A stretch of 46,767 bases of DNA from positions 266,401-313,167 of the forward strand of contig CAYYDR010000002.1 of assembly GCA_964470695.1 (NCBI GenBank), in the 5' to 3' direction. Every line of letters starts with the position of its first letter. Position 1 is the stretch's first letter. Source of the DNA: an uncultured Gammaproteobacteria bacterium (lineage in GTDB: Bacteria > Patescibacteriota > Patescibacteriia > Patescibacteriales > UBA12465). The position numbers and the translations under genes are program-made. A model generated the notes under the pieces. The model was not told the origin of the DNA, ran no database searches, and was given only the letters and a program-made list of their open reading frames with translations. Of this stretch, positions 1-46,767 are shown piece after piece.

Positions 1-308
1 AGCTCTGGAATTTTCCGGCCGGTAAAGTTGATGTCGGCGAGTCAATTGAGCAGGCTGCCATTAGGGAGGCGAAAGAAGAATCAGGCTATGATGTGGAGCT
101 AATAAAAGAGATTACTATCTTTCATACTAAATCAACCGATGTTGTAAAACATATATTTGAGACTAAAATAATTGGAGGAGAATTGAATTTTCCTAAAGAC
201 GAAATTTTAGATGCTAAATGGTTTACATTTGATGAAATGAATCAAATGAAAGATGAGCTCAGGAGCGAATGGATACTAGCAACAATAAGTATTTTAGAAA
301 ATAGATAG
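1..308 (+). CDS. NUDIX hydrolase, 5'-truncated by window edge
   Basis: The frame is open from nt 3. LWNFPAGKVDVGESIEQAAIREAKEESGY matches the Nudix box GX5EX7REUXEEXGU. Track ORF 93..308 is only the part after an internal Met. Confidence 0.8.
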   Translation, partial: LWNFPAGKVDVGESIEQAAIREAKEESGYDVELIKEITIFHTKSTDVVKHIFETKIIGGELNFPKDEILDAKWFTFDEMNQMKDELRSEWILATISILENR

Positions 309-339
309 ACCAGCTTATATTATTAGAAGCAACTCATGT

Positions 340-585
340 ATGAAAAAGATAAATTTTAATCTCATTGTTCAAATCGGCCTGACGTTTTTTACCGTGCTAG
401 GGTTTTTACTAACCTCATTAAAGTACCCCCAATACGGCCTTATTGCTGCTTTAGTTTCTCAGATATTTTGGCTGTATAGTTCTTACAAGGCCTGGCGTGA
501 GGCAAACCAAGTCGGTATATTTATAACGACAGTTTTTATTTTTATAACTATAATATTTGGATTAATAAATTATTGGGTTTTATAA
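340..585 (+). CDS. small membrane protein (about 3 TM helices), function unknown
   Basis: 81 aa with three hydrophobic stretches and a KYPQYG turn after the first. A PQ-loop/SemiSWEET-like or PnuC-like affinity is only a guess. Confidence 0.45.
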   Translation: MKKINFNLIVQIGLTFFTVLGFLLTSLKYPQYGLIAALVSQIFWLYSSYKAWREANQVGIFITTVFIFITIIFGLINYWVL

Positions 586-592
586 TTTATTT

Positions 593-1189
593 ATGACAAA
601 GTATATTCTTAATTCCGGTGGACTAAAAAATTTCCCCGAAAAAGAAAAAAAATTTAATAAAGAAATAGTTAAGGAATTGAGTAAAATACCCAGTATTTTA
701 TTTTGCTATTTTGCGGTTCCTCGCGAACATTGGGAAGAAAAATTTGCTCGGCACGCAGAGCACTTTTTGGATTCAATGGATGAGGAAGTTAAACCGAAAT
801 TTGAAATGGCCATGCCTGATAAATTTATTGATCAGATAAAAAATAATGACGCCATTATAATACATGGTGGGGACGACAAGCTGCTGTTGTACTGGCTAAA
901 ACAATATAATTTGCCAAAAATTTGGGATGGCAAGGTAGTGGCTACTAGTTCGGCCGGCTCTAACGCGTTAGCTAAAAATTTTTGGACCTGTGATTGGCGC
1001 CAGTGCCTGGATGGATTAAATATAATTCCAATTAAATTTATCCCTCATTACAAATCAGACTTCGGCAATAATGACCCAAGAGGTCCGATAGATTGGCAAA
1101 AAGCTTATAGTGAACTCTCCGAATATGGAGATAAAACTTTGCCAATACATGCGCTGGAAGAAGGCGATTTTGTTATATTTGAAAAGTAA
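593..1189 (+). CDS. peptidase S51 / type-1 glutamine-amidotransferase-like protein
   Basis: IIIHGGDDKLL followed by VATSSAGSNAL resembles the GG..., ...SAG nucleophile-elbow layout of dipeptidase E-like proteins. About 200 aa. Confidence 0.45.
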   Translation: MTKYILNSGGLKNFPEKEKKFNKEIVKELSKIPSILFCYFAVPREHWEEKFARHAEHFLDSMDEEVKPKFEMAMPDKFIDQIKNNDAIIIHGGDDKLLLYWLKQYNLPKIWDGKVVATSSAGSNALAKNFWTCDWRQCLDGLNIIPIKFIPHYKSDFGNNDPRGPIDWQKAYSELSEYGDKTLPIHALEEGDFVIFEK

Positions 1190-1198
1190 TTTATATAT

Positions 1199-2404
1199 AT
1201 GATTGAAAATAGCATCGTCTATAGAGACTTCAAGGGAAAGTATGAATATCTCCCGCTCGCCAGAGCTGAAGGAGCTTTACTCTGGGATAGAGACGGGAAG
1301 AGATATATTGATTTTTCCTCAGCTTGGAATGTAACTAATTTAGGCTGGAATCATCCGGAAGTGAGCGAAGCGATAATTGAGCAGACCAAGAAAAATGTTC
1401 AAGGCCTTCTTTGGGGTTCTGACCCAATTCAAGAAGAATATGCTAAAGCGCTTACTGAGGCATTGCCTAAAGAAATGGACGCCTGTATTAAAGAAACAAG
1501 CGGTACCGAGTCGGTAGAGGCGGCGGTTAAAGTCGCCCGTGTCTATACGGGCAGAACTAAAATTATTGGCTTTAGCGCTCATTATCACGGACAGCTGTTT
1601 GCTACTTTAGCTATTGGATATCCAAAAAATTCCCATCACAAACTAGAACCTTTAGTGCCGGAAATTGCTCCGATTGCTTTTCCTCATAATAAAATTAGCG
1701 AGGCGGATTGGCAGAAATTTATCTCAGATTTTGAAGAAGCTCTTTCTAAAAAAGATATTGCTGCGGTTGTTACAGAGCCGGGAATAATTACTGGCTGGGG
1801 CTCAACGCTTATCGCTTATCCTGGATTTCTTTCTAAGCTTAGAGAACTTACTGCAAAATATGGAACCTTGCTTATTGTTGACGAAGTCGGAACAGGATTT
1901 TCCCGAACCGGAAAACTTTTTGGAATACAGCACGAAAATGTTGTTCCCGATATGATGGCTTTAGCCAAGGGAATATCTAACGGCGCCTCGGCTATTGGGG
2001 CCGTTGTCGGAAAATCGGCAATATTTGAGAAAGCCTTTTCAGAATCAATTTTAGTATCAACCTTTGGCTGGACGCCAATTGCCTGTGCCGCCTCTCTCAA
2101 AGTTTTACAAATTCATTTAAGAGATAAGACTTGGGAGATGGCTGAGAAGAAGGGAAATTATATAAAGGAAAAATTACAGCCACATATTGGAAAAATTTTA
2201 ATTGATGTACAGGGGTTAGGTATGGAAATTGGCGCGCAATTTAAAGACGCTGAGACTTGCTCAAGAGTACAAAAAGCCTGTTTTGCTGACGGACTCCACG
2301 TGGTTGTGGGTAGCGGAAATAATATGCAAATTATGCCGCCCCTAACCATTTCGCAAGAGCTTTTAGATGAAGGGCTGGATATTTTAATAAAAAATTTGGA
2401 ATAA
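1199..2404 (+). CDS. class III pyridoxal-phosphate aminotransferase (acetylornithine/GABA aminotransferase family)
   Basis: ETSGTESVEAAVKVAR, LLIVDEVGTGFSRTGKLFG and MALAKGISNG (PLP lysine region) are typical class III blocks. 401 aa. Confidence 0.85.
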   Translation: MIENSIVYRDFKGKYEYLPLARAEGALLWDRDGKRYIDFSSAWNVTNLGWNHPEVSEAIIEQTKKNVQGLLWGSDPIQEEYAKALTEALPKEMDACIKETSGTESVEAAVKVARVYTGRTKIIGFSAHYHGQLFATLAIGYPKNSHHKLEPLVPEIAPIAFPHNKISEADWQKFISDFEEALSKKDIAAVVTEPGIITGWGSTLIAYPGFLSKLRELTAKYGTLLIVDEVGTGFSRTGKLFGIQHENVVPDMMALAKGISNGASAIGAVVGKSAIFEKAFSESILVSTFGWTPIACAASLKVLQIHLRDKTWEMAEKKGNYIKEKLQPHIGKILIDVQGLGMEIGAQFKDAETCSRVQKACFADGLHVVVGSGNNMQIMPPLTISQELLDEGLDILIKNLE

Positions 2405-2449
2405 TTAGTGCCAATTATTATAAAGACATAAACTCATTATCATCAATTT

Positions 2450-3142
2450 ATGAACTTAGAAAAATTTACTAAATTTTTAAAGACAGTTAACCTGCGCGCC
2501 TATAGAGACAAATTCCGGCCGATTAAAATTGTAGAAATGGATCTGCCTAAAAATATTCAGGCAATCTCCCTACTTTATAAAATGTATTGGGACAGAAAGA
2601 AGTTTGTTAATTATGACGCATTTTATCAAGCCTACCTATCAGAATTAAAAACAGATTTAGAAAATTTTAGGAAGAAAATTCAGATGTGCAAGAAATGCTT
2701 TTATTTAGGCCTGCCGGCTAGAATTTATAGAACTTGGGCCAGTATTATAACCCAAATTCATGCCGGTTATGTGGCTGAGTCTGTTTTTGGCGCTGGCAGC
2801 GTTGAAATGTCAGAAGAACTTGACCATCAAGGAGCTGATTTTAGGGTAACTTACAAGAAGAATAAATTAAATTACCAGGTTAAAAAGGAAACTTTCAGTC
2901 GGGAAGTCAGAAAACAAAAAGAAGCCAAGATAAAACTTGATGGAGAATTTGTTGATATTCTTTATAAGGTTCCTAGTAATGATATTTTTGAAAACCCTAG
3001 GACCAAAAAAGGCGAACTAAGAAAGCCTTATAAGGAATTTATTAAAAATAAAAATTTAGAGAGATTTTCTAACGGCTTTATCGTTTTTACTCCTAAAATT
3101 TTTCAAGAAAAGAAAAAGCAGCTCAATTCTAAATTAAAATAA
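2450..3142 (+). CDS. putative type II restriction endonuclease (possibly TaqI family, TCGA)
   Basis: Converges on the methyltransferase gene with a 9-nt 3' overlap. D130-x12-QVK (GADFRVTYKKNKLNYQVKKE) is a plausible PD-(D/E)xK core. From memory only, the blocks RPIKIVEMDLP, LPARIYRTWASIITQ and NGFIVF recall R.TaqI. TCGA is almost absent from the window. Confidence 0.5.
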   Translation: MNLEKFTKFLKTVNLRAYRDKFRPIKIVEMDLPKNIQAISLLYKMYWDRKKFVNYDAFYQAYLSELKTDLENFRKKIQMCKKCFYLGLPARIYRTWASIITQIHAGYVAESVFGAGSVEMSEELDHQGADFRVTYKKNKLNYQVKKETFSREVRKQKEAKIKLDGEFVDILYKVPSNDIFENPRTKKGELRKPYKEFIKNKNLERFSNGFIVFTPKIFQEKKKQLNSKLK

Positions 3143-4660
3143 CTTAGGCGCGATCTTCACTGAGGCAATTACTTTTTCCGCCATTTTTACGTAATCAGGA
3201 TTAATTTCAAACCCTATATAATTTTGACCTAGCTCTTTGGCGGCGGCGCATTCAGACCCGCTGCCAACAAAAGGGACTAGGACAACGCCATTTTCCTTGG
3301 GCCTAGTTGATTTGATTAATTTTCGGCATAGTTCTAGAGGTTTTTGAGTGGGGTGTTTAACGATTTCGTGGTTAAGATGTTTTTTAAGCTCTCGGGGAGC
3401 GAAGATATCGTTGCCACAGGTTTTGCACATAAACCATCTTTCATTCATGCCCGCCCCGCCAGCTAAAGCTGGTATTTTTATTACATCGCGAGGCAAGGCT
3501 CCGCCTTCGTGAGCTTTATAAATAGTTTCCTGGCCGTTTTTGCTAAATCGGCCGACTGTCCCTCGGCGAACCTTTCCCGCCGCGCCGCTTAAAAATCCTT
3601 CCGTGTAGGGCTCTCTTACTTCATCGCGATTAAAATTAGGTGAATTTTTCCAGGCGCAAATTATTGCTTCGTGGCTCCTTTGCCAAAAATTTAACGAAGC
3701 CACGTTTTTATTGGTATAATGCCAGATAAGCCAGCGTTTGTTAATTGGTATTTCAACTGAGAGGTGTGCTAGAATTTCGCTGAACCCGTAAATAAATAAA
3801 GTGCCGTTTGGTTTTAAAATTCTGATTGATTCATCTATCCATTTTTTTGACCAGTTTACATATTCATTCATCTCTCTTTTATCAATATTATTTCCGAAGT
3901 CTTTGCCGATATTATAAGGCGGATCAATAATAATAATGTGGCAGCTCTCACTTGGCAATTTCCTTAATTCTTCTACGGCATCGTTAAGAATAATTTTATT
4001 TAAAGGCAGTTTCTTATTTCTTCTGATATTTTTTGACGTAATCAAATCATCCAAACGATCACTAGTTTTATTTTTAATTACATCAACTACGATGCCCTGA
4101 ACGGTTATCGGGATATTTTTAGGGATTATTATGGGCTTTAACAATTTATTAGCTGGTTGTAATCTGACGTGATTTTTTTCTTTATAGATTTTTTTTAAAG
4201 TAGTTTCGTAATTATTAATTAGGACGACGGCTTTGTCACCATTTTCCGCGGTCTCCTGCTGTCTAATTAACACAATATCGCCATCGCCTATATTTTCCTC
4301 AATCATACTATCACCAACTACTCTTAGAGCGTAAAAGGTTCCATTGTCCGGAAGTTTGCTTTGGGGAATAGCTATTATTTCTTTCTCTTTTACAGCTTCA
4401 AGCGGCTGGCCGGCGGTTATGTTCCCCAGAAGATTAATATTAACCATTTTTTCTCTTTCAAATACGGAAATAGCTCTGGGCTGATTGTCGTCTTTTCTTA
4501 GAAAGCCTTTCTTCTGTAGGTTTTTAATATGAAAATGGGCAGTAGAAACAGAAGCGGCCTTAAAATGTCGCTTTATTTCTTCAAGAGACGGCGAATAGTT
4601 ATGTTTAGAGAAGTATTGTTTTATAAAATCTAGAACTTCTGCCTGCTTTTTAGTTATCAT
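3134..4660 (-). CDS. LexA repressor (DNA-binding + S24 autopeptidase) fused to beta-class N6/N4 DNA methyltransferase
   Basis: aa 1-68 form a LexA-type winged helix (SLEEIKRHF..STAHFHIKNLQKKGFL). Cleavage-site region GNITAGQP (Ala83-Gly84), VVGDSM (Ser118) and TLKKI (Lys156). Then IIIDPPYN (aa 243-250), KHPTQKP and VPFVGSGS..YIGFEINPDY (motif I after motif IV, i.e. beta class). LexA module is about 4076..4660 and the MTase module about 3137..3985. Confidence 0.85.
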   Translation of the reverse strand: MITKKQAEVLDFIKQYFSKHNYSPSLEEIKRHFKAASVSTAHFHIKNLQKKGFLRKDDNQPRAISVFEREKMVNINLLGNITAGQPLEAVKEKEIIAIPQSKLPDNGTFYALRVVGDSMIEENIGDGDIVLIRQQETAENGDKAVVLINNYETTLKKIYKEKNHVRLQPANKLLKPIIIPKNIPITVQGIVVDVIKNKTSDRLDDLITSKNIRRNKKLPLNKIILNDAVEELRKLPSESCHIIIIDPPYNIGKDFGNNIDKREMNEYVNWSKKWIDESIRILKPNGTLFIYGFSEILAHLSVEIPINKRWLIWHYTNKNVASLNFWQRSHEAIICAWKNSPNFNRDEVREPYTEGFLSGAAGKVRRGTVGRFSKNGQETIYKAHEGGALPRDVIKIPALAGGAGMNERWFMCKTCGNDIFAPRELKKHLNHEIVKHPTQKPLELCRKLIKSTRPKENGVVLVPFVGSGSECAAAKELGQNYIGFEINPDYVKMAEKVIASVKIAPKLF

Positions 4661-4691
4661 GTCGCTAATATTTTAGTTTAATTATACGGCT

Positions 4692-4705
4692 CTATAATAT
4701 TATAG
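4692..4705. promoter_or_regulatory. perfect 14-bp palindrome CTATAATATTATAG, candidate operator
   Basis: Self-complementary. It lies 32-45 nt upstream of the LexA-MTase start codon and overlaps that gene's -10 hexamer. Confidence 0.5.
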
Positions 4706-4727
4706 AAAATAAATAGAAAATGAGCAA
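4699..4727 (-). promoter_or_regulatory. candidate promoter of the LexA-MTase gene (TTGCTC-N17-TATAAT)
   Basis: Reverse complement of 4722..4727 is TTGCTC and of 4699..4704 is TATAAT, with a 17-nt spacer. Confidence 0.45.
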
Positions 4728-4753
4728 GCTCGGTTTTTCTATTGTTTTTAGTG

Positions 4754-4762
4754 TGTTATAAT
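4754..4762 (+). promoter_or_regulatory. extended -10 TGtTATAAT, 8 nt before ATG 4771
   Basis: Exact TGnTATAAT match. No SD lies between it and the start codon. Confidence 0.5.
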
Positions 4763-4770
4763 TGATTTAT

Positions 4771-5700
4771 ATGAAGCCAGTTTTAGTAACCTGCTATGTT
4801 AATCCCGACTTAGACGGTTTCGCGAGTGCCGTCGCTTACGCCGAATTTTTAAATAGCCAGGGCCGCCCGGCTCAGGTAGGGATATTAGGTGTGCCTCATG
4901 ACGAAGTAAAATATGTCTTAGATAGATTTAAGCTCATAAATCCTAAAGAAATATCTAGTGCCGCCGACTTTACGGAAGTGATTTTAGTTGATGCTAGTGA
5001 TTTAAACGGCTTAGAGGGCAGAATAGAGCCGGACAAGGTTGTAGAAATTATTGACCATCGGAAAGTTAATGAGGCCGAGAAGTTCCCTAACGCTAAGGCC
5101 CAAATAGAAATGGTTGGGGCGGCGGCGACTCTTATTGCTGAAAAATTCAAACAGGCCGACACTCGTATTTCTAATGAATCAGCAATTTTAATTTATAGCG
5201 CTATTATTTCTAATACTTTGAATTTTAAGGGCAGCGTGACTACTAGTCGGGACAAAAATATCGCGTCGTGGCTGGAGCAGTTTATTGAAGTGCCGCCGGA
5301 ATACTGGAAAGAACTTTTTACGGCGAAATCTGATTTAACGGGTGACAAATTAGCCAAGCGGATTCAAGGTGATTTTGCCTGGTTTGTTTTAGGCGGTCAG
5401 AAGGTCGGAATTGCTCAGTTGGAAATAATTGGTGCCGCCGCTCTTATTAGGGAGCGGGGAAAAGAAATAATTACTATTTTAAATAAGATTAAGGCTGAAT
5501 TAAACTTAGATTGCATTTTCCAAAATACTATTGATTTGGAAAAATTAAATAATTTTATTGTCACTAACGACGATTTAGCTAAAAATATTTTGGAAAACGC
5601 TCTAGGCATAAAATTTTCTGGCACAGTAGCAATAAAAGACCAGCTAATTATGCGCAAGCAAATAGTGCCTTTAATTAAAGAGGAACTAGAAAATTTATAG
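4771..5700 (+). CDS. DHH/DHHA2 phosphoesterase, family II inorganic pyrophosphatase-like
   Basis: NPDLDGFASAVAYAEFL, ILVDASD, IIDHRK and C-terminal LIMRKQIVP (DHHA2-like), at about 309 aa. The second metal motif is partly degenerate (DAS, DHR). ATG 4771 is preferred over the track's TTG 4762. Confidence 0.6.
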   Translation: MKPVLVTCYVNPDLDGFASAVAYAEFLNSQGRPAQVGILGVPHDEVKYVLDRFKLINPKEISSAADFTEVILVDASDLNGLEGRIEPDKVVEIIDHRKVNEAEKFPNAKAQIEMVGAAATLIAEKFKQADTRISNESAILIYSAIISNTLNFKGSVTTSRDKNIASWLEQFIEVPPEYWKELFTAKSDLTGDKLAKRIQGDFAWFVLGGQKVGIAQLEIIGAAALIRERGKEIITILNKIKAELNLDCIFQNTIDLEKLNNFIVTNDDLAKNILENALGIKFSGTVAIKDQLIMRKQIVPLIKEELENL

Positions 5701-5724
5701 CTCATTATTAGTCGGCTGGCGGCT

Positions 5725-5753
5725 GTGACAATTTAGCCATAATATGTTATTAT
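5725..5753 (+). promoter_or_regulatory. candidate promoter GTGACA-N17-TATTAT with TG extension
   Basis: -35-like at 5725..5730 and -10 at 5748..5753, preceded by TGt. Upstream of the secreted coiled-coil gene. Confidence 0.45.
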
Positions 5754-5810
5754 ATAGGCATTATTAATCTCTTATTAATATTAATTTAAAATAAAATTAA
5801 TTTTAAATTT

Positions 5811-7025
5811 ATGTCTAAAAAATTATTTAATTATTCAGTCTTAGTAATTATTTTAGGCCTAGCTTTAGTCCATGCGGCTCAAGCCGAGCCTTACGGTCCT
5901 CCGGCTGGCCTTCCGGCAGGCATGCCTGATTTATCTCAGATTATGAACAACATCCCTGGCGGCATCCCGGGTGGTATGCCGGCTGGCGTCCCGACTAATA
6001 TGGGCCCAAGTGCGGAGCAGAGCGCTAAATTTGAGGAAATGCAGAAGAAGGGCGAAGAGATGCAGCGGGAAGCGGAAAAGAAAGGTGAAGAAATGCAGAA
6101 AAAAGGTGAAGAAAAACAAAGAGAGGCTGAGAAAAAAGCTTTTGAAAAAATGAGTAAAAATATTAACCAATTTGAAAGAGCGGTTAAGATTATTAAAACT
6201 CAAGTGGAAAAATTAAATAAGAAAGGCGCCCCCACTACTCCGGACATGAAAATTGAGCTAGATAAGCTTGATGCTTTCTTAGCTAAATTAAAATCATCTA
6301 CCACTATTGAGCAGTTACAGCCTTTATTTGAAGAGTTTTCTGACTTAATTGATAGTGCTCAAGAACAGCTGCAGATTATGTCCAAGGCCTCCAAATGGCC
6401 GTCCGTGGAAAAACAGGCGGGTAATTTAATAGCTAAATTAACTAAAGAATCAACCACCTTGAAAGCTAAGGCCGCTAAAAAAGATTTAACGGAAGAACTA
6501 GCCGAAAGCTTTACTGAATTAGATAAGGCTATTGCTGAGCAGAAAGCAGCCCTGGAAACGTTAAAGACTCAGGTTAAAACTGATCCTGATACGGTCTTTG
6601 ATAATATCGGCGATTACTTTGATAAGTTTAGAGACATTTATGAAAATAATGTCAGAGAGATTAATTCAACTCTAGATTTGAAAAAGGCTGTTAAAACCGA
6701 ATTGCCTAAGTTTGTTAAAGCCTTGGATAACCGGGTAAAGACCTTAGCTCGTAATAAAAAAATTAATACGACTGAGCTGAAGGCCTTAGTTGCTAGCGCT
6801 AATACTAAATTGAATGAGATTAAAACTTTGGTAGCGGCAAAAACTGTTGATCATGACGCGGTTATTAGTGCGATTGACGCTTTGACGGATATCAGTGTTC
6901 AGTTTGAGGATAAGTGGGAAGCTTTGACCGGCCAGGATAACAATAATTTAATGCCCAAACTGCCCGATACCCCGGCTGACTATAAAATAAATATTCCGGC
7001 CAGCTTAAATAGTCTGATTAAATAG
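5811..7025 (+). CDS. secreted coiled-coil protein, unknown function
   Basis: Signal peptide MSKKLFNYSVLVIILGLALVHAAQA. A Pro/Gly-rich stretch (GPPAGLPAGMPD..IPGGIPGGMPAGVP), KKGEEMQ(R/K)EAEKK repeats, then a long heptad-like Lys/Glu/Leu-rich region. Confidence 0.6.
   Translation: MSKKLFNYSVLVIILGLALVHAAQAEPYGPPAGLPAGMPDLSQIMNNIPGGIPGGMPAGVPTNMGPSAEQSAKFEEMQKKGEEMQREAEKKGEEMQKKGEEKQREAEKKAFEKMSKNINQFERAVKIIKTQVEKLNKKGAPTTPDMKIELDKLDAFLAKLKSSTTIEQLQPLFEEFSDLIDSAQEQLQIMSKASKWPSVEKQAGNLIAKLTKESTTLKAKAAKKDLTEELAESFTELDKAIAEQKAALETLKTQVKTDPDTVFDNIGDYFDKFRDIYENNVREINSTLDLKKAVKTELPKFVKALDNRVKTLARNKKINTTELKALVASANTKLNEIKTLVAAKTVDHDAVISAIDALTDISVQFEDKWEALTGQDNNNLMPKLPDTPADYKINIPASLNSLIK
6034..6138 (+). 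repeat. imperfect in-frame tandem repeats encoding (E)EMQKKGEE / REAEKK units
   Basis: Protein reads EEMQKKGEEMQREAEKKGEEMQKKGEEKQREAEKKAFEK. The DNA is purine-rich and self-similar. Confidence 0.6.
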
Positions 7026-7421
7026 TTATTTTGCTAGGAGATTTAATAAATCTCTAAAAATGGCGTAGGCGATAGCTAAAAATGAAAAGAGGAAAATAGC
7101 AATATAATTCCATTTAGCTAGGCTAGTGCTTAGACCCTTAAGTATATAGACAAGAGCCTGTTCATCTTTTTGGTTAAGTGGTTTTCTTGATTCTATTTTA
7201 GAAATTAAGTCTAGTTCTTCAATGAGCCGGTCGCGCTTATTTTCCACGTGCCAGCGATGGCCGAAATACCAGATAAAACCGATGGTCCCGATATACCAGG
7301 ATACCTCTAGCCAGAAAGAACTATAGTGGCTTAGAACTATCACTAGCCGGTAGGAGATAGTCGCGATTATTCCGACCAAGAATATCCAGGCGCGATATAG
7401 AGAGTTGTTTAATTTAGGCAT
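7026..7421 (-). CDS. membrane protein, unknown function
   Basis: 131 aa with two N-terminal TM helices and one C-terminal TM helix around a charged loop. Its stop abuts the stop of the convergent gene at 7025. Confidence 0.5.
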   Translation of the reverse strand: MPKLNNSLYRAWIFLVGIIATISYRLVIVLSHYSSFWLEVSWYIGTIGFIWYFGHRWHVENKRDRLIEELDLISKIESRKPLNQKDEQALVYILKGLSTSLAKWNYIAIFLFSFLAIAYAIFRDLLNLLAK

Positions 7422-7452
7422 ATTTTAATTATTAGATTTTGTTAGTTTTTAT

Positions 7453-7461
7453 AGTATAGCA
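7453..7461 (-). promoter_or_regulatory. extended -10 TGcTATACT for the gene starting at 7421
   Basis: Reverse complement of AGTATAGCA, about 31 nt upstream of the start codon. Confidence 0.35.
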
Positions 7462-7468
7462 TATAACT

Positions 7469-7681
7469 ATGGAAATACTCGTCATCGCTTTGATTATTGG
7501 TTTTGTCGGTTATGTCTCAGTTAGAGAAGGAAAGAGTATAGATTTTACGCCTCGCATCAATAAGCGCCATTTTCCTCGGGCCGCCTATCTTAAAAGTGTT
7601 CGGGAAGATACGGAAATTAAGAGCCAGACTAGCAAGTTAATTGCGGCCGATAAAGAACGCGTCAAGAAAAAACTGCTTTAA
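7469..7681 (+). CDS. small protein with N-terminal TM helix, hypothetical
   Basis: 70-aa ORF (MEILVIALIIGFVGYV...). No recognisable motif. Coding status is uncertain. Confidence 0.3.
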   Translation: MEILVIALIIGFVGYVSVREGKSIDFTPRINKRHFPRAAYLKSVREDTEIKSQTSKLIAADKERVKKKLL

Positions 7682-7688
7682 TTATTAT

Positions 7689-8192
7689 ATGGCTAAATTA
7701 TCTATTCGTTATCCAGTCCTTTCCGATGCTAAGCCTTTTATAGAAATAATAACTAATCCTAATTTTCGGTATTTGCATCTTCCGGCTAAGACAGTAAAAG
7801 CGGAAGAAAAATGGCTGCGCGGCTTGCCCCAGAAAAGAAAATTGAATCAGGAATGGAATTACGCTATTTTATATGGCGATAAATTAATCGGCGGCATCGG
7901 CCTTAAAATTAACCGTTTCCGACCCCATATTGCTGAGATCGGCTACTTTATTGCCGAACCATATTGGGGTAAAGGACTGGCTAGTCGGGCGGTAAAATTA
8001 ATTGAGAAGGAGGCTACTCAGAAATTAAAGCTGCACCGCTTAGAAATATTAATGCGCCCGGAAAATAGGGCGAGCGAAAAAGTGGCGATTAAGAATAATT
8101 ACCGGAAGGAAGGGAAACTCAGGAAGATGGAGAAAGATAGACAGGGAGTCTGGCGTGATTTTTGGCTTTATGCTAAGGTTTTGTCAGAATAA
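7689..8192 (+). CDS. GNAT family N-acetyltransferase (RimJ/RimL-like)
   Basis: IGYFIAEPYWGKGLASRAVKLIEKEA is an acetyl-CoA binding motif A-like block (Q/RxxGxG/A). ATG 7689 (MAKLSIRYP) is preferred over the track's TTG 7641, which overlaps the previous ORF. Confidence 0.75.
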   Translation: MAKLSIRYPVLSDAKPFIEIITNPNFRYLHLPAKTVKAEEKWLRGLPQKRKLNQEWNYAILYGDKLIGGIGLKINRFRPHIAEIGYFIAEPYWGKGLASRAVKLIEKEATQKLKLHRLEILMRPENRASEKVAIKNNYRKEGKLRKMEKDRQGVWRDFWLYAKVLSE

Positions 8193-8209
8193 GCCAATAT
8201 AAAAAAATT

Positions 8210-8623
8210 ATGGATTACAGAAAACTCAGTACTAAGCGTTTTTGGGGGCATGCCTTATCCTTTTTGTTTATTTGGATGCCAATATTCCCGGTTTTGCTTT
8301 TAGATCTCTGCGTTGAAGTTTACCAGCAAATTTGTTTCCCGATTTATGGCTTGGAAATGGTTAAGCGTTCAGCTTATATTCAGATTCGCGATCGCGCTAA
8401 ACTCCAGTATTTGAATGGTTTAGAAAAGATTAATTGTATGTACTGCGGTTATGTTAACGGCGTTCTTCTTTATTGGAAAGAAGTGGCTGGTCGGACAGAA
8501 AAATATTGGTGTGGCATTATGCATGCCCAGAAGCCTGGTTTTCAGACTCATCAGGATCAGGTCGTAAAGGAGTATGCCCGTTATGGCGATGAGAAGGATT
8601 TTCATAATAAATTTGACGCTTAA
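8210..8623 (+). CDS. hypothetical membrane-anchored protein with Cys/His cluster
   Basis: 137 aa, one hydrophobic N-terminal segment, CMYCGYVNG...YWCGIMH. Confidence 0.45.
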   Translation: MDYRKLSTKRFWGHALSFLFIWMPIFPVLLLDLCVEVYQQICFPIYGLEMVKRSAYIQIRDRAKLQYLNGLEKINCMYCGYVNGVLLYWKEVAGRTEKYWCGIMHAQKPGFQTHQDQVVKEYARYGDEKDFHNKFDA

Positions 8624-8645
8624 AATGGTCTTTAATTTTTAGATT

Positions 8646-9251
8646 ATGTTTGATTTAGTTTCTTTTATTCAGGCTATCGGTTATATTGGTGTCTTCGGTG
8701 TTATATATGCTGAATCCGGCCTTTTGGTCGGTTTTTTCTTGCCCGGAGATAGCTTGTTATTTACCGCTGGCTTTTTAGCTTCCCGCGGTTTTTTAGATAT
8801 ATATTTATTAATAGTCCTTACTTTTTTAGGCGCGGTGCTCGGTGATAGCACCGGTTATTGGTTTGGCGAGAAGGTCGGCCCAAAAATTTTTACCAAAGAT
8901 GATTCTTTATTTTTTAAAAAAGATAATGTCCATAAGGCTGAAGAATTTTTTAAAAAGCATGGCTCTAAGACTATTATTTTAGCGCGCTTTGTTCCGGTCG
9001 TCCGGACTTTCGTACCGATTTTAGCCGGGGTCGGCACAATGTCTTATCGTAAGTTTTTGACCTATAACTTAATCGGCGGCGCTATTTGGGGCATAGGCCT
9101 GCCTTTGTCCGGTTATTTCTTAGGTAATTTAATTCCCGGAGTTGACCGCTATCTTTTGCCGATTATTGCTTTGATAATAATAATATCCATTTCGCCCAGT
9201 TTCTCTCATATTTATAAGGCTTGGCGCGATCGGAAGGCTAGTCGTAAATAA
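8646..9251 (+). CDS. DedA family membrane protein
   Basis: GYIGVFGVIYAESGLLVGFFLPGDSLLFTAGFLA and ILARFVPVVRTFVPILAGV are hallmark DedA blocks. Confidence 0.85.
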   Translation: MFDLVSFIQAIGYIGVFGVIYAESGLLVGFFLPGDSLLFTAGFLASRGFLDIYLLIVLTFLGAVLGDSTGYWFGEKVGPKIFTKDDSLFFKKDNVHKAEEFFKKHGSKTIILARFVPVVRTFVPILAGVGTMSYRKFLTYNLIGGAIWGIGLPLSGYFLGNLIPGVDRYLLPIIALIIIISISPSFSHIYKAWRDRKASRK

Positions 9252-9274
9252 TAGTTAATAATTATTATAATTAT

Positions 9275-9299
9275 AAAAACCGCTCTTAAGCGGTTTTTT
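9275..9299. terminator. bidirectional intrinsic terminator between convergent DedA genes
   Basis: AAAAACCGCT-ctta-AGCGGTTTTT: a 10-bp stem and 4-nt loop, with an A-run on one side and a T-run on the other. Confidence 0.8.
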
Positions 9300-9335
9300 G
9301 TATGAAAAAAGGCCTTTTGATAAGGAACTTTTTAC

Positions 9336-10148
9336 CTAAAATAAGTCAATGATAACTGTTAAAAGGTAAAGACTGATAAGGAGGGCTGTCCCTAGGAATA
9401 TCCAGCCCAGTCTTTCCTGGCTAGTTTTGGTATGAGCTAGTTCAGCCGCCACTGGATGATGGGCCTGAAAACTCTGGAGGCGAGGACTGGCCAGCACTTT
9501 CTGATTAATTTTAAGGCTTTGCGCCTTTAAGTCTTGATGTAGTTTATGGCCCCTCTTATGCTTTATAAACCAGTAAACCAGGGCGATTACCGCTAGTATA
9601 AATAAAACCCAGCCAACACGATGCGACCAGCGCTTAATGATAATCGCAATGATGTTACCGGAAAAATAACCGAGTAGGGCGTCAACCGTGGCCCAGATAA
9701 TGGCGCCAATAACATTCCAGAGCAGAAAAGACCGCTGTCTCATTTTAGAAGCTCCCGCTACGAAAGGAACGATAGCGCGCATGGGCCCGATAAAGCGGCC
9801 CCAGAGCACGCTTTTATTTCCGTATTTAACAAAGAAGGCTCGGCTGCTAGCCATTAGTTCGGGTTTTATAATTTTCTTGTCTTCTAGCCAGGGAGCGCCG
9901 CGCCGTCCTAATAGATAGCTTAAATAATCGCCAATAATCGCGCCTATCGCTGCGAAAATAATAATATCAACGATGGAAAAATAGCCCTGAGCGGCTAAAA
10001 GCCCTCCGATGTAAATGAGGGTGCCGCCCGGGAAAAAGCCGCCAATGAAGGGGAAACATTCAATAACAGCGATAAATAAAAAGAGCCAGTTGCCTAGCCA
10101 GCCGAATTTGCTTAAGATGGCGAAGAGAAAGTTAAATATATAATCCAT
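9336..10148 (-). CDS. DedA family membrane protein with C-terminal extension
   Basis: ECFPFIGGFFPGGTLIYIGGLLAAQG and VLWGRFIGPMRAIVPFVAGASKM, plus about 90 extra C-terminal residues with a terminal TM helix. Confidence 0.8.
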   Translation of the reverse strand: MDYIFNFLFAILSKFGWLGNWLFLFIAVIECFPFIGGFFPGGTLIYIGGLLAAQGYFSIVDIIIFAAIGAIIGDYLSYLLGRRGAPWLEDKKIIKPELMASSRAFFVKYGNKSVLWGRFIGPMRAIVPFVAGASKMRQRSFLLWNVIGAIIWATVDALLGYFSGNIIAIIIKRWSHRVGWVLFILAVIALVYWFIKHKRGHKLHQDLKAQSLKINQKVLASPRLQSFQAHHPVAAELAHTKTSQERLGWIFLGTALLISLYLLTVIIDLF

Positions 10149-10155
10149 ACCAATG

Positions 10156-10164
10156 ATTATAGCA
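10156..10164 (-). promoter_or_regulatory. extended -10 TGcTATAAT, 7 nt before start codon at 10148
   Basis: Reverse complement of 10156..10164 is TGCTATAAT. No SD. Confidence 0.5.
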
Positions 10165-10209
10165 GATTGGCCGTCTGGGGGCGAGTTGTCTGTGTTTTTT
10201 AGGATAAAA

Positions 10210-10218
10210 TGTTATAAT
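10210..10218 (+). promoter_or_regulatory. extended -10 TGtTATAAT, 6 nt before ATG 10225
   Basis: Exact TGnTATAAT match. Head of the flippase/GT4/GT2 operon. Confidence 0.5.
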
Positions 10219-10224
10219 ATTATT

Positions 10225-11520
10225 ATGTTTAATTGGCTTTTTTCTAAAATACAAAAACTGGCTCCCGAACGGTGGCGCTGGATTTTTGATCACGCCGGTT
10301 TTCGGCGCTACTCCAAAAATACCAGCTGGTTATTCTTCGGCCAGATTTTTTCTCTACTAATCTCTTTTTTCATTGGCGTTTGGCTGGCCCGTTATCTCGG
10401 CCCAGAGCAATATGGCATTGCTAGTTATGTGGTTGCTTTTGTCGGCCTATTTAGTTTTATCGCCTACTTAGGTGTTGATGGGATATTAAGTCGCGAGTTA
10501 GTGAGTCATCCTGAATCGCGTGACACCTTGCTAGGGACGAGTTTCCGCTTAAAGTTAATCGGCGGATTGTTAGCCTTTGTAACTGCTAGTTTAGCGACTT
10601 TCTTAATTAAAACCGACCCCTTTATTCGTGGTTTAATTTTTTTGTACGCGAGCAGTTTTATTTTTCAGTCGGTCAATGTCGTCTCTATATTTTTCCAAGC
10701 GCGGGTGGAGGCTCATTTTAGCGTTAAAGCTCAATTAGCCGCCGCCATCATTTCCGCTTTCTTCAAGATTATTTTAATTGTTTTTGGTTTGAATTTAGTC
10801 TGGCTGATTTTGATTTACGTTGTAGATGTTATTGTCCAGGGTCTTGCACTGCTTTTTGCTTATCAGGCGAGCGGACGGACTCACCGTGCTTGGCGCTTTG
10901 ATAATAAATTAGCTAAGGAAATACGGCAGGGAGCTTGGCCCCTGATGCTGTCTTCTGCGGCCGCTTTTGTTTATCTGCGTATAGACCAGGTAATGGTAGG
11001 AAAAATGATGGGCGAAACAGCCGTGGGAATTTACGCGGCGGGCGTTAAGGTAACAGAGGTATTTTATTTTTTGCCGGGGATAATCTGCGGTTCTCTTTTT
11101 CCGGCTATAGTCAACGCCAGAAAAATCAGCTTAGACTTATATTATCGCCGCCTAAAAAATTTTTATATATTATTAGGCAGCCTAGGTTTGGCCGTGGCCA
11201 TCCCAGTAGTCATATTAGCTAAGCCGCTTATTGCCATTATTTTTGGGGCAGAATATTTAAGTGCTGTGCCGGTTTTACAGATTTATATTTGGTCCAGCCC
11301 AGGTTTATTTTTAGGAGCGGCCGTAGTACAGCAGCTAATGACCGAAAATAGGACTAAGACTATTTTCATGATTAACTTTGCCGCCATGGTTGTTAATGTA
11401 GTTCTTAATTTAATTTTTATTCCTAAGTTTGGTTTAACCGGCGCGGCTTTATCCACTCTAGTCGCCTATTTTGTCGCTCCAGTAGCTATTTTATTTATTC
11501 ATAAGTCTTCTCGTAATTAG
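10225..11520 (+). CDS. polysaccharide/oligosaccharide flippase (Wzx-like, MOP superfamily)
   Basis: About 430 aa with 12-14 predicted TM helices and a typical polysaccharide-biosynthesis-protein layout. ATG 10225 is preferred because the track start 10153 would run into the divergent gene's promoter. Confidence 0.75.
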   Translation: MFNWLFSKIQKLAPERWRWIFDHAGFRRYSKNTSWLFFGQIFSLLISFFIGVWLARYLGPEQYGIASYVVAFVGLFSFIAYLGVDGILSRELVSHPESRDTLLGTSFRLKLIGGLLAFVTASLATFLIKTDPFIRGLIFLYASSFIFQSVNVVSIFFQARVEAHFSVKAQLAAAIISAFFKIILIVFGLNLVWLILIYVVDVIVQGLALLFAYQASGRTHRAWRFDNKLAKEIRQGAWPLMLSSAAAFVYLRIDQVMVGKMMGETAVGIYAAGVKVTEVFYFLPGIICGSLFPAIVNARKISLDLYYRRLKNFYILLGSLGLAVAIPVVILAKPLIAIIFGAEYLSAVPVLQIYIWSSPGLFLGAAVVQQLMTENRTKTIFMINFAAMVVNVVLNLIFIPKFGLTGAALSTLVAYFVAPVAILFIHKSSRN

Positions 11521-11523
11521 AGT

Positions 11524-12615
11524 ATGAAGATTCTTTTGGTTATAACTAAGGCGGAAATAGGCGGGGCGCAGGCCTTTGTCCTGAATTTGGCGCGCGGATT
11601 AGCTAAAAGCGGTCTCCAGGTGGCGGTGGCCGCTGGCGAGGGCGGATTTTTATCTGAAGAGTTAATTAAGGCCAAGATTGATTTTTTTCGCCTTAAGAGT
11701 TTAAAGAGAAGCCATAATCCTTTTTTCGTTTTCCGCTTTATTAAAGAACTGACTAAGCTGATAGATAAGGAAGAATTTGACGTACTCCATCTTAATAGTA
11801 CTAATACTTTGCCGGGCGTTTTAGCGGCCCGTTTAGCCAAGCGCCAGCCGAGAACGGTTTTTACGGTACATGGCCTTTCCGTATTAGACCCGAAGTACGA
11901 CGCTCCTCGTTTTTTGCGCTCCTCCTTTAGGGCTTATTTTCGTTTCTTTTTCCGCTATACTGATAAGATTGTTTTTGTTAGCCGCTATAATTTAGTAGAG
12001 GCGACTAAGCAAGAAATTACGGATCAGGGCTCGGTTATTTATAACGGCCTGGAAATAGCGCCTGATTATTTTTTGCCTCCCGTCTTAGCCAGGCAAGAAT
12101 TAAGTCGTTTAGTCGGCCAGGATTTAGGGCAGAGTTTTCTTATCGGTTCCGTCGGCCGGCTAGCTGTCCAAAAGAATTATGGCTGGCTGATAAAGATGTG
12201 GCCGGAAATCAAAAAGGTTAGGCCCGAGGCCAAGCTTATAATATTAGGCGAAGGGCCGGAAGGTAAAAGATATAGGCGTTTAATAAAAAAACTAGGCTTT
12301 ATTAATGACATCTTTTTGCCTGGAGAAATAAAAGACGCCAGTCGTTATTTAAAAGGCTTAAACCTTTTTGTTTTGCCCTCTGTTTATGAGGGGTTGTCCA
12401 TATCTTTAATTGAGGCTTCCGCGGCCGATATTTCGGTTTGCGCGAGTGATGTGGGCGGCAATAAGGAGGTGATTGGCGCGGAAAATTGTTTTGCCCTTGA
12501 TAATACCGCTGAATTTTTAGCCAAGATAGGCCAGGAGCCAGTCGTCAATATTAGCCGATCCTTGTTCACAGCGGTTAGCATGGTTAAGAAATATCATGAT
12601 ATTTATGAAGTTTAG
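11524..12615 (+). CDS. glycosyltransferase family 4
   Basis: MKILLVITKAEIGGAQ N-terminus and C-terminal LPSVYEGLSISLIEASAA (the E-x7-E region of GT4). Confidence 0.85.
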   Translation: MKILLVITKAEIGGAQAFVLNLARGLAKSGLQVAVAAGEGGFLSEELIKAKIDFFRLKSLKRSHNPFFVFRFIKELTKLIDKEEFDVLHLNSTNTLPGVLAARLAKRQPRTVFTVHGLSVLDPKYDAPRFLRSSFRAYFRFFFRYTDKIVFVSRYNLVEATKQEITDQGSVIYNGLEIAPDYFLPPVLARQELSRLVGQDLGQSFLIGSVGRLAVQKNYGWLIKMWPEIKKVRPEAKLIILGEGPEGKRYRRLIKKLGFINDIFLPGEIKDASRYLKGLNLFVLPSVYEGLSISLIEASAADISVCASDVGGNKEVIGAENCFALDNTAEFLAKIGQEPVVNISRSLFTAVSMVKKYHDIYEV

Positions 12616-13522
12616 CCTAGTCATTCCCACTTATAATCGCCCCGCCGATTTAGATAGGTGTCTACATTCTATTTATGAGCAGACGGCAGCGCCGGCGGAA
12701 ATTATTGTTATTGATGACGCGGATTTGTCGGAGGCTTTCATTAATGCTTGGCAGGATAAGCTAAAAAGTAAAAATTTGGCCTTAATTTATTATAAAAAAA
12801 ATCACGCCTTGGAAAGAAGGGGCCTAGCCGAATCAAAAAACAAAGCCTTAGAACTAGTTAACCAAGAAATATTTTTTATTTTAGATGATGATGTTGTTTT
12901 AGAACCAAATTTTTGTGAGCTGATAATGAGAGTTTGGGAAGATAAAAAAGCTGATCCTCAATTGGTCGGCGTGGGCGGTATTATTAAGAACCGCCGCCGC
13001 CGTCTGGCTCTAGAAAAATACTGGCAGGCTTTTTTTGGCTTGAGCTCTAAGTATGCTTGGGATGTTAATGGGGCGGGCTTTCAGGTTTGGGACGAGGAAA
13101 TTAAAAATCAATCTTTGGGTTATTACGCGCACGGTGGAGTTTGCTCTTACCGGCTAAAGAAAGCCAAAGAGCTTAGGTTTTCTGTTTTTTCAGGCGGGCG
13201 TACTGCCCTAGAAGATGTGGATTTTTGCGCGCGTGCTAAACAGCGAGATTATTATTTTATTGTTGAGCCAGCCGCCCAATTGTCTCACTATCATAGCGCT
13301 TCCGGCCGGGAAGAGCAGTTGCTCATGGGCTATAAGGAAGGAGCTAATCGCCGGACCATATTTTTAACGTTAAATAAAAAACCAAAGCTGGCTTTATGGC
13401 TTTGGTTCTATTGGGCTAGCCTAGGCTGGATGCTGCGATCCTTTCTGGTCGGTAATTTTTCTAAAGGCTTCGGTCTGTTTAAAGGATTTTTAGCTAGTCA
13501 AAAAGGGCGCGATAATTTTTAA
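12596..13522 (+). CDS. glycosyltransferase family 2
   Basis: FSLVIPTYNRPADLDRCLHSIYEQT...IIVIDDA and ILDDDVV (DxD). An alternative start is at 12605. Confidence 0.85.
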   Translation: MIFMKFSLVIPTYNRPADLDRCLHSIYEQTAAPAEIIVIDDADLSEAFINAWQDKLKSKNLALIYYKKNHALERRGLAESKNKALELVNQEIFFILDDDVVLEPNFCELIMRVWEDKKADPQLVGVGGIIKNRRRRLALEKYWQAFFGLSSKYAWDVNGAGFQVWDEEIKNQSLGYYAHGGVCSYRLKKAKELRFSVFSGGRTALEDVDFCARAKQRDYYFIVEPAAQLSHYHSASGREEQLLMGYKEGANRRTIFLTLNKKPKLALWLWFYWASLGWMLRSFLVGNFSKGFGLFKGFLASQKGRDNF

Positions 13523-14381
13523 GTTTTTGGTATTCTTCGGTTTGGCGGAAGGTTGATAGTGACCTTCTGTTTTTTATTGTCTTAAGTTTGTCTATTAAGG
13601 AGTAAATTATTTTTTTAATAAAATCGGGCAGGAGTGATAGTAAGAGATTATAATAATAATGTTTTTTCCAGAATAGGATTAAAGCGTCAAGCTCGGAATA
13701 TTTTCCCCGGGCAACCAAAAATAAATCAAGCGCATTTTTATAACGGGCTTTCATGATGAGGCTGTCTTTTAGTCCTGATAAAGTGGCCGCGCTTGAATTC
13801 ATAATAGTGAGTATTTCCGCGATATGGCGCGATTCCTGGTTATTTATTTGCCCCTCGCCCTTAAGAATCGCTAGCCGAGCCGCAAGCAGGCCGTCTTCTA
13901 TGCCTAAATATTTTTTATTTTCTTCAGGTAGCGGGAAAATAGAGGGAGTAACTAGGCGGTTAAATATGAGGCAAGAAAAATTACCGCCGTTTATTTTATC
14001 AAAACTTTGCTTAGTCTGATTATAGACAATAGCCTGGCAGGAAGAAATTTTAGCCCCTTCGGCCATAACTTTTACTTGGCGGCTTAGTTTATCGCTTAGC
14101 CAAATATCATCATGTTCTAAAATAGCGATGTAATCACCGCTCGCCTCTTTAACTCCTAGGTTAAGAGCGGCGGCTAGCCCTAAATTATTCTTTTGTTCTA
14201 TTAACTTAAAGCGCTGGTCGCATTTAATAAAGTTATTTATTAAATCGGCCGAGTTATCGGTTGAGCCATCATCTATAATCAAAGCTTCCCAATCTGGGTA
14301 GTTTTGTCGGAGTAAGCTAGGTAGGGAATACTTTAGAAGCAGTTTGGCTCCGTTATAAGTGGGAATAATAACAGAAATCAT
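13494..14381 (-). CDS. glycosyltransferase family 2
   Basis: MISVIIPTYNGAKLL...ALIIDDGSTDNS and ILEHDDIW. Confidence 0.85.
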   Translation of the reverse strand: MISVIIPTYNGAKLLLKYSLPSLLRQNYPDWEALIIDDGSTDNSADLINNFIKCDQRFKLIEQKNNLGLAAALNLGVKEASGDYIAILEHDDIWLSDKLSRQVKVMAEGAKISSCQAIVYNQTKQSFDKINGGNFSCLIFNRLVTPSIFPLPEENKKYLGIEDGLLAARLAILKGEGQINNQESRHIAEILTIMNSSAATLSGLKDSLIMKARYKNALDLFLVARGKYSELDALILFWKKHYYYNLLLSLLPDFIKKIIYSLIDKLKTIKNRRSLSTFRQTEEYQKLKNYRALFD

Positions 14382-15163
14382 TTTTGTAAATATTTATTAG
14401 TCCAGATTTTGTTAATCCCGGGCAGTATCTGCCATAATTTAACTTGCTTAGGCGAGTTATTTTTTAAGCGGCGGCGATAGGCCTGGTATTTGGCGCTAAA
14501 ATATAGTACGCGTCCCCAGATTTTTTTGACTCCGTAGTTGGAGACAGAGGAGGGGTTGAGGCGGTAGTAGTATAAGACTTCATTAATAAATAATGGCTCA
14601 GTCACTTCTTCTAATTTATAGAAAAGATCTTTATCTTCGGCGCAGCGATTAAAAAAAAGATTATAGCCCGCAGTTTGCAAATAGACGGATTTTTTGAAAG
14701 TAAAGAAATGGCTGATGACATTGTCAATTAAATTGCTAGAATTTGGGGCAATATTCCGGTTATTAGCCATTGTTTTTGGTTTTAACTTTTCATCGCAGAT
14801 CATCATTTGGGAATAAATAAGTCCGGATTGGTGAGCGTAATGGGCCTGTATCATGGTTGCCACGGCTTTAATGTCTAAAACATCGTCGCTATCAATGACG
14901 CCGATTATTTCATTTCGGCTAGCTTGAACGGCCTGTATTCTGGTTCCAACTATGCCCAGGCGGATGGGATTAATAATTAATTTTATTCGGGCATCGCTTA
15001 AATATTTTTTTATTATTTCTTGCGAGCCGTCGTTTGAGCCGTCATCAATAATAATTAACTCCCAATTTTTGTTAGTTTGATTCAAAACCGAATCAATCGC
15101 TGCCGCGATGTAAGGGGCGCGGTTGTAATTTACCATCATTAAAGAAATAGCGGTTTCGTTCAT
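14378..15163 (-). CDS. glycosyltransferase family 2
   Basis: SLMMVNYNRAPYIAAAIDSVLNQT..LIIIDDGSNDGS and VIDSDDV. Confidence 0.85.
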   Translation of the reverse strand: MNETAISLMMVNYNRAPYIAAAIDSVLNQTNKNWELIIIDDGSNDGSQEIIKKYLSDARIKLIINPIRLGIVGTRIQAVQASRNEIIGVIDSDDVLDIKAVATMIQAHYAHQSGLIYSQMMICDEKLKPKTMANNRNIAPNSSNLIDNVISHFFTFKKSVYLQTAGYNLFFNRCAEDKDLFYKLEEVTEPLFINEVLYYYRLNPSSVSNYGVKKIWGRVLYFSAKYQAYRRRLKNNSPKQVKLWQILPGINKIWTNKYLQK

Positions 15164-16050
15164 ATTTTTAGCCAGTTGTCTGGCAATAAATCGGTCGTTT
15201 CTATCTGGGGATTTACTAGCCAGCGTTTTGGGGCGATAACTATTTTATTCGGATTATCGTTAAGCCAGGCTCCCCACCAGGAGAAGGTGCTGTTAGCGAT
15301 AATATTATGCCAGCATAAACTCATTAAATATAAATCTTGATAGTTTTCTCGCTCCGCCATAAAAATCATTTCGGCTTTTAAGTGCAGATTATTCTTGCAC
15401 CAGTTAATGTCATCAGAAAAAATGAAAAAAATAGGATTGGTTAACTTGGTTTGGATTAATTTAGCGGCTCGTTCGTAGTAATCCAAATCGCAGAGGCCAT
15501 GAAATTTTTTAACAGCGTCTAGGCGGGCATAATCGCCCCGCCTAATATGGACGGACACGGATTGGCTAGCCTTAATTTTTTCTATCAGTTCTGGCGGCAG
15601 AGTGGAGCGGTATATTTCTTTTAATTTAAAATCAGCCCTAATTAAATCGGCGATATCCTCAAAATATTTACTGGTATTAAAATAACCATCGTAAGCTAAA
15701 TCATCACCGCTATTTAGGAGCTCGGGATTAAAGCAGAATTCTTTAGTTTCTTTTACTATTGGCAGGTTGGTTTTATTTAATTTTTTGACCCTGTCATCAA
15801 GTAAAAAATATTTTAAGTCGTATTGCCGTTTATCTTGTTTGATTTCCATCAGGGCTTTTCTGAGGCCGTCCTTAGTAAATAAGCCCTTGAGTAGCAGCCA
15901 GCTATTTTTTAAGGCGCGCCGACTCGCCCCCTTTTTATAAAAAGAAAGTTCTAGACCTAAATTGGTCTGGTGTTGCTTAGCTAATTTTTTACCGAGAGCG
16001 TATTGGAACATTTGATTGCCCAGCCCGCCCATTAATTTTATGACTATCAT
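15160..16050 (-). CDS. alpha-1,2-fucosyltransferase-like glycosyltransferase family 11
   Basis: N-terminal MGGLGNQMFQYALGKKLA, the HIRRGDY motif and a C-terminal STFSWWGAWL block are diagnostic of GT11. Confidence 0.8.
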   Translation of the reverse strand: MIVIKLMGGLGNQMFQYALGKKLAKQHQTNLGLELSFYKKGASRRALKNSWLLLKGLFTKDGLRKALMEIKQDKRQYDLKYFLLDDRVKKLNKTNLPIVKETKEFCFNPELLNSGDDLAYDGYFNTSKYFEDIADLIRADFKLKEIYRSTLPPELIEKIKASQSVSVHIRRGDYARLDAVKKFHGLCDLDYYERAAKLIQTKLTNPIFFIFSDDINWCKNNLHLKAEMIFMAERENYQDLYLMSLCWHNIIANSTFSWWGAWLNDNPNKIVIAPKRWLVNPQIETTDLLPDNWLKI

Positions 16051-16778
16051 TTATTTTTTATAAACCAGAAACAGCCGCAGCCATATTTTTCTTGAGCCGC
16101 TAGAGCAGGGTTAGCGTTAGTAATCATTTTTTTATTATTTTCTGATATCAGCGTGAATTCTTTCAGTTCTAGTTCAGAAAAATAAGCGAGAATTTGTTCA
16201 TAAGAGTAAATACGATGAGCGTTAAACATCAGGCGCGGCTGGCCGACTGGAACGGCAAATAAAAGACTGCCGCCCGGAGCTAAAACCCTAGTTAATTCTT
16301 TAATAGCTTTGAGGTCGCCGCGAGAATCAATTTTGTCGCCATAGCGCCCTAAGCCGATATGCTCAACAGTGTGCAGACAAGAGAGTGAGAGGATGGAATT
16401 ATCGGCGAAGGGAAGCGCCGTCAGATCGGCCGCTTCGCTGGAAAAATTAGATAACTCTAAATGAGCGGGGCGGTAGTCGTAGAATTTTGTTTTTATAAAA
16501 GCCGAGAGAATGGTTGAAAAAGGCAGCGAGGAGGAGATATCAATGTGCTCCGCTGGCTGATTGGCGGCGATAATTCTAGCCGCCCAGGCCGGGTGGTATA
16601 TGTAATGCAAGTCAAAGTCAGTTTGACTAGTCTTGTCGCCTAGGCGCGGCATAAGATGGCGGAGTCGCAACGGGAAGCGGCCGTCGTTAACGGTTTGGAA
16701 TTTTAAAATATCGCTTATGATGAGGCTGGATTTTAAAATGGCTCCCAGCTTCCTGAATATTTTTTTGATTTTTAACAT
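16047..16778 (-). CDS. class I SAM-dependent methyltransferase (DUF268-like)
   Basis: LSCLHTVEHIGLGRYGDKIDSRGD..LAPGGSLLFAVPVG. Embedded in the glycan operon. Confidence 0.6.
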   Translation of the reverse strand: MLKIKKIFRKLGAILKSSLIISDILKFQTVNDGRFPLRLRHLMPRLGDKTSQTDFDLHYIYHPAWAARIIAANQPAEHIDISSSLPFSTILSAFIKTKFYDYRPAHLELSNFSSEAADLTALPFADNSILSLSCLHTVEHIGLGRYGDKIDSRGDLKAIKELTRVLAPGGSLLFAVPVGQPRLMFNAHRIYSYEQILAYFSELELKEFTLISENNKKMITNANPALAAQEKYGCGCFWFIKNK

Positions 16779-16782
16779 TGAA

Positions 16783-17559
16783 TTATTTTTTATAATAATT
16801 TCTCGCTAGAGTTTTAAGATAGCCGCCTAAATATTTTTTAATTAGGAGCAAGCGTCCTAATAAAGGCTGGTTATATTGTTTATATATTTTAAGCATTTCT
16901 TTTAACCCCTTAAATACCCCTTTTAGAGATTGGGAGGCGCCGCTTTCTTCTAGCCGGTAAGAGCCGATAATTTTATTATAATAATAAAGTTTCGGCTCGG
17001 TTTTTAAGACCTTCATCCAAAATTCCACATCACCCGCTACTTTATAGCTCAAATCAAATCCCTTAACTTTTTGGTAAAGGTCCCGTTTGAAAAAAGTACC
17101 CGGCTGAGCTGGTATGCCGCCAGAATTTTTTTGGAGAGCGACGGCTAGAGAAATATTATTCGGCGGAGAGTAAACATTTTTTATTTGGCCGTATTTATCA
17201 ATAAAATTAATGTTGCCGTAAACTATATCAGAATTATTGGTGACAAATATATTAGCTACTTCGCTTATTATTCCCGGCTGATAATAATTATCGGCGTCCA
17301 GCCAGGCCACAATTTCTCCCTGAGCTAGGTTAAAACCTTTATTCATGGCGTCGGTTATCCCTTTATCGGGTTCAGAAAGCCATTTTAGGTTATAGCTATT
17401 TTCATATTTTTTTAATAATTCTATGGTGCCGTCTGAAGAGCCGCCGTCAATGACGATGTGTTCAATAAAATCGCCCTGGTTCTTAACGCTGAGCAGGCAT
17501 TCTTCCAGAGTAGAGGCGCTTCTAAAAGCCGGCGTGATAATGGAAATTAATTTAGTCAT
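16783..17559 (-). CDS. glycosyltransferase family 2
   Basis: ISIITPAFRSASTLEECLLSVKNQ..HIVIDGGSSDGT and WLDADNYY. Confidence 0.85.
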   Translation of the reverse strand: MTKLISIITPAFRSASTLEECLLSVKNQGDFIEHIVIDGGSSDGTIELLKKYENSYNLKWLSEPDKGITDAMNKGFNLAQGEIVAWLDADNYYQPGIISEVANIFVTNNSDIVYGNINFIDKYGQIKNVYSPPNNISLAVALQKNSGGIPAQPGTFFKRDLYQKVKGFDLSYKVAGDVEFWMKVLKTEPKLYYYNKIIGSYRLEESGASQSLKGVFKGLKEMLKIYKQYNQPLLGRLLLIKKYLGGYLKTLARNYYKK

Positions 17560-18229
17560 GAGGGCGATTATTATTTTTTATGGCGATTAAGTGATAAGCG
17601 AGATGAGGGCGGCGGCTTACTAGGGGCTGGGTTAAGTTGGAAATTATTTCTCCCAGCCAGGCTGGTTTTATTTTTGGCTCCCATTCTTGACCCCGCAAGA
17701 ATTTTAGCCCGGATAAGCCGCGGCAGGAAAAGCCTAATTCAGTTAAGTCTTGTTTAGTCCAGCCGGAGCGATGAATTTGGTAGGGATTATTATCGTAGGT
17801 CTCTTGTTTAATAAAACCGTTAGGAGTAATAATAATAATTTTTTTAGCGATCTTCTCTAGTTTAGGCAGAAAATCTAAAAAATCTTTTTTAGTAAAATGC
17901 TCAATAACATCAATAAGGAGGGCGCAGTCAAAGGATTGAGGCGGGAAGTCAATCGCGAAAATATTAGAGTTAATATACTCAGAGTGGATTTTTTCTTTGG
18001 CTAGATTATTTAAAATATAAGGTTCAAAAATATCCACCCCGACGGAGTAGAGTTCCAAGGCCGGCGCCTTTTTTAAATTTTTTAAAGGCGAACTTGGCCC
18101 GCAGCCGAGATCTAAAACCGACTGGCAATTTTTTAGTTCATCGCGCAGGAGGGATTCAATAATTTCGCCGGTGTCGGGGAAAATTTTTTTGAAAGTTTGG
18201 CGGTAGGCTGATTTTAATATTTTTTTCAT
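17552..18229 (-). CDS. class I SAM-dependent methyltransferase
   Basis: SVLDLGCGPS (motif I) and LLIDVIEHF (motif post-II/III). Confidence 0.7.
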   Translation of the reverse strand: MKKILKSAYRQTFKKIFPDTGEIIESLLRDELKNCQSVLDLGCGPSSPLKNLKKAPALELYSVGVDIFEPYILNNLAKEKIHSEYINSNIFAIDFPPQSFDCALLIDVIEHFTKKDFLDFLPKLEKIAKKIIIITPNGFIKQETYDNNPYQIHRSGWTKQDLTELGFSCRGLSGLKFLRGQEWEPKIKPAWLGEIISNLTQPLVSRRPHLAYHLIAIKNNNRPHD

Positions 18230-19155
18230 AAGCTGGCGTTTCGGGCTGAGATTATTTTTTCCAGGCCTTGTTCTAAGCTAATACTCGGTTCCCAATTCAA
18301 ATATTGTTTGGCTTTTTTATTATCCAAAGAAAAGCGCTGTAATTCTCCGGGCCGATCGGGCTGGTAATTAGGCTGGTTATTTTTATGGAGGAGTTTGGCA
18401 ATCGTTGCGTAGAGATAATTTAAGCTGACCTCTCGGCCGGTGCCAATATTGAAAATCGGCAGTATATTTTTATTGGCTGTGAAATCTAGAGCTTGGAGAT
18501 TAGCTTTTGTAATATCATCAACATAGACATAGTCGCGAGTTTTTTCACCATTACCATAGATATCGGCCGATTGGTCGCTGGCTATAGAGCGGATGTAGTC
18601 GGCCATGGCCCCGCCTACTTGGCGCGGTCCGTAGACAGTCGCGTAGCGCAACACGATAAAATTTTGACCATAGGCCTTATAAAAAAATTGCAGATAATTT
18701 TCGCTGGATGACTTAGTGATGATATAGGGGTTGTCAGGGATAATTGGCTCGGTCTCCGGCGTCGGTAAGACACTAGTATTACCATAAACAAAACCCGAGG
18801 AAGCTAAAATTATTTTTTCTACCTTATATTCCTTGGCCCAGACCATGATATTAAGATTGCCGTTAAGACTTTGAATATCAAACATCGGGTCGGCGACGGC
18901 TTTAGGCACAATGGTGTTAAAAGCTAGAGAATAGATAATTTCCGGCCTTTCTGTTTCAAAGACCTTTTTTATTTCCGGACTATTAATATCTAATAGATAA
19001 AATTTAGCGGCTGGATTAAGGTTTGCTTGCCGGCCGGTACTGAGATTATCAATTACGGAGACAAGAGCTCCCTCATTTATCAAAGCGTCTACCAAATGCG
19101 AGCCGATAAAGCCAGCGCCGCCCGTCACTAGTATTCTTTTATTTTTTAAATTCAT
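18226..19155 (-). CDS. NAD-dependent nucleotide-sugar epimerase/dehydratase (extended SDR)
   Basis: ILVTGGAGFIGSHLVDAL Rossmann motif and YIITK (YxxxK catalytic pair). Confidence 0.85.
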   Translation of the reverse strand: MNLKNKRILVTGGAGFIGSHLVDALINEGALVSVIDNLSTGRQANLNPAAKFYLLDINSPEIKKVFETERPEIIYSLAFNTIVPKAVADPMFDIQSLNGNLNIMVWAKEYKVEKIILASSGFVYGNTSVLPTPETEPIIPDNPYIITKSSSENYLQFFYKAYGQNFIVLRYATVYGPRQVGGAMADYIRSIASDQSADIYGNGEKTRDYVYVDDITKANLQALDFTANKNILPIFNIGTGREVSLNYLYATIAKLLHKNNQPNYQPDRPGELQRFSLDNKKAKQYLNWEPSISLEQGLEKIISARNASL

Positions 19156-19159
19156 AGTT

Positions 19160-20497
19160 TTAGCGTCCGGCTCTGGACATCATTGTAGCGATAGTCTTAA
19201 GAGCGATAGAAATGTCTAAATAGAAGGAGCGGTTTTTTAAATAAAATAAATCGTATTGCAACTTGTCCAGGCTATCAGTAGCGGAGTGGGAATGATAGTC
19301 ACCGGAGATTTGATCCCAGCCGGTTAGTCCTGGTTTAATTAAAAGCCGGGTTTTATAAAAGGGAATTTGTTTTTCTAGCTCGCCGATGATTTCTGGTCTT
19401 TCTGGCCGCGGGCCGATCAGGCTCATTTCGCCTTTGAGAATATTAAGAACTTGCGGAATTTCGTCTAAACGCGTGCTGCGCAAAAAAGAGCCGAAGCTAG
19501 TAATACGCTCGTTGTCGCTAATACTTATTGAATCGGTCGTTACCGGGGCGGCGCTAGCCGGACGCATAGTGCGGAATTTAATGATAGTAAATGGCTTTTC
19601 ATTTTTGCCGAGGCGCTGTTGGCGGAAAAAAATTGGTCCAGAGCTGGTTATTTTAATGCCAAGGCTGATAAGAGGCCAAATAGGCAGGGAAATAATTAAA
19701 ATAATTAAAGATAAAATATAGTCAATGATTTGTTTATTAATGTCAAAATATTTTTTCTGCCCTTCGCGCAAGTTATCTAAAAACCAAGCGGGGCTGATGG
19801 CTTCTACTGGTACTTGGTCGCAGAGCATCTCAAAAAAATCCGGGTAAGAGAAAAAATTTATTTTTTGCGGTAGACAGCTTAAAAGGGCGGCGCTTAACTC
19901 GGGACTGCTGTCAAAATCATCACAAATAACAATCGCCTGGATGTTTTTCTCTCTAACCTGGACGTCTAACTCGTGGATTTGGTCTAAACTACTAATAATT
20001 AAAGTTGCCTCATAGCCCGAGCCAGATTGTTTTTCTAATTGCTTGAGCAGTTTATCTGTTTTGGCGTTATGGCCGATAATAATTAGGCGGTTTTTAAAGA
20101 AAGTCGCTCCAGTTAAGAGGCGGCTGAGCTGGCGCCAAATTAGAAACAGGCAGAAAAACAAAACTATAAAAATTAGCAGGTTCGTTTTAGGGGTAATGCT
20201 AGTTTGAGGGTTAAGGTAAAAGTAAAGGACGGACAGGGCACTGCTAACTAAGGCTGAATTAAAAGCCGGGCTAAAGAAGCGCCGGCTAAATGGCTTGAGA
20301 TTAAGCTTATAGAGACTGTTAGTATAAAAAACAATTATCCAAATTAAAAAGATTATTAAAAAATTGGGCCAATGGCTAGCCCAGTTATCTGGCCAAGTAT
20401 TTTTGGGGTAGCGGGAGGCAATAGTTAAAAATAAAGCCAGATGGAGACAGGCTAAATCACCGGCCAGCAAGATAAGTTTTTTTAGCTTAGTTAGCAT
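19160..20497 (-). CDS. polyprenyl-phosphate hexose-1-phosphate transferase (WbaP/bacterial sugar transferase family)
   Basis: N-terminal TM helices. C-terminal FRQQRLGKNEKPFTIIKFRTM and DEIPQVLNILKGEMSLIGPRPERP are hallmark blocks. Confidence 0.85.
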   Translation of the reverse strand: MLTKLKKLILLAGDLACLHLALFLTIASRYPKNTWPDNWASHWPNFLIIFLIWIIVFYTNSLYKLNLKPFSRRFFSPAFNSALVSSALSVLYFYLNPQTSITPKTNLLIFIVLFFCLFLIWRQLSRLLTGATFFKNRLIIIGHNAKTDKLLKQLEKQSGSGYEATLIISSLDQIHELDVQVREKNIQAIVICDDFDSSPELSAALLSCLPQKINFFSYPDFFEMLCDQVPVEAISPAWFLDNLREGQKKYFDINKQIIDYILSLIILIISLPIWPLISLGIKITSSGPIFFRQQRLGKNEKPFTIIKFRTMRPASAAPVTTDSISISDNERITSFGSFLRSTRLDEIPQVLNILKGEMSLIGPRPERPEIIGELEKQIPFYKTRLLIKPGLTGWDQISGDYHSHSATDSLDKLQYDLFYLKNRSFYLDISIALKTIATMMSRAGR

Positions 20498-20503
20498 GGG
20501 TTT

Positions 20504-20532
20504 AATATATCAATTTATTGGCTAAAAATCAA
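20504..20532 (-). promoter_or_regulatory. TTGATT-N17-TATATT promoter with TG extension, 6 nt before start codon at 20497
   Basis: Reverse complement reads TTGATTtttagccaataaatTGaTATATTaaacccATG. Head of the 8-gene glycan operon. Confidence 0.5.
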
Positions 20533-20563
20533 TTTAAAAAACGATTTATTTTTTATAGTAATA

Positions 20564-20572
20564 TGCTATAAT
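20564..20572 (+). promoter_or_regulatory. extended -10 TGcTATAAT upstream of the surface-protein gene
   Basis: Exact match, about 80 nt upstream of ATG 20654. Confidence 0.45.
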
Positions 20573-20653
20573 AAAATCAGTTATTTGTTTAAATAATAGT
20601 CTCGATTTCTAGGAATGGGAACCGAGATATTTATTATGCTAATATTAAATAAA

Positions 20654-23284
20654 ATGTCTAAAATTAATGTCCGTTTTTTTCTGCTGGCCGCTTTATTTTT
20701 AACTTGGCCATTTTTAACTCAAGCCTCAAGCTGCGAAGATGATACAATCCTTTCTTTTGTGGCGCGCGAACCAGGCGGGTCATACATCGCTAACGCCAGG
20801 ATTGATGTCTACCAGCAGGATTTAGATGCTAATGGTGATCTTAAGCCGTCTACTCGCGTGGCCGGTGCTAATACCGACGCTACTTTAGGTCGGGCCACTA
20901 TTAAATGGCGCGTGTCTGACACGGCGACCGGATCTTATGCTATCCGCGTCCAGACGATTAGTAGAGATAACGCTAGTTTCTGGTTTTATAATTTTAATTT
21001 TAGTTGCGGCCAGACGGTCTCGGCGGAACGAACCTTGAGCGGTTTCTCCTTTACCTTACGCGACTACGACGGCAGTATTTTAACTAATACCGGTTTTAGT
21101 GTCTACTCCCAGGCTCGGGATGAAAATGGCACTTATCTTAATGCTAAAGATGAACTTTTGGCTAGCCTTAATTCCGGCTCTACTGGGCGAGTTAAGGTTT
21201 ACTTGCCCCAGGGCAGCGTTCGTTCTTTAGACGGCTTGCGTCCGGATTATTATGTTTTAGAAGTAAATAGCAGCGGCGCTAAAACTTATTACTATAATTT
21301 ACAGGCCGTTGATGGCCAGTTAACAAATGTCAACTATAGTGTTAGCGCTTTAAGGGTAAAGTTAAGAGATAATGCCGATAAATTAATGGTTGGGTCTCGG
21401 GTAGAAATTTATAAACAGGAGACCAGCGCTGATAATAGTTATCAGAAAGGGTCTAAGGTGGGAGAAATTACCATTGATGATAAGGGCTATGGCTTCATGC
21501 GCTTGCCTAGCGGCGCCTATATTTTAGGGGTGAAGGGAACAGACGGCAATTATCAGTATTTTCCTTATATCAATGTCTCTAATGGCCAGCTTAATGATCT
21601 TAATTTAAAATTAGATGCTTCTTTTGCGGGCAATAATACTTGCCAAAAGACTTCTAAAATAAATTTAGTAGTCCGTAATATATCGGGAGAGCTAATCCCG
21701 GGTTTGAAATTTGAGATTTATGAGCAGAAACCCGATGCTAACGGTTTACCTTCAGCCGGACCAAAATTCGCGGGCGGAACTCTTGATAATAGCGGCCGAG
21801 CCACTTTGACTTTAAAGCCAGATCCCGAGAAAATCTACGCCCTAAAGATCTGGGATAAGCGCGCCGACCTCGGTGATTATTGGTTTTTTGACTCAATTAA
21901 ATTTAGCTGCGGGTTTGATCGCAATATCAATAAAAATTTACCAGCCTTAAAAATTGTTTTGCGTGATGGCCAGGGAAATTTAAAGCGTAATTTCTCTTTT
22001 TCCGTTTCTGCTCAGCAGTATGACGCTGATAAGAATCCGGTTATTGCTGATAATGGTTTAGTTTCTAATCTTAAGACGGATTCAGGTGGCCAAGCCGTAA
22101 TTTATGTCTCGCCTTATAATCCTTATCGCGGCGGGCAATCTGGTTCTTATGTGGTTAGTGCTAAAGACGCGAGCGGTAATACAGTTAATTTTTTCAATAT
22201 TAATATCAGTTCTGAGAAAGACTATGTCTTTCAAGCCGGCCTTAGCGGCCTTAGCGGCTTATTAGTTGACGGCCGAGGGCGAGCCCAAGCCAATAAAGAT
22301 ATTAAATTATATTCCTTCACGACTGATAGTTTTGGGCGCCATCTTGGCTCGGTGCTAGCTAAAACCAAAACTGATGATAACGGTCGGTTTAGCTTTGAAT
22401 ATCCGGCCGGAACTTATGTCATCGGCGTGAATGATGATTTTTCACAGGAGAATTTATTCTGGAATATATCTACTAAAGCTAGCGGCGTAGCTCAGAAATT
22501 AACTCTTAACCTAACTAATTTTAGCTTGTCAGATAATTTGGGCGAGGGAGTGCCGAATGAGCCGGAAATAAAATTATATTCCTTAACTGGCAATAATTCT
22601 CAGGGTTATTTTCGTGATAAGACCGTTGGTTCTGTAAAATTAGGAAGCGGTAAGACGGCCATGAAATCTCTAGCGGCTGGGTCTTATTTGGCTATTTATG
22701 TTGGCAAGGGCAATAGAGAATACGGGACCTCTTTTACGGCTGTTAATGGTTCTTTTCAGAATGTCAGTATTATCATGAGCAGTAAAACTGCTATTAAAGA
22801 CGGCCAATCTTTTAAGGTCAGCGGCGCCTCAGCCAGCGGTGTTTCAGGAACTGCGGGGACGGCTTCTACTAGCGGTAATTCTAATAGCAGTTCTAATGCC
22901 TCCTCGTCCGTTAAAACGCCTAGCCTTAAGGGCCGCATCCTTATCCAGGTAGAAGATAAGGGTAAAGCTTGGTATGTAAATCCTAGCGATAGCAAAAAAT
23001 ATTATTTGGGCCGCCCAGCCGACGCCTTTGATTTAATGCGTCGCTTCGGCTTAGGCATCTCCAATGATAATTTTGCCGCCCTAGCTAAAAATCCTAGCGC
23101 CTGGCGCCAGTTAGCCGGAAAAATTTTAATTAAGACCGAAGATAGCGGCCGCGCTTATTATTTTGACCCAGTTACTCTCAAACTTAATTATCTCGGCCGC
23201 CCCGATGATGCCTTTGATTTAATCCGTAATTTGGGCCTAGGTATTAGTAACACTAATTTGAATAAAATAAGCACTGGCAAATAA
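20654..23284 (+). CDS. large secreted multi-repeat surface protein with C-terminal tandem anchoring-like repeats
   Basis: Signal peptide MSKINVRFFLLAALFLTWPFLTQASS. About 8 beta-sandwich-like modules sharing the pattern (V/F)E(I)Y(K/E)Q..DANG...G.TD..G...(L/V). A Ser-rich linker, then two 62-aa repeats G(R/K)ILI..ED.G.A(W/Y)Y..P...K..YLGRP.DAFDL(M/I)R..GLGIS. ATG 20654 is preferred over the track start 20615. Confidence 0.7.
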   Translation: MSKINVRFFLLAALFLTWPFLTQASSCEDDTILSFVAREPGGSYIANARIDVYQQDLDANGDLKPSTRVAGANTDATLGRATIKWRVSDTATGSYAIRVQTISRDNASFWFYNFNFSCGQTVSAERTLSGFSFTLRDYDGSILTNTGFSVYSQARDENGTYLNAKDELLASLNSGSTGRVKVYLPQGSVRSLDGLRPDYYVLEVNSSGAKTYYYNLQAVDGQLTNVNYSVSALRVKLRDNADKLMVGSRVEIYKQETSADNSYQKGSKVGEITIDDKGYGFMRLPSGAYILGVKGTDGNYQYFPYINVSNGQLNDLNLKLDASFAGNNTCQKTSKINLVVRNISGELIPGLKFEIYEQKPDANGLPSAGPKFAGGTLDNSGRATLTLKPDPEKIYALKIWDKRADLGDYWFFDSIKFSCGFDRNINKNLPALKIVLRDGQGNLKRNFSFSVSAQQYDADKNPVIADNGLVSNLKTDSGGQAVIYVSPYNPYRGGQSGSYVVSAKDASGNTVNFFNINISSEKDYVFQAGLSGLSGLLVDGRGRAQANKDIKLYSFTTDSFGRHLGSVLAKTKTDDNGRFSFEYPAGTYVIGVNDDFSQENLFWNISTKASGVAQKLTLNLTNFSLSDNLGEGVPNEPEIKLYSLTGNNSQGYFRDKTVGSVKLGSGKTAMKSLAAGSYLAIYVGKGNREYGTSFTAVNGSFQNVSIIMSSKTAIKDGQSFKVSGASASGVSGTAGTASTSGNSNSSSNASSSVKTPSLKGRILIQVEDKGKAWYVNPSDSKKYYLGRPADAFDLMRRFGLGISNDNFAALAKNPSAWRQLAGKILIKTEDSGRAYYFDPVTLKLNYLGRPDDAFDLIRNLGLGISNTNLNKISTGK
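22931..23281 (+). repeat. two tandem 186-nt (62-aa) repeats at the C-terminus of the surface protein
   Basis: GRILIQVEDKGKAWYVNPSDSKKYYLGRPADAFDLMRRFGLGISNDNF versus GKILIKTEDSGRAYYFDPVTLKLNYLGRPDDAFDLIRNLGLGISNTNL. Repeat starts are at 22931 and 23117. Confidence 0.8.
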
Positions 23285-23294
23285 TTAATCTTAT

Positions 23295-24275
23295 ATGTCT
23301 CAGGCGGGTTGGTCATGGCCAGGCATTGGCAATGATAAAGTAACTGAATTTTTAGAAAAAGCTTATTCTAGCGGCCAGGTCGCTCAAGCTTATATTTTTG
23401 TCGGGCTTGATGATCTTGGCAAATCAACCGTGGCCCTAGCTTTCGCTCGTAATTTACAGGGTCAACCCGAAGGCTTTAATAGTGATTTGCATATTTTAGA
23501 GCCAGAAGCTGGCAAGAAAAGTATTTCTATTGAGCTAACTCGGGAATTTATTAAAACTCTTAATTTGAGTTCTTTTCTAAATTCCTATAAGATTGGAATA
23601 ATTAAGGAGGCGGAATTATTAACCGAAGAGGCAAAAAGTGCCCTTTTAAAGACCTTAGAAGAACCTAAAGAAAAAGTAGTGATTATTCTCTTAGTTTCTG
23701 ATGAGAGCCGTCTGCCGGCCACGATTTTATCGCGCGCCCAGTTAGTTTATTTTTATCCCGTGCCCGCTGCAGTAATTTATGATTATCTGATAGATAATTA
23801 CGGCGCTAATCGTTCCTTGGCTAAGGATTTAGCTAATTTAGCTCTGGGGCGCCCCCTACTAGCCTTAAAAATGCTGGAGAATCCGGAAGAGTATAGGGAT
23901 TATTTAGATAGAGCGGAGAAATGGCTGTCTATCATTGGCTTAGATCATAACTCTCGCCTGAAAGTTTTGGATGAATTATTTTCTGATAAGACCTGGAGTA
24001 AACAGGCGGTTGAGGCAGCTGCCAATTTATTATTCATGGCTGAAGGATTGGCCCGAGACCTCTTACTCCTGCATCTCGGCCAGCCGGAACGTTTACAGAA
24101 TTCCGCGCTTCTATCTTCCTTAGAAAAAACTTTAGCTATTTTGGACGAACCAAAGGGTGAGGATAGCGCTCCAGTTATTCTCAGACAGTTAAAACTTATT
24201 GCTCAAGCCAAAGAATATTTAACAGCCAATGTTAACCCGCGCCTGATTCTAGAGCAAGTCGTGATTAATTATTAA
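23295..24275 (+). CDS. holB: DNA polymerase III subunit delta'
   Basis: AQAYIFVGLDDLGKSTVALAFARNL (Walker-like), ALLKTLEEP and TILSRAQ (the SRC-motif position). Confidence 0.8.
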   Translation: MSQAGWSWPGIGNDKVTEFLEKAYSSGQVAQAYIFVGLDDLGKSTVALAFARNLQGQPEGFNSDLHILEPEAGKKSISIELTREFIKTLNLSSFLNSYKIGIIKEAELLTEEAKSALLKTLEEPKEKVVIILLVSDESRLPATILSRAQLVYFYPVPAAVIYDYLIDNYGANRSLAKDLANLALGRPLLALKMLENPEEYRDYLDRAEKWLSIIGLDHNSRLKVLDELFSDKTWSKQAVEAAANLLFMAEGLARDLLLLHLGQPERLQNSALLSSLEKTLAILDEPKGEDSAPVILRQLKLIAQAKEYLTANVNPRLILEQVVINY

Positions 24276-24287
24276 GTTAAATAATAT

Positions 24288-25406
24288 ATGCTACACAAAA
24301 AAATCAGTCTAGTGGCAGTTTCCCTGGCTTTAATTTTACTAGCCTCGGGATGCTCTATTTCTACCACTTCGTCTACTGGCAATGCCGGAGTTGATAGCAG
24401 CGTCTTTCTATCAACCGACAGCGGAAAAACTTGGCGGCCCATGGTCAGCGTGCCGACTGTAGGCGGCCGGCTGCAGAACATTTCCGATTTAAATGTTAAT
24501 GTAATGTCTATGGATCCGCAGGACAGCTTGGCGGTTTATCTGGCCAGTTTTGACCGCGGCTTATACTATACTTACAATATTACTAATGGCTGGAATCACG
24601 TTGATAGCTTACCGACTACGACTGTTAATGATGTTAAAGTTGATCCTAAAAATAAATGTACTCTTTATGCGGCCTTAGCTAATCGCGTTTATCGTTCCGC
24701 TGATTGCGGGCGTAATTGGGCGCAGATTTATTTTGATAATAATCCTGGCGTGTCGGTTACGACTATTGTTGTTGATCATTATAACCCGCTCAATGTTTAT
24801 ATCGGTACCTCACGCGGTGAAATTATTAAGAGTATTGACGCCGGCAGCGCTTGGCGGACTATCCAGCGTATGGATGATGGGGTGGCTCGTTTAATTATTT
24901 CTCCTCTTGATAGCCGTTTATTATTTGTAGCGACTGTTAAGAATAAGATTTTTAGTTTCTCGTCTAATTCTAATACAGACGCTGCTAATACAGCTGATTT
25001 AGATCGTAATTTCCAGATTGAAAATTGGACGGATTTGAATGATGTTTTGAAAGATTATAATCTTGGCTCTAGTTTCAAGGATGTCATCCTCGGCCAATCT
25101 GATGGCACTATTTTCTTAGCCACGGAAAAACTTATTTTACGCTCCCCTGATAACGGGATTACCTGGGAGAATATAAAACTGATTCAGCCGGATAAAGAGG
25201 CGATTATTAACGCTATTGCTGTGAATCCTAAAGATTCTAAGGATATTTATTATGTTACTAATACTTCGCTGTTTAGGTCTAACGATGGCGGCGCTACTTG
25301 GAGCACTAAAAATTTGCCGACTAAGCGCGCCGGCCGCTCTCTGCTAATAGACTTTAAAGAGCCTAATAATATTTATCTAGGAACAGTCCAGTTAAAGAAT
25401 AAGTAA
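24288..25406 (+). CDS. probable lipoprotein with BNR/Asp-box repeats (beta-propeller, Ycf48/sialidase-like fold)
   Basis: Signal plus LLASGC lipobox-like site. Five SxDxGxxW boxes: STDSGKTW, SADCGRNW, SIDAGSAW, SPDNGITW, SNDGGATW. Confidence 0.7.
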   Translation: MLHKKISLVAVSLALILLASGCSISTTSSTGNAGVDSSVFLSTDSGKTWRPMVSVPTVGGRLQNISDLNVNVMSMDPQDSLAVYLASFDRGLYYTYNITNGWNHVDSLPTTTVNDVKVDPKNKCTLYAALANRVYRSADCGRNWAQIYFDNNPGVSVTTIVVDHYNPLNVYIGTSRGEIIKSIDAGSAWRTIQRMDDGVARLIISPLDSRLLFVATVKNKIFSFSSNSNTDAANTADLDRNFQIENWTDLNDVLKDYNLGSSFKDVILGQSDGTIFLATEKLILRSPDNGITWENIKLIQPDKEAIINAIAVNPKDSKDIYYVTNTSLFRSNDGGATWSTKNLPTKRAGRSLLIDFKEPNNIYLGTVQLKNK

Positions 25407-25443
25407 TGATTAAAATTAACTTAAATAAAATAGACCTAAAAAT

Positions 25444-25998
25444 ATGAATCAATATTTAGAAGCCAAACAGAAAGATTTTATAAATGCCTTAGATTTCTTT
25501 AGAAAAGAAATCAGCGCGCTTAGAACGGGTCGCGCCAATCCAGCCGTCTTAGACGCGGTGCAGGTTGAAGCTTACGGCGTCATGAATCCTCTTAATGCCG
25601 TCGGCAATATTGCGGTGGCTGATTCTCGCTGCATTTTGATTGCTCCTTGGGATAAAGGAGTTATTAAGAGTATTGAAAAAGCGATTGTAGAGGCGGATTT
25701 AGGCTTAGGCGTAGTTAATGAAGGGGATAAAATCCGCTTGACTGTGCCGCCTTTAACCGAGGAAAATCGCAAGGATTTAGCTAAGAAGTTAAATGAAAAA
25801 ATGGAGAAGACGCGTATTATTTTGCGAGGGGCTCGGGATAATGTTAAAAATGCCGTAGAAAAGGCTTTTGCCGATAAAGAAATAAGCGAGGATGATAAAT
25901 TTCGTTTTATTAAGGAACTGGATGAATTTTCCGCTAAAAAGAACGATGAATTAAAAGATGCCCGGGACAGAAAAGAGAAGGATATAATGGAAATTTAG
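25444..25998 (+). CDS. frr: ribosome recycling factor
   Basis: 184 aa. LRTGRANPAVLD, VEAYG, IEKAI..ADLGL.P and LTEERRKDL-like PLTEENRKDLAKK. Confidence 0.95.
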   Translation: MNQYLEAKQKDFINALDFFRKEISALRTGRANPAVLDAVQVEAYGVMNPLNAVGNIAVADSRCILIAPWDKGVIKSIEKAIVEADLGLGVVNEGDKIRLTVPPLTEENRKDLAKKLNEKMEKTRIILRGARDNVKNAVEKAFADKEISEDDKFRFIKELDEFSAKKNDELKDARDRKEKDIMEI

Positions 25999-26061
25999 AT
26001 TTTCCAGTCTAGTTTATTCTGGCTTGATTTAATAATGTTAGTTTAAAATTGTTATCAGTAT

Positions 26062-27222
26062 ATGTTGTTAACCATAATAATTTTTGTGCTTGTTTTGTCG
26101 GTTTTGGTCTTTGTCCATGAGTTTGGACATTTTTATACCGCCCGCCGTTTCGGTGTTAAGGCGGAAGAATTTGGCTTCGGCTTCCCGCCTCGGGCTATTG
26201 GCTGGTTTAAGAGTCGGTCGGGGCGCTGGCGCCAAGTCTTGGGTAATACTAGTATTGAGAGTTTGGAAAATGATCCTAATGAATCTCTCCGCCCAGCGCA
26301 CCAGGCGACGATTTATTCTTTAAATTGGCTGCCCATTGGCGGCTTCGTAAAGATTAAAGGGGAGAATGGCGACGGAATTGATGAGAAGGATAGTTTTGCG
26401 GCTCAAGCGATTTGGCGCCGCGTTATTATTTTAGCGGCCGGAGTAATCATGAATATAGTTTTAGCCTGGTTTCTACTGTCAGTCGGCTATATTTTTGGCA
26501 TGCCTCAATCAACTAGCGATGTCGGTCCCCAAGCGCGTGTTAGCGGGCAAGCAGTGACAATCATGCAGGTTATGCCTGGTTCCGCCGCCGAGAAGGCTGG
26601 CTTTAAAGAAGGGGATGCTATTTTGCGTATTGATAGTACGGCGGTCGGGACAGAAAAATCTTTGCAGGATGCGGTAGCGGCTGGAGCGGGCAGAGAAATA
26701 GAGGTTATATTTAAGCGCGCCGGCGGGGAGCAAAGTGTTAAAGTGGCGCCCGTCTCTAAAGACGGCGGACGAGCCACTATCGGCGTAGTAATAGCCTCTT
26801 CCGGTTTAGTTAGTTATCCTGTTCATATAGCCGCCTGGGAAGGAGCAAAAACCACCGGTTGGATATTGAAAGAGATTTTTAGAGCCTTCTATGATTTATT
26901 TGTCTCTGTCTTTAGAGGGAACGATGTTAGCGGACAGTTTGCCGGTCCGGTTGGGATTGCTAATATTACCGGCCAGGCAGCGCGTCTAGGTTTTACTCAT
27001 CTCCTGCAATTTACCGCACTTCTATCACTTAATTTAGCGGTTTTAAATATTTTACCATTTCCAGCGCTTGATGGCGGCCGAATTTTATTCCTTATTATTG
27101 AAAAAGTTAAGGGCAGGCCGGTTCGTAAAGAAGTTGAGGGCCTTATCCATAATATCGGTTTTTTGCTATTAATTGTTTTGGTTGTGTTTATAACCTATAA
27201 AGATATTATTAAATTTTTTTAA
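26062..27222 (+). CDS. rseP: RIP metalloprotease RseP (M50 site-2 protease) with one PDZ domain
   Basis: HEFGHF (HExxH) in TM1. PDZ-like PGSAAEKAGFKEGDAILRID. NLAVLNILPFPALDGG (NxxPxxxLDG). Confidence 0.9.
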   Translation: MLLTIIIFVLVLSVLVFVHEFGHFYTARRFGVKAEEFGFGFPPRAIGWFKSRSGRWRQVLGNTSIESLENDPNESLRPAHQATIYSLNWLPIGGFVKIKGENGDGIDEKDSFAAQAIWRRVIILAAGVIMNIVLAWFLLSVGYIFGMPQSTSDVGPQARVSGQAVTIMQVMPGSAAEKAGFKEGDAILRIDSTAVGTEKSLQDAVAAGAGREIEVIFKRAGGEQSVKVAPVSKDGGRATIGVVIASSGLVSYPVHIAAWEGAKTTGWILKEIFRAFYDLFVSVFRGNDVSGQFAGPVGIANITGQAARLGFTHLLQFTALLSLNLAVLNILPFPALDGGRILFLIIEKVKGRPVRKEVEGLIHNIGFLLLIVLVVFITYKDIIKFF

Positions 27223-27231
27223 CAAAATATT

Positions 27232-27555
27232 ATGCGACTTAACATTAAATCCACTAAGTTAGAAATGACCGCGGCTATTAAGCAGTATATTGAAACTAAG
27301 ATGGCGACCGTTGAAAAATATTTGGGCGATATTAAAGCGACTAATTGCGATGTGCAAGTTGAAAAGGCAGTCGGCGGCCAGCATAAGGGGGAAATATTCA
27401 GAGCGGAAGTAAATTTGCAGGTGCCGCGCCAGATGTTGCGGGTAGAAAAGACGGAAAAAGATTTGTATAAGGCGATTGATAAAGTTAAGGATCATTTAGA
27501 GCTCATCATTAAGAAATATAAGGAGAAAATAATTGACAAGAAAAGAGGAAAATAA
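27232..27555 (+). CDS. hpf: ribosome hibernation promoting factor (short HPF/RaiA)
   Basis: 107 aa. IKQYIETKM..KYL, FRAEVNL.VP and LYKAIDKV.DHLE..IKKYKEK are typical sigma-54 modulation/S30EA family blocks. Confidence 0.85.
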   Translation: MRLNIKSTKLEMTAAIKQYIETKMATVEKYLGDIKATNCDVQVEKAVGGQHKGEIFRAEVNLQVPRQMLRVEKTEKDLYKAIDKVKDHLELIIKKYKEKIIDKKRGK

Positions 27556-27560
27556 TAAAA

Positions 27561-27586
27561 ATCCGGCGCCTCGCCGGATTTTTTAT
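27561..27586 (+). terminator. intrinsic terminator after hpf
   Basis: ATCCGGCG-cct-CGCCGGAT followed by TTTTTT. Confidence 0.85.
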
Positions 27587-27614
27587 TGACAAGCGATTTA
27601 GCAGATTATATAGT
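27586..27614 (+). promoter_or_regulatory. canonical sigma-70-type promoter TTGACA-N17-TATAGT
   Basis: TTGACA at 27586..27591 and TATAGT at 27609..27614. It immediately follows the hpf terminator and precedes the orphan ORF 27666. Confidence 0.6.
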
Positions 27615-27665
27615 ATTTAGGCATCCGTTAAAATCACGGAAGAACTTTCATAAAATGAGGGAATC

Positions 27666-28157
27666 ATGGTAAAAGAGTCGGATATTTTAGAGCCAATCGG
27701 CCGAATTATTATTCCTGGGTCAGAGGAAAGATTTATTGTCCAGGATAAATTTGTGGTTGACAGGACTGGTGAGGCGCAAGTGTCTATCCATACGATAGGC
27801 CAAAATTTTGAGAAATGGTTTTTAAAGAGCATTGAGCTGCCCACTAGTGAAATTACGGTTGAGTATCTTTTATTCTTATCTAAATTTGATGACAGAAAGA
27901 TTTTAGATTTGGCTAAAGGAAATATTACCGTTACCGTCGGTCATATTTATCGTTTGTTAGAACAACAAGGTAGAGGCCAAGCCGGTTGCCTCGCTGTTAA
28001 TGGTCAGACTAATATTTTTTATGCCCTTGATAAAGAGGGTTTAAAAAGAGCTATTCGCGTCCGCTGGTATGCGGGCTGGATAGTAGTCGCCAACGAAGTG
28101 GATGGTATGACCGTCCACAATGTTAAGAGTCAGCTGTTTCGTCGTCTGGCCGCTTAA
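27666..28157 (+). CDS. hypothetical protein (monocistronic orphan)
   Basis: 163-aa ORF with its own TTGACA-N17-TATAGT promoter, a GAGGG SD-like element and a strong downstream terminator. No motif recognised. Confidence 0.6.
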   Translation: MVKESDILEPIGRIIIPGSEERFIVQDKFVVDRTGEAQVSIHTIGQNFEKWFLKSIELPTSEITVEYLLFLSKFDDRKILDLAKGNITVTVGHIYRLLEQQGRGQAGCLAVNGQTNIFYALDKEGLKRAIRVRWYAGWIVVANEVDGMTVHNVKSQLFRRLAA

Positions 28158-28167
28158 TTAAGCTTTG

Positions 28168-28230
28168 CCCCCTAGATCTTATTATAATCACATCAGTGAC
28201 AATAATAAGATTCTAAGGGGTTTTTATTTT
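28168..28230 (+). terminator. long-stem intrinsic terminator after orphan ORF
   Basis: CCCCCTAGATCTTATTAT pairs with ATAATAAGATTCTAAGGGG (about 17 bp with two bulges) around a 15-nt loop, followed by TTTTTATTTTTT. Confidence 0.7.
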
Positions 28231-28254
28231 TTAAAGCCATTTTTTATTATTTAA

Positions 28255-28290
28255 GTCAATATTTATTTAATCAAGAATACGTATTATACT
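28255..28290 (+). promoter_or_regulatory. candidate secA promoter: GTCAATATTTATTT motif + TATACT 30 nt downstream
   Basis: The same 14-mer and the same 30-nt offset to a -10 hexamer recur at 40401..40436. Confidence 0.4.
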
Positions 28291-28390
28291 AAAGTAAAGA
28301 CTGAAAGCGATTTTAGTTTATTTGTTTTTATATAAAATTAGCTAAAATACTACATACATAAGCCCCTGGGCCTTTATAGATAATATTAAT

Positions 28391-31117
28391 ATGAATATCT
28401 TTAATTTATTCGGAGACGCTAATGAAAAAATAATTAAAGCAATGCAGCCAACTATTGCTAAGATTGCTAGTTTAGAACCGGAATTACAAAAATTATCAGA
28501 GACAGAATTAAAGGCTAAAACAGCTTTTTTTAAAGATCGCCTGGCTAAAGGAGAAACTTTAGATGATTTACTTCCCGAAGCCTATGCCGTTATGCGGGAA
28601 GCGGCCCGTCGTATTCTCGGCCAGCGTCATTTTGATGTCCAGCTTATCGGCGGCATGGTTTTACATCGCGGCCAAATTGCGGAAATGAAAACGGGTGAGG
28701 GTAAGACTTTAGTAGCAACCCTGCCTTTGTATCTTAATGCCTTATCCGGTCAAGGCGTCCATTTGATTACGGTTAATGACTATTTATCTCGTTTAGGGGC
28801 CGGTTGGATGGCGCCAGTTTATCATGCCCTAGGTTTGACCACTGGTGTTATTGTCCATGAAAGCGCCTATACTTATGATCCTGATTATATAGATGATAGC
28901 CAGTATGATGAACGCTTGCAGCATTTCCGTCGTATTCCGCGCCGCGAGGCTTATGATTGCGATATTACTTACGGAACCAATAATGAGTTCGGCTTTGATT
29001 ACTTGCGCGATAATATGGTTTTTTCTCTGGATCAGGCTGTCCAGCGTCCGCTTAACTACGCCATTGTTGACGAAATTGACTCCATTTTAATTGACGAAGC
29101 GAGAACGCCGCTTATTATTAGCGCTTCAGCTGAAGAATCAACTGATAAATATTTTAGATTTTCGCAAATTGTTTCGGGACTGACTGAAAACGACGACTAT
29201 AACGTTGACGAAAAGATGCGGGCCGCGACTTTAACCGAAGGGGGAATTAGTAAAGTGGAAAAAATCTTAGGTTTAGGAAATATTTATGTAGAAGGCGGGA
29301 TAAAGGAAGTCCACCATTTGGAACAGGCCCTTAAGGCGCGTGTTTTATTTAAGCGTGACAAAGATTATGTGGTTAAGGATGGCGAAATAATTATTGTTGA
29401 CGAATTTACGGGGCGTTTAATGCCTGGCCGTCGTTATAGTGAAGGCTTGCATCAGGCGATTGAAGCTAAAGAAGGCGTGAAGGTCCAGAAGGAGTCTCGT
29501 ACTATGGCGACCATTACTTTCCAGAATCTTTTCCGACTGTACAAAAAATTATCCGGTATGACTGGTACAGCGGCGACTGAAGCGGAAGAATTCCATAAGA
29601 TTTATAATCTGGACACAATTGTTATCCCGACTAATAAGCCTAATATCCGCCAGGATCAGAATGATTTAATTTATCGGACCGAAATGGATAAATTCCAGGC
29701 GGTTATTCGCGATATTAAAGAACGGAGCCAGAAGGGTCAACCGGTCTTAGTTGGTACTATTTCTATTGAAAAAAATGAAGTACTGGCTGAACTCATGGAA
29801 CGCGAGGGTCTTAGGCCGCAAATGTTAAATGCTAAGAACCATCAGAAAGAGGCGGAAATTATTGCTCAGGCCGGCCGGCCGGGAGCAATTACCTTGGCGA
29901 CTAACATGGCCGGGCGCGGCGTTGATATTATTTTAGGCGGCAATCCGCCACTAGCCGAAGAACAAGAAAAAGTTCGTTCGGTCGGCGGTTTGCATGTCAT
30001 CGGAACCGAGCGCCATGAGTCGCGCCGTATTGATAACCAGTTGCGTGGCCGCGCGGGACGCCAAGGAGATCCTGGCTCATCCCAGTTTTATGTTTCTACT
30101 GATGATGACTTAATGCGTATTTTTGGCGGCGATAGGATGAAGAATTTAATGGCGACTTTGAATGTCCCGGCCGATATGCCGATTGAAAATAAGATGATTT
30201 CTAAGTCTATTGAAAGCGCCCAGAAAAAAGTAGAGGGTAATAATTTTGATATCCGCAAACATTTAGTGGAGTATGATGATGTTATTAATAAACATCGGAC
30301 GGCGATCTATAAATTACGCCGCGAAATATTAGAGACGGCGGAAAATGTTATTCAACTGGGAGCCAGTGAGGAAAATAAACGCCGCGCTCTTAGTGAAATA
30401 ATTTTAGACATGATAGCTGGGGAAATAAATACGGTGGTTAATTTCCATACCGCCAGCGATAATATTGATGATTGGAGTATTAAAGAAATTAGCGAAACCA
30501 TGCGGACGATTTGGTCGGGGGGCGACGCAACCTTAACTCGTTTGGGAGAAATAGTGAAGTCTGACGAGGCGAAGGATAAAAAACGCGAGGAAATAAGCGG
30601 TTATTTAGTCGCTGAGGCCACCAGTAAATATAAAGTTCTGGCCGACAATTTTTCAGCGATTGGTTTAGAATTTAAGGAAGTAGAAAGAGGAATTTTAATC
30701 CGCTCTATTGATGAGATGTGGGTGGAACATTTAGAAACGGTTGATTATCTCAGGCGTGGCATCGGTCTGCGTGGCTATGGCCAGCGTGATCCACTCGTAG
30801 AATACAAGAAGGAGGCCTATCATCTTTACCAAGAGCTCAATACTTTGATTAATAAGCAGGTAGTTTATTCCATTTTTAAAACTGGCGACGCTTTAGCTTC
30901 GTCTCAGGCGCCGGCCTTAAAGGCTTTTGGTGAATCTCCGGAGCAGAAATTAGAATTTTCCGGAGCGGCTAAAGAGATGCATAAAGAAGCGGCCGGGCGC
31001 AATACGGTTGATTTAGTTCATGAAAAAGAGAAGGGGGAAGACGGCGAAAAGATCGGCCGCAATGATCCCTGTCCCTGCGGGAGCGGAAAGAAATATAAGC
31101 GCTGTCACGGCGCGTGA
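28391..31117 (+). CDS. secA: preprotein translocase ATPase SecA
   Basis: MKTGEGKTLVATLP (Walker A), DEIDSILIDEARTPLIIS (DEAD-like), TNMAGRGVDI and a C-terminal SEC-C zinc motif CPCGSGKKYKRCHG. Confidence 0.97.
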   Translation: MNIFNLFGDANEKIIKAMQPTIAKIASLEPELQKLSETELKAKTAFFKDRLAKGETLDDLLPEAYAVMREAARRILGQRHFDVQLIGGMVLHRGQIAEMKTGEGKTLVATLPLYLNALSGQGVHLITVNDYLSRLGAGWMAPVYHALGLTTGVIVHESAYTYDPDYIDDSQYDERLQHFRRIPRREAYDCDITYGTNNEFGFDYLRDNMVFSLDQAVQRPLNYAIVDEIDSILIDEARTPLIISASAEESTDKYFRFSQIVSGLTENDDYNVDEKMRAATLTEGGISKVEKILGLGNIYVEGGIKEVHHLEQALKARVLFKRDKDYVVKDGEIIIVDEFTGRLMPGRRYSEGLHQAIEAKEGVKVQKESRTMATITFQNLFRLYKKLSGMTGTAATEAEEFHKIYNLDTIVIPTNKPNIRQDQNDLIYRTEMDKFQAVIRDIKERSQKGQPVLVGTISIEKNEVLAELMEREGLRPQMLNAKNHQKEAEIIAQAGRPGAITLATNMAGRGVDIILGGNPPLAEEQEKVRSVGGLHVIGTERHESRRIDNQLRGRAGRQGDPGSSQFYVSTDDDLMRIFGGDRMKNLMATLNVPADMPIENKMISKSIESAQKKVEGNNFDIRKHLVEYDDVINKHRTAIYKLRREILETAENVIQLGASEENKRRALSEIILDMIAGEINTVVNFHTASDNIDDWSIKEISETMRTIWSGGDATLTRLGEIVKSDEAKDKKREEISGYLVAEATSKYKVLADNFSAIGLEFKEVERGILIRSIDEMWVEHLETVDYLRRGIGLRGYGQRDPLVEYKKEAYHLYQELNTLINKQVVYSIFKTGDALASSQAPALKAFGESPEQKLEFSGAAKEMHKEAAGRNTVDLVHEKEKGEDGEKIGRNDPCPCGSGKKYKRCHGA

Positions 31118-31151
31118 AATTGCGTCGCTCGCCTCAGATGCAAGCTCCGCT

Positions 31152-31199
31152 TGCGCCTGTAGGCTCGCTAGCAATTATAAGAAATGTCATGGAAAATAA
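31152..31199 (+). other. vestigial out-of-frame second SEC-C motif
   Basis: Codons from 31152 read CACRLASNYKKCHGK*. The Cys/His spacing is identical to the genuine CPCGSGKKYKRCHGA* 82 nt upstream, with codon-by-codon DNA similarity. It is in a different frame from secA. Confidence 0.6.
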
Positions 31200-31623
31200 T
31201 ATAGAAAAAAGACAAATATCGGTCGCTATCGCTTTTATTAGAGATGATAAAGGAAATATTTTATTGCAGAGAAGAGTTGACTCGTTAATTCCGGAAGCCG
31301 ATCAAAAATGGGAACTTCCAGGTGGTCGGATAGAGTATGGCGAAGATCCTAAGGATGCGGTTACTAGAGAATGTTTAGAAGAAATAGGGTGTAAAATAGA
31401 GTTAGTCCGTTTGTTGCCATCAGTACAATCGTCTGTCTGGAAAAGAACGGACGGGAAAGAACAGCACGTTGTCGTGATTTGTTATGAAGCGAAGATAGTA
31501 GAGGGGAACCCAGTCCCTTCTGATCCTAAAGTTTCGGAGATTAGATATTTTTCTGAAGATGAGATTGGTCAGCTTGATTTATTAAGGGGTGTTAATGAAT
31601 ATATAAATTTAGCTAAAGAATAA
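31189..31623 (+). CDS. NUDIX hydrolase
   Basis: GGRIEYGEDPKDAVTRECLEEIGC is a Nudix box. ATG 31189 (MENNIEKRQ) is preferred over the track's GTG 31114, whose extension covers a GC-rich non-protein-like spacer. Confidence 0.8.
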   Translation: MENNIEKRQISVAIAFIRDDKGNILLQRRVDSLIPEADQKWELPGGRIEYGEDPKDAVTRECLEEIGCKIELVRLLPSVQSSVWKRTDGKEQHVVVICYEAKIVEGNPVPSDPKVSEIRYFSEDEIGQLDLLRGVNEYINLAKE

Positions 31624-31669
31624 TTTATATTAAAAGATATTTATAAATCACTAAAGATAGGGCAAAGGT

Positions 31670-32599
31670 ATGATTAATAATTTATTCATTTTTGTAGTCG
31701 CGATTGCCCTAGTCATCAAGGGCGCTACTTTAGCGACTAAGTACGCCGCCCGTTTGGCGGAAAGTTTTCATTTATCAAAATATACCGTTGGTTTCATAAT
31801 AGTAGCGATTATTTCTATTTTGCCGGAGGCCTTTATTTCTATTAGTGCCTCTCTTGAAGGATCACCGGCCTTTGGATTGGGAACCTTATTCGGATCCAAT
31901 GTCGCTGATATGACTCTAGTTTTTGCGATTGTGATAATGTTCGCTGGCCGGAACCTGAAAGTAGAAAGCAAAATATTGAAGAACCATACAGTTTACCCCT
32001 TCATGCTTATTTTGCCCTTGATCCTTGGTTTTAATGGGCATTTTTCCCGGCTGGAAGGCTTAGCCTTGATTTTAACTGGCAGCTTATTTTATTATATTTC
32101 TTTAAGGAACGGGATTGACAGCCAGAATGCTTCTTCTAGCCGAGACGGACGCCTTAAAAATTTTTTAATATTACTGCTGAGCATGTTGATGCTGCTCCTG
32201 GGTTCTCATTTCACAGTTTCTTCCGCCACTGATTTAGCTAACTATTTTGGCGTTAGCCCTATTTTAATCGGCATGCTTATCGTTGGGCTAGGCACGACTA
32301 TACCGGAATTATTGTTTGCTTTAAAGTCAGCTAAGAAACGGGACGATTCTTTGGCGGTTGGTGATATTTTAGGAACTGTCCTGGCTGACGCGACCGTTTT
32401 AGTCGGTGTTTTAGCCTTAATTAATCCTTTTTATTTTCCGACTAAAATAATTTATGTAACGGGCATGTTTATGGTTGTCGCTTCTTTTATTTTATTTAAT
32501 TTCATGAAATCCGGACGGTCTATTTCTAAAAAGGAAGCTTGGCTGTTGTTTGCCTTCTGGTTAGTTTTTGTGGCCGTAGAGTTTGCGATTAATCGTTAA
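31670..32599 (+). CDS. Ca2+/cation antiporter (CaCA, YrbG/NCX-like)
   Basis: About 10 TM helices with two alpha-repeats, GTLFGSNVADMTLVFAI and GDILGTVLADATVLVG. Confidence 0.75.
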   Translation: MINNLFIFVVAIALVIKGATLATKYAARLAESFHLSKYTVGFIIVAIISILPEAFISISASLEGSPAFGLGTLFGSNVADMTLVFAIVIMFAGRNLKVESKILKNHTVYPFMLILPLILGFNGHFSRLEGLALILTGSLFYYISLRNGIDSQNASSSRDGRLKNFLILLLSMLMLLLGSHFTVSSATDLANYFGVSPILIGMLIVGLGTTIPELLFALKSAKKRDDSLAVGDILGTVLADATVLVGVLALINPFYFPTKIIYVTGMFMVVASFILFNFMKSGRSISKKEAWLLFAFWLVFVAVEFAINR

Positions 32600-32603
32600 T
32601 TAA

Positions 32604-33545
32604 ATGAAAATTACTCGGAGAGACATACAATCTATTCTGAATAATTACCCCTTAGGTCAGCTGAAAAATTATAGTTTGCCCAAGCAGGGGCTTTTAAATA
32701 AGGTTGTTCTTATAAAAACCACTAAAGGAACCTATATTCTAAAAGCCACCGCAATTAATACTGATACTTTAGATGAAGTTTTGAGTCTGTTGCATTCTAT
32801 TAAAATGAAGCAGACCCCCACCTTGGTCGCTACAAACCAAAAAAAGCTAAGTTTGGAATATAAAAATTATAGAGTTTTCATTTACGCTTTAATCCCTGGG
32901 CGTGTGCCGAAGAAGGTTATGGCCGGGATGCCGGCGGAAATTGGGAAGTTTTTAGGCAGATATCATCTTAGAATAAAGAATTTTAGAGTATCCACTAAAC
33001 GAGAAAAAATTTTGGATAAATCCCCGGTGTCAATAAAGAGGGCTATAATTTTAGCGCAACTAGTAAAGACAAATAAGGGTAAATCGGCTCTGGCGCACAT
33101 TAAAAAGACGATTAATCGCTACAAGCTAATTAGCTCATTACCAGTCGGCCCCATCCATGTTGATATTAAGCCGGATAATTCTTTGTTTATCGGCCGTAAG
33201 CTCCGGGGAGTTATTGATTTTGATAATGTTTATCAAGGGCCATTAATTTTAGATTTAGCAGTAGCCATGTCTTGGTATGGTGTTTCTATGGCCCAGATTA
33301 ATATGAGCCATATTAAGGAATTGTATGGTGCCTATGTTAAAAAGCGCTCGCTTAACAATTTGGAAAAAAGATTTCTATGGAACGCTTTTCATTTTGCGAT
33401 TTTACGGAATGCTCTGCGAGCTTTAGAATTTTTAGCTCAAGGCAGATTGCCGCAAAAATGGGTACATGATTATCTTGATTGTTACCTGGCAGCGGAGCAG
33501 AAGTTTTCTTTAAATGAAAAAGAATTTATAAAATATCTAGTTTAA
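32604..33545 (+). CDS. APH/choline-kinase-like phosphotransferase
   Basis: YILKAT (Lys region), catalytic loop IHVDIKPDNSLF (HxDxKPxN) and VIDFDN (DFG-like). Confidence 0.65.
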   Translation: MKITRRDIQSILNNYPLGQLKNYSLPKQGLLNKVVLIKTTKGTYILKATAINTDTLDEVLSLLHSIKMKQTPTLVATNQKKLSLEYKNYRVFIYALIPGRVPKKVMAGMPAEIGKFLGRYHLRIKNFRVSTKREKILDKSPVSIKRAIILAQLVKTNKGKSALAHIKKTINRYKLISSLPVGPIHVDIKPDNSLFIGRKLRGVIDFDNVYQGPLILDLAVAMSWYGVSMAQINMSHIKELYGAYVKKRSLNNLEKRFLWNAFHFAILRNALRALEFLAQGRLPQKWVHDYLDCYLAAEQKFSLNEKEFIKYLV

Positions 33546-33549
33546 TAAT

Positions 33550-34017
33550 ATGTCTGAGCCAAATATAGAGCTTCGTCCTCGTGGCGGAGTGGGGGTATAT
33601 ATAGTTAACAGTAATAATGAAGTTTTGCTTACTTTAAGAAGTTCTGCTCATGCGACCGGTACCTGGTGTCCGCCCGGAGGGCATATTGAGTATGGAGAAA
33701 GTTTTTTACAGACTGCCGCTAGAGAAACTAAGGAGGAAGTCAACATGGATATAAATAGTATAGAAGTAGCTGGGGTAACCGGCGATGTTTATCCCTCCGA
33801 ATTAAAGCATTATGTAACTGTTCATGTAAAAGCCGGGCAATATAGCGGGGAAGCAAAAATCATGGAGCCTCATAAATGTGCTGAGATAAAGTGGTTTTCG
33901 TTAGATTCTTTGCCTGATAAACTTTTTCCTGCTACAAAAAGTTTTTTAGACAGTAACCCTTTATGTTTGTGTGGTAGCGGTAAAAAATACCGTGAATGCC
34001 ACGGCAAAAATTTATGA
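33550..34017 (+). CDS. NUDIX hydrolase with C-terminal SEC-C metal-binding motif
   Basis: Nudix box GGHIEYGESFLQTAARETKEEVNM. The C-terminus CLCGSGKKYRECHG (33964..34005) has the same pattern as the SecA tail. Confidence 0.8.
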   Translation: MSEPNIELRPRGGVGVYIVNSNNEVLLTLRSSAHATGTWCPPGGHIEYGESFLQTAARETKEEVNMDINSIEVAGVTGDVYPSELKHYVTVHVKAGQYSGEAKIMEPHKCAEIKWFSLDSLPDKLFPATKSFLDSNPLCLCGSGKKYRECHGKNL

Positions 34018-34445
34018 GTTGCCAATTTTGTAACAATTCCGACGTACAATCTCGGTTGATCTATCAAGATGATTTGATTATAGTTTTTCCTACTAATATT
34101 CCGATTACTCCGGGCCATACTATAATCTGTCCCGTTAGGCATATCTCGAAAATTGATGAATTGTCTGATCAGGAGCTATTAGCCATTAAGAGTTTTTTGG
34201 TTAAATTAAAAAATGGGCTTAAAAAAAGTTTGGGAGCTGAAGGATTTAATATTGCTTGGAATGAGGGCGAGGCGGCCGGTCAGGCAGTAGATCATTTGCA
34301 TCTTCATGTAGTGCCAAGGCATGCCGGTGATCAGGGTATATATAATTATGAGCCGCGTGAGTTCCTTTATCGCCCAGGCTCCAGAGAAATTTCTCCAGAC
34401 CAAGAGTTGCAAGATATAGCTAGGTTAATCAAAACTAATATATGA
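34014..34445 (+). CDS. HIT family nucleotide hydrolase/transferase
   Basis: N-terminal CQFC and the histidine triad HLHLHVVP. ATG 34014 overlaps the upstream stop (ATGA), so it is preferred over the track start 33996. Confidence 0.85.
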   Translation: MSCQFCNNSDVQSRLIYQDDLIIVFPTNIPITPGHTIICPVRHISKIDELSDQELLAIKSFLVKLKNGLKKSLGAEGFNIAWNEGEAAGQAVDHLHLHVVPRHAGDQGIYNYEPREFLYRPGSREISPDQELQDIARLIKTNI

Positions 34446-34951
34446 AATTAAATTTAGGTTGCGGTACTAAAAGAATAGACGGTTTTACCGGAGTGGATAT
34501 CATTAAAACTCCGGCCGTTGATGTTGTCCATGACCTGAATACTTTTCCTTACCCATTCGCAGATAGTTCGGCCGAAGAAATAATCATGGATAATGTTTTA
34601 GAGCATCTTGATGATGTGATAAAAGTTGTAGAGGAGCTAAATCGTATCGCCGCGCCGGGAGCAATTATAAAAATATTCGTTCCTTATTTTAAAAGTAATA
34701 GCGCTTTTACTGATCCGACCCATAAGCATTTTTTTACTGAGACCAGTTTTAAATATTTTACAAAAGATAACCCCCTTAATTTTTATTCCGCCGTCCGTTT
34801 GGAAATTTTAAAGACAGAGTTGATTTGCCATACCCAGTATAAAGACGCTAAACATCGGCTGAGAAATTTACTGCCGTTTAAGAAGATTTTAAATTATTTT
34901 TTATTTAATATTTACGACGAAATATATTTTGAATTACGCCCTATAAAATAA
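34442..34951 (+). CDS. small class I SAM-dependent methyltransferase
   Basis: MKLNLGCGTKRIDGFTGVDI (motif I-like) and IIMDNVLEHL. Its start has an ATGA overlap with the HIT gene stop. Confidence 0.6.
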   Translation: MKLNLGCGTKRIDGFTGVDIIKTPAVDVVHDLNTFPYPFADSSAEEIIMDNVLEHLDDVIKVVEELNRIAAPGAIIKIFVPYFKSNSAFTDPTHKHFFTETSFKYFTKDNPLNFYSAVRLEILKTELICHTQYKDAKHRLRNLLPFKKILNYFLFNIYDEIYFELRPIK

Positions 34952-34957
34952 AATCAT

Positions 34958-37900
34958 ATGACCGGTGAACAAAAAATAAACAATCAATCAACTCCAGTCG
35001 CAACCAGTTCTTTCCCTGGGATGGAAGAGGCGGTTCTGAAATTTTGGCAGGACGCCGATACTTTTAATAAATCGCTGAGCAAAGAGTCGCCGCGCGGTGA
35101 TTATGTTTTTTATGACGGGCCGCCCTTTGCGACCGGTACGCCGCACTACGGCCATATCGTGGCCAGTTTAATGAAAGACATTATTCCCCGCTATCAGACC
35201 ATGCGCGGTTATCATGTGGACCGTAAATGGGGCTGGGATTGCCATGGTTTGCCGATTGAAAATATTGTTGAAAAAGAACTGGGGACTAAGACTAAAAAAG
35301 ATATTGAAGACTTGGGTATTGGGAAATTTAATGATTTATGCCGATCTAAAGTTTTAACTTATGTGGACGAATGGAAAAAAGTAATCGGCCGCTTAGGCCG
35401 CTGGGCTGACATGGATAATTCTTATCGGACCATGGATTTATCTTTCATGGATTCTATTTGGTGGGCCTTTAAACAGCTTTGGGATAAAGGTTTAGTATAT
35501 AAAGATTATCGCTCCATGCATATCTGCCCGCGCTGCGAGACAACTTTATCGCAGTCGGAAGTGAGCGAAGGCTATCGTGATATTAAAGATTTATCGGTAG
35601 TGGCGAAGTTTGAATTAGTTGATGAACCGGGAACTTTCATTTTGGCTTGGACAACTACGCCGTGGACATTGATTGGAAATGTGGCTTTGGCAGTGGGGAA
35701 GGATATTGAGTATGTGAAGGTAAATAATTTGGAAATGGATAAGCCGATAGAAGCCAATTTGCATGATGGGAAAAAAGATGTCATGGATAAAATATCCACA
35801 GTTAAAACAGTAAATTATATAATTGCCAAAGATCGTTTGGCCGATATTTTTAAAAATCAGGATTATAAAATTATAGATTCATATAAAGGTTCCGACCTTG
35901 TCGGCAAATCCTATAAACCCCTCTTTGACTACTATGCTAACGATAAATCTCTGGCTAATCATGACAATGGTTGGAAAGTTTATGCCGCGGATTTTGTAAC
36001 TACAACTGACGGTACAGGCGTGGTTCATATCGCACCGGCTTTTGGTGAAGATGATATGAATTTGGGCAAGGCTAATAACTTGCCATTCGTACAGCATGTC
36101 GGCATGGACGGAGTTTTTAAATCAGAAGTAAAAGACCTCTTAGGTCTGCATGTAAAACCGATCAATGATCATACCTCAACCGATGTAGAAATCATTAAAT
36201 ATTTAGCGGCTCACGGTACTTTATTTACTAAAGAAAAATATGAGCATAGCTATCCGCATTGCTGGCGTTGCGATACACCGTTAATTAACTACGCGACCTC
36301 TTCCTGGTTTGTCGGTGTTACTAAAATGAAAGACCAGCTGCTTGATAACGCTAAAAAGATAAATTGGTCGCCTGATTATATTAAAGACGGCCGTTTCGGC
36401 AATTGGCTTGAGAATGCCCGCGATTGGTCAATTTCCCGCCAGCGTTTTTGGGCGAGCGCTATTCCAATTTGGGAATGTGCTTGCGGCGAAAGACAGGTAA
36501 TCGGTAGCGTAGCAGAACTGGAAAAATTAACTGGACAAACAATTACTGATATCCATAAAGATAAAGTGGATAGCCTGACTTTTAAATGTTCTAAATGTGG
36601 CGGAGAGATGAAGCGCATCCCCGATGTTTTAGACTGTTGGTTTGAGTCCGGTTCCATGCCTTTTGCCCAGCTCCATTATCCAGCGGAAAATAAAAAGAAA
36701 TTTGATGATAATTTTCCGGCCCAGTTTATTGCTGAAGGGGTTGATCAGACTAGGGCTTGGTTTTATTATCTCCATGTCATCGCCGGCGGCGTTTTTGAGA
36801 GACCATCTTATCAGAATGTTATTGTTAACGGCATTGTGCTAGCCGAAGACGGCAAGAAAATGTCAAAACGCCTAAATAATTATCCCGATCCGATGCTAGT
36901 GATGGAAAAATATGGTTCTGATGCTCTGCGCGCTTATCTCGCCGCTTCACCGGTCATGGCGGCGGAGAATCTTAATTTCTCCGAGAAAGGAGTTCAAGAA
37001 TCGCTGCGTAAAAACATCATGGTGCTTTGGAATGTTTATAAATTTTATGAGATGTTTGCGGCTGACTTAAAAACCGAGGCTAACGAGATAAATAAAAAAT
37101 CAGTTAATGTTCTAGACCAATGGATCTTAGCTAAATTAAATAATTTAATTAAAGAAATCGCCGAATCTCTAGAAGCTTATAATCTGCCTAAGGCGGTTCG
37201 GCCGATTACTGAGTTTGTTGATGAGTTATCAACTTGGTATCTGCGCCGCTCTCGCGATCGCTTTAAATCCGATGATGAAGCTGATAAACAACAGGCGCTC
37301 TTAACTACTAAATATGTTTTGACAGAGCTGGCCAAATTAATGGCTCCTTTCATGCCTTTCATAGCGGAAACTCTATGGCAGAAAGTGAGCGGTAATGATT
37401 TTAAAAACGAAAATAAATCCGTCCATCTGGAGAATTGGCCGGATGCTAAGGCTAATCATCAATCTTTCTTCAGTCATTTATTTCATCCTCATAGTGCCGA
37501 AGCTAATTTAGTGGTCTTAGATAAAATGGCTTTAGCACGGCGTATTGTTGAGCTCGGTTTGGCTCGGCGCGACGAAGCAGGGATTAAGATTAGGCAGATG
37601 CTCGGCTCTCTGGCGGTTAAATCTAAATTATCTTTGGACCCCGAGTTTATTGCCTTAGTCGTTGATGAATTAAATATACAGACGCTTAAATTTATTTCTG
37701 CTGAAGATGATAATATTTCCGTTGAGCTTGATACTAATATTACGCCTGAATTAAAACAGGAGGGCTTAAAGAGAGAATTAATTCGTCTAGTCAATGGTTT
37801 GCGCAAAGATGCTGACCTGACTTTAACTGATACGGTGATTATTTCTGTCTACGGCGCGAGTGACGAAATTAAGCAGGTAATTGCCGAAAAAGGCGAGTCG

Positions 37901-38020
37901 CTTAAGAAAGAAACCTTGAGTCAGGATATTCGTTTATTAAACGAACCGCTGGCAGCCGCCATTAGTAAAGAAGTAAAAATTGACGATCTTAAATTAACGC
38001 TTTGTTTAGAAAAATTATAA
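34958..38020 (+). CDS. ileS: isoleucyl-tRNA synthetase
   Basis: PPFATGTPHYGHIV (HIGH), GWDCHGLPIE, the CP1 editing region and KMSKRLNNYP (KMSKS). 1020 aa. Confidence 0.95.
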   Translation: MTGEQKINNQSTPVATSSFPGMEEAVLKFWQDADTFNKSLSKESPRGDYVFYDGPPFATGTPHYGHIVASLMKDIIPRYQTMRGYHVDRKWGWDCHGLPIENIVEKELGTKTKKDIEDLGIGKFNDLCRSKVLTYVDEWKKVIGRLGRWADMDNSYRTMDLSFMDSIWWAFKQLWDKGLVYKDYRSMHICPRCETTLSQSEVSEGYRDIKDLSVVAKFELVDEPGTFILAWTTTPWTLIGNVALAVGKDIEYVKVNNLEMDKPIEANLHDGKKDVMDKISTVKTVNYIIAKDRLADIFKNQDYKIIDSYKGSDLVGKSYKPLFDYYANDKSLANHDNGWKVYAADFVTTTDGTGVVHIAPAFGEDDMNLGKANNLPFVQHVGMDGVFKSEVKDLLGLHVKPINDHTSTDVEIIKYLAAHGTLFTKEKYEHSYPHCWRCDTPLINYATSSWFVGVTKMKDQLLDNAKKINWSPDYIKDGRFGNWLENARDWSISRQRFWASAIPIWECACGERQVIGSVAELEKLTGQTITDIHKDKVDSLTFKCSKCGGEMKRIPDVLDCWFESGSMPFAQLHYPAENKKKFDDNFPAQFIAEGVDQTRAWFYYLHVIAGGVFERPSYQNVIVNGIVLAEDGKKMSKRLNNYPDPMLVMEKYGSDALRAYLAASPVMAAENLNFSEKGVQESLRKNIMVLWNVYKFYEMFAADLKTEANEINKKSVNVLDQWILAKLNNLIKEIAESLEAYNLPKAVRPITEFVDELSTWYLRRSRDRFKSDDEADKQQALLTTKYVLTELAKLMAPFMPFIAETLWQKVSGNDFKNENKSVHLENWPDAKANHQSFFSHLFHPHSAEANLVVLDKMALARRIVELGLARRDEAGIKIRQMLGSLAVKSKLSLDPEFIALVVDELNIQTLKFISAEDDNISVELDTNITPELKQEGLKRELIRLVNGLRKDADLTLTDTVIISVYGASDEIKQVIAEKGESLKKETLSQDIRLLNEPLAAAISKEVKIDDLKLTLCLEKL

Positions 38021-38043
38021 TTTAATTATTTAATCTTAAATTT

Positions 38044-38805
38044 ATGGAATTATTTACACCTCTAGTCATAATAATTATTTTTATTATTTTGATTAGCTTA
38101 AAACAAATTAACCAGTATGAACGTGGTGTTAAATTTACCATGGGTCGTTATCACGGAATTATGCAGCCAGGCTGGCGCATTGTTTGGCCGATTTTTCAGA
38201 CTTTTAAAAAAGTTGATATTCGCGTTAAGGCAGTTGATGTTCCTGATCAGAAGGCAATTACCAAGGATAATGTTTCCGTAACTGTTAACGCCGTTATTTA
38301 TTATAAAGTCGCTTTTGCCGAGAAGGCCGTCATTGAAGTAGAAAATTTCTATTACGCAATTTCCCAATACGCTCAGACCACTATGCGTAATATTGTTGGT
38401 TCAGTTACCCTAGATGAACTACTTAGCAAGCGCGATGAAATTGCCGATCGGATTAAAGAAATAGTTGATAAAGAAACCGACGAGTGGGGCATTAAAGTTA
38501 ATAATGTAGAGTTAAAGGACGTCTCACTGCCCGAATCAATGGAGAGAACAATTGCTAAACAGGCGGAAGCCGAGAGAGAAAAGCGGGCGGTCATTATTAA
38601 TTCTGAAGGAGAATTAGCGGCGGCAGAAAATATTTCTAAAGCGGCTTCTATTTTATCCCAGTCTGACGGAGCCTTGCATTTAAGAACCCTACAATCTATT
38701 AATGATATTTCTAGCGACCAATCTAATACTGTTGTTTTCGTTACTCCGGTTGAAATATTGAAAGCTTTTACCAGCTTCGTTAATAAGGGTGATAAGAAAG
38801 AATAA
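38044..38805 (+). CDS. SPFH/band 7 (stomatin/slipin-like) membrane protein
   Basis: N-terminal TM helix, QYERGVKFTMGRY, ITKDNV.V.VNAV.YY and AEAEREKRA.I..SEGE. Confidence 0.85.
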   Translation: MELFTPLVIIIIFIILISLKQINQYERGVKFTMGRYHGIMQPGWRIVWPIFQTFKKVDIRVKAVDVPDQKAITKDNVSVTVNAVIYYKVAFAEKAVIEVENFYYAISQYAQTTMRNIVGSVTLDELLSKRDEIADRIKEIVDKETDEWGIKVNNVELKDVSLPESMERTIAKQAEAEREKRAVIINSEGELAAAENISKAASILSQSDGALHLRTLQSINDISSDQSNTVVFVTPVEILKAFTSFVNKGDKKE

Positions 38806-38833
38806 ATTTAATTATTCGTTAATTTTTACGCAC

Positions 38834-39784
38834 ATGACTACTAAACAGATATATGACCTGGCTATTTCGCTGGGTATCGCTAATGATTTGCGTGGCGCTG
38901 ACCGCGTGAGTAAATATTTAGCCAGAATCAAAAAAAATTATGAAGCTTTGCCGGAAAAGGCTAAAGCAGAATTTGATTTAGATAGGCTAGTCAATCCTTA
39001 TTCTGATTCTAAGGTTTTAGCTGATAATGGCCAGCCCGTTAAGAAGGTTTTAGTCGGCATTGATATGGAGGGCTCGGAGCATTTACTGGCTAAGCAGCTA
39101 GGAGCCGATTTAGTAATTGCTCATCATCCCGAAGGTTCAGCTTTAGCTGACTTATCGGATGTTATGCATTTACAGGCGCAAGTCTTGGCTGATTATGGCG
39201 TGCCAATTAATATTGCTGAATCAGTTATTAAATCGCGTATTAGTGAGGTTAATCGCGGCATTTCACCAATCAACCATGAGCGCTCCGTAGATATGGCTAA
39301 GGCCTTGAATTTGAATTTTATGTGCGTTCATACTCCGGCCGATAATTTAGCTGCCAGTTTTATGGTTAAATTATTAAAAGACAGGGAAGCGGAAACGGAA
39401 ACCGTCGGTGAAGTAATTGATTTATTAAAATCAATTCCGGAATATGCCGAGGCAGTTAAGCGAAAGGCTGGCCCAATGATTTTCGCGGGCGCGCCGGAAA
39501 ATAGCTGCGGTAAGATTGTCGTGACTGAATTTACCGGCGGAACATCTGGCTCTAAAGATATGTATGAAAAAATGTCGCAGTATGGTATTGGCACTATTAT
39601 CGGCATGCATATGAATGAGGAACATCGCAAGGAAGCGGAAAAGTATCATATTAATGTTATTATTGCCGGCCATATGGCCTCCGATTCTCTGGGAATGAAT
39701 TTATTTTTAGATGAAATTGAAAAACAGGGAATAGAAGTTGTTCCGGTTTCTGGTCTGATAAGAGTGAAACGGTCGGCGTCATAA
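38834..39784 (+). CDS. NIF3-like (dinuclear metal centre) family protein
   Basis: DLVIAHHPEG, FMCVHTPADN and IIAGHMASDSLGMN resemble NIF3/GTP cyclohydrolase I type 2 metal-ligand blocks. ATG 38834 is preferred over the track start 38789. Confidence 0.5.
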   Translation: MTTKQIYDLAISLGIANDLRGADRVSKYLARIKKNYEALPEKAKAEFDLDRLVNPYSDSKVLADNGQPVKKVLVGIDMEGSEHLLAKQLGADLVIAHHPEGSALADLSDVMHLQAQVLADYGVPINIAESVIKSRISEVNRGISPINHERSVDMAKALNLNFMCVHTPADNLAASFMVKLLKDREAETETVGEVIDLLKSIPEYAEAVKRKAGPMIFAGAPENSCGKIVVTEFTGGTSGSKDMYEKMSQYGIGTIIGMHMNEEHRKEAEKYHINVIIAGHMASDSLGMNLFLDEIEKQGIEVVPVSGLIRVKRSAS

Positions 39785-39816
39785 ATAGGCGTGGGATAAA
39801 TTTCTGACAAAAAATA

Positions 39817-39849
39817 AAAAAGAGCTTTTATGAGAGAAAAGCTCTTTTT
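39817..39849. terminator. bidirectional intrinsic terminator
   Basis: AAAAAGAGCTTTT-atgagag-AAAAGCTCTTTTT, a 13-bp stem. It serves the NIF3-like gene (+) and the orphan gene (-), whose stop it overlaps. Confidence 0.75.
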
Positions 39850-40330
39850 AAATCAAAGTGCTCCAGTTTTTGCCGATAACACTATTCTTTAAGTTTATTC
39901 GGCTGGTATAGCAGTAAAGCTGGACCTGCAAAGGAAGACCGTCTTGGTCGATGGCGAAGAATGTAGTAGGTTCCGGTCCGAGCAGAGCGCCAACTCCATG
40001 GCTTAGAAGCAGCGAACAGATTTCCTTTTTAGCCCCCAAGGAATAGCCTAGGTGGTAATCTTCAGCTAACCGCCCCTTATCGTCATAGACATGCAATAGG
40101 GCTACTTTTTGCCAACCAAAATTACGTTCATAGAAATTAGGCCAGAAATCATCCGCTTTCTTCGCTTTTGGGTCGCCACCCACAGTCAGACAGTATTCAT
40201 GATTAGGTAATACCCCTTCGTATGGCAACCAATGCCACCAATGGGATTTTTTAAGAGAGAATGGTTCCCATACAAGCTTGAGCGTCGGCCAGAAAACTAA
40301 GTCTAGCCAGTGCCTCGGTTTTGTTTTCAT
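39848..40330 (-). CDS. hypothetical Trp-rich protein (monocistronic orphan)
   Basis: 160 aa, 12 Trp, no recognised motif. It has its own TTGACA-N17-TATAAT promoter and shares a bidirectional terminator. Confidence 0.55.
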   Translation of the reverse strand: MKTKPRHWLDLVFWPTLKLVWEPFSLKKSHWWHWLPYEGVLPNHEYCLTVGGDPKAKKADDFWPNFYERNFGWQKVALLHVYDDKGRLAEDYHLGYSLGAKKEICSLLLSHGVGALLGPEPTTFFAIDQDGLPLQVQLYCYTSRINLKNSVIGKNWSTLI

Positions 40331-40376
40331 TATTCACCCGTTCTTGTTTAAAAAGATCAATTAATTTTAATTATTA

Positions 40377-40405
40377 ATTATACAATTTTTAATTATTTAT
40401 GTCAA
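40377..40405 (-). promoter_or_regulatory. canonical promoter TTGACA-N17-TATAAT for orphan gene 39848..40330
   Basis: Reverse complement of 40400..40405 is TTGACA and of 40377..40382 is TATAAT, with a 17-nt spacer. Confidence 0.55.
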
Positions 40406-40436
40406 TATTTATTTTATGCCATAAATGTACTATAAT
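40401..40436 (+). promoter_or_regulatory. candidate U32-gene promoter: GTCAATATTTATTT motif + TATAAT 30 nt downstream
   Basis: 14-mer identical to 28255..28268. TATAAT at 40431..40436. Confidence 0.4.
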
Positions 40437-40460
40437 TAATTCATAAAATAAGCTAATATT

Positions 40461-41732
40461 ATGATAAAATTAGAGCTCCTCGCTCCAGCCGGTAACTTAC
40501 TGAAGATGAAAACCGCTTTTGCCTATGGCGCTGATGCGGTTTATTTAGGCATACCAGATTTCTCTTTGCGGGTGAGAATTAATGATTTTGACTTGCCAAG
40601 TATTAAGGGGGCAATCAAATACGCGCATAGTAGTGGTAAAAAAGTTTATGTAACAGTAAATATTTTTGCCCATAATAAACATTTAGCTAAATTACCGCCT
40701 TATCTAAAGCAACTAAAAGCCATGAAGGTTGATGCTCTGATTGTTTCTGATCCGGGTATTATTGCTTTGATTAAAAAAGTTTGGCCAAAAGCCGAAATCC
40801 ATTTATCAACTCAGGCTAATTGTACTAATTCCGAAGCTGTAAAATTTTGGGCCAAGCAAGGAGTCAAAAGAATAATTTTAGGGCGGGAAGTTACTCTTAA
40901 AGAAATTAAGGAAATCCGTCGTGCTGCTCCGAAAATAGATTTAGAATATTTTATCCATGGCGCGATGTGTATGGCTTATTCTGGCCGCTGCTTCTTGTCA
41001 AAATTATTAGTTGATCGTAGCGCTAATCTGGGTGACTGTGCTCAGCCTTGTCGTTGGGAGTACGATGTTAGTGAACATCATTTAAAAACCGGCGGCCATC
41101 CTGAAGAATTAGAATTAGTTGAGGAAAGACATGGCACTTATTTATTAAATTCTAAAGATCTTTGTTTAATAAAACATTTAAAAGAACTTAAAGACGCCGG
41201 AGTAGTTAGTTTTAAAATTGAAGGTCGGGCTAAGAGTGTTTATTATCAGGCGACAGTAGTCGGTATTTATAGACGGGCTTTAGATTTACTCAATAGAAAG
41301 ATAACGGCCGCTAAACTAAAAATTGAGTTAGCTTATTTAGCTTCAGAACTGGAAACAAAATTAGTTCATCGCGGTTATACGACCGGATTTTTATTAAACG
41401 ATAAGGCGGATCAGAATATTATTAATTCCCATAATAAGAGCGACTGGGAGTTTTGCGGCCAGGTTATTAAAACAGAAACGGCTAAAAATGGCGCTACTAA
41501 AGTTTATTTTCAGGTTCATAATACGGTGCGAATTAATGAAGAAGTAGAGCTAATTCGGCCTAATTATGATATAATTAAGCTGAGGCCAGCCGTCCTTCTT
41601 GACGCTAAAACGGGTCAGGAAATGTCCGAAGCCCATGGCGGCGGCGGTGGCCAAATCGCGATTTTAGAATTACCGAAGTCAGTTGGATTAATACCAGAAT
41701 TAACCGTTATAAGAAGGAGGATTAATAATTAA
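40461..41732 (+). CDS. peptidase U32 family protein
   Basis: ELLAPAGNL..AFAYGADAVYLG, EIHLSTQAN and FIHGAMCMAYSGRCFLS are hallmark U32 blocks. Confidence 0.85.
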   Translation: MIKLELLAPAGNLLKMKTAFAYGADAVYLGIPDFSLRVRINDFDLPSIKGAIKYAHSSGKKVYVTVNIFAHNKHLAKLPPYLKQLKAMKVDALIVSDPGIIALIKKVWPKAEIHLSTQANCTNSEAVKFWAKQGVKRIILGREVTLKEIKEIRRAAPKIDLEYFIHGAMCMAYSGRCFLSKLLVDRSANLGDCAQPCRWEYDVSEHHLKTGGHPEELELVEERHGTYLLNSKDLCLIKHLKELKDAGVVSFKIEGRAKSVYYQATVVGIYRRALDLLNRKITAAKLKIELAYLASELETKLVHRGYTTGFLLNDKADQNIINSHNKSDWEFCGQVIKTETAKNGATKVYFQVHNTVRINEEVELIRPNYDIIKLRPAVLLDAKTGQEMSEAHGGGGGQIAILELPKSVGLIPELTVIRRRINN

Positions 41733-41745
41733 AATATAGAAAGAA

Positions 41746-41846
41746 TCAATAATAATATTTATGAGCGCATATGATTTCGTAGCGCAAAAATTAATGTGAA
41801 TTAATTTTTGCCCCAGAAATCATCTAAGCGAAGAAATATTTATTAT
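41746..41846. repeat. ~100-bp imperfect palindrome filling the U32-ruvA spacer
   Basis: Core is a perfect 12-bp stem GCAAAAATTAAT-gtga-ATTAATTTTTGC (41784..41811). Outer arms are ATGATTTC/GAAATCAT (41771/41816) and CAATAATAA.TATTT/AAATATTTATTATTG (41746/41832). Confidence 0.6.
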
Positions 41847-41860
41847 TGATTCTAGGTAAT

Positions 41861-42445
41861 ATGATTTCATTTTTAAGAGGCCGGATAATTAATAAGGGTT
41901 TAAATTACGCGATTATTGAAACCGCTAATATTGGTTATCAGGTTTTTGCGGGCGAAACTTTTTTAAATGATTTACATATTGGTAGTGAAGTAGAAGTTTA
42001 TATTCATCACCACATCCGTGAGGAAGCCAGCGATCTATATGGCTTTAAAAGCTTGGAAGATTTAGAACTATTTGAATTATTATTAACAGTTTCTGGTGTT
42101 GGTCCGAAGTCGGCTCTCGGCGTTATATCTATGGCTTCAGCAGAAGATATAAAAGAAGCGATTATCCGCGGCGACGCTAATCTCCTGACCAAGGTTTCCG
42201 GCATTGGCAAAAAAACAGCTGAGCGTTTAGTTTTAGAATTAAAAAATAAAGTTATTCGCGTGGGCGGCTCATCTGTTTCCTCATTAAACTCTCTGTCATC
42301 GGGCTCTAGCGATGAAATAGACGCGCTTATGTCTCTGGGTTATTCCTTGAGTGAGGCGCGGGCGGCTTTGAATTTGGTAGCGCCGGAATTAAAAGATAGC
42401 GGCGAGCGGGTGAAAGAAGCGCTTAAAAAAATGCATAAGGGTTAA
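41861..42445 (+). CDS. ruvA: Holliday junction branch migration complex subunit RuvA
   Basis: MISFLRGRI..., GYQVF, ELFELLLTVSGVGPKSALGV and VSGIGKKTAERLVLELK (two HhH motifs). ATG 41861 is preferred. Confidence 0.9.
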   Translation: MISFLRGRIINKGLNYAIIETANIGYQVFAGETFLNDLHIGSEVEVYIHHHIREEASDLYGFKSLEDLELFELLLTVSGVGPKSALGVISMASAEDIKEAIIRGDANLLTKVSGIGKKTAERLVLELKNKVIRVGGSSVSSLNSLSSGSSDEIDALMSLGYSLSEARAALNLVAPELKDSGERVKEALKKMHKG

Positions 42446-42455
42446 TTAATAATTC

Positions 42456-43664
42456 ATGACTATAACTGAATTAAAATTTTTACAATCATTAGAGGGGCAG
42501 AATTTACTCCAAAAATATTCCGGCTATACTGATGATGAATTATTTAAGCTTCTCTTTAAATCGGCTAAACAGGCCGATATTAATTTTTTATCGGCCGCCG
42601 TGACTCTTATCAGACTGAGACGAGAGGCCGCCGGTAAGTTTTCTCGTAGCGACAAAATGTTTTTTACGACCTTGGGGCTGGAACAGTCCACGGGCGAAAG
42701 AATTGCTGATCATATTGCGGCTCGATTTGAACCGGATTGGCGAGTAGCTGATTTAACTTGCAGCCTCGGCGGTAATCTATTATCTTTAGCTAAGCGTTGT
42801 CGGTCGCTTATCGGTGTTGATTTAAATGAGCAAAATATCATTTGTGCCCAAGAGAATGCGGCTACCTATGGCGTTAAAGATAAAATAGAATTTATAGTTG
42901 GCGATGCTAAGGAAAATATTAAAGATGATATTGACGCTTTTTTTCTAGATCCGGCTCGTGACCGGGAAGGAAAAACCAAGACTCGTTCTATTTTGAACTC
43001 TGAACCATCCTTAACTGAGTTGTTGCCTAAGATTTTTAGAGTAACCAAGAATGTTGGCATCAAAATTTCCCCCGCGTTTGATTATCAGGAATTAGAGTTG
43101 TTGCCGGAAAGGCCAGAGGTGGAAATTATCTCGGAAAATAATAATTGCAAAGTGGCCATGCTCTGGTTCGGCGCTTTGAAAAAACACGCCCGAAGCGCTA
43201 GTTGTTTTGTTAATGATAATTATTATTTTTATCATGATAATCCGGCTAAGCCTTCAATTGTCGTAACGGATATCTTAGGCGCTTATCTTTATGAGCCTAA
43301 TAAGGCGATTAGCCGGGCCAGGCTTACGGATGAAATTGCCTGGGAATATGGCTTGCAAAAAGTGGGCGGCGCTCTATCTTTTTTAACCGGGGATAAGCTA
43401 GTAGCTAGCGATAAGCCGGGGCTGCTTAGAACTTTAGAAATAATTGCTCAGGGAGAATTTTCTGCTAAGACCTTCGCCAAGTTTCTTAAAGAAAATAAAG
43501 TCAGCCGCGCCGATGTAGTTGCTAAAGATTTTGTCATGAAGCCAGAGGAAATACTTAAAAGATTCAAACTTAAAGAAGGCGGCGGTCTGACCCTTATTTT
43601 TATAACGACTAGCCAGGGAAAACGCCGCTATATTTTGGCCAAAAATCAGCTTTACAAGCCTTGA
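42456..43664 (+). CDS. class I SAM-dependent methyltransferase (THUMP-like/RNA methyltransferase-like)
   Basis: VADLTCSLGGNLLSLA (motif I) and AFFLDPAR (motif IV-like), with a long C-terminal domain. Confidence 0.55.
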   Translation: MTITELKFLQSLEGQNLLQKYSGYTDDELFKLLFKSAKQADINFLSAAVTLIRLRREAAGKFSRSDKMFFTTLGLEQSTGERIADHIAARFEPDWRVADLTCSLGGNLLSLAKRCRSLIGVDLNEQNIICAQENAATYGVKDKIEFIVGDAKENIKDDIDAFFLDPARDREGKTKTRSILNSEPSLTELLPKIFRVTKNVGIKISPAFDYQELELLPERPEVEIISENNNCKVAMLWFGALKKHARSASCFVNDNYYFYHDNPAKPSIVVTDILGAYLYEPNKAISRARLTDEIAWEYGLQKVGGALSFLTGDKLVASDKPGLLRTLEIIAQGEFSAKTFAKFLKENKVSRADVVAKDFVMKPEEILKRFKLKEGGGLTLIFITTSQGKRRYILAKNQLYKP

Positions 43665-43707
43665 TTTTTTGGTTAGTATAAAGGTAAATAATTAACCCTA
43701 CTATTTT

Positions 43708-44934
43708 ATGCGTCAAACCCAGCTTTTCACTAAAACTATTAAAGAATTGCCTAAGGATGAGACTAGCTATAATGCCCAGGCTCTAATTAGAGCCGGCTTT
43801 ATTGATAAGGTTGGAGCCGGTATTTACTCTTATTTGCCGCTCGGTAAGCGCGTTTTAGATAAAATCTGCCAGGTTGTCCGTGAAGAAATGAATAGAATAG
43901 GCGGACAGGAGATTTTAATGACTGGCCTTATTCCGAAAGAGAACTGGGAGGCGACAGGGCGCTGGGCTTCTTTTGATGCCTTATTCCGTTTATCAGGTAA
44001 TGATGAGAAGCAATATGCCTTGGGCGCTACTCACGAAGAAGTAGTGACCCCGCTGGCTAAAAAATTTATTTTTTCTTATAAGGATTTACCTTTTGGCGTT
44101 TATCAAATTCAAACTAAGTTCCGTAACGAAAAGAGAGCTAAGGCCGGCTTATTGCGCGGTCGGGAATTTTTAATGAAAGATTTATATTCTTTCCATGTTG
44201 ATCAGGCCGATTTGGACGCTTATTATGATAAAGCCATTAAGGCTTATAAAGAAATTTATAATCGCCTTGGACTAGGAGATATTACTTATGTTACTTATGC
44301 TTCGGGCGGGTCATTCGCTAAATATTCTCATGAATTCCAAACGGTAGCAGAGGCAGGCGAGGATTTAATTTATATTTGCGAGAAATGCCATATCGCCGTT
44401 AATAAGGAGATTATCAGCGAGCAAGATTCTTGCCCTTTATGCGGCAATAAAGAATTAAAGGAGCAGAAGGCTATTGAAGTCGGCAATATTTTTAAACTAG
44501 GCACGAAATTCTCCGATCCTTTTGGCTTAAAGTATAAAGATGAGTCGGGCAAAGAAAATTTAGCCATCATGGGCTGTTATGGGATTGGCCCTAGTCGTTT
44601 ACTAGGGACTATTGTAGAAACTTTCCATGATGCTAAGGGCATGTTATGGCCGGAAAATATCGCTCCTTATAAGATTCATCTTTTGTCTCTGAAAGAAAAT
44701 AAAGCGGCGGATGAAATTTATAATAAATTAACCGCGGCCGGTTTGGAGATTTTGTATGATGACCGGGATTTATCGGCGGGTGAAAAATTTGCCGATGCTG
44801 ATTTAATCGGTTGCCCCTATCGTCTAGTAGTTAGCGCCAAAACCTTAAAAGAAGGCAGCCTGGAATTAAAACAGCGGGCTAGCGCGGATAGCGAGCTAGT
44901 TAAAATTGAAGAGTTAGTTGCTAAATTAAAATAA
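43708..44934 (+). CDS. proS: prolyl-tRNA synthetase, bacterial-type core lacking the INS editing domain
   Basis: MRQTQLFTKTIKE.P.D....S..LLIRAGFI, motif 2 FRNEKRAKAGLLRGREFLMKD and motif 3 GCYGIGPSRL. Only 408 aa, with CEKC..CPLC where the INS domain would be. Confidence 0.9.
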   Translation: MRQTQLFTKTIKELPKDETSYNAQALIRAGFIDKVGAGIYSYLPLGKRVLDKICQVVREEMNRIGGQEILMTGLIPKENWEATGRWASFDALFRLSGNDEKQYALGATHEEVVTPLAKKFIFSYKDLPFGVYQIQTKFRNEKRAKAGLLRGREFLMKDLYSFHVDQADLDAYYDKAIKAYKEIYNRLGLGDITYVTYASGGSFAKYSHEFQTVAEAGEDLIYICEKCHIAVNKEIISEQDSCPLCGNKELKEQKAIEVGNIFKLGTKFSDPFGLKYKDESGKENLAIMGCYGIGPSRLLGTIVETFHDAKGMLWPENIAPYKIHLLSLKENKAADEIYNKLTAAGLEILYDDRDLSAGEKFADADLIGCPYRLVVSAKTLKEGSLELKQRASADSELVKIEELVAKLK

Positions 44935-44937
44935 ATT

Positions 44938-45978
44938 ATGTTTAAGAATTTTTTAGGAAAATTTAGCCATGACCTAGGGATAGATTTAGGAACTAAGAAT
45001 ACTTTGGTTTATGTTGCCGATAAAGGTTTGGTTATTAATGAGCCGAGCGTGGTGGCTATTAATAAGCGGACTAATGAAATTTTAGAGGTAGGCGAAGCGG
45101 CTAAGAAAATGGTTGGGAAAACCCCGGGCCATATTGAGGCGATTAAGCCGTTAGTGGAGGGGATTATTTCTGATTTTGAAGTGACGGAAAAAATGCTTAA
45201 ATATTTTATTAATAAAGTTCAGAGTGAAAATTTTACTTTAATTTCTCGTCCTCGGGTAGTTATTGGCATCCCGCTAGATTTAACTGAGGTAGAAAAAAAA
45301 GCGGTTGAAGACGCGGCCAAGTCTGCCGGTGCCCGCAAAGTCTATTTAATTGAGGAAGCGATGGCTTCAGCGATTGGCGCTCGTTTGCCGGTTACGGAAG
45401 CGACCGCAACCATGATTGTTGACATCGGCGGTGGCACTACGGAGATTGCCGTTATTTCCTTGGGTGGAGTAGTAACTTGGAAATCTCTTAAAGCGGCCGG
45501 CAATGAATTTGATAATAATATTATTGAGTATGTCCGAGAAGAATTTAATATCTTAATTGGCGAACAGCTAGCAGAAAGCATTAAAATCGCGGTCGGCTCC
45601 GCCGTTCCTTTAGACGCGCCCCAGGAGATAGAAGTACGCGGACGCGATCTTTTAACCGGCCTGCCTAAGGCGCTCATGGTTAGCGATAAGCAAATCAGGG
45701 AAGCAATTAGCCGGACCGTTATTAAGATTATTGAAAATATTAAAACTATTTTAGAGACGACCCCGCCAGAGTTGGTGTCGGATATTTACGAGCGGGGCTT
45801 ATTTTTATCCGGTGGCGGCGCCTTGCTCCGCGGTTTAGATAAAGCTATTTCCGCAGCCACCAAAATTCCGGTTAAGATCGTTGATGATCCGCTGACCTGC
45901 GTCGCTCGCGGTACCGGACTTCTGCTAGGCAACAAGGAATTACTAGAAAAAGTCGTTCTTCCTAGTAGTACTGATTAA
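44938..45978 (+). CDS. mreB: rod shape-determining protein MreB
   Basis: DLGIDLGTKNTLVY, EPSVVAI, IVDIGGGTTEIAV and LSGGGALLRGLD. Confidence 0.95.
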   Translation: MFKNFLGKFSHDLGIDLGTKNTLVYVADKGLVINEPSVVAINKRTNEILEVGEAAKKMVGKTPGHIEAIKPLVEGIISDFEVTEKMLKYFINKVQSENFTLISRPRVVIGIPLDLTEVEKKAVEDAAKSAGARKVYLIEEAMASAIGARLPVTEATATMIVDIGGGTTEIAVISLGGVVTWKSLKAAGNEFDNNIIEYVREEFNILIGEQLAESIKIAVGSAVPLDAPQEIEVRGRDLLTGLPKALMVSDKQIREAISRTVIKIIENIKTILETTPPELVSDIYERGLFLSGGGALLRGLDKAISAATKIPVKIVDDPLTCVARGTGLLLGNKELLEKVVLPSSTD

Positions 45979-45980
45979 TT

Positions 45981-46767
45981 ATGATAAGGCTTAAAAAGAA
46001 TAATCCGCTTTTAATTCTTTTAGTAGTAGTCGGACTACTGCTTTTTTTACATGGGATAGGCGTGATTCGCCCCTTAGAAAATTTAGCTCTTTATTTGATA
46101 AAGCCGGCGACTAGCCGTCTTTATTCTTGGGGGCTATCTTTCCGCCGGTCTTATGAAGGGGAAACCGACCAATTTAAGTTAAATGCTCAGGTTGACGCTT
46201 TGTCACGCGAAGTGGCTAGGTTAACTGTTCTGAACTCTAAATGCGCGGAAATATCTGCTGATAATGAAAAATTGAGGAAGGCCTGGCAATTTTTTGGCGA
46301 CCGGGAGAATCGTCCGATAGCCGCCGCGGTCTTAGCTAAAGAGTCTTCCAGCGATGATAGCCAGGGTTTATTAATTGATAAAGGAGTTAAAGATGGTTTA
46401 CGTTCGGGGCTCGCGGTAATCAATGAGTCCGGCGTGGTAGTTGGTAAAATAGTAGAAACAAAAGATGTGACGGCTAGAGTTTGTTTAACTACTAGTCCGA
46501 ATTGTCAATTGGCCGCCGCTATTCAAAATCAAAACAAAACCCAGGGAATCACCGATGGCGATTTAGGCTTAACTATTAAAATGAACTATATTCCGCAGTT
46601 GGAGAAAGTTGTCGCGGGAGATATTGTCATTAGTTCTGGTCTGGGTTCTGATATCCCCCGCGGTTTAGTGATTGGACGCGTTTCTCAGGTCAGAAATGAA
46701 AGTAATGAAGTCTGGCAGGAGGCGACTATAGAGCCGTTAGTAAATTTTAATGATTTGACGGTGGTTT
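45981..46767 (+). CDS. mreC: rod shape-determining protein MreC, 3'-truncated by window edge
   Basis: Not in the ORF track because it has no stop. My translation from ATG 45981 gives MIRLKKNNPLLILLVVVGLLLF (TM), a coiled coil LNAQVDALSREVARL, then GDIVISSGLGSDIPRGLVIGRV, the MreC signature. Directly follows mreB. Confidence 0.8.
   Translation, partial: MIRLKKNNPLLILLVVVGLLLFLHGIGVIRPLENLALYLIKPATSRLYSWGLSFRRSYEGETDQFKLNAQVDALSREVARLTVLNSKCAEISADNEKLRKAWQFFGDRENRPIAAAVLAKESSSDDSQGLLIDKGVKDGLRSGLAVINESGVVVGKIVETKDVTARVCLTTSPNCQLAAAIQNQNKTQGITDGDLGLTIKMNYIPQLEKVVAGDIVISSGLGSDIPRGLVIGRVSQVRNESNEVWQEATIEPLVNFNDLTVV

What the first reader, a model, noticed from the sequence alone, without database searches (positions are those of the whole stretch)
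2450..4727. Complete, apparently cleavable LexA fused in-frame to a DNA methyltransferase, paired with a convergent candidate restriction endonuclease
Seen in sequence:
- The 508-aa ORF 3134..4660 (minus strand) starts with a LexA-type winged-helix domain (aa 1-68).
- It then reads GNITAGQPLEA, VVGDSM and ETTLKKIY. This places an Ala83-Gly84 bond, Ser118 and Lys156 at almost the same positions as E. coli LexA (Ala84-Gly85, Ser119, Lys156). The S24 self-cleavage module therefore looks catalytically intact rather than being a degenerate HTH.
- After a ~30-aa basic linker (about 3986..4075) the frame continues without a stop into an N6/N4 methyltransferase. Motif IV (DPPY, aa 246-249) precedes HPTQKP and motif I (FVGSG, aa 464-468), which is beta-class order.
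- ORF 2450..3142 (230 aa) converges on it with a 9-nt 3' overlap and carries GADF...YQVKKE, a plausible PD-(D/E)xK core.

Established knowledge: type II R-M systems commonly use small HTH C-proteins or N-terminal HTH extensions of the methylase for autoregulation. LexA self-cleaves on RecA-ssDNA filaments, and its fragments are then proteolysed.

Inference: fusing a cleavable LexA to the protective methylase would couple the restriction/modification balance to DNA damage. One outcome would be derepression of the M gene during SOS. Another would be loss of methylase followed by restriction-mediated suicide during phage attack. I know of no characterised LexA-methyltransferase fusion.
Basis: partly seen in the sequence, partly recalled or inferred. 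Interest (0 to 1): 0.85.

Follow-up and report, generated by a model that had tools for sequence, protein, structure and literature searches.

The report
Self-cleaving LexA repressor fused to restriction-system methylase
A bacterial restriction-modification system whose protective DNA methylase is permanently fused to an intact LexA DNA-damage sensor that represses its own gene; the design recurs across hundreds of candidate-phyla (Patescibacteria) genomes and all methylase classes, and suggests that these cells wire their restriction systems to the DNA-damage alarm.

Summary
ORF 3134..4660(-) is one 508-aa protein made of a full LexA and a beta-class DPPY DNA methyltransferase. The LexA part passes the NCBIfam equivalog cutoff and has the Ala83-Gly84 site, Ser118 and Lys156. 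ORF 2450..3142(+) is a TaqI-family endonuclease that overlaps it tail-to-tail by 9 nt.

It is not an assembly artefact. At least 120 protein clusters and 80 species-level Patescibacteria loci carry the same fusion, and every catalytic residue is invariant in 78 of 78 full-length copies.

New findings:
- The gene's promoter holds an 11-bp-period direct repeat (window 4702..4719) between the -35 and -10 elements. Its sequence co-varies with the LexA recognition helix across loci, which indicates autorepression.
- TCGA, the TaqI site, is almost purged from the window: 4 sites against about 93 expected.
- LexA is fused in the same way to beta, Dam-like, gamma and C5 methylases. A stand-alone paralogue heads a DpnI operon.
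- One locus has two cassettes with different operators.

Most likely mechanism: autorepressed M, derepressed by RecA-stimulated self-cleavage, which shifts the R/M balance toward protection after DNA breaks. The direction of this effect is inferred, not shown. I found no published description.

The parts
2450..3142 (+). R gene: TaqI-family type II restriction endonuclease, 230 aa. The predicted target is TCGA.
   Evidence: PF09573 RE_TaqI at 121 bits and PADLOC REase_II at 110 bits. D125, G128, D130 and N141-YQVKK-146 are invariant in 59 homologues. It is adjacent and convergent to the fusion gene in about 65 of 80 related loci. It is also partnered with unfused homologues of the same MTase.
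3134..4660 (-). LexA-M gene: one 508-aa protein made of LexA (wHTH + S24), a linker and a beta-class N6-adenine-type DNA methyltransferase.
4472..4657 (-). LexA winged-helix DNA-binding domain (aa 2-63). The recognition helix is at about aa 37-50 (SVSTAHFHIKNL).
   Evidence: PF01726 at 59 bits. Helix residue 44 co-varies with operator sequence across loci. The AF2 model has pLDDT 80-87 here.
4409..4414 (-). Codons for Ala83-Gly84, the predicted self-cleavage bond.
   Evidence: Aligns with E. coli LexA A84-G85. Invariant in 78 of 78 loci and in 43 of 43 divergent fusion representatives.
4085..4432 (-). S24 peptidase / LexA C-terminal dimerisation domain (aa 77-192). Ser118 is at nt 4307..4309 and Lys156 at nt 4193..4195.
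   Evidence: PF00717 at 87 bits. Full-length match to T. maritima LexA 3k2z, E 5e-32. The Ser and Lys are invariant.
3986..4072 (-). Basic, variable linker (aa 197-225) that joins LexA to the methylase.
   Evidence: Mean pairwise identity is 50%, the lowest of all segments. AF2 pLDDT is below 50 for aa 199-226. Unfused homologues of the MTase begin at the position of residue 218.
3137..3985 (-). Beta-class DNA methyltransferase domain (aa 226-508). DPPY is at nt 3914..3925 and FVGSG at nt 3257..3271. A Cys412/Cys415/His428/His431 insert lies at nt 3368..3427.
   Evidence: PF01555 at 131 bits and PADLOC MTase_II at 165 bits. PDB relatives are M.MboIIA, M.RsrI and CcrM. Mean pairwise identity is 80% and all motif residues are invariant.
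4702..4719 (-). Operator: the direct repeat TTTCTAT-N4-TTTCTAT (period 11), lying in the spacer of the M promoter.
   Evidence: This is the only exact copy in the 46.7-kb window. A period-11 repeat is present in 75 of 81 fusion promoters. Of 46 TTTCTA-N5-TTTCTA occurrences in about 830 kb, 42 are at fusion promoters. Both half-sites change together and co-vary with the recognition helix.
4722..4727 (-). Candidate -35 hexamer TTGCTC of the M promoter.
   Evidence: Read from the sequence. It lies 17 nt upstream of TATAAT. The equivalent position in sister loci reads TTGACT or TGGACT.
4699..4704 (-). Candidate -10 hexamer TATAAT of the M promoter. It overlaps the 3' end of the second operator repeat.
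   Evidence: Read from the sequence. TATAAT or TATACT is conserved at this position in sister loci.
4691..4706 (-). Perfect 16-bp palindrome TCTATAATATTATAGA that overlaps the -10. Its role is unknown.
   Evidence: Similar inverted repeats are modestly enriched in sister promoters: arm >=6 in 48% against 19% of shuffles.
2376..2405 (+). Weak promoter-like match upstream of R (TGGATA-18-AATAAT). Low confidence.
   Evidence: Consensus scan only. There is no C gene and no LexA operator here.

Best explanation
This is a chromosomal type II restriction-modification cassette of a Patescibacteria (CPR) bacterium. R is a TaqI-family endonuclease and M is a beta-class, DPPY (N6-adenine-type) methylase. 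The target is almost certainly TCGA.

The methylase is made as a fusion behind a complete LexA.

Shown by comparison:
- The LexA winged helix binds an 11-bp-period direct repeat that sits between the -35 and -10 elements of the fusion's own promoter.
- The protein therefore represses its own synthesis, so methylase level is sensed and held by negative feedback. This is the logic of SsoII/EcoRII-type self-regulating methylases.

Inferred:
- The S24 half keeps a perfect cleavage site and Ser-Lys dyad.
- RecA bound to single-stranded DNA would therefore trigger self-cleavage between Ala83 and Gly84. Such RecA filaments could arise, for example, from breaks made by the cell's own endonuclease at unmethylated TCGA sites or during repair synthesis.
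- Cleavage would separate the DNA-binding domain from the dimerising S24-methylase body and free the operator.
- M transcription would then rise. Because M and R overlap tail-to-tail by 9 nt with no terminator between them, this transcription would run antisense into R.
- The net effect would be a shift of the R/M balance toward protection, i.e. a damage-triggered restriction alleviation for a type II system.

The same switch would also give a burst of M on entry into a naive cell, where no repressor is yet present.
For: Identity of the parts.

The fusion is real and under selection:
- At least 120 clusters and 80 species loci carry it.
- All LexA and MTase catalytic residues are invariant in 78 of 78 full-length copies.
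- They are also invariant in 43 of 43 divergent LexA-MTase representatives.

Operator:
- It is unique in the window.
- A period-11 repeat is present in 75 of 81 promoters.
- 42 of 46 genome-wide occurrences lie at fusion promoters.
- SVST(A/I)HFH helices go with TTCTA repeats, T(I/V)H(E/Q)H with TTCGG repeats, and SPSTTHEH with GCTCG repeats.
- The E/Q-CGG pairing recurs in the Dam-class, C5-class and DpnI-linked paralogues.
- Two cassettes in one locus use different operators.

Target and self-restriction pressure:
- TCGA occurs 4 times against 93 expected, O/E 0.04, the lowest of the 16 four-base palindromes.
- A TaqI-family R is also the partner of unfused homologues of the M half.

Other points:
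- The 9-nt tail overlap is conserved in 46 of 58 loci.
- Established knowledge: unbalanced type II R-M activity induces SOS, and M.EcoRII, M.SsoII and M.ScrFI repress their own promoters (review PMC3874152).
Against: - No biochemical evidence exists for cleavage, for DNA binding, or for the fate of the S24-methylase fragment.
- No recA gene was seen in the window or in the locus flanks. Its presence in the genome is assumed.
- A close stand-alone LexA paralogue heads an operon with a DpnI-type nuclease. There, derepression would raise restriction rather than protection, so 'alleviation' cannot be the universal logic of the LexA module.
- With only 4 TCGA sites in 46.7 kb, the present-day risk of self-cutting in this genome is small.
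- No LexA operator lies near the R promoter, so any effect on R is indirect.
- This window lacks the C protein and the TGTGGATAA box that most sister cassettes have.
Confidence: 0.55

Rival explanations
1. Damage-triggered loss of protection (defence boost or abortive infection). Self-cleavage exposes degrons, and the S24-methylase fragment is destroyed. Methylation falls while the stable endonuclease persists. Incoming phage DNA is then cut more efficiently, or the infected or damaged cell kills itself.
For: - The cleavage machinery is invariant.
- The LexA-DpnI operon shows that the same switch can raise a nuclease on derepression, which fits a 'defence up on alarm' logic.
- From memory, not tested here: both E. 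coli LexA cleavage fragments become ClpXP or Lon substrates. The family's new C-terminus after cleavage would be ...IAA, which resembles the E. coli ...VAA signal.
Against: - Cleavage also frees the operator, so new fusion protein would be made at the same time. That is a futile cycle unless degradation outpaces synthesis.
- Any DNA damage would become potentially lethal, which is a heavy cost for a chromosomal cassette retained in hundreds of species.
- The window's genome has almost no TCGA sites left to cut, so suicide would be inefficient here.
Confidence: 0.13
2. Regulatory fusion without physiological cleavage. LexA serves only as a dimeric DNA-binding module for tight autorepression and for establishment in new hosts. 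The S24 fold is kept for dimerisation.
For: - Autorepression is the best-supported step.
- Known self-regulating methylases need no cleavage (PMC3874152).
- Unfused versions of the same cassette function with a C protein alone.
Against: Dimerisation does not need Ala-Gly, Ser or Lys. Yet all four positions are invariant in 78 of 78 copies and in 43 of 43 divergent fusions, while the DNA-binding helix and the linker diverge freely. Degenerate S24 domains are common when cleavage is dispensable, and none was seen here.
Confidence: 0.12
3. The fusion is the organism's own master SOS repressor, controlling recA and repair genes genome-wide, and has merely acquired a methylase. The methylase would then have an epigenetic or cell-cycle role rather than an R-M role.
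For: - The N-terminal half passes the LexA equivalog model.
- No second lexA was found in the window or flanks.
- A DnaA-box-like element in most sister promoters hints at a cell-cycle input.
Against: - The operator occurs essentially only at fusion promoters in about 830 kb of flanking DNA.
- Operators and helices diversify between cassettes, and two cassettes with different operators coexist.
- The cassette sits in varied contexts, often beside tRNA genes. It is present in only 294 of 185,579 species genomes.
- In nearly every locus with room, it is paired with a convergent nuclease or nuclease candidate.
- Whole genomes could not be inspected.
Confidence: 0.1
4. Assembly or frameshift artefact that joins separate lexA and M genes.
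For: None beyond the a priori possibility in a metagenome-derived contig.
Against: The identical continuous architecture and length are found in at least 120 independent clusters from several data sources and in 80 species genomes. A linker is conserved in position in all of them.
Confidence: 0.01

Closest known systems
Self-regulating type II methyltransferases with an N-terminal DNA-binding region (M.SsoII, M.Ecl18kI, M.EcoRII, M.MspI, M.ScrFIA)
   Same: The methylase polypeptide itself carries an N-terminal DNA-binding domain. That domain binds the promoter of its own gene and sets the R/M balance (review PMC3874152). This is the same logic as the operator found here.
   Different: The known examples are C5 methylases with a short HTH arm. 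They have no protease domain, and no signal is known to remove the repressor. Here the N-terminal module is a complete LexA with an intact S24 autoprotease. It is attached to beta, alpha, gamma and C5 methylases alike.
LexA / SOS repressor (TIGR00498; E. coli LexA, T. maritima LexA 3k2z)
   Same: Full-length homology. The Ala-Gly site and the Ser-Lys dyad are present, and the operator in its own promoter indicates autoregulation.
   Different: - It carries a covalently attached 290-aa enzyme.
- The operator is an 11-bp-period direct repeat rather than a palindrome.
- No sign of a repair regulon was found.
- It behaves as a private regulator of a mobile cassette.
Controller (C) protein-regulated R-M systems (C.PvuII, C.BamHI, C.AhdI, C.Esp1396I)
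   Same: A small dedicated transcription factor times and balances R against M. Specificities diversify so that co-resident systems do not cross-talk. Of 80 sister cassettes, 27 also have a C gene with C-box-like palindromes upstream of R.
   Different: C proteins are XRE-type HTH activator/repressors of C-R transcription and are not damage-responsive. This window has no C gene. The LexA module acts on M.
Restriction alleviation of type I R-M systems (ClpXP-dependent removal of HsdR after DNA damage)
   Same: The proposed physiological outcome is the same: restriction is damped when the chromosome carries unmodified sites after damage or repair. This rests on established knowledge recalled from memory and was not tested here.
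   Different: That mechanism is proteolysis of the restriction subunit. It is not transcriptional, it does not use LexA cleavage, and it applies to type I systems. No equivalent is described for type II systems.
Damage-responsive regulators of other defence systems (CapH/CapP of CBASS; WYL-domain BrxR)
   Same: A repressor placed at a defence locus is inactivated by a DNA-damage-related signal. The C protein of sister loci even hits the capH model weakly.
   Different: The protein families differ (an HTH plus a separate metallopeptidase, or WYL). Those are separate proteins rather than fusions to the effector, and derepression there raises the defence effector.

Membership tests
LexA repressor (NCBIfam TIGR00498 equivalog) | N-terminal LexA-type winged-helix DNA-binding domain | tested here: met
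   PF01726 at 59 bits, aa 2-63. The TIGR00498 match spans aa 2-197 at 168 bits against a cutoff of 111.
LexA repressor (NCBIfam TIGR00498 equivalog) | S24 domain with an Ala-Gly cleavage site and a Ser/Lys catalytic dyad | tested here: met
   A83-G84, S118 and K156 align with the E. coli residues. They are invariant in 78 of 78 and in 43 of 43 relatives.
LexA repressor (NCBIfam TIGR00498 equivalog) | Binds an operator in its own promoter (autoregulation) | tested here: met
   This is comparative evidence only. The direct repeat lies in the promoter spacer and co-varies with the recognition helix. There is no binding assay.
LexA repressor (NCBIfam TIGR00498 equivalog) | RecA*-stimulated self-cleavage | not testable with these tools
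   This needs purified protein. Only the conservation of the machinery is shown.
LexA repressor (NCBIfam TIGR00498 equivalog) | Controls a DNA-repair (SOS) regulon | tested here: inconclusive
   No further operator was found in the 46.7-kb window. Essentially none was found in about 830 kb of flanks apart from other fusion genes.
Beta-class N6/N4 DNA methyltransferase (PF01555) | Profile match, with motif IV (DPPY) N-terminal to motif I (FxGxG) | tested here: met
   PF01555 at 131 bits. DPPY is at 246-249 and FVGSG at 464-468, all invariant. PDB relatives are MboIIA, RsrI and CcrM.
Beta-class N6/N4 DNA methyltransferase (PF01555) | Methylates a defined target (here proposed to be m6A in TCGA) | tested here: inconclusive
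   The evidence is indirect. The partner is TaqI-family in both fused and unfused cassettes. TCGA has O/E 0.04. DPPY is typical of N6-adenine enzymes (from knowledge). There is no methylome.
Type II restriction-modification system | Adjacent cognate methyltransferase and endonuclease genes | tested here: met
   PADLOC gives MTase_II and REase_II. The convergent pair is conserved across loci with a fixed 9-nt overlap.
Type II restriction-modification system | Endonuclease belongs to a known REase family with a conserved catalytic core | tested here: met
   PF09573 RE_TaqI at 121 bits. D130 ... Q143-x-K145 is invariant in 59 sequences. No solved structure was found by sequence.
Type II restriction-modification system | Genomic avoidance of the recognition site | tested here: met
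   TCGA occurs 4 times against 93 expected (Markov model) or 158 +/- 11 (shuffles). It ranks 1 of 16 palindromes in the window and in the pooled loci.
C-protein-controlled R-M system | Small XRE-type HTH gene with C-boxes immediately upstream of R | tested here: not met
   The window has none: the gene upstream of R is an aminotransferase. The feature is present in 27 of 80 sister loci (HTH_3 at 55-57 bits, with C-box-like palindromes).
SsoII/EcoRII-type self-regulating methyltransferases | N-terminal DNA-binding extension of the methylase that represses its own promoter | tested here: met
   Met functionally, by comparative inference. The extension is LexA rather than the SsoII-type HTH, and the methylase is not a C5 enzyme. 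It therefore works like that group but is not a homologous member.

The most novel reading that the evidence does not exclude
Patescibacteria use a portable 'LexA cassette' as a private, RecA-sensing switch for restriction systems of every kind. The cassette consists of a promoter, a DnaA-box-like element, a direct-repeat operator, and a self-cleaving LexA with a rapidly diversifying recognition helix.

It is fused to beta, alpha, gamma and C5 methylases, and it stands alone in front of a methyl-dependent DpnI nuclease. Operator and helix pairs evolve to be orthogonal, so that several cassettes can coexist in one genome.

This would be the first type II restriction-alleviation or SOS-wired restriction mechanism. 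It would also be a natural library of orthogonal, damage-inducible repressor/operator pairs.
Probability: 0.45. Interest if true: 0.9.

Novelty: new variant of a known kind. Interest (0 to 1): 0.8.

Why it matters
- **Open question in R-M biology.** R-M systems are toxic if R outruns M. How type II systems cope with DNA damage and repair synthesis is unresolved, and only type I systems have a known alleviation mechanism. A methylase that carries its own RecA-sensitive repressor would give a direct, testable answer.
- **CPR biology.** It would show that CPR bacteria, which largely lack CRISPR, have elaborated the regulation of restriction.
- **Protein-DNA recognition.** The family provides dozens of natural helix/operator pairs on a common LexA scaffold. 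That is useful for studying recognition by direct-repeat-binding LexA, and as orthogonal, damage-inducible parts.
- **Annotation.** These genes are currently auto-annotated either as 'LexA repressor' or as 'adenine methyltransferase'. This mislabels SOS regulons and R-M inventories in CPR genomes.

Tried and rejected
1. Assembly or frameshift artefact: rejected by the recurrence of the fusion.
2. The 16-bp palindrome TCTATAATATTATAGA as the LexA box: set aside. The element that is conserved, and that co-varies with the helix, is the direct repeat. The palindrome is only modestly enriched.
3. A LexA operator near the R or C-R promoters: not found. The best sites are at chance level, with a median expected count of 1.5.
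4. Other operator copies or SOS genes in the window: none. A tblastn search with an E. coli RecA probe and with the LexA half found no recA and no second lexA in the window or the 80 loci, apart from the second fusion in L046.
5. An apparent 'stand-alone lexA' in L046: it turned out to be a second LexA-methylase fusion of 621 aa.
6. 'Orphan' fusions without R: 10 of the 11 such loci have a convergent ORF of another family in the R slot. These ORFs have no Pfam or PADLOC match.
7. Phage-borne copies: the IMG/VR scan gave only unfused methylase relatives.
8. Taxonomy of stand-alone LexA relatives through cluster names: uninformative.
9. Structure: the AF2 model is good for LexA but poor for the methylase target-recognition region (mean pLDDT 62.6), so I ran no fold search.
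10. Literature: nine searches found no natural LexA-methylase fusion. The one directly relevant paper is Sanchez-Osuna et al. 2017, Environ Microbiol 19:3465, on the Patescibacteria SOS network. It is not held and could contain a prior mention.
11. PDB sequence search with R: no hit.


Full report
**1.

The ORF list shows a 508-aa ORF at 3134..4660 on the minus strand and a 230-aa ORF at 2450..3142 on the plus strand. They share 9 nt at their 3' ends.

For the long ORF:
- Pfam places LexA_DNA_bind at aa 2-63, Peptidase_S24 at aa 77-192 and N6_N4_Mtase at aa 241-496.
- The NCBIfam LexA equivalog model matches aa 2-197 at 168 bits against a curated cutoff of 111.
- Residues 2-193 match full-length Thermotoga LexA (3k2z, E 5e-32). 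The C-terminal half matches the beta-class enzymes M.MboIIA, M.RsrI and CcrM.
- Aligned with E. coli LexA, Ala83-Gly84, Ser118 and Lys156 fall on Ala84-Gly85, Ser119 and Lys156.

The short ORF is a TaqI-family restriction endonuclease: PF09573 at 121 bits and the PADLOC REase_II model. Y142-Q-V-K145-K146 core of 59 homologues.

An AlphaFold model with a 23-sequence alignment folds the LexA half confidently (pLDDT 70-88). It leaves aa 199-226 disordered. The methylase target-recognition region is poorly modelled.

**2. The fusion is real, widespread and under selection**

A search of 5.8 billion proteins returned at least 120 clusters at 68-85% identity. All are about 505-510 aa with the same three domains, and where named they come from Patescibacteria/CPR lineages. 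Sources name them either 'LexA repressor' or 'adenine-specific methyltransferase'.

A scan of one genome per species found relatives in 294 genomes. The best 80 loci all carry the full-length fusion. In the 78 full-length copies, A83, G84, S118, K156, DPPY, F464/G466/G468 and a Cys412/Cys415/His428/His431 quartet are all invariant.

Mean pairwise identity by segment:

| Segment | Identity |
|---|---|
| Winged helix | 54% |
| Hinge | 64% |
| S24 core | 69% |
| Linker | 50% |
| Methylase | 80% |

This rules out an assembly artefact. It also shows that the self-cleavage machinery is kept by selection while the DNA-reading part is free to change.

**3. The LexA half reads an operator in its own promoter**

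Upstream of the gene the window reads TTGCTC (4722..4727), then a 17-nt spacer, then TATAAT (4699..4704). The spacer holds TTTCTAT-N4-TTTCTAT (4702..4719). This is the only exact copy in 46.7 kb.

- A repeat with period 11 is found in 75 of 81 fusion promoters.
- In about 830 kb of loci plus the window, 42 of 46 TTTCTA-N5-TTTCTA occurrences lie at fusion promoters.
- The two half-sites change together between loci (TTTCTAT, TTTCGGT, TGCTCGG, TTTAGG), and the change tracks the recognition helix. The 53 loci with TTCTA repeats have SVST(A/I)H(F/Y)H. The 12 loci with TTCGG repeats have (S/G)T(I/V)H(E/Q)H. The 4 loci with GCTCG repeats have SPSTTHEH.
- The pairing of E/Q with CGG recurs in independent contexts: a Dam-class fusion, a C5-class fusion and a DpnI-linked LexA.

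This is strong comparative evidence for autorepression, but it is not a binding assay. No comparable site lies near the R or C-R promoters.

**4. It is a restriction-modification cassette, and the target is very probably TCGA**

The TaqI-family gene is convergent and adjacent in most loci, and intact in 59 (this count includes the window). The same 9-nt overlap occurs in 46 of 58.

- Three loci have a frameshifted R and three have only remnants.
- Of 11 loci without it, 10 carry a convergent ORF of 200-270 aa from two other families in the same slot. One of these families has a GFD-x12-EVKQ motif of PD-ExK type. Neither family matches Pfam or PADLOC.
- Unfused homologues of the methylase half (56-60% identity) are also partnered with TaqI-family genes. 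One cassette (L173) has the same M -> <- R <- C layout but lacks LexA. There the unfused M begins at fusion residue 218, and its promoter has no repeat.

TCGA occurs only 4 times in the window. A second-order Markov model expects 93 and dinucleotide shuffles give 158 +/- 11. This is the strongest depletion among the 16 four-base palindromes (O/E 0.04). TCGA is also the most depleted palindrome in the pooled loci, at O/E about 0.45.

DPPY is typical of N6-adenine enzymes (from knowledge), so m6A in TCGA is the likely modification. This was not tested.

**5. Context**

The window is ordinary chromosome. It carries SecA, IleRS, MreB, Pol III delta', RseP and a polysaccharide cluster. The cassette lies between an aminotransferase gene and a DHH-family gene. 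There are no tRNA genes in the window.

In sister loci the cassette sits in varied surroundings. It is often next to tRNA genes, in about 20 loci. In 27 loci it has a 72-73-aa HTH_3 controller gene directly upstream of R, preceded by C-box-like palindromes. The window's cassette lacks the C gene.

No LexA fusion was found on viral contigs, only unfused methylase relatives.

**6. The architecture is modular**

In a library clustered at 50% identity, 43 of the top 150 hits are LexA proteins with C-terminal extensions of at least 180 aa. All 20 that I scanned are DNA methyltransferases:
- beta N6_N4;
- alpha Dam/D12;
- gamma N6_Mtase/Eco57I, with or without TaqI_C;
- C5.

All 43 keep Ala-Gly, Ser and Lys, while their recognition helices differ widely.

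Further examples:
- The C5, Dam and gamma examples have a convergent gene at their 3' end and the same promoter grammar.
- Locus L046 holds two complete cassettes side by side. One is LexA-M / MvaI-BcnI-family R / C and the other is LexA-M / TaqI-family R / C. Their operators differ.
- The closest stand-alone LexA (58% identical) is the first gene of an operon with a DpnI-family methyl-dependent nuclease. It sits behind a TGTTCGGT direct repeat.

**7. Mechanism**

Shown by comparison: this is a type II R-M pair, and its methylase is fused to a LexA that binds its own promoter.

Inferred from the invariant cleavage apparatus and from established LexA biology: RecA on single-stranded DNA triggers cleavage at Ala83-Gly84. 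The DNA-binding domain is uncoupled from the dimeric body, and the M promoter is derepressed.

- Unbalanced type II R-M activity is known to induce SOS (PMC3874152). This closes a feedback loop in which self-inflicted breaks raise methylase.
- Convergent transcription across the 9-nt overlap could also lower R. No conserved terminator separates the genes, and the consensus scan gives nothing convincing there.
- I put this at about 0.55.

Main rivals:
- Cleavage destabilises the methylase, giving a defence boost or suicide (0.13).
- The S24 fold is kept only for dimerisation (0.12). The invariant catalytic residues argue against this.
- The protein is the cell's global SOS repressor (0.10). The operator distribution, the cassette's mobility and the co-resident cassettes with different operators argue against this.

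The LexA-DpnI operon shows that no single 'defence up' or 'defence down' rule fits all uses of the module. That remains unexplained.

**8. Comparison with known systems, and novelty**

It works like the SsoII/EcoRII-type self-regulating methylases and complements C-protein control. However, its regulatory domain is a complete, apparently cleavable LexA.

Functionally it would resemble type I restriction alleviation. It would also resemble the damage-responsive repressors of other defence loci, CapH/CapP and BrxR.

Nine full-text searches found no description of a natural LexA-methylase fusion. The one paper on the Patescibacteria SOS network could not be read.

I class the finding as a new variant of a known kind, namely R-M regulation. 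It has high interest because it is widespread, modular and directly testable.

Noticed in passing
L001-L080 promoters (e.g. L012 about 90 nt upstream of the fusion ATG); L081:3924-3932; L084; L085; L166. Absent from the window.: TGTGGATAA is the reverse complement of the DnaA-box consensus TTATCCACA. It lies 1-15 nt upstream of the -35 in 58 of 80 fusion promoters, and 58 of its 78 occurrences in 784 kb are there. It is also present at C5-, Dam- and gamma-class fusions and at the LexA-DpnI operon. It stays constant while the LexA operator varies, so a different, conserved factor probably binds it, possibly DnaA.
   Followed up: partly
window 4691..4706 (-); sister promoters: A perfect 16-bp palindrome, TCTATAATATTATAGA, overlaps the -10. 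Sister loci have TATAC-N5-GTATA-type inverted repeats at the same place (arm >=6 in 48% against 19% of shuffles). Its function is unknown.
   Followed up: partly
L046:2943-5732 and L046:6001-8429: Two complete LexA-M / R / C cassettes lie in tandem. One has an MvaI/BcnI-family R and the other a TaqI-family R. Their operator types and recognition helices differ (TTTCTAT against TTTCGGT), which suggests selection for orthogonality.
   Followed up: yes
L166:1125-2551; L167:743-2169: A stand-alone 213-aa LexA, 58% identical to the fusion's LexA half, is the first gene of an operon with a DpnI-family methyl-dependent restriction endonuclease. It sits behind a TGTTCGGT x2 direct repeat and two TTATCCACA boxes.
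   Followed up: partly
L020:6001-9390: A 1129-aa triple fusion: LexA, the beta-class methylase, and a gamma-class M.TaqI-like methylase with a TaqI_C specificity domain. No convergent R is adjacent.
   Followed up: partly
L019:7506-8120(-), L040, L059, L063, L065, L077; and L008:6820-7566(-), L045, L072, L075: Two unrelated ORF families of 200-270 aa, with no Pfam or PADLOC match, replace the TaqI-family gene in the R slot. The first family has a GFD-x12-EVKQ (PD-ExK-like) motif. They are candidate new restriction endonucleases, possibly TCGA isoschizomers.
   Followed up: partly
window 3368..3427 (aa 412-431 of the fusion): An invariant Cys-x2-Cys ... His-x2-His quartet lies inside the methylase between motif IV and motif I. 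It may be a zinc-binding insert in the target-recognition region. It is also present in the unfused homologue in L173.
   Followed up: no
L086-L165 (IMG/VR contigs): Unfused relatives of the methylase half (50-60% identity over aa ~200-500) are common on viral contigs. Many of these contigs are labelled as giant-virus MAGs (GVMAG). None carries the LexA part.
   Followed up: no
whole window: Besides TCGA (O/E 0.04), ACGT (0.42) and GATC (0.62) are also under-represented. This hints at past or present pressure from other restriction systems.
   Followed up: no
L001, L005, L009, L010, L021, L023, L048 and others: tRNA genes, often tRNA-Ser, lie within 400 bp of the cassette in about 20 loci. This is consistent with island-like insertion. 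The window's copy has no tRNA nearby.
   Followed up: partly
sister loci, 8-12 nt upstream of the fusion ATG (e.g. L012, L036): A conserved GTCAAG lies where a ribosome-binding site would be. On the opposite strand it reads TTGAC, 17-18 nt from a TATAAT that overlaps the forward -10. This may be a divergent promoter under the same operator. It is not present in the window.
   Followed up: no
L060:2440-3957: This fusion gene has an in-frame stop after codon 38, although the rest of the gene and the adjacent R look intact. It may be a pseudogene, a sequencing error or a restart.
   Followed up: no
L168:125-730; L169:393-998: An ordinary 201-aa LexA, 43% identical, also has an 11-bp-period direct repeat (TTTCACC-N4-TCTCACC) in its promoter. 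Direct-repeat LexA operators may therefore be general in this group.
   Followed up: no
window 5811..7025 (+): A 404-aa ORF with a signal-peptide-like N-terminus and repetitive EEMQKKGEE coiled-coil-like segments. It has no convincing family match.
   Followed up: no
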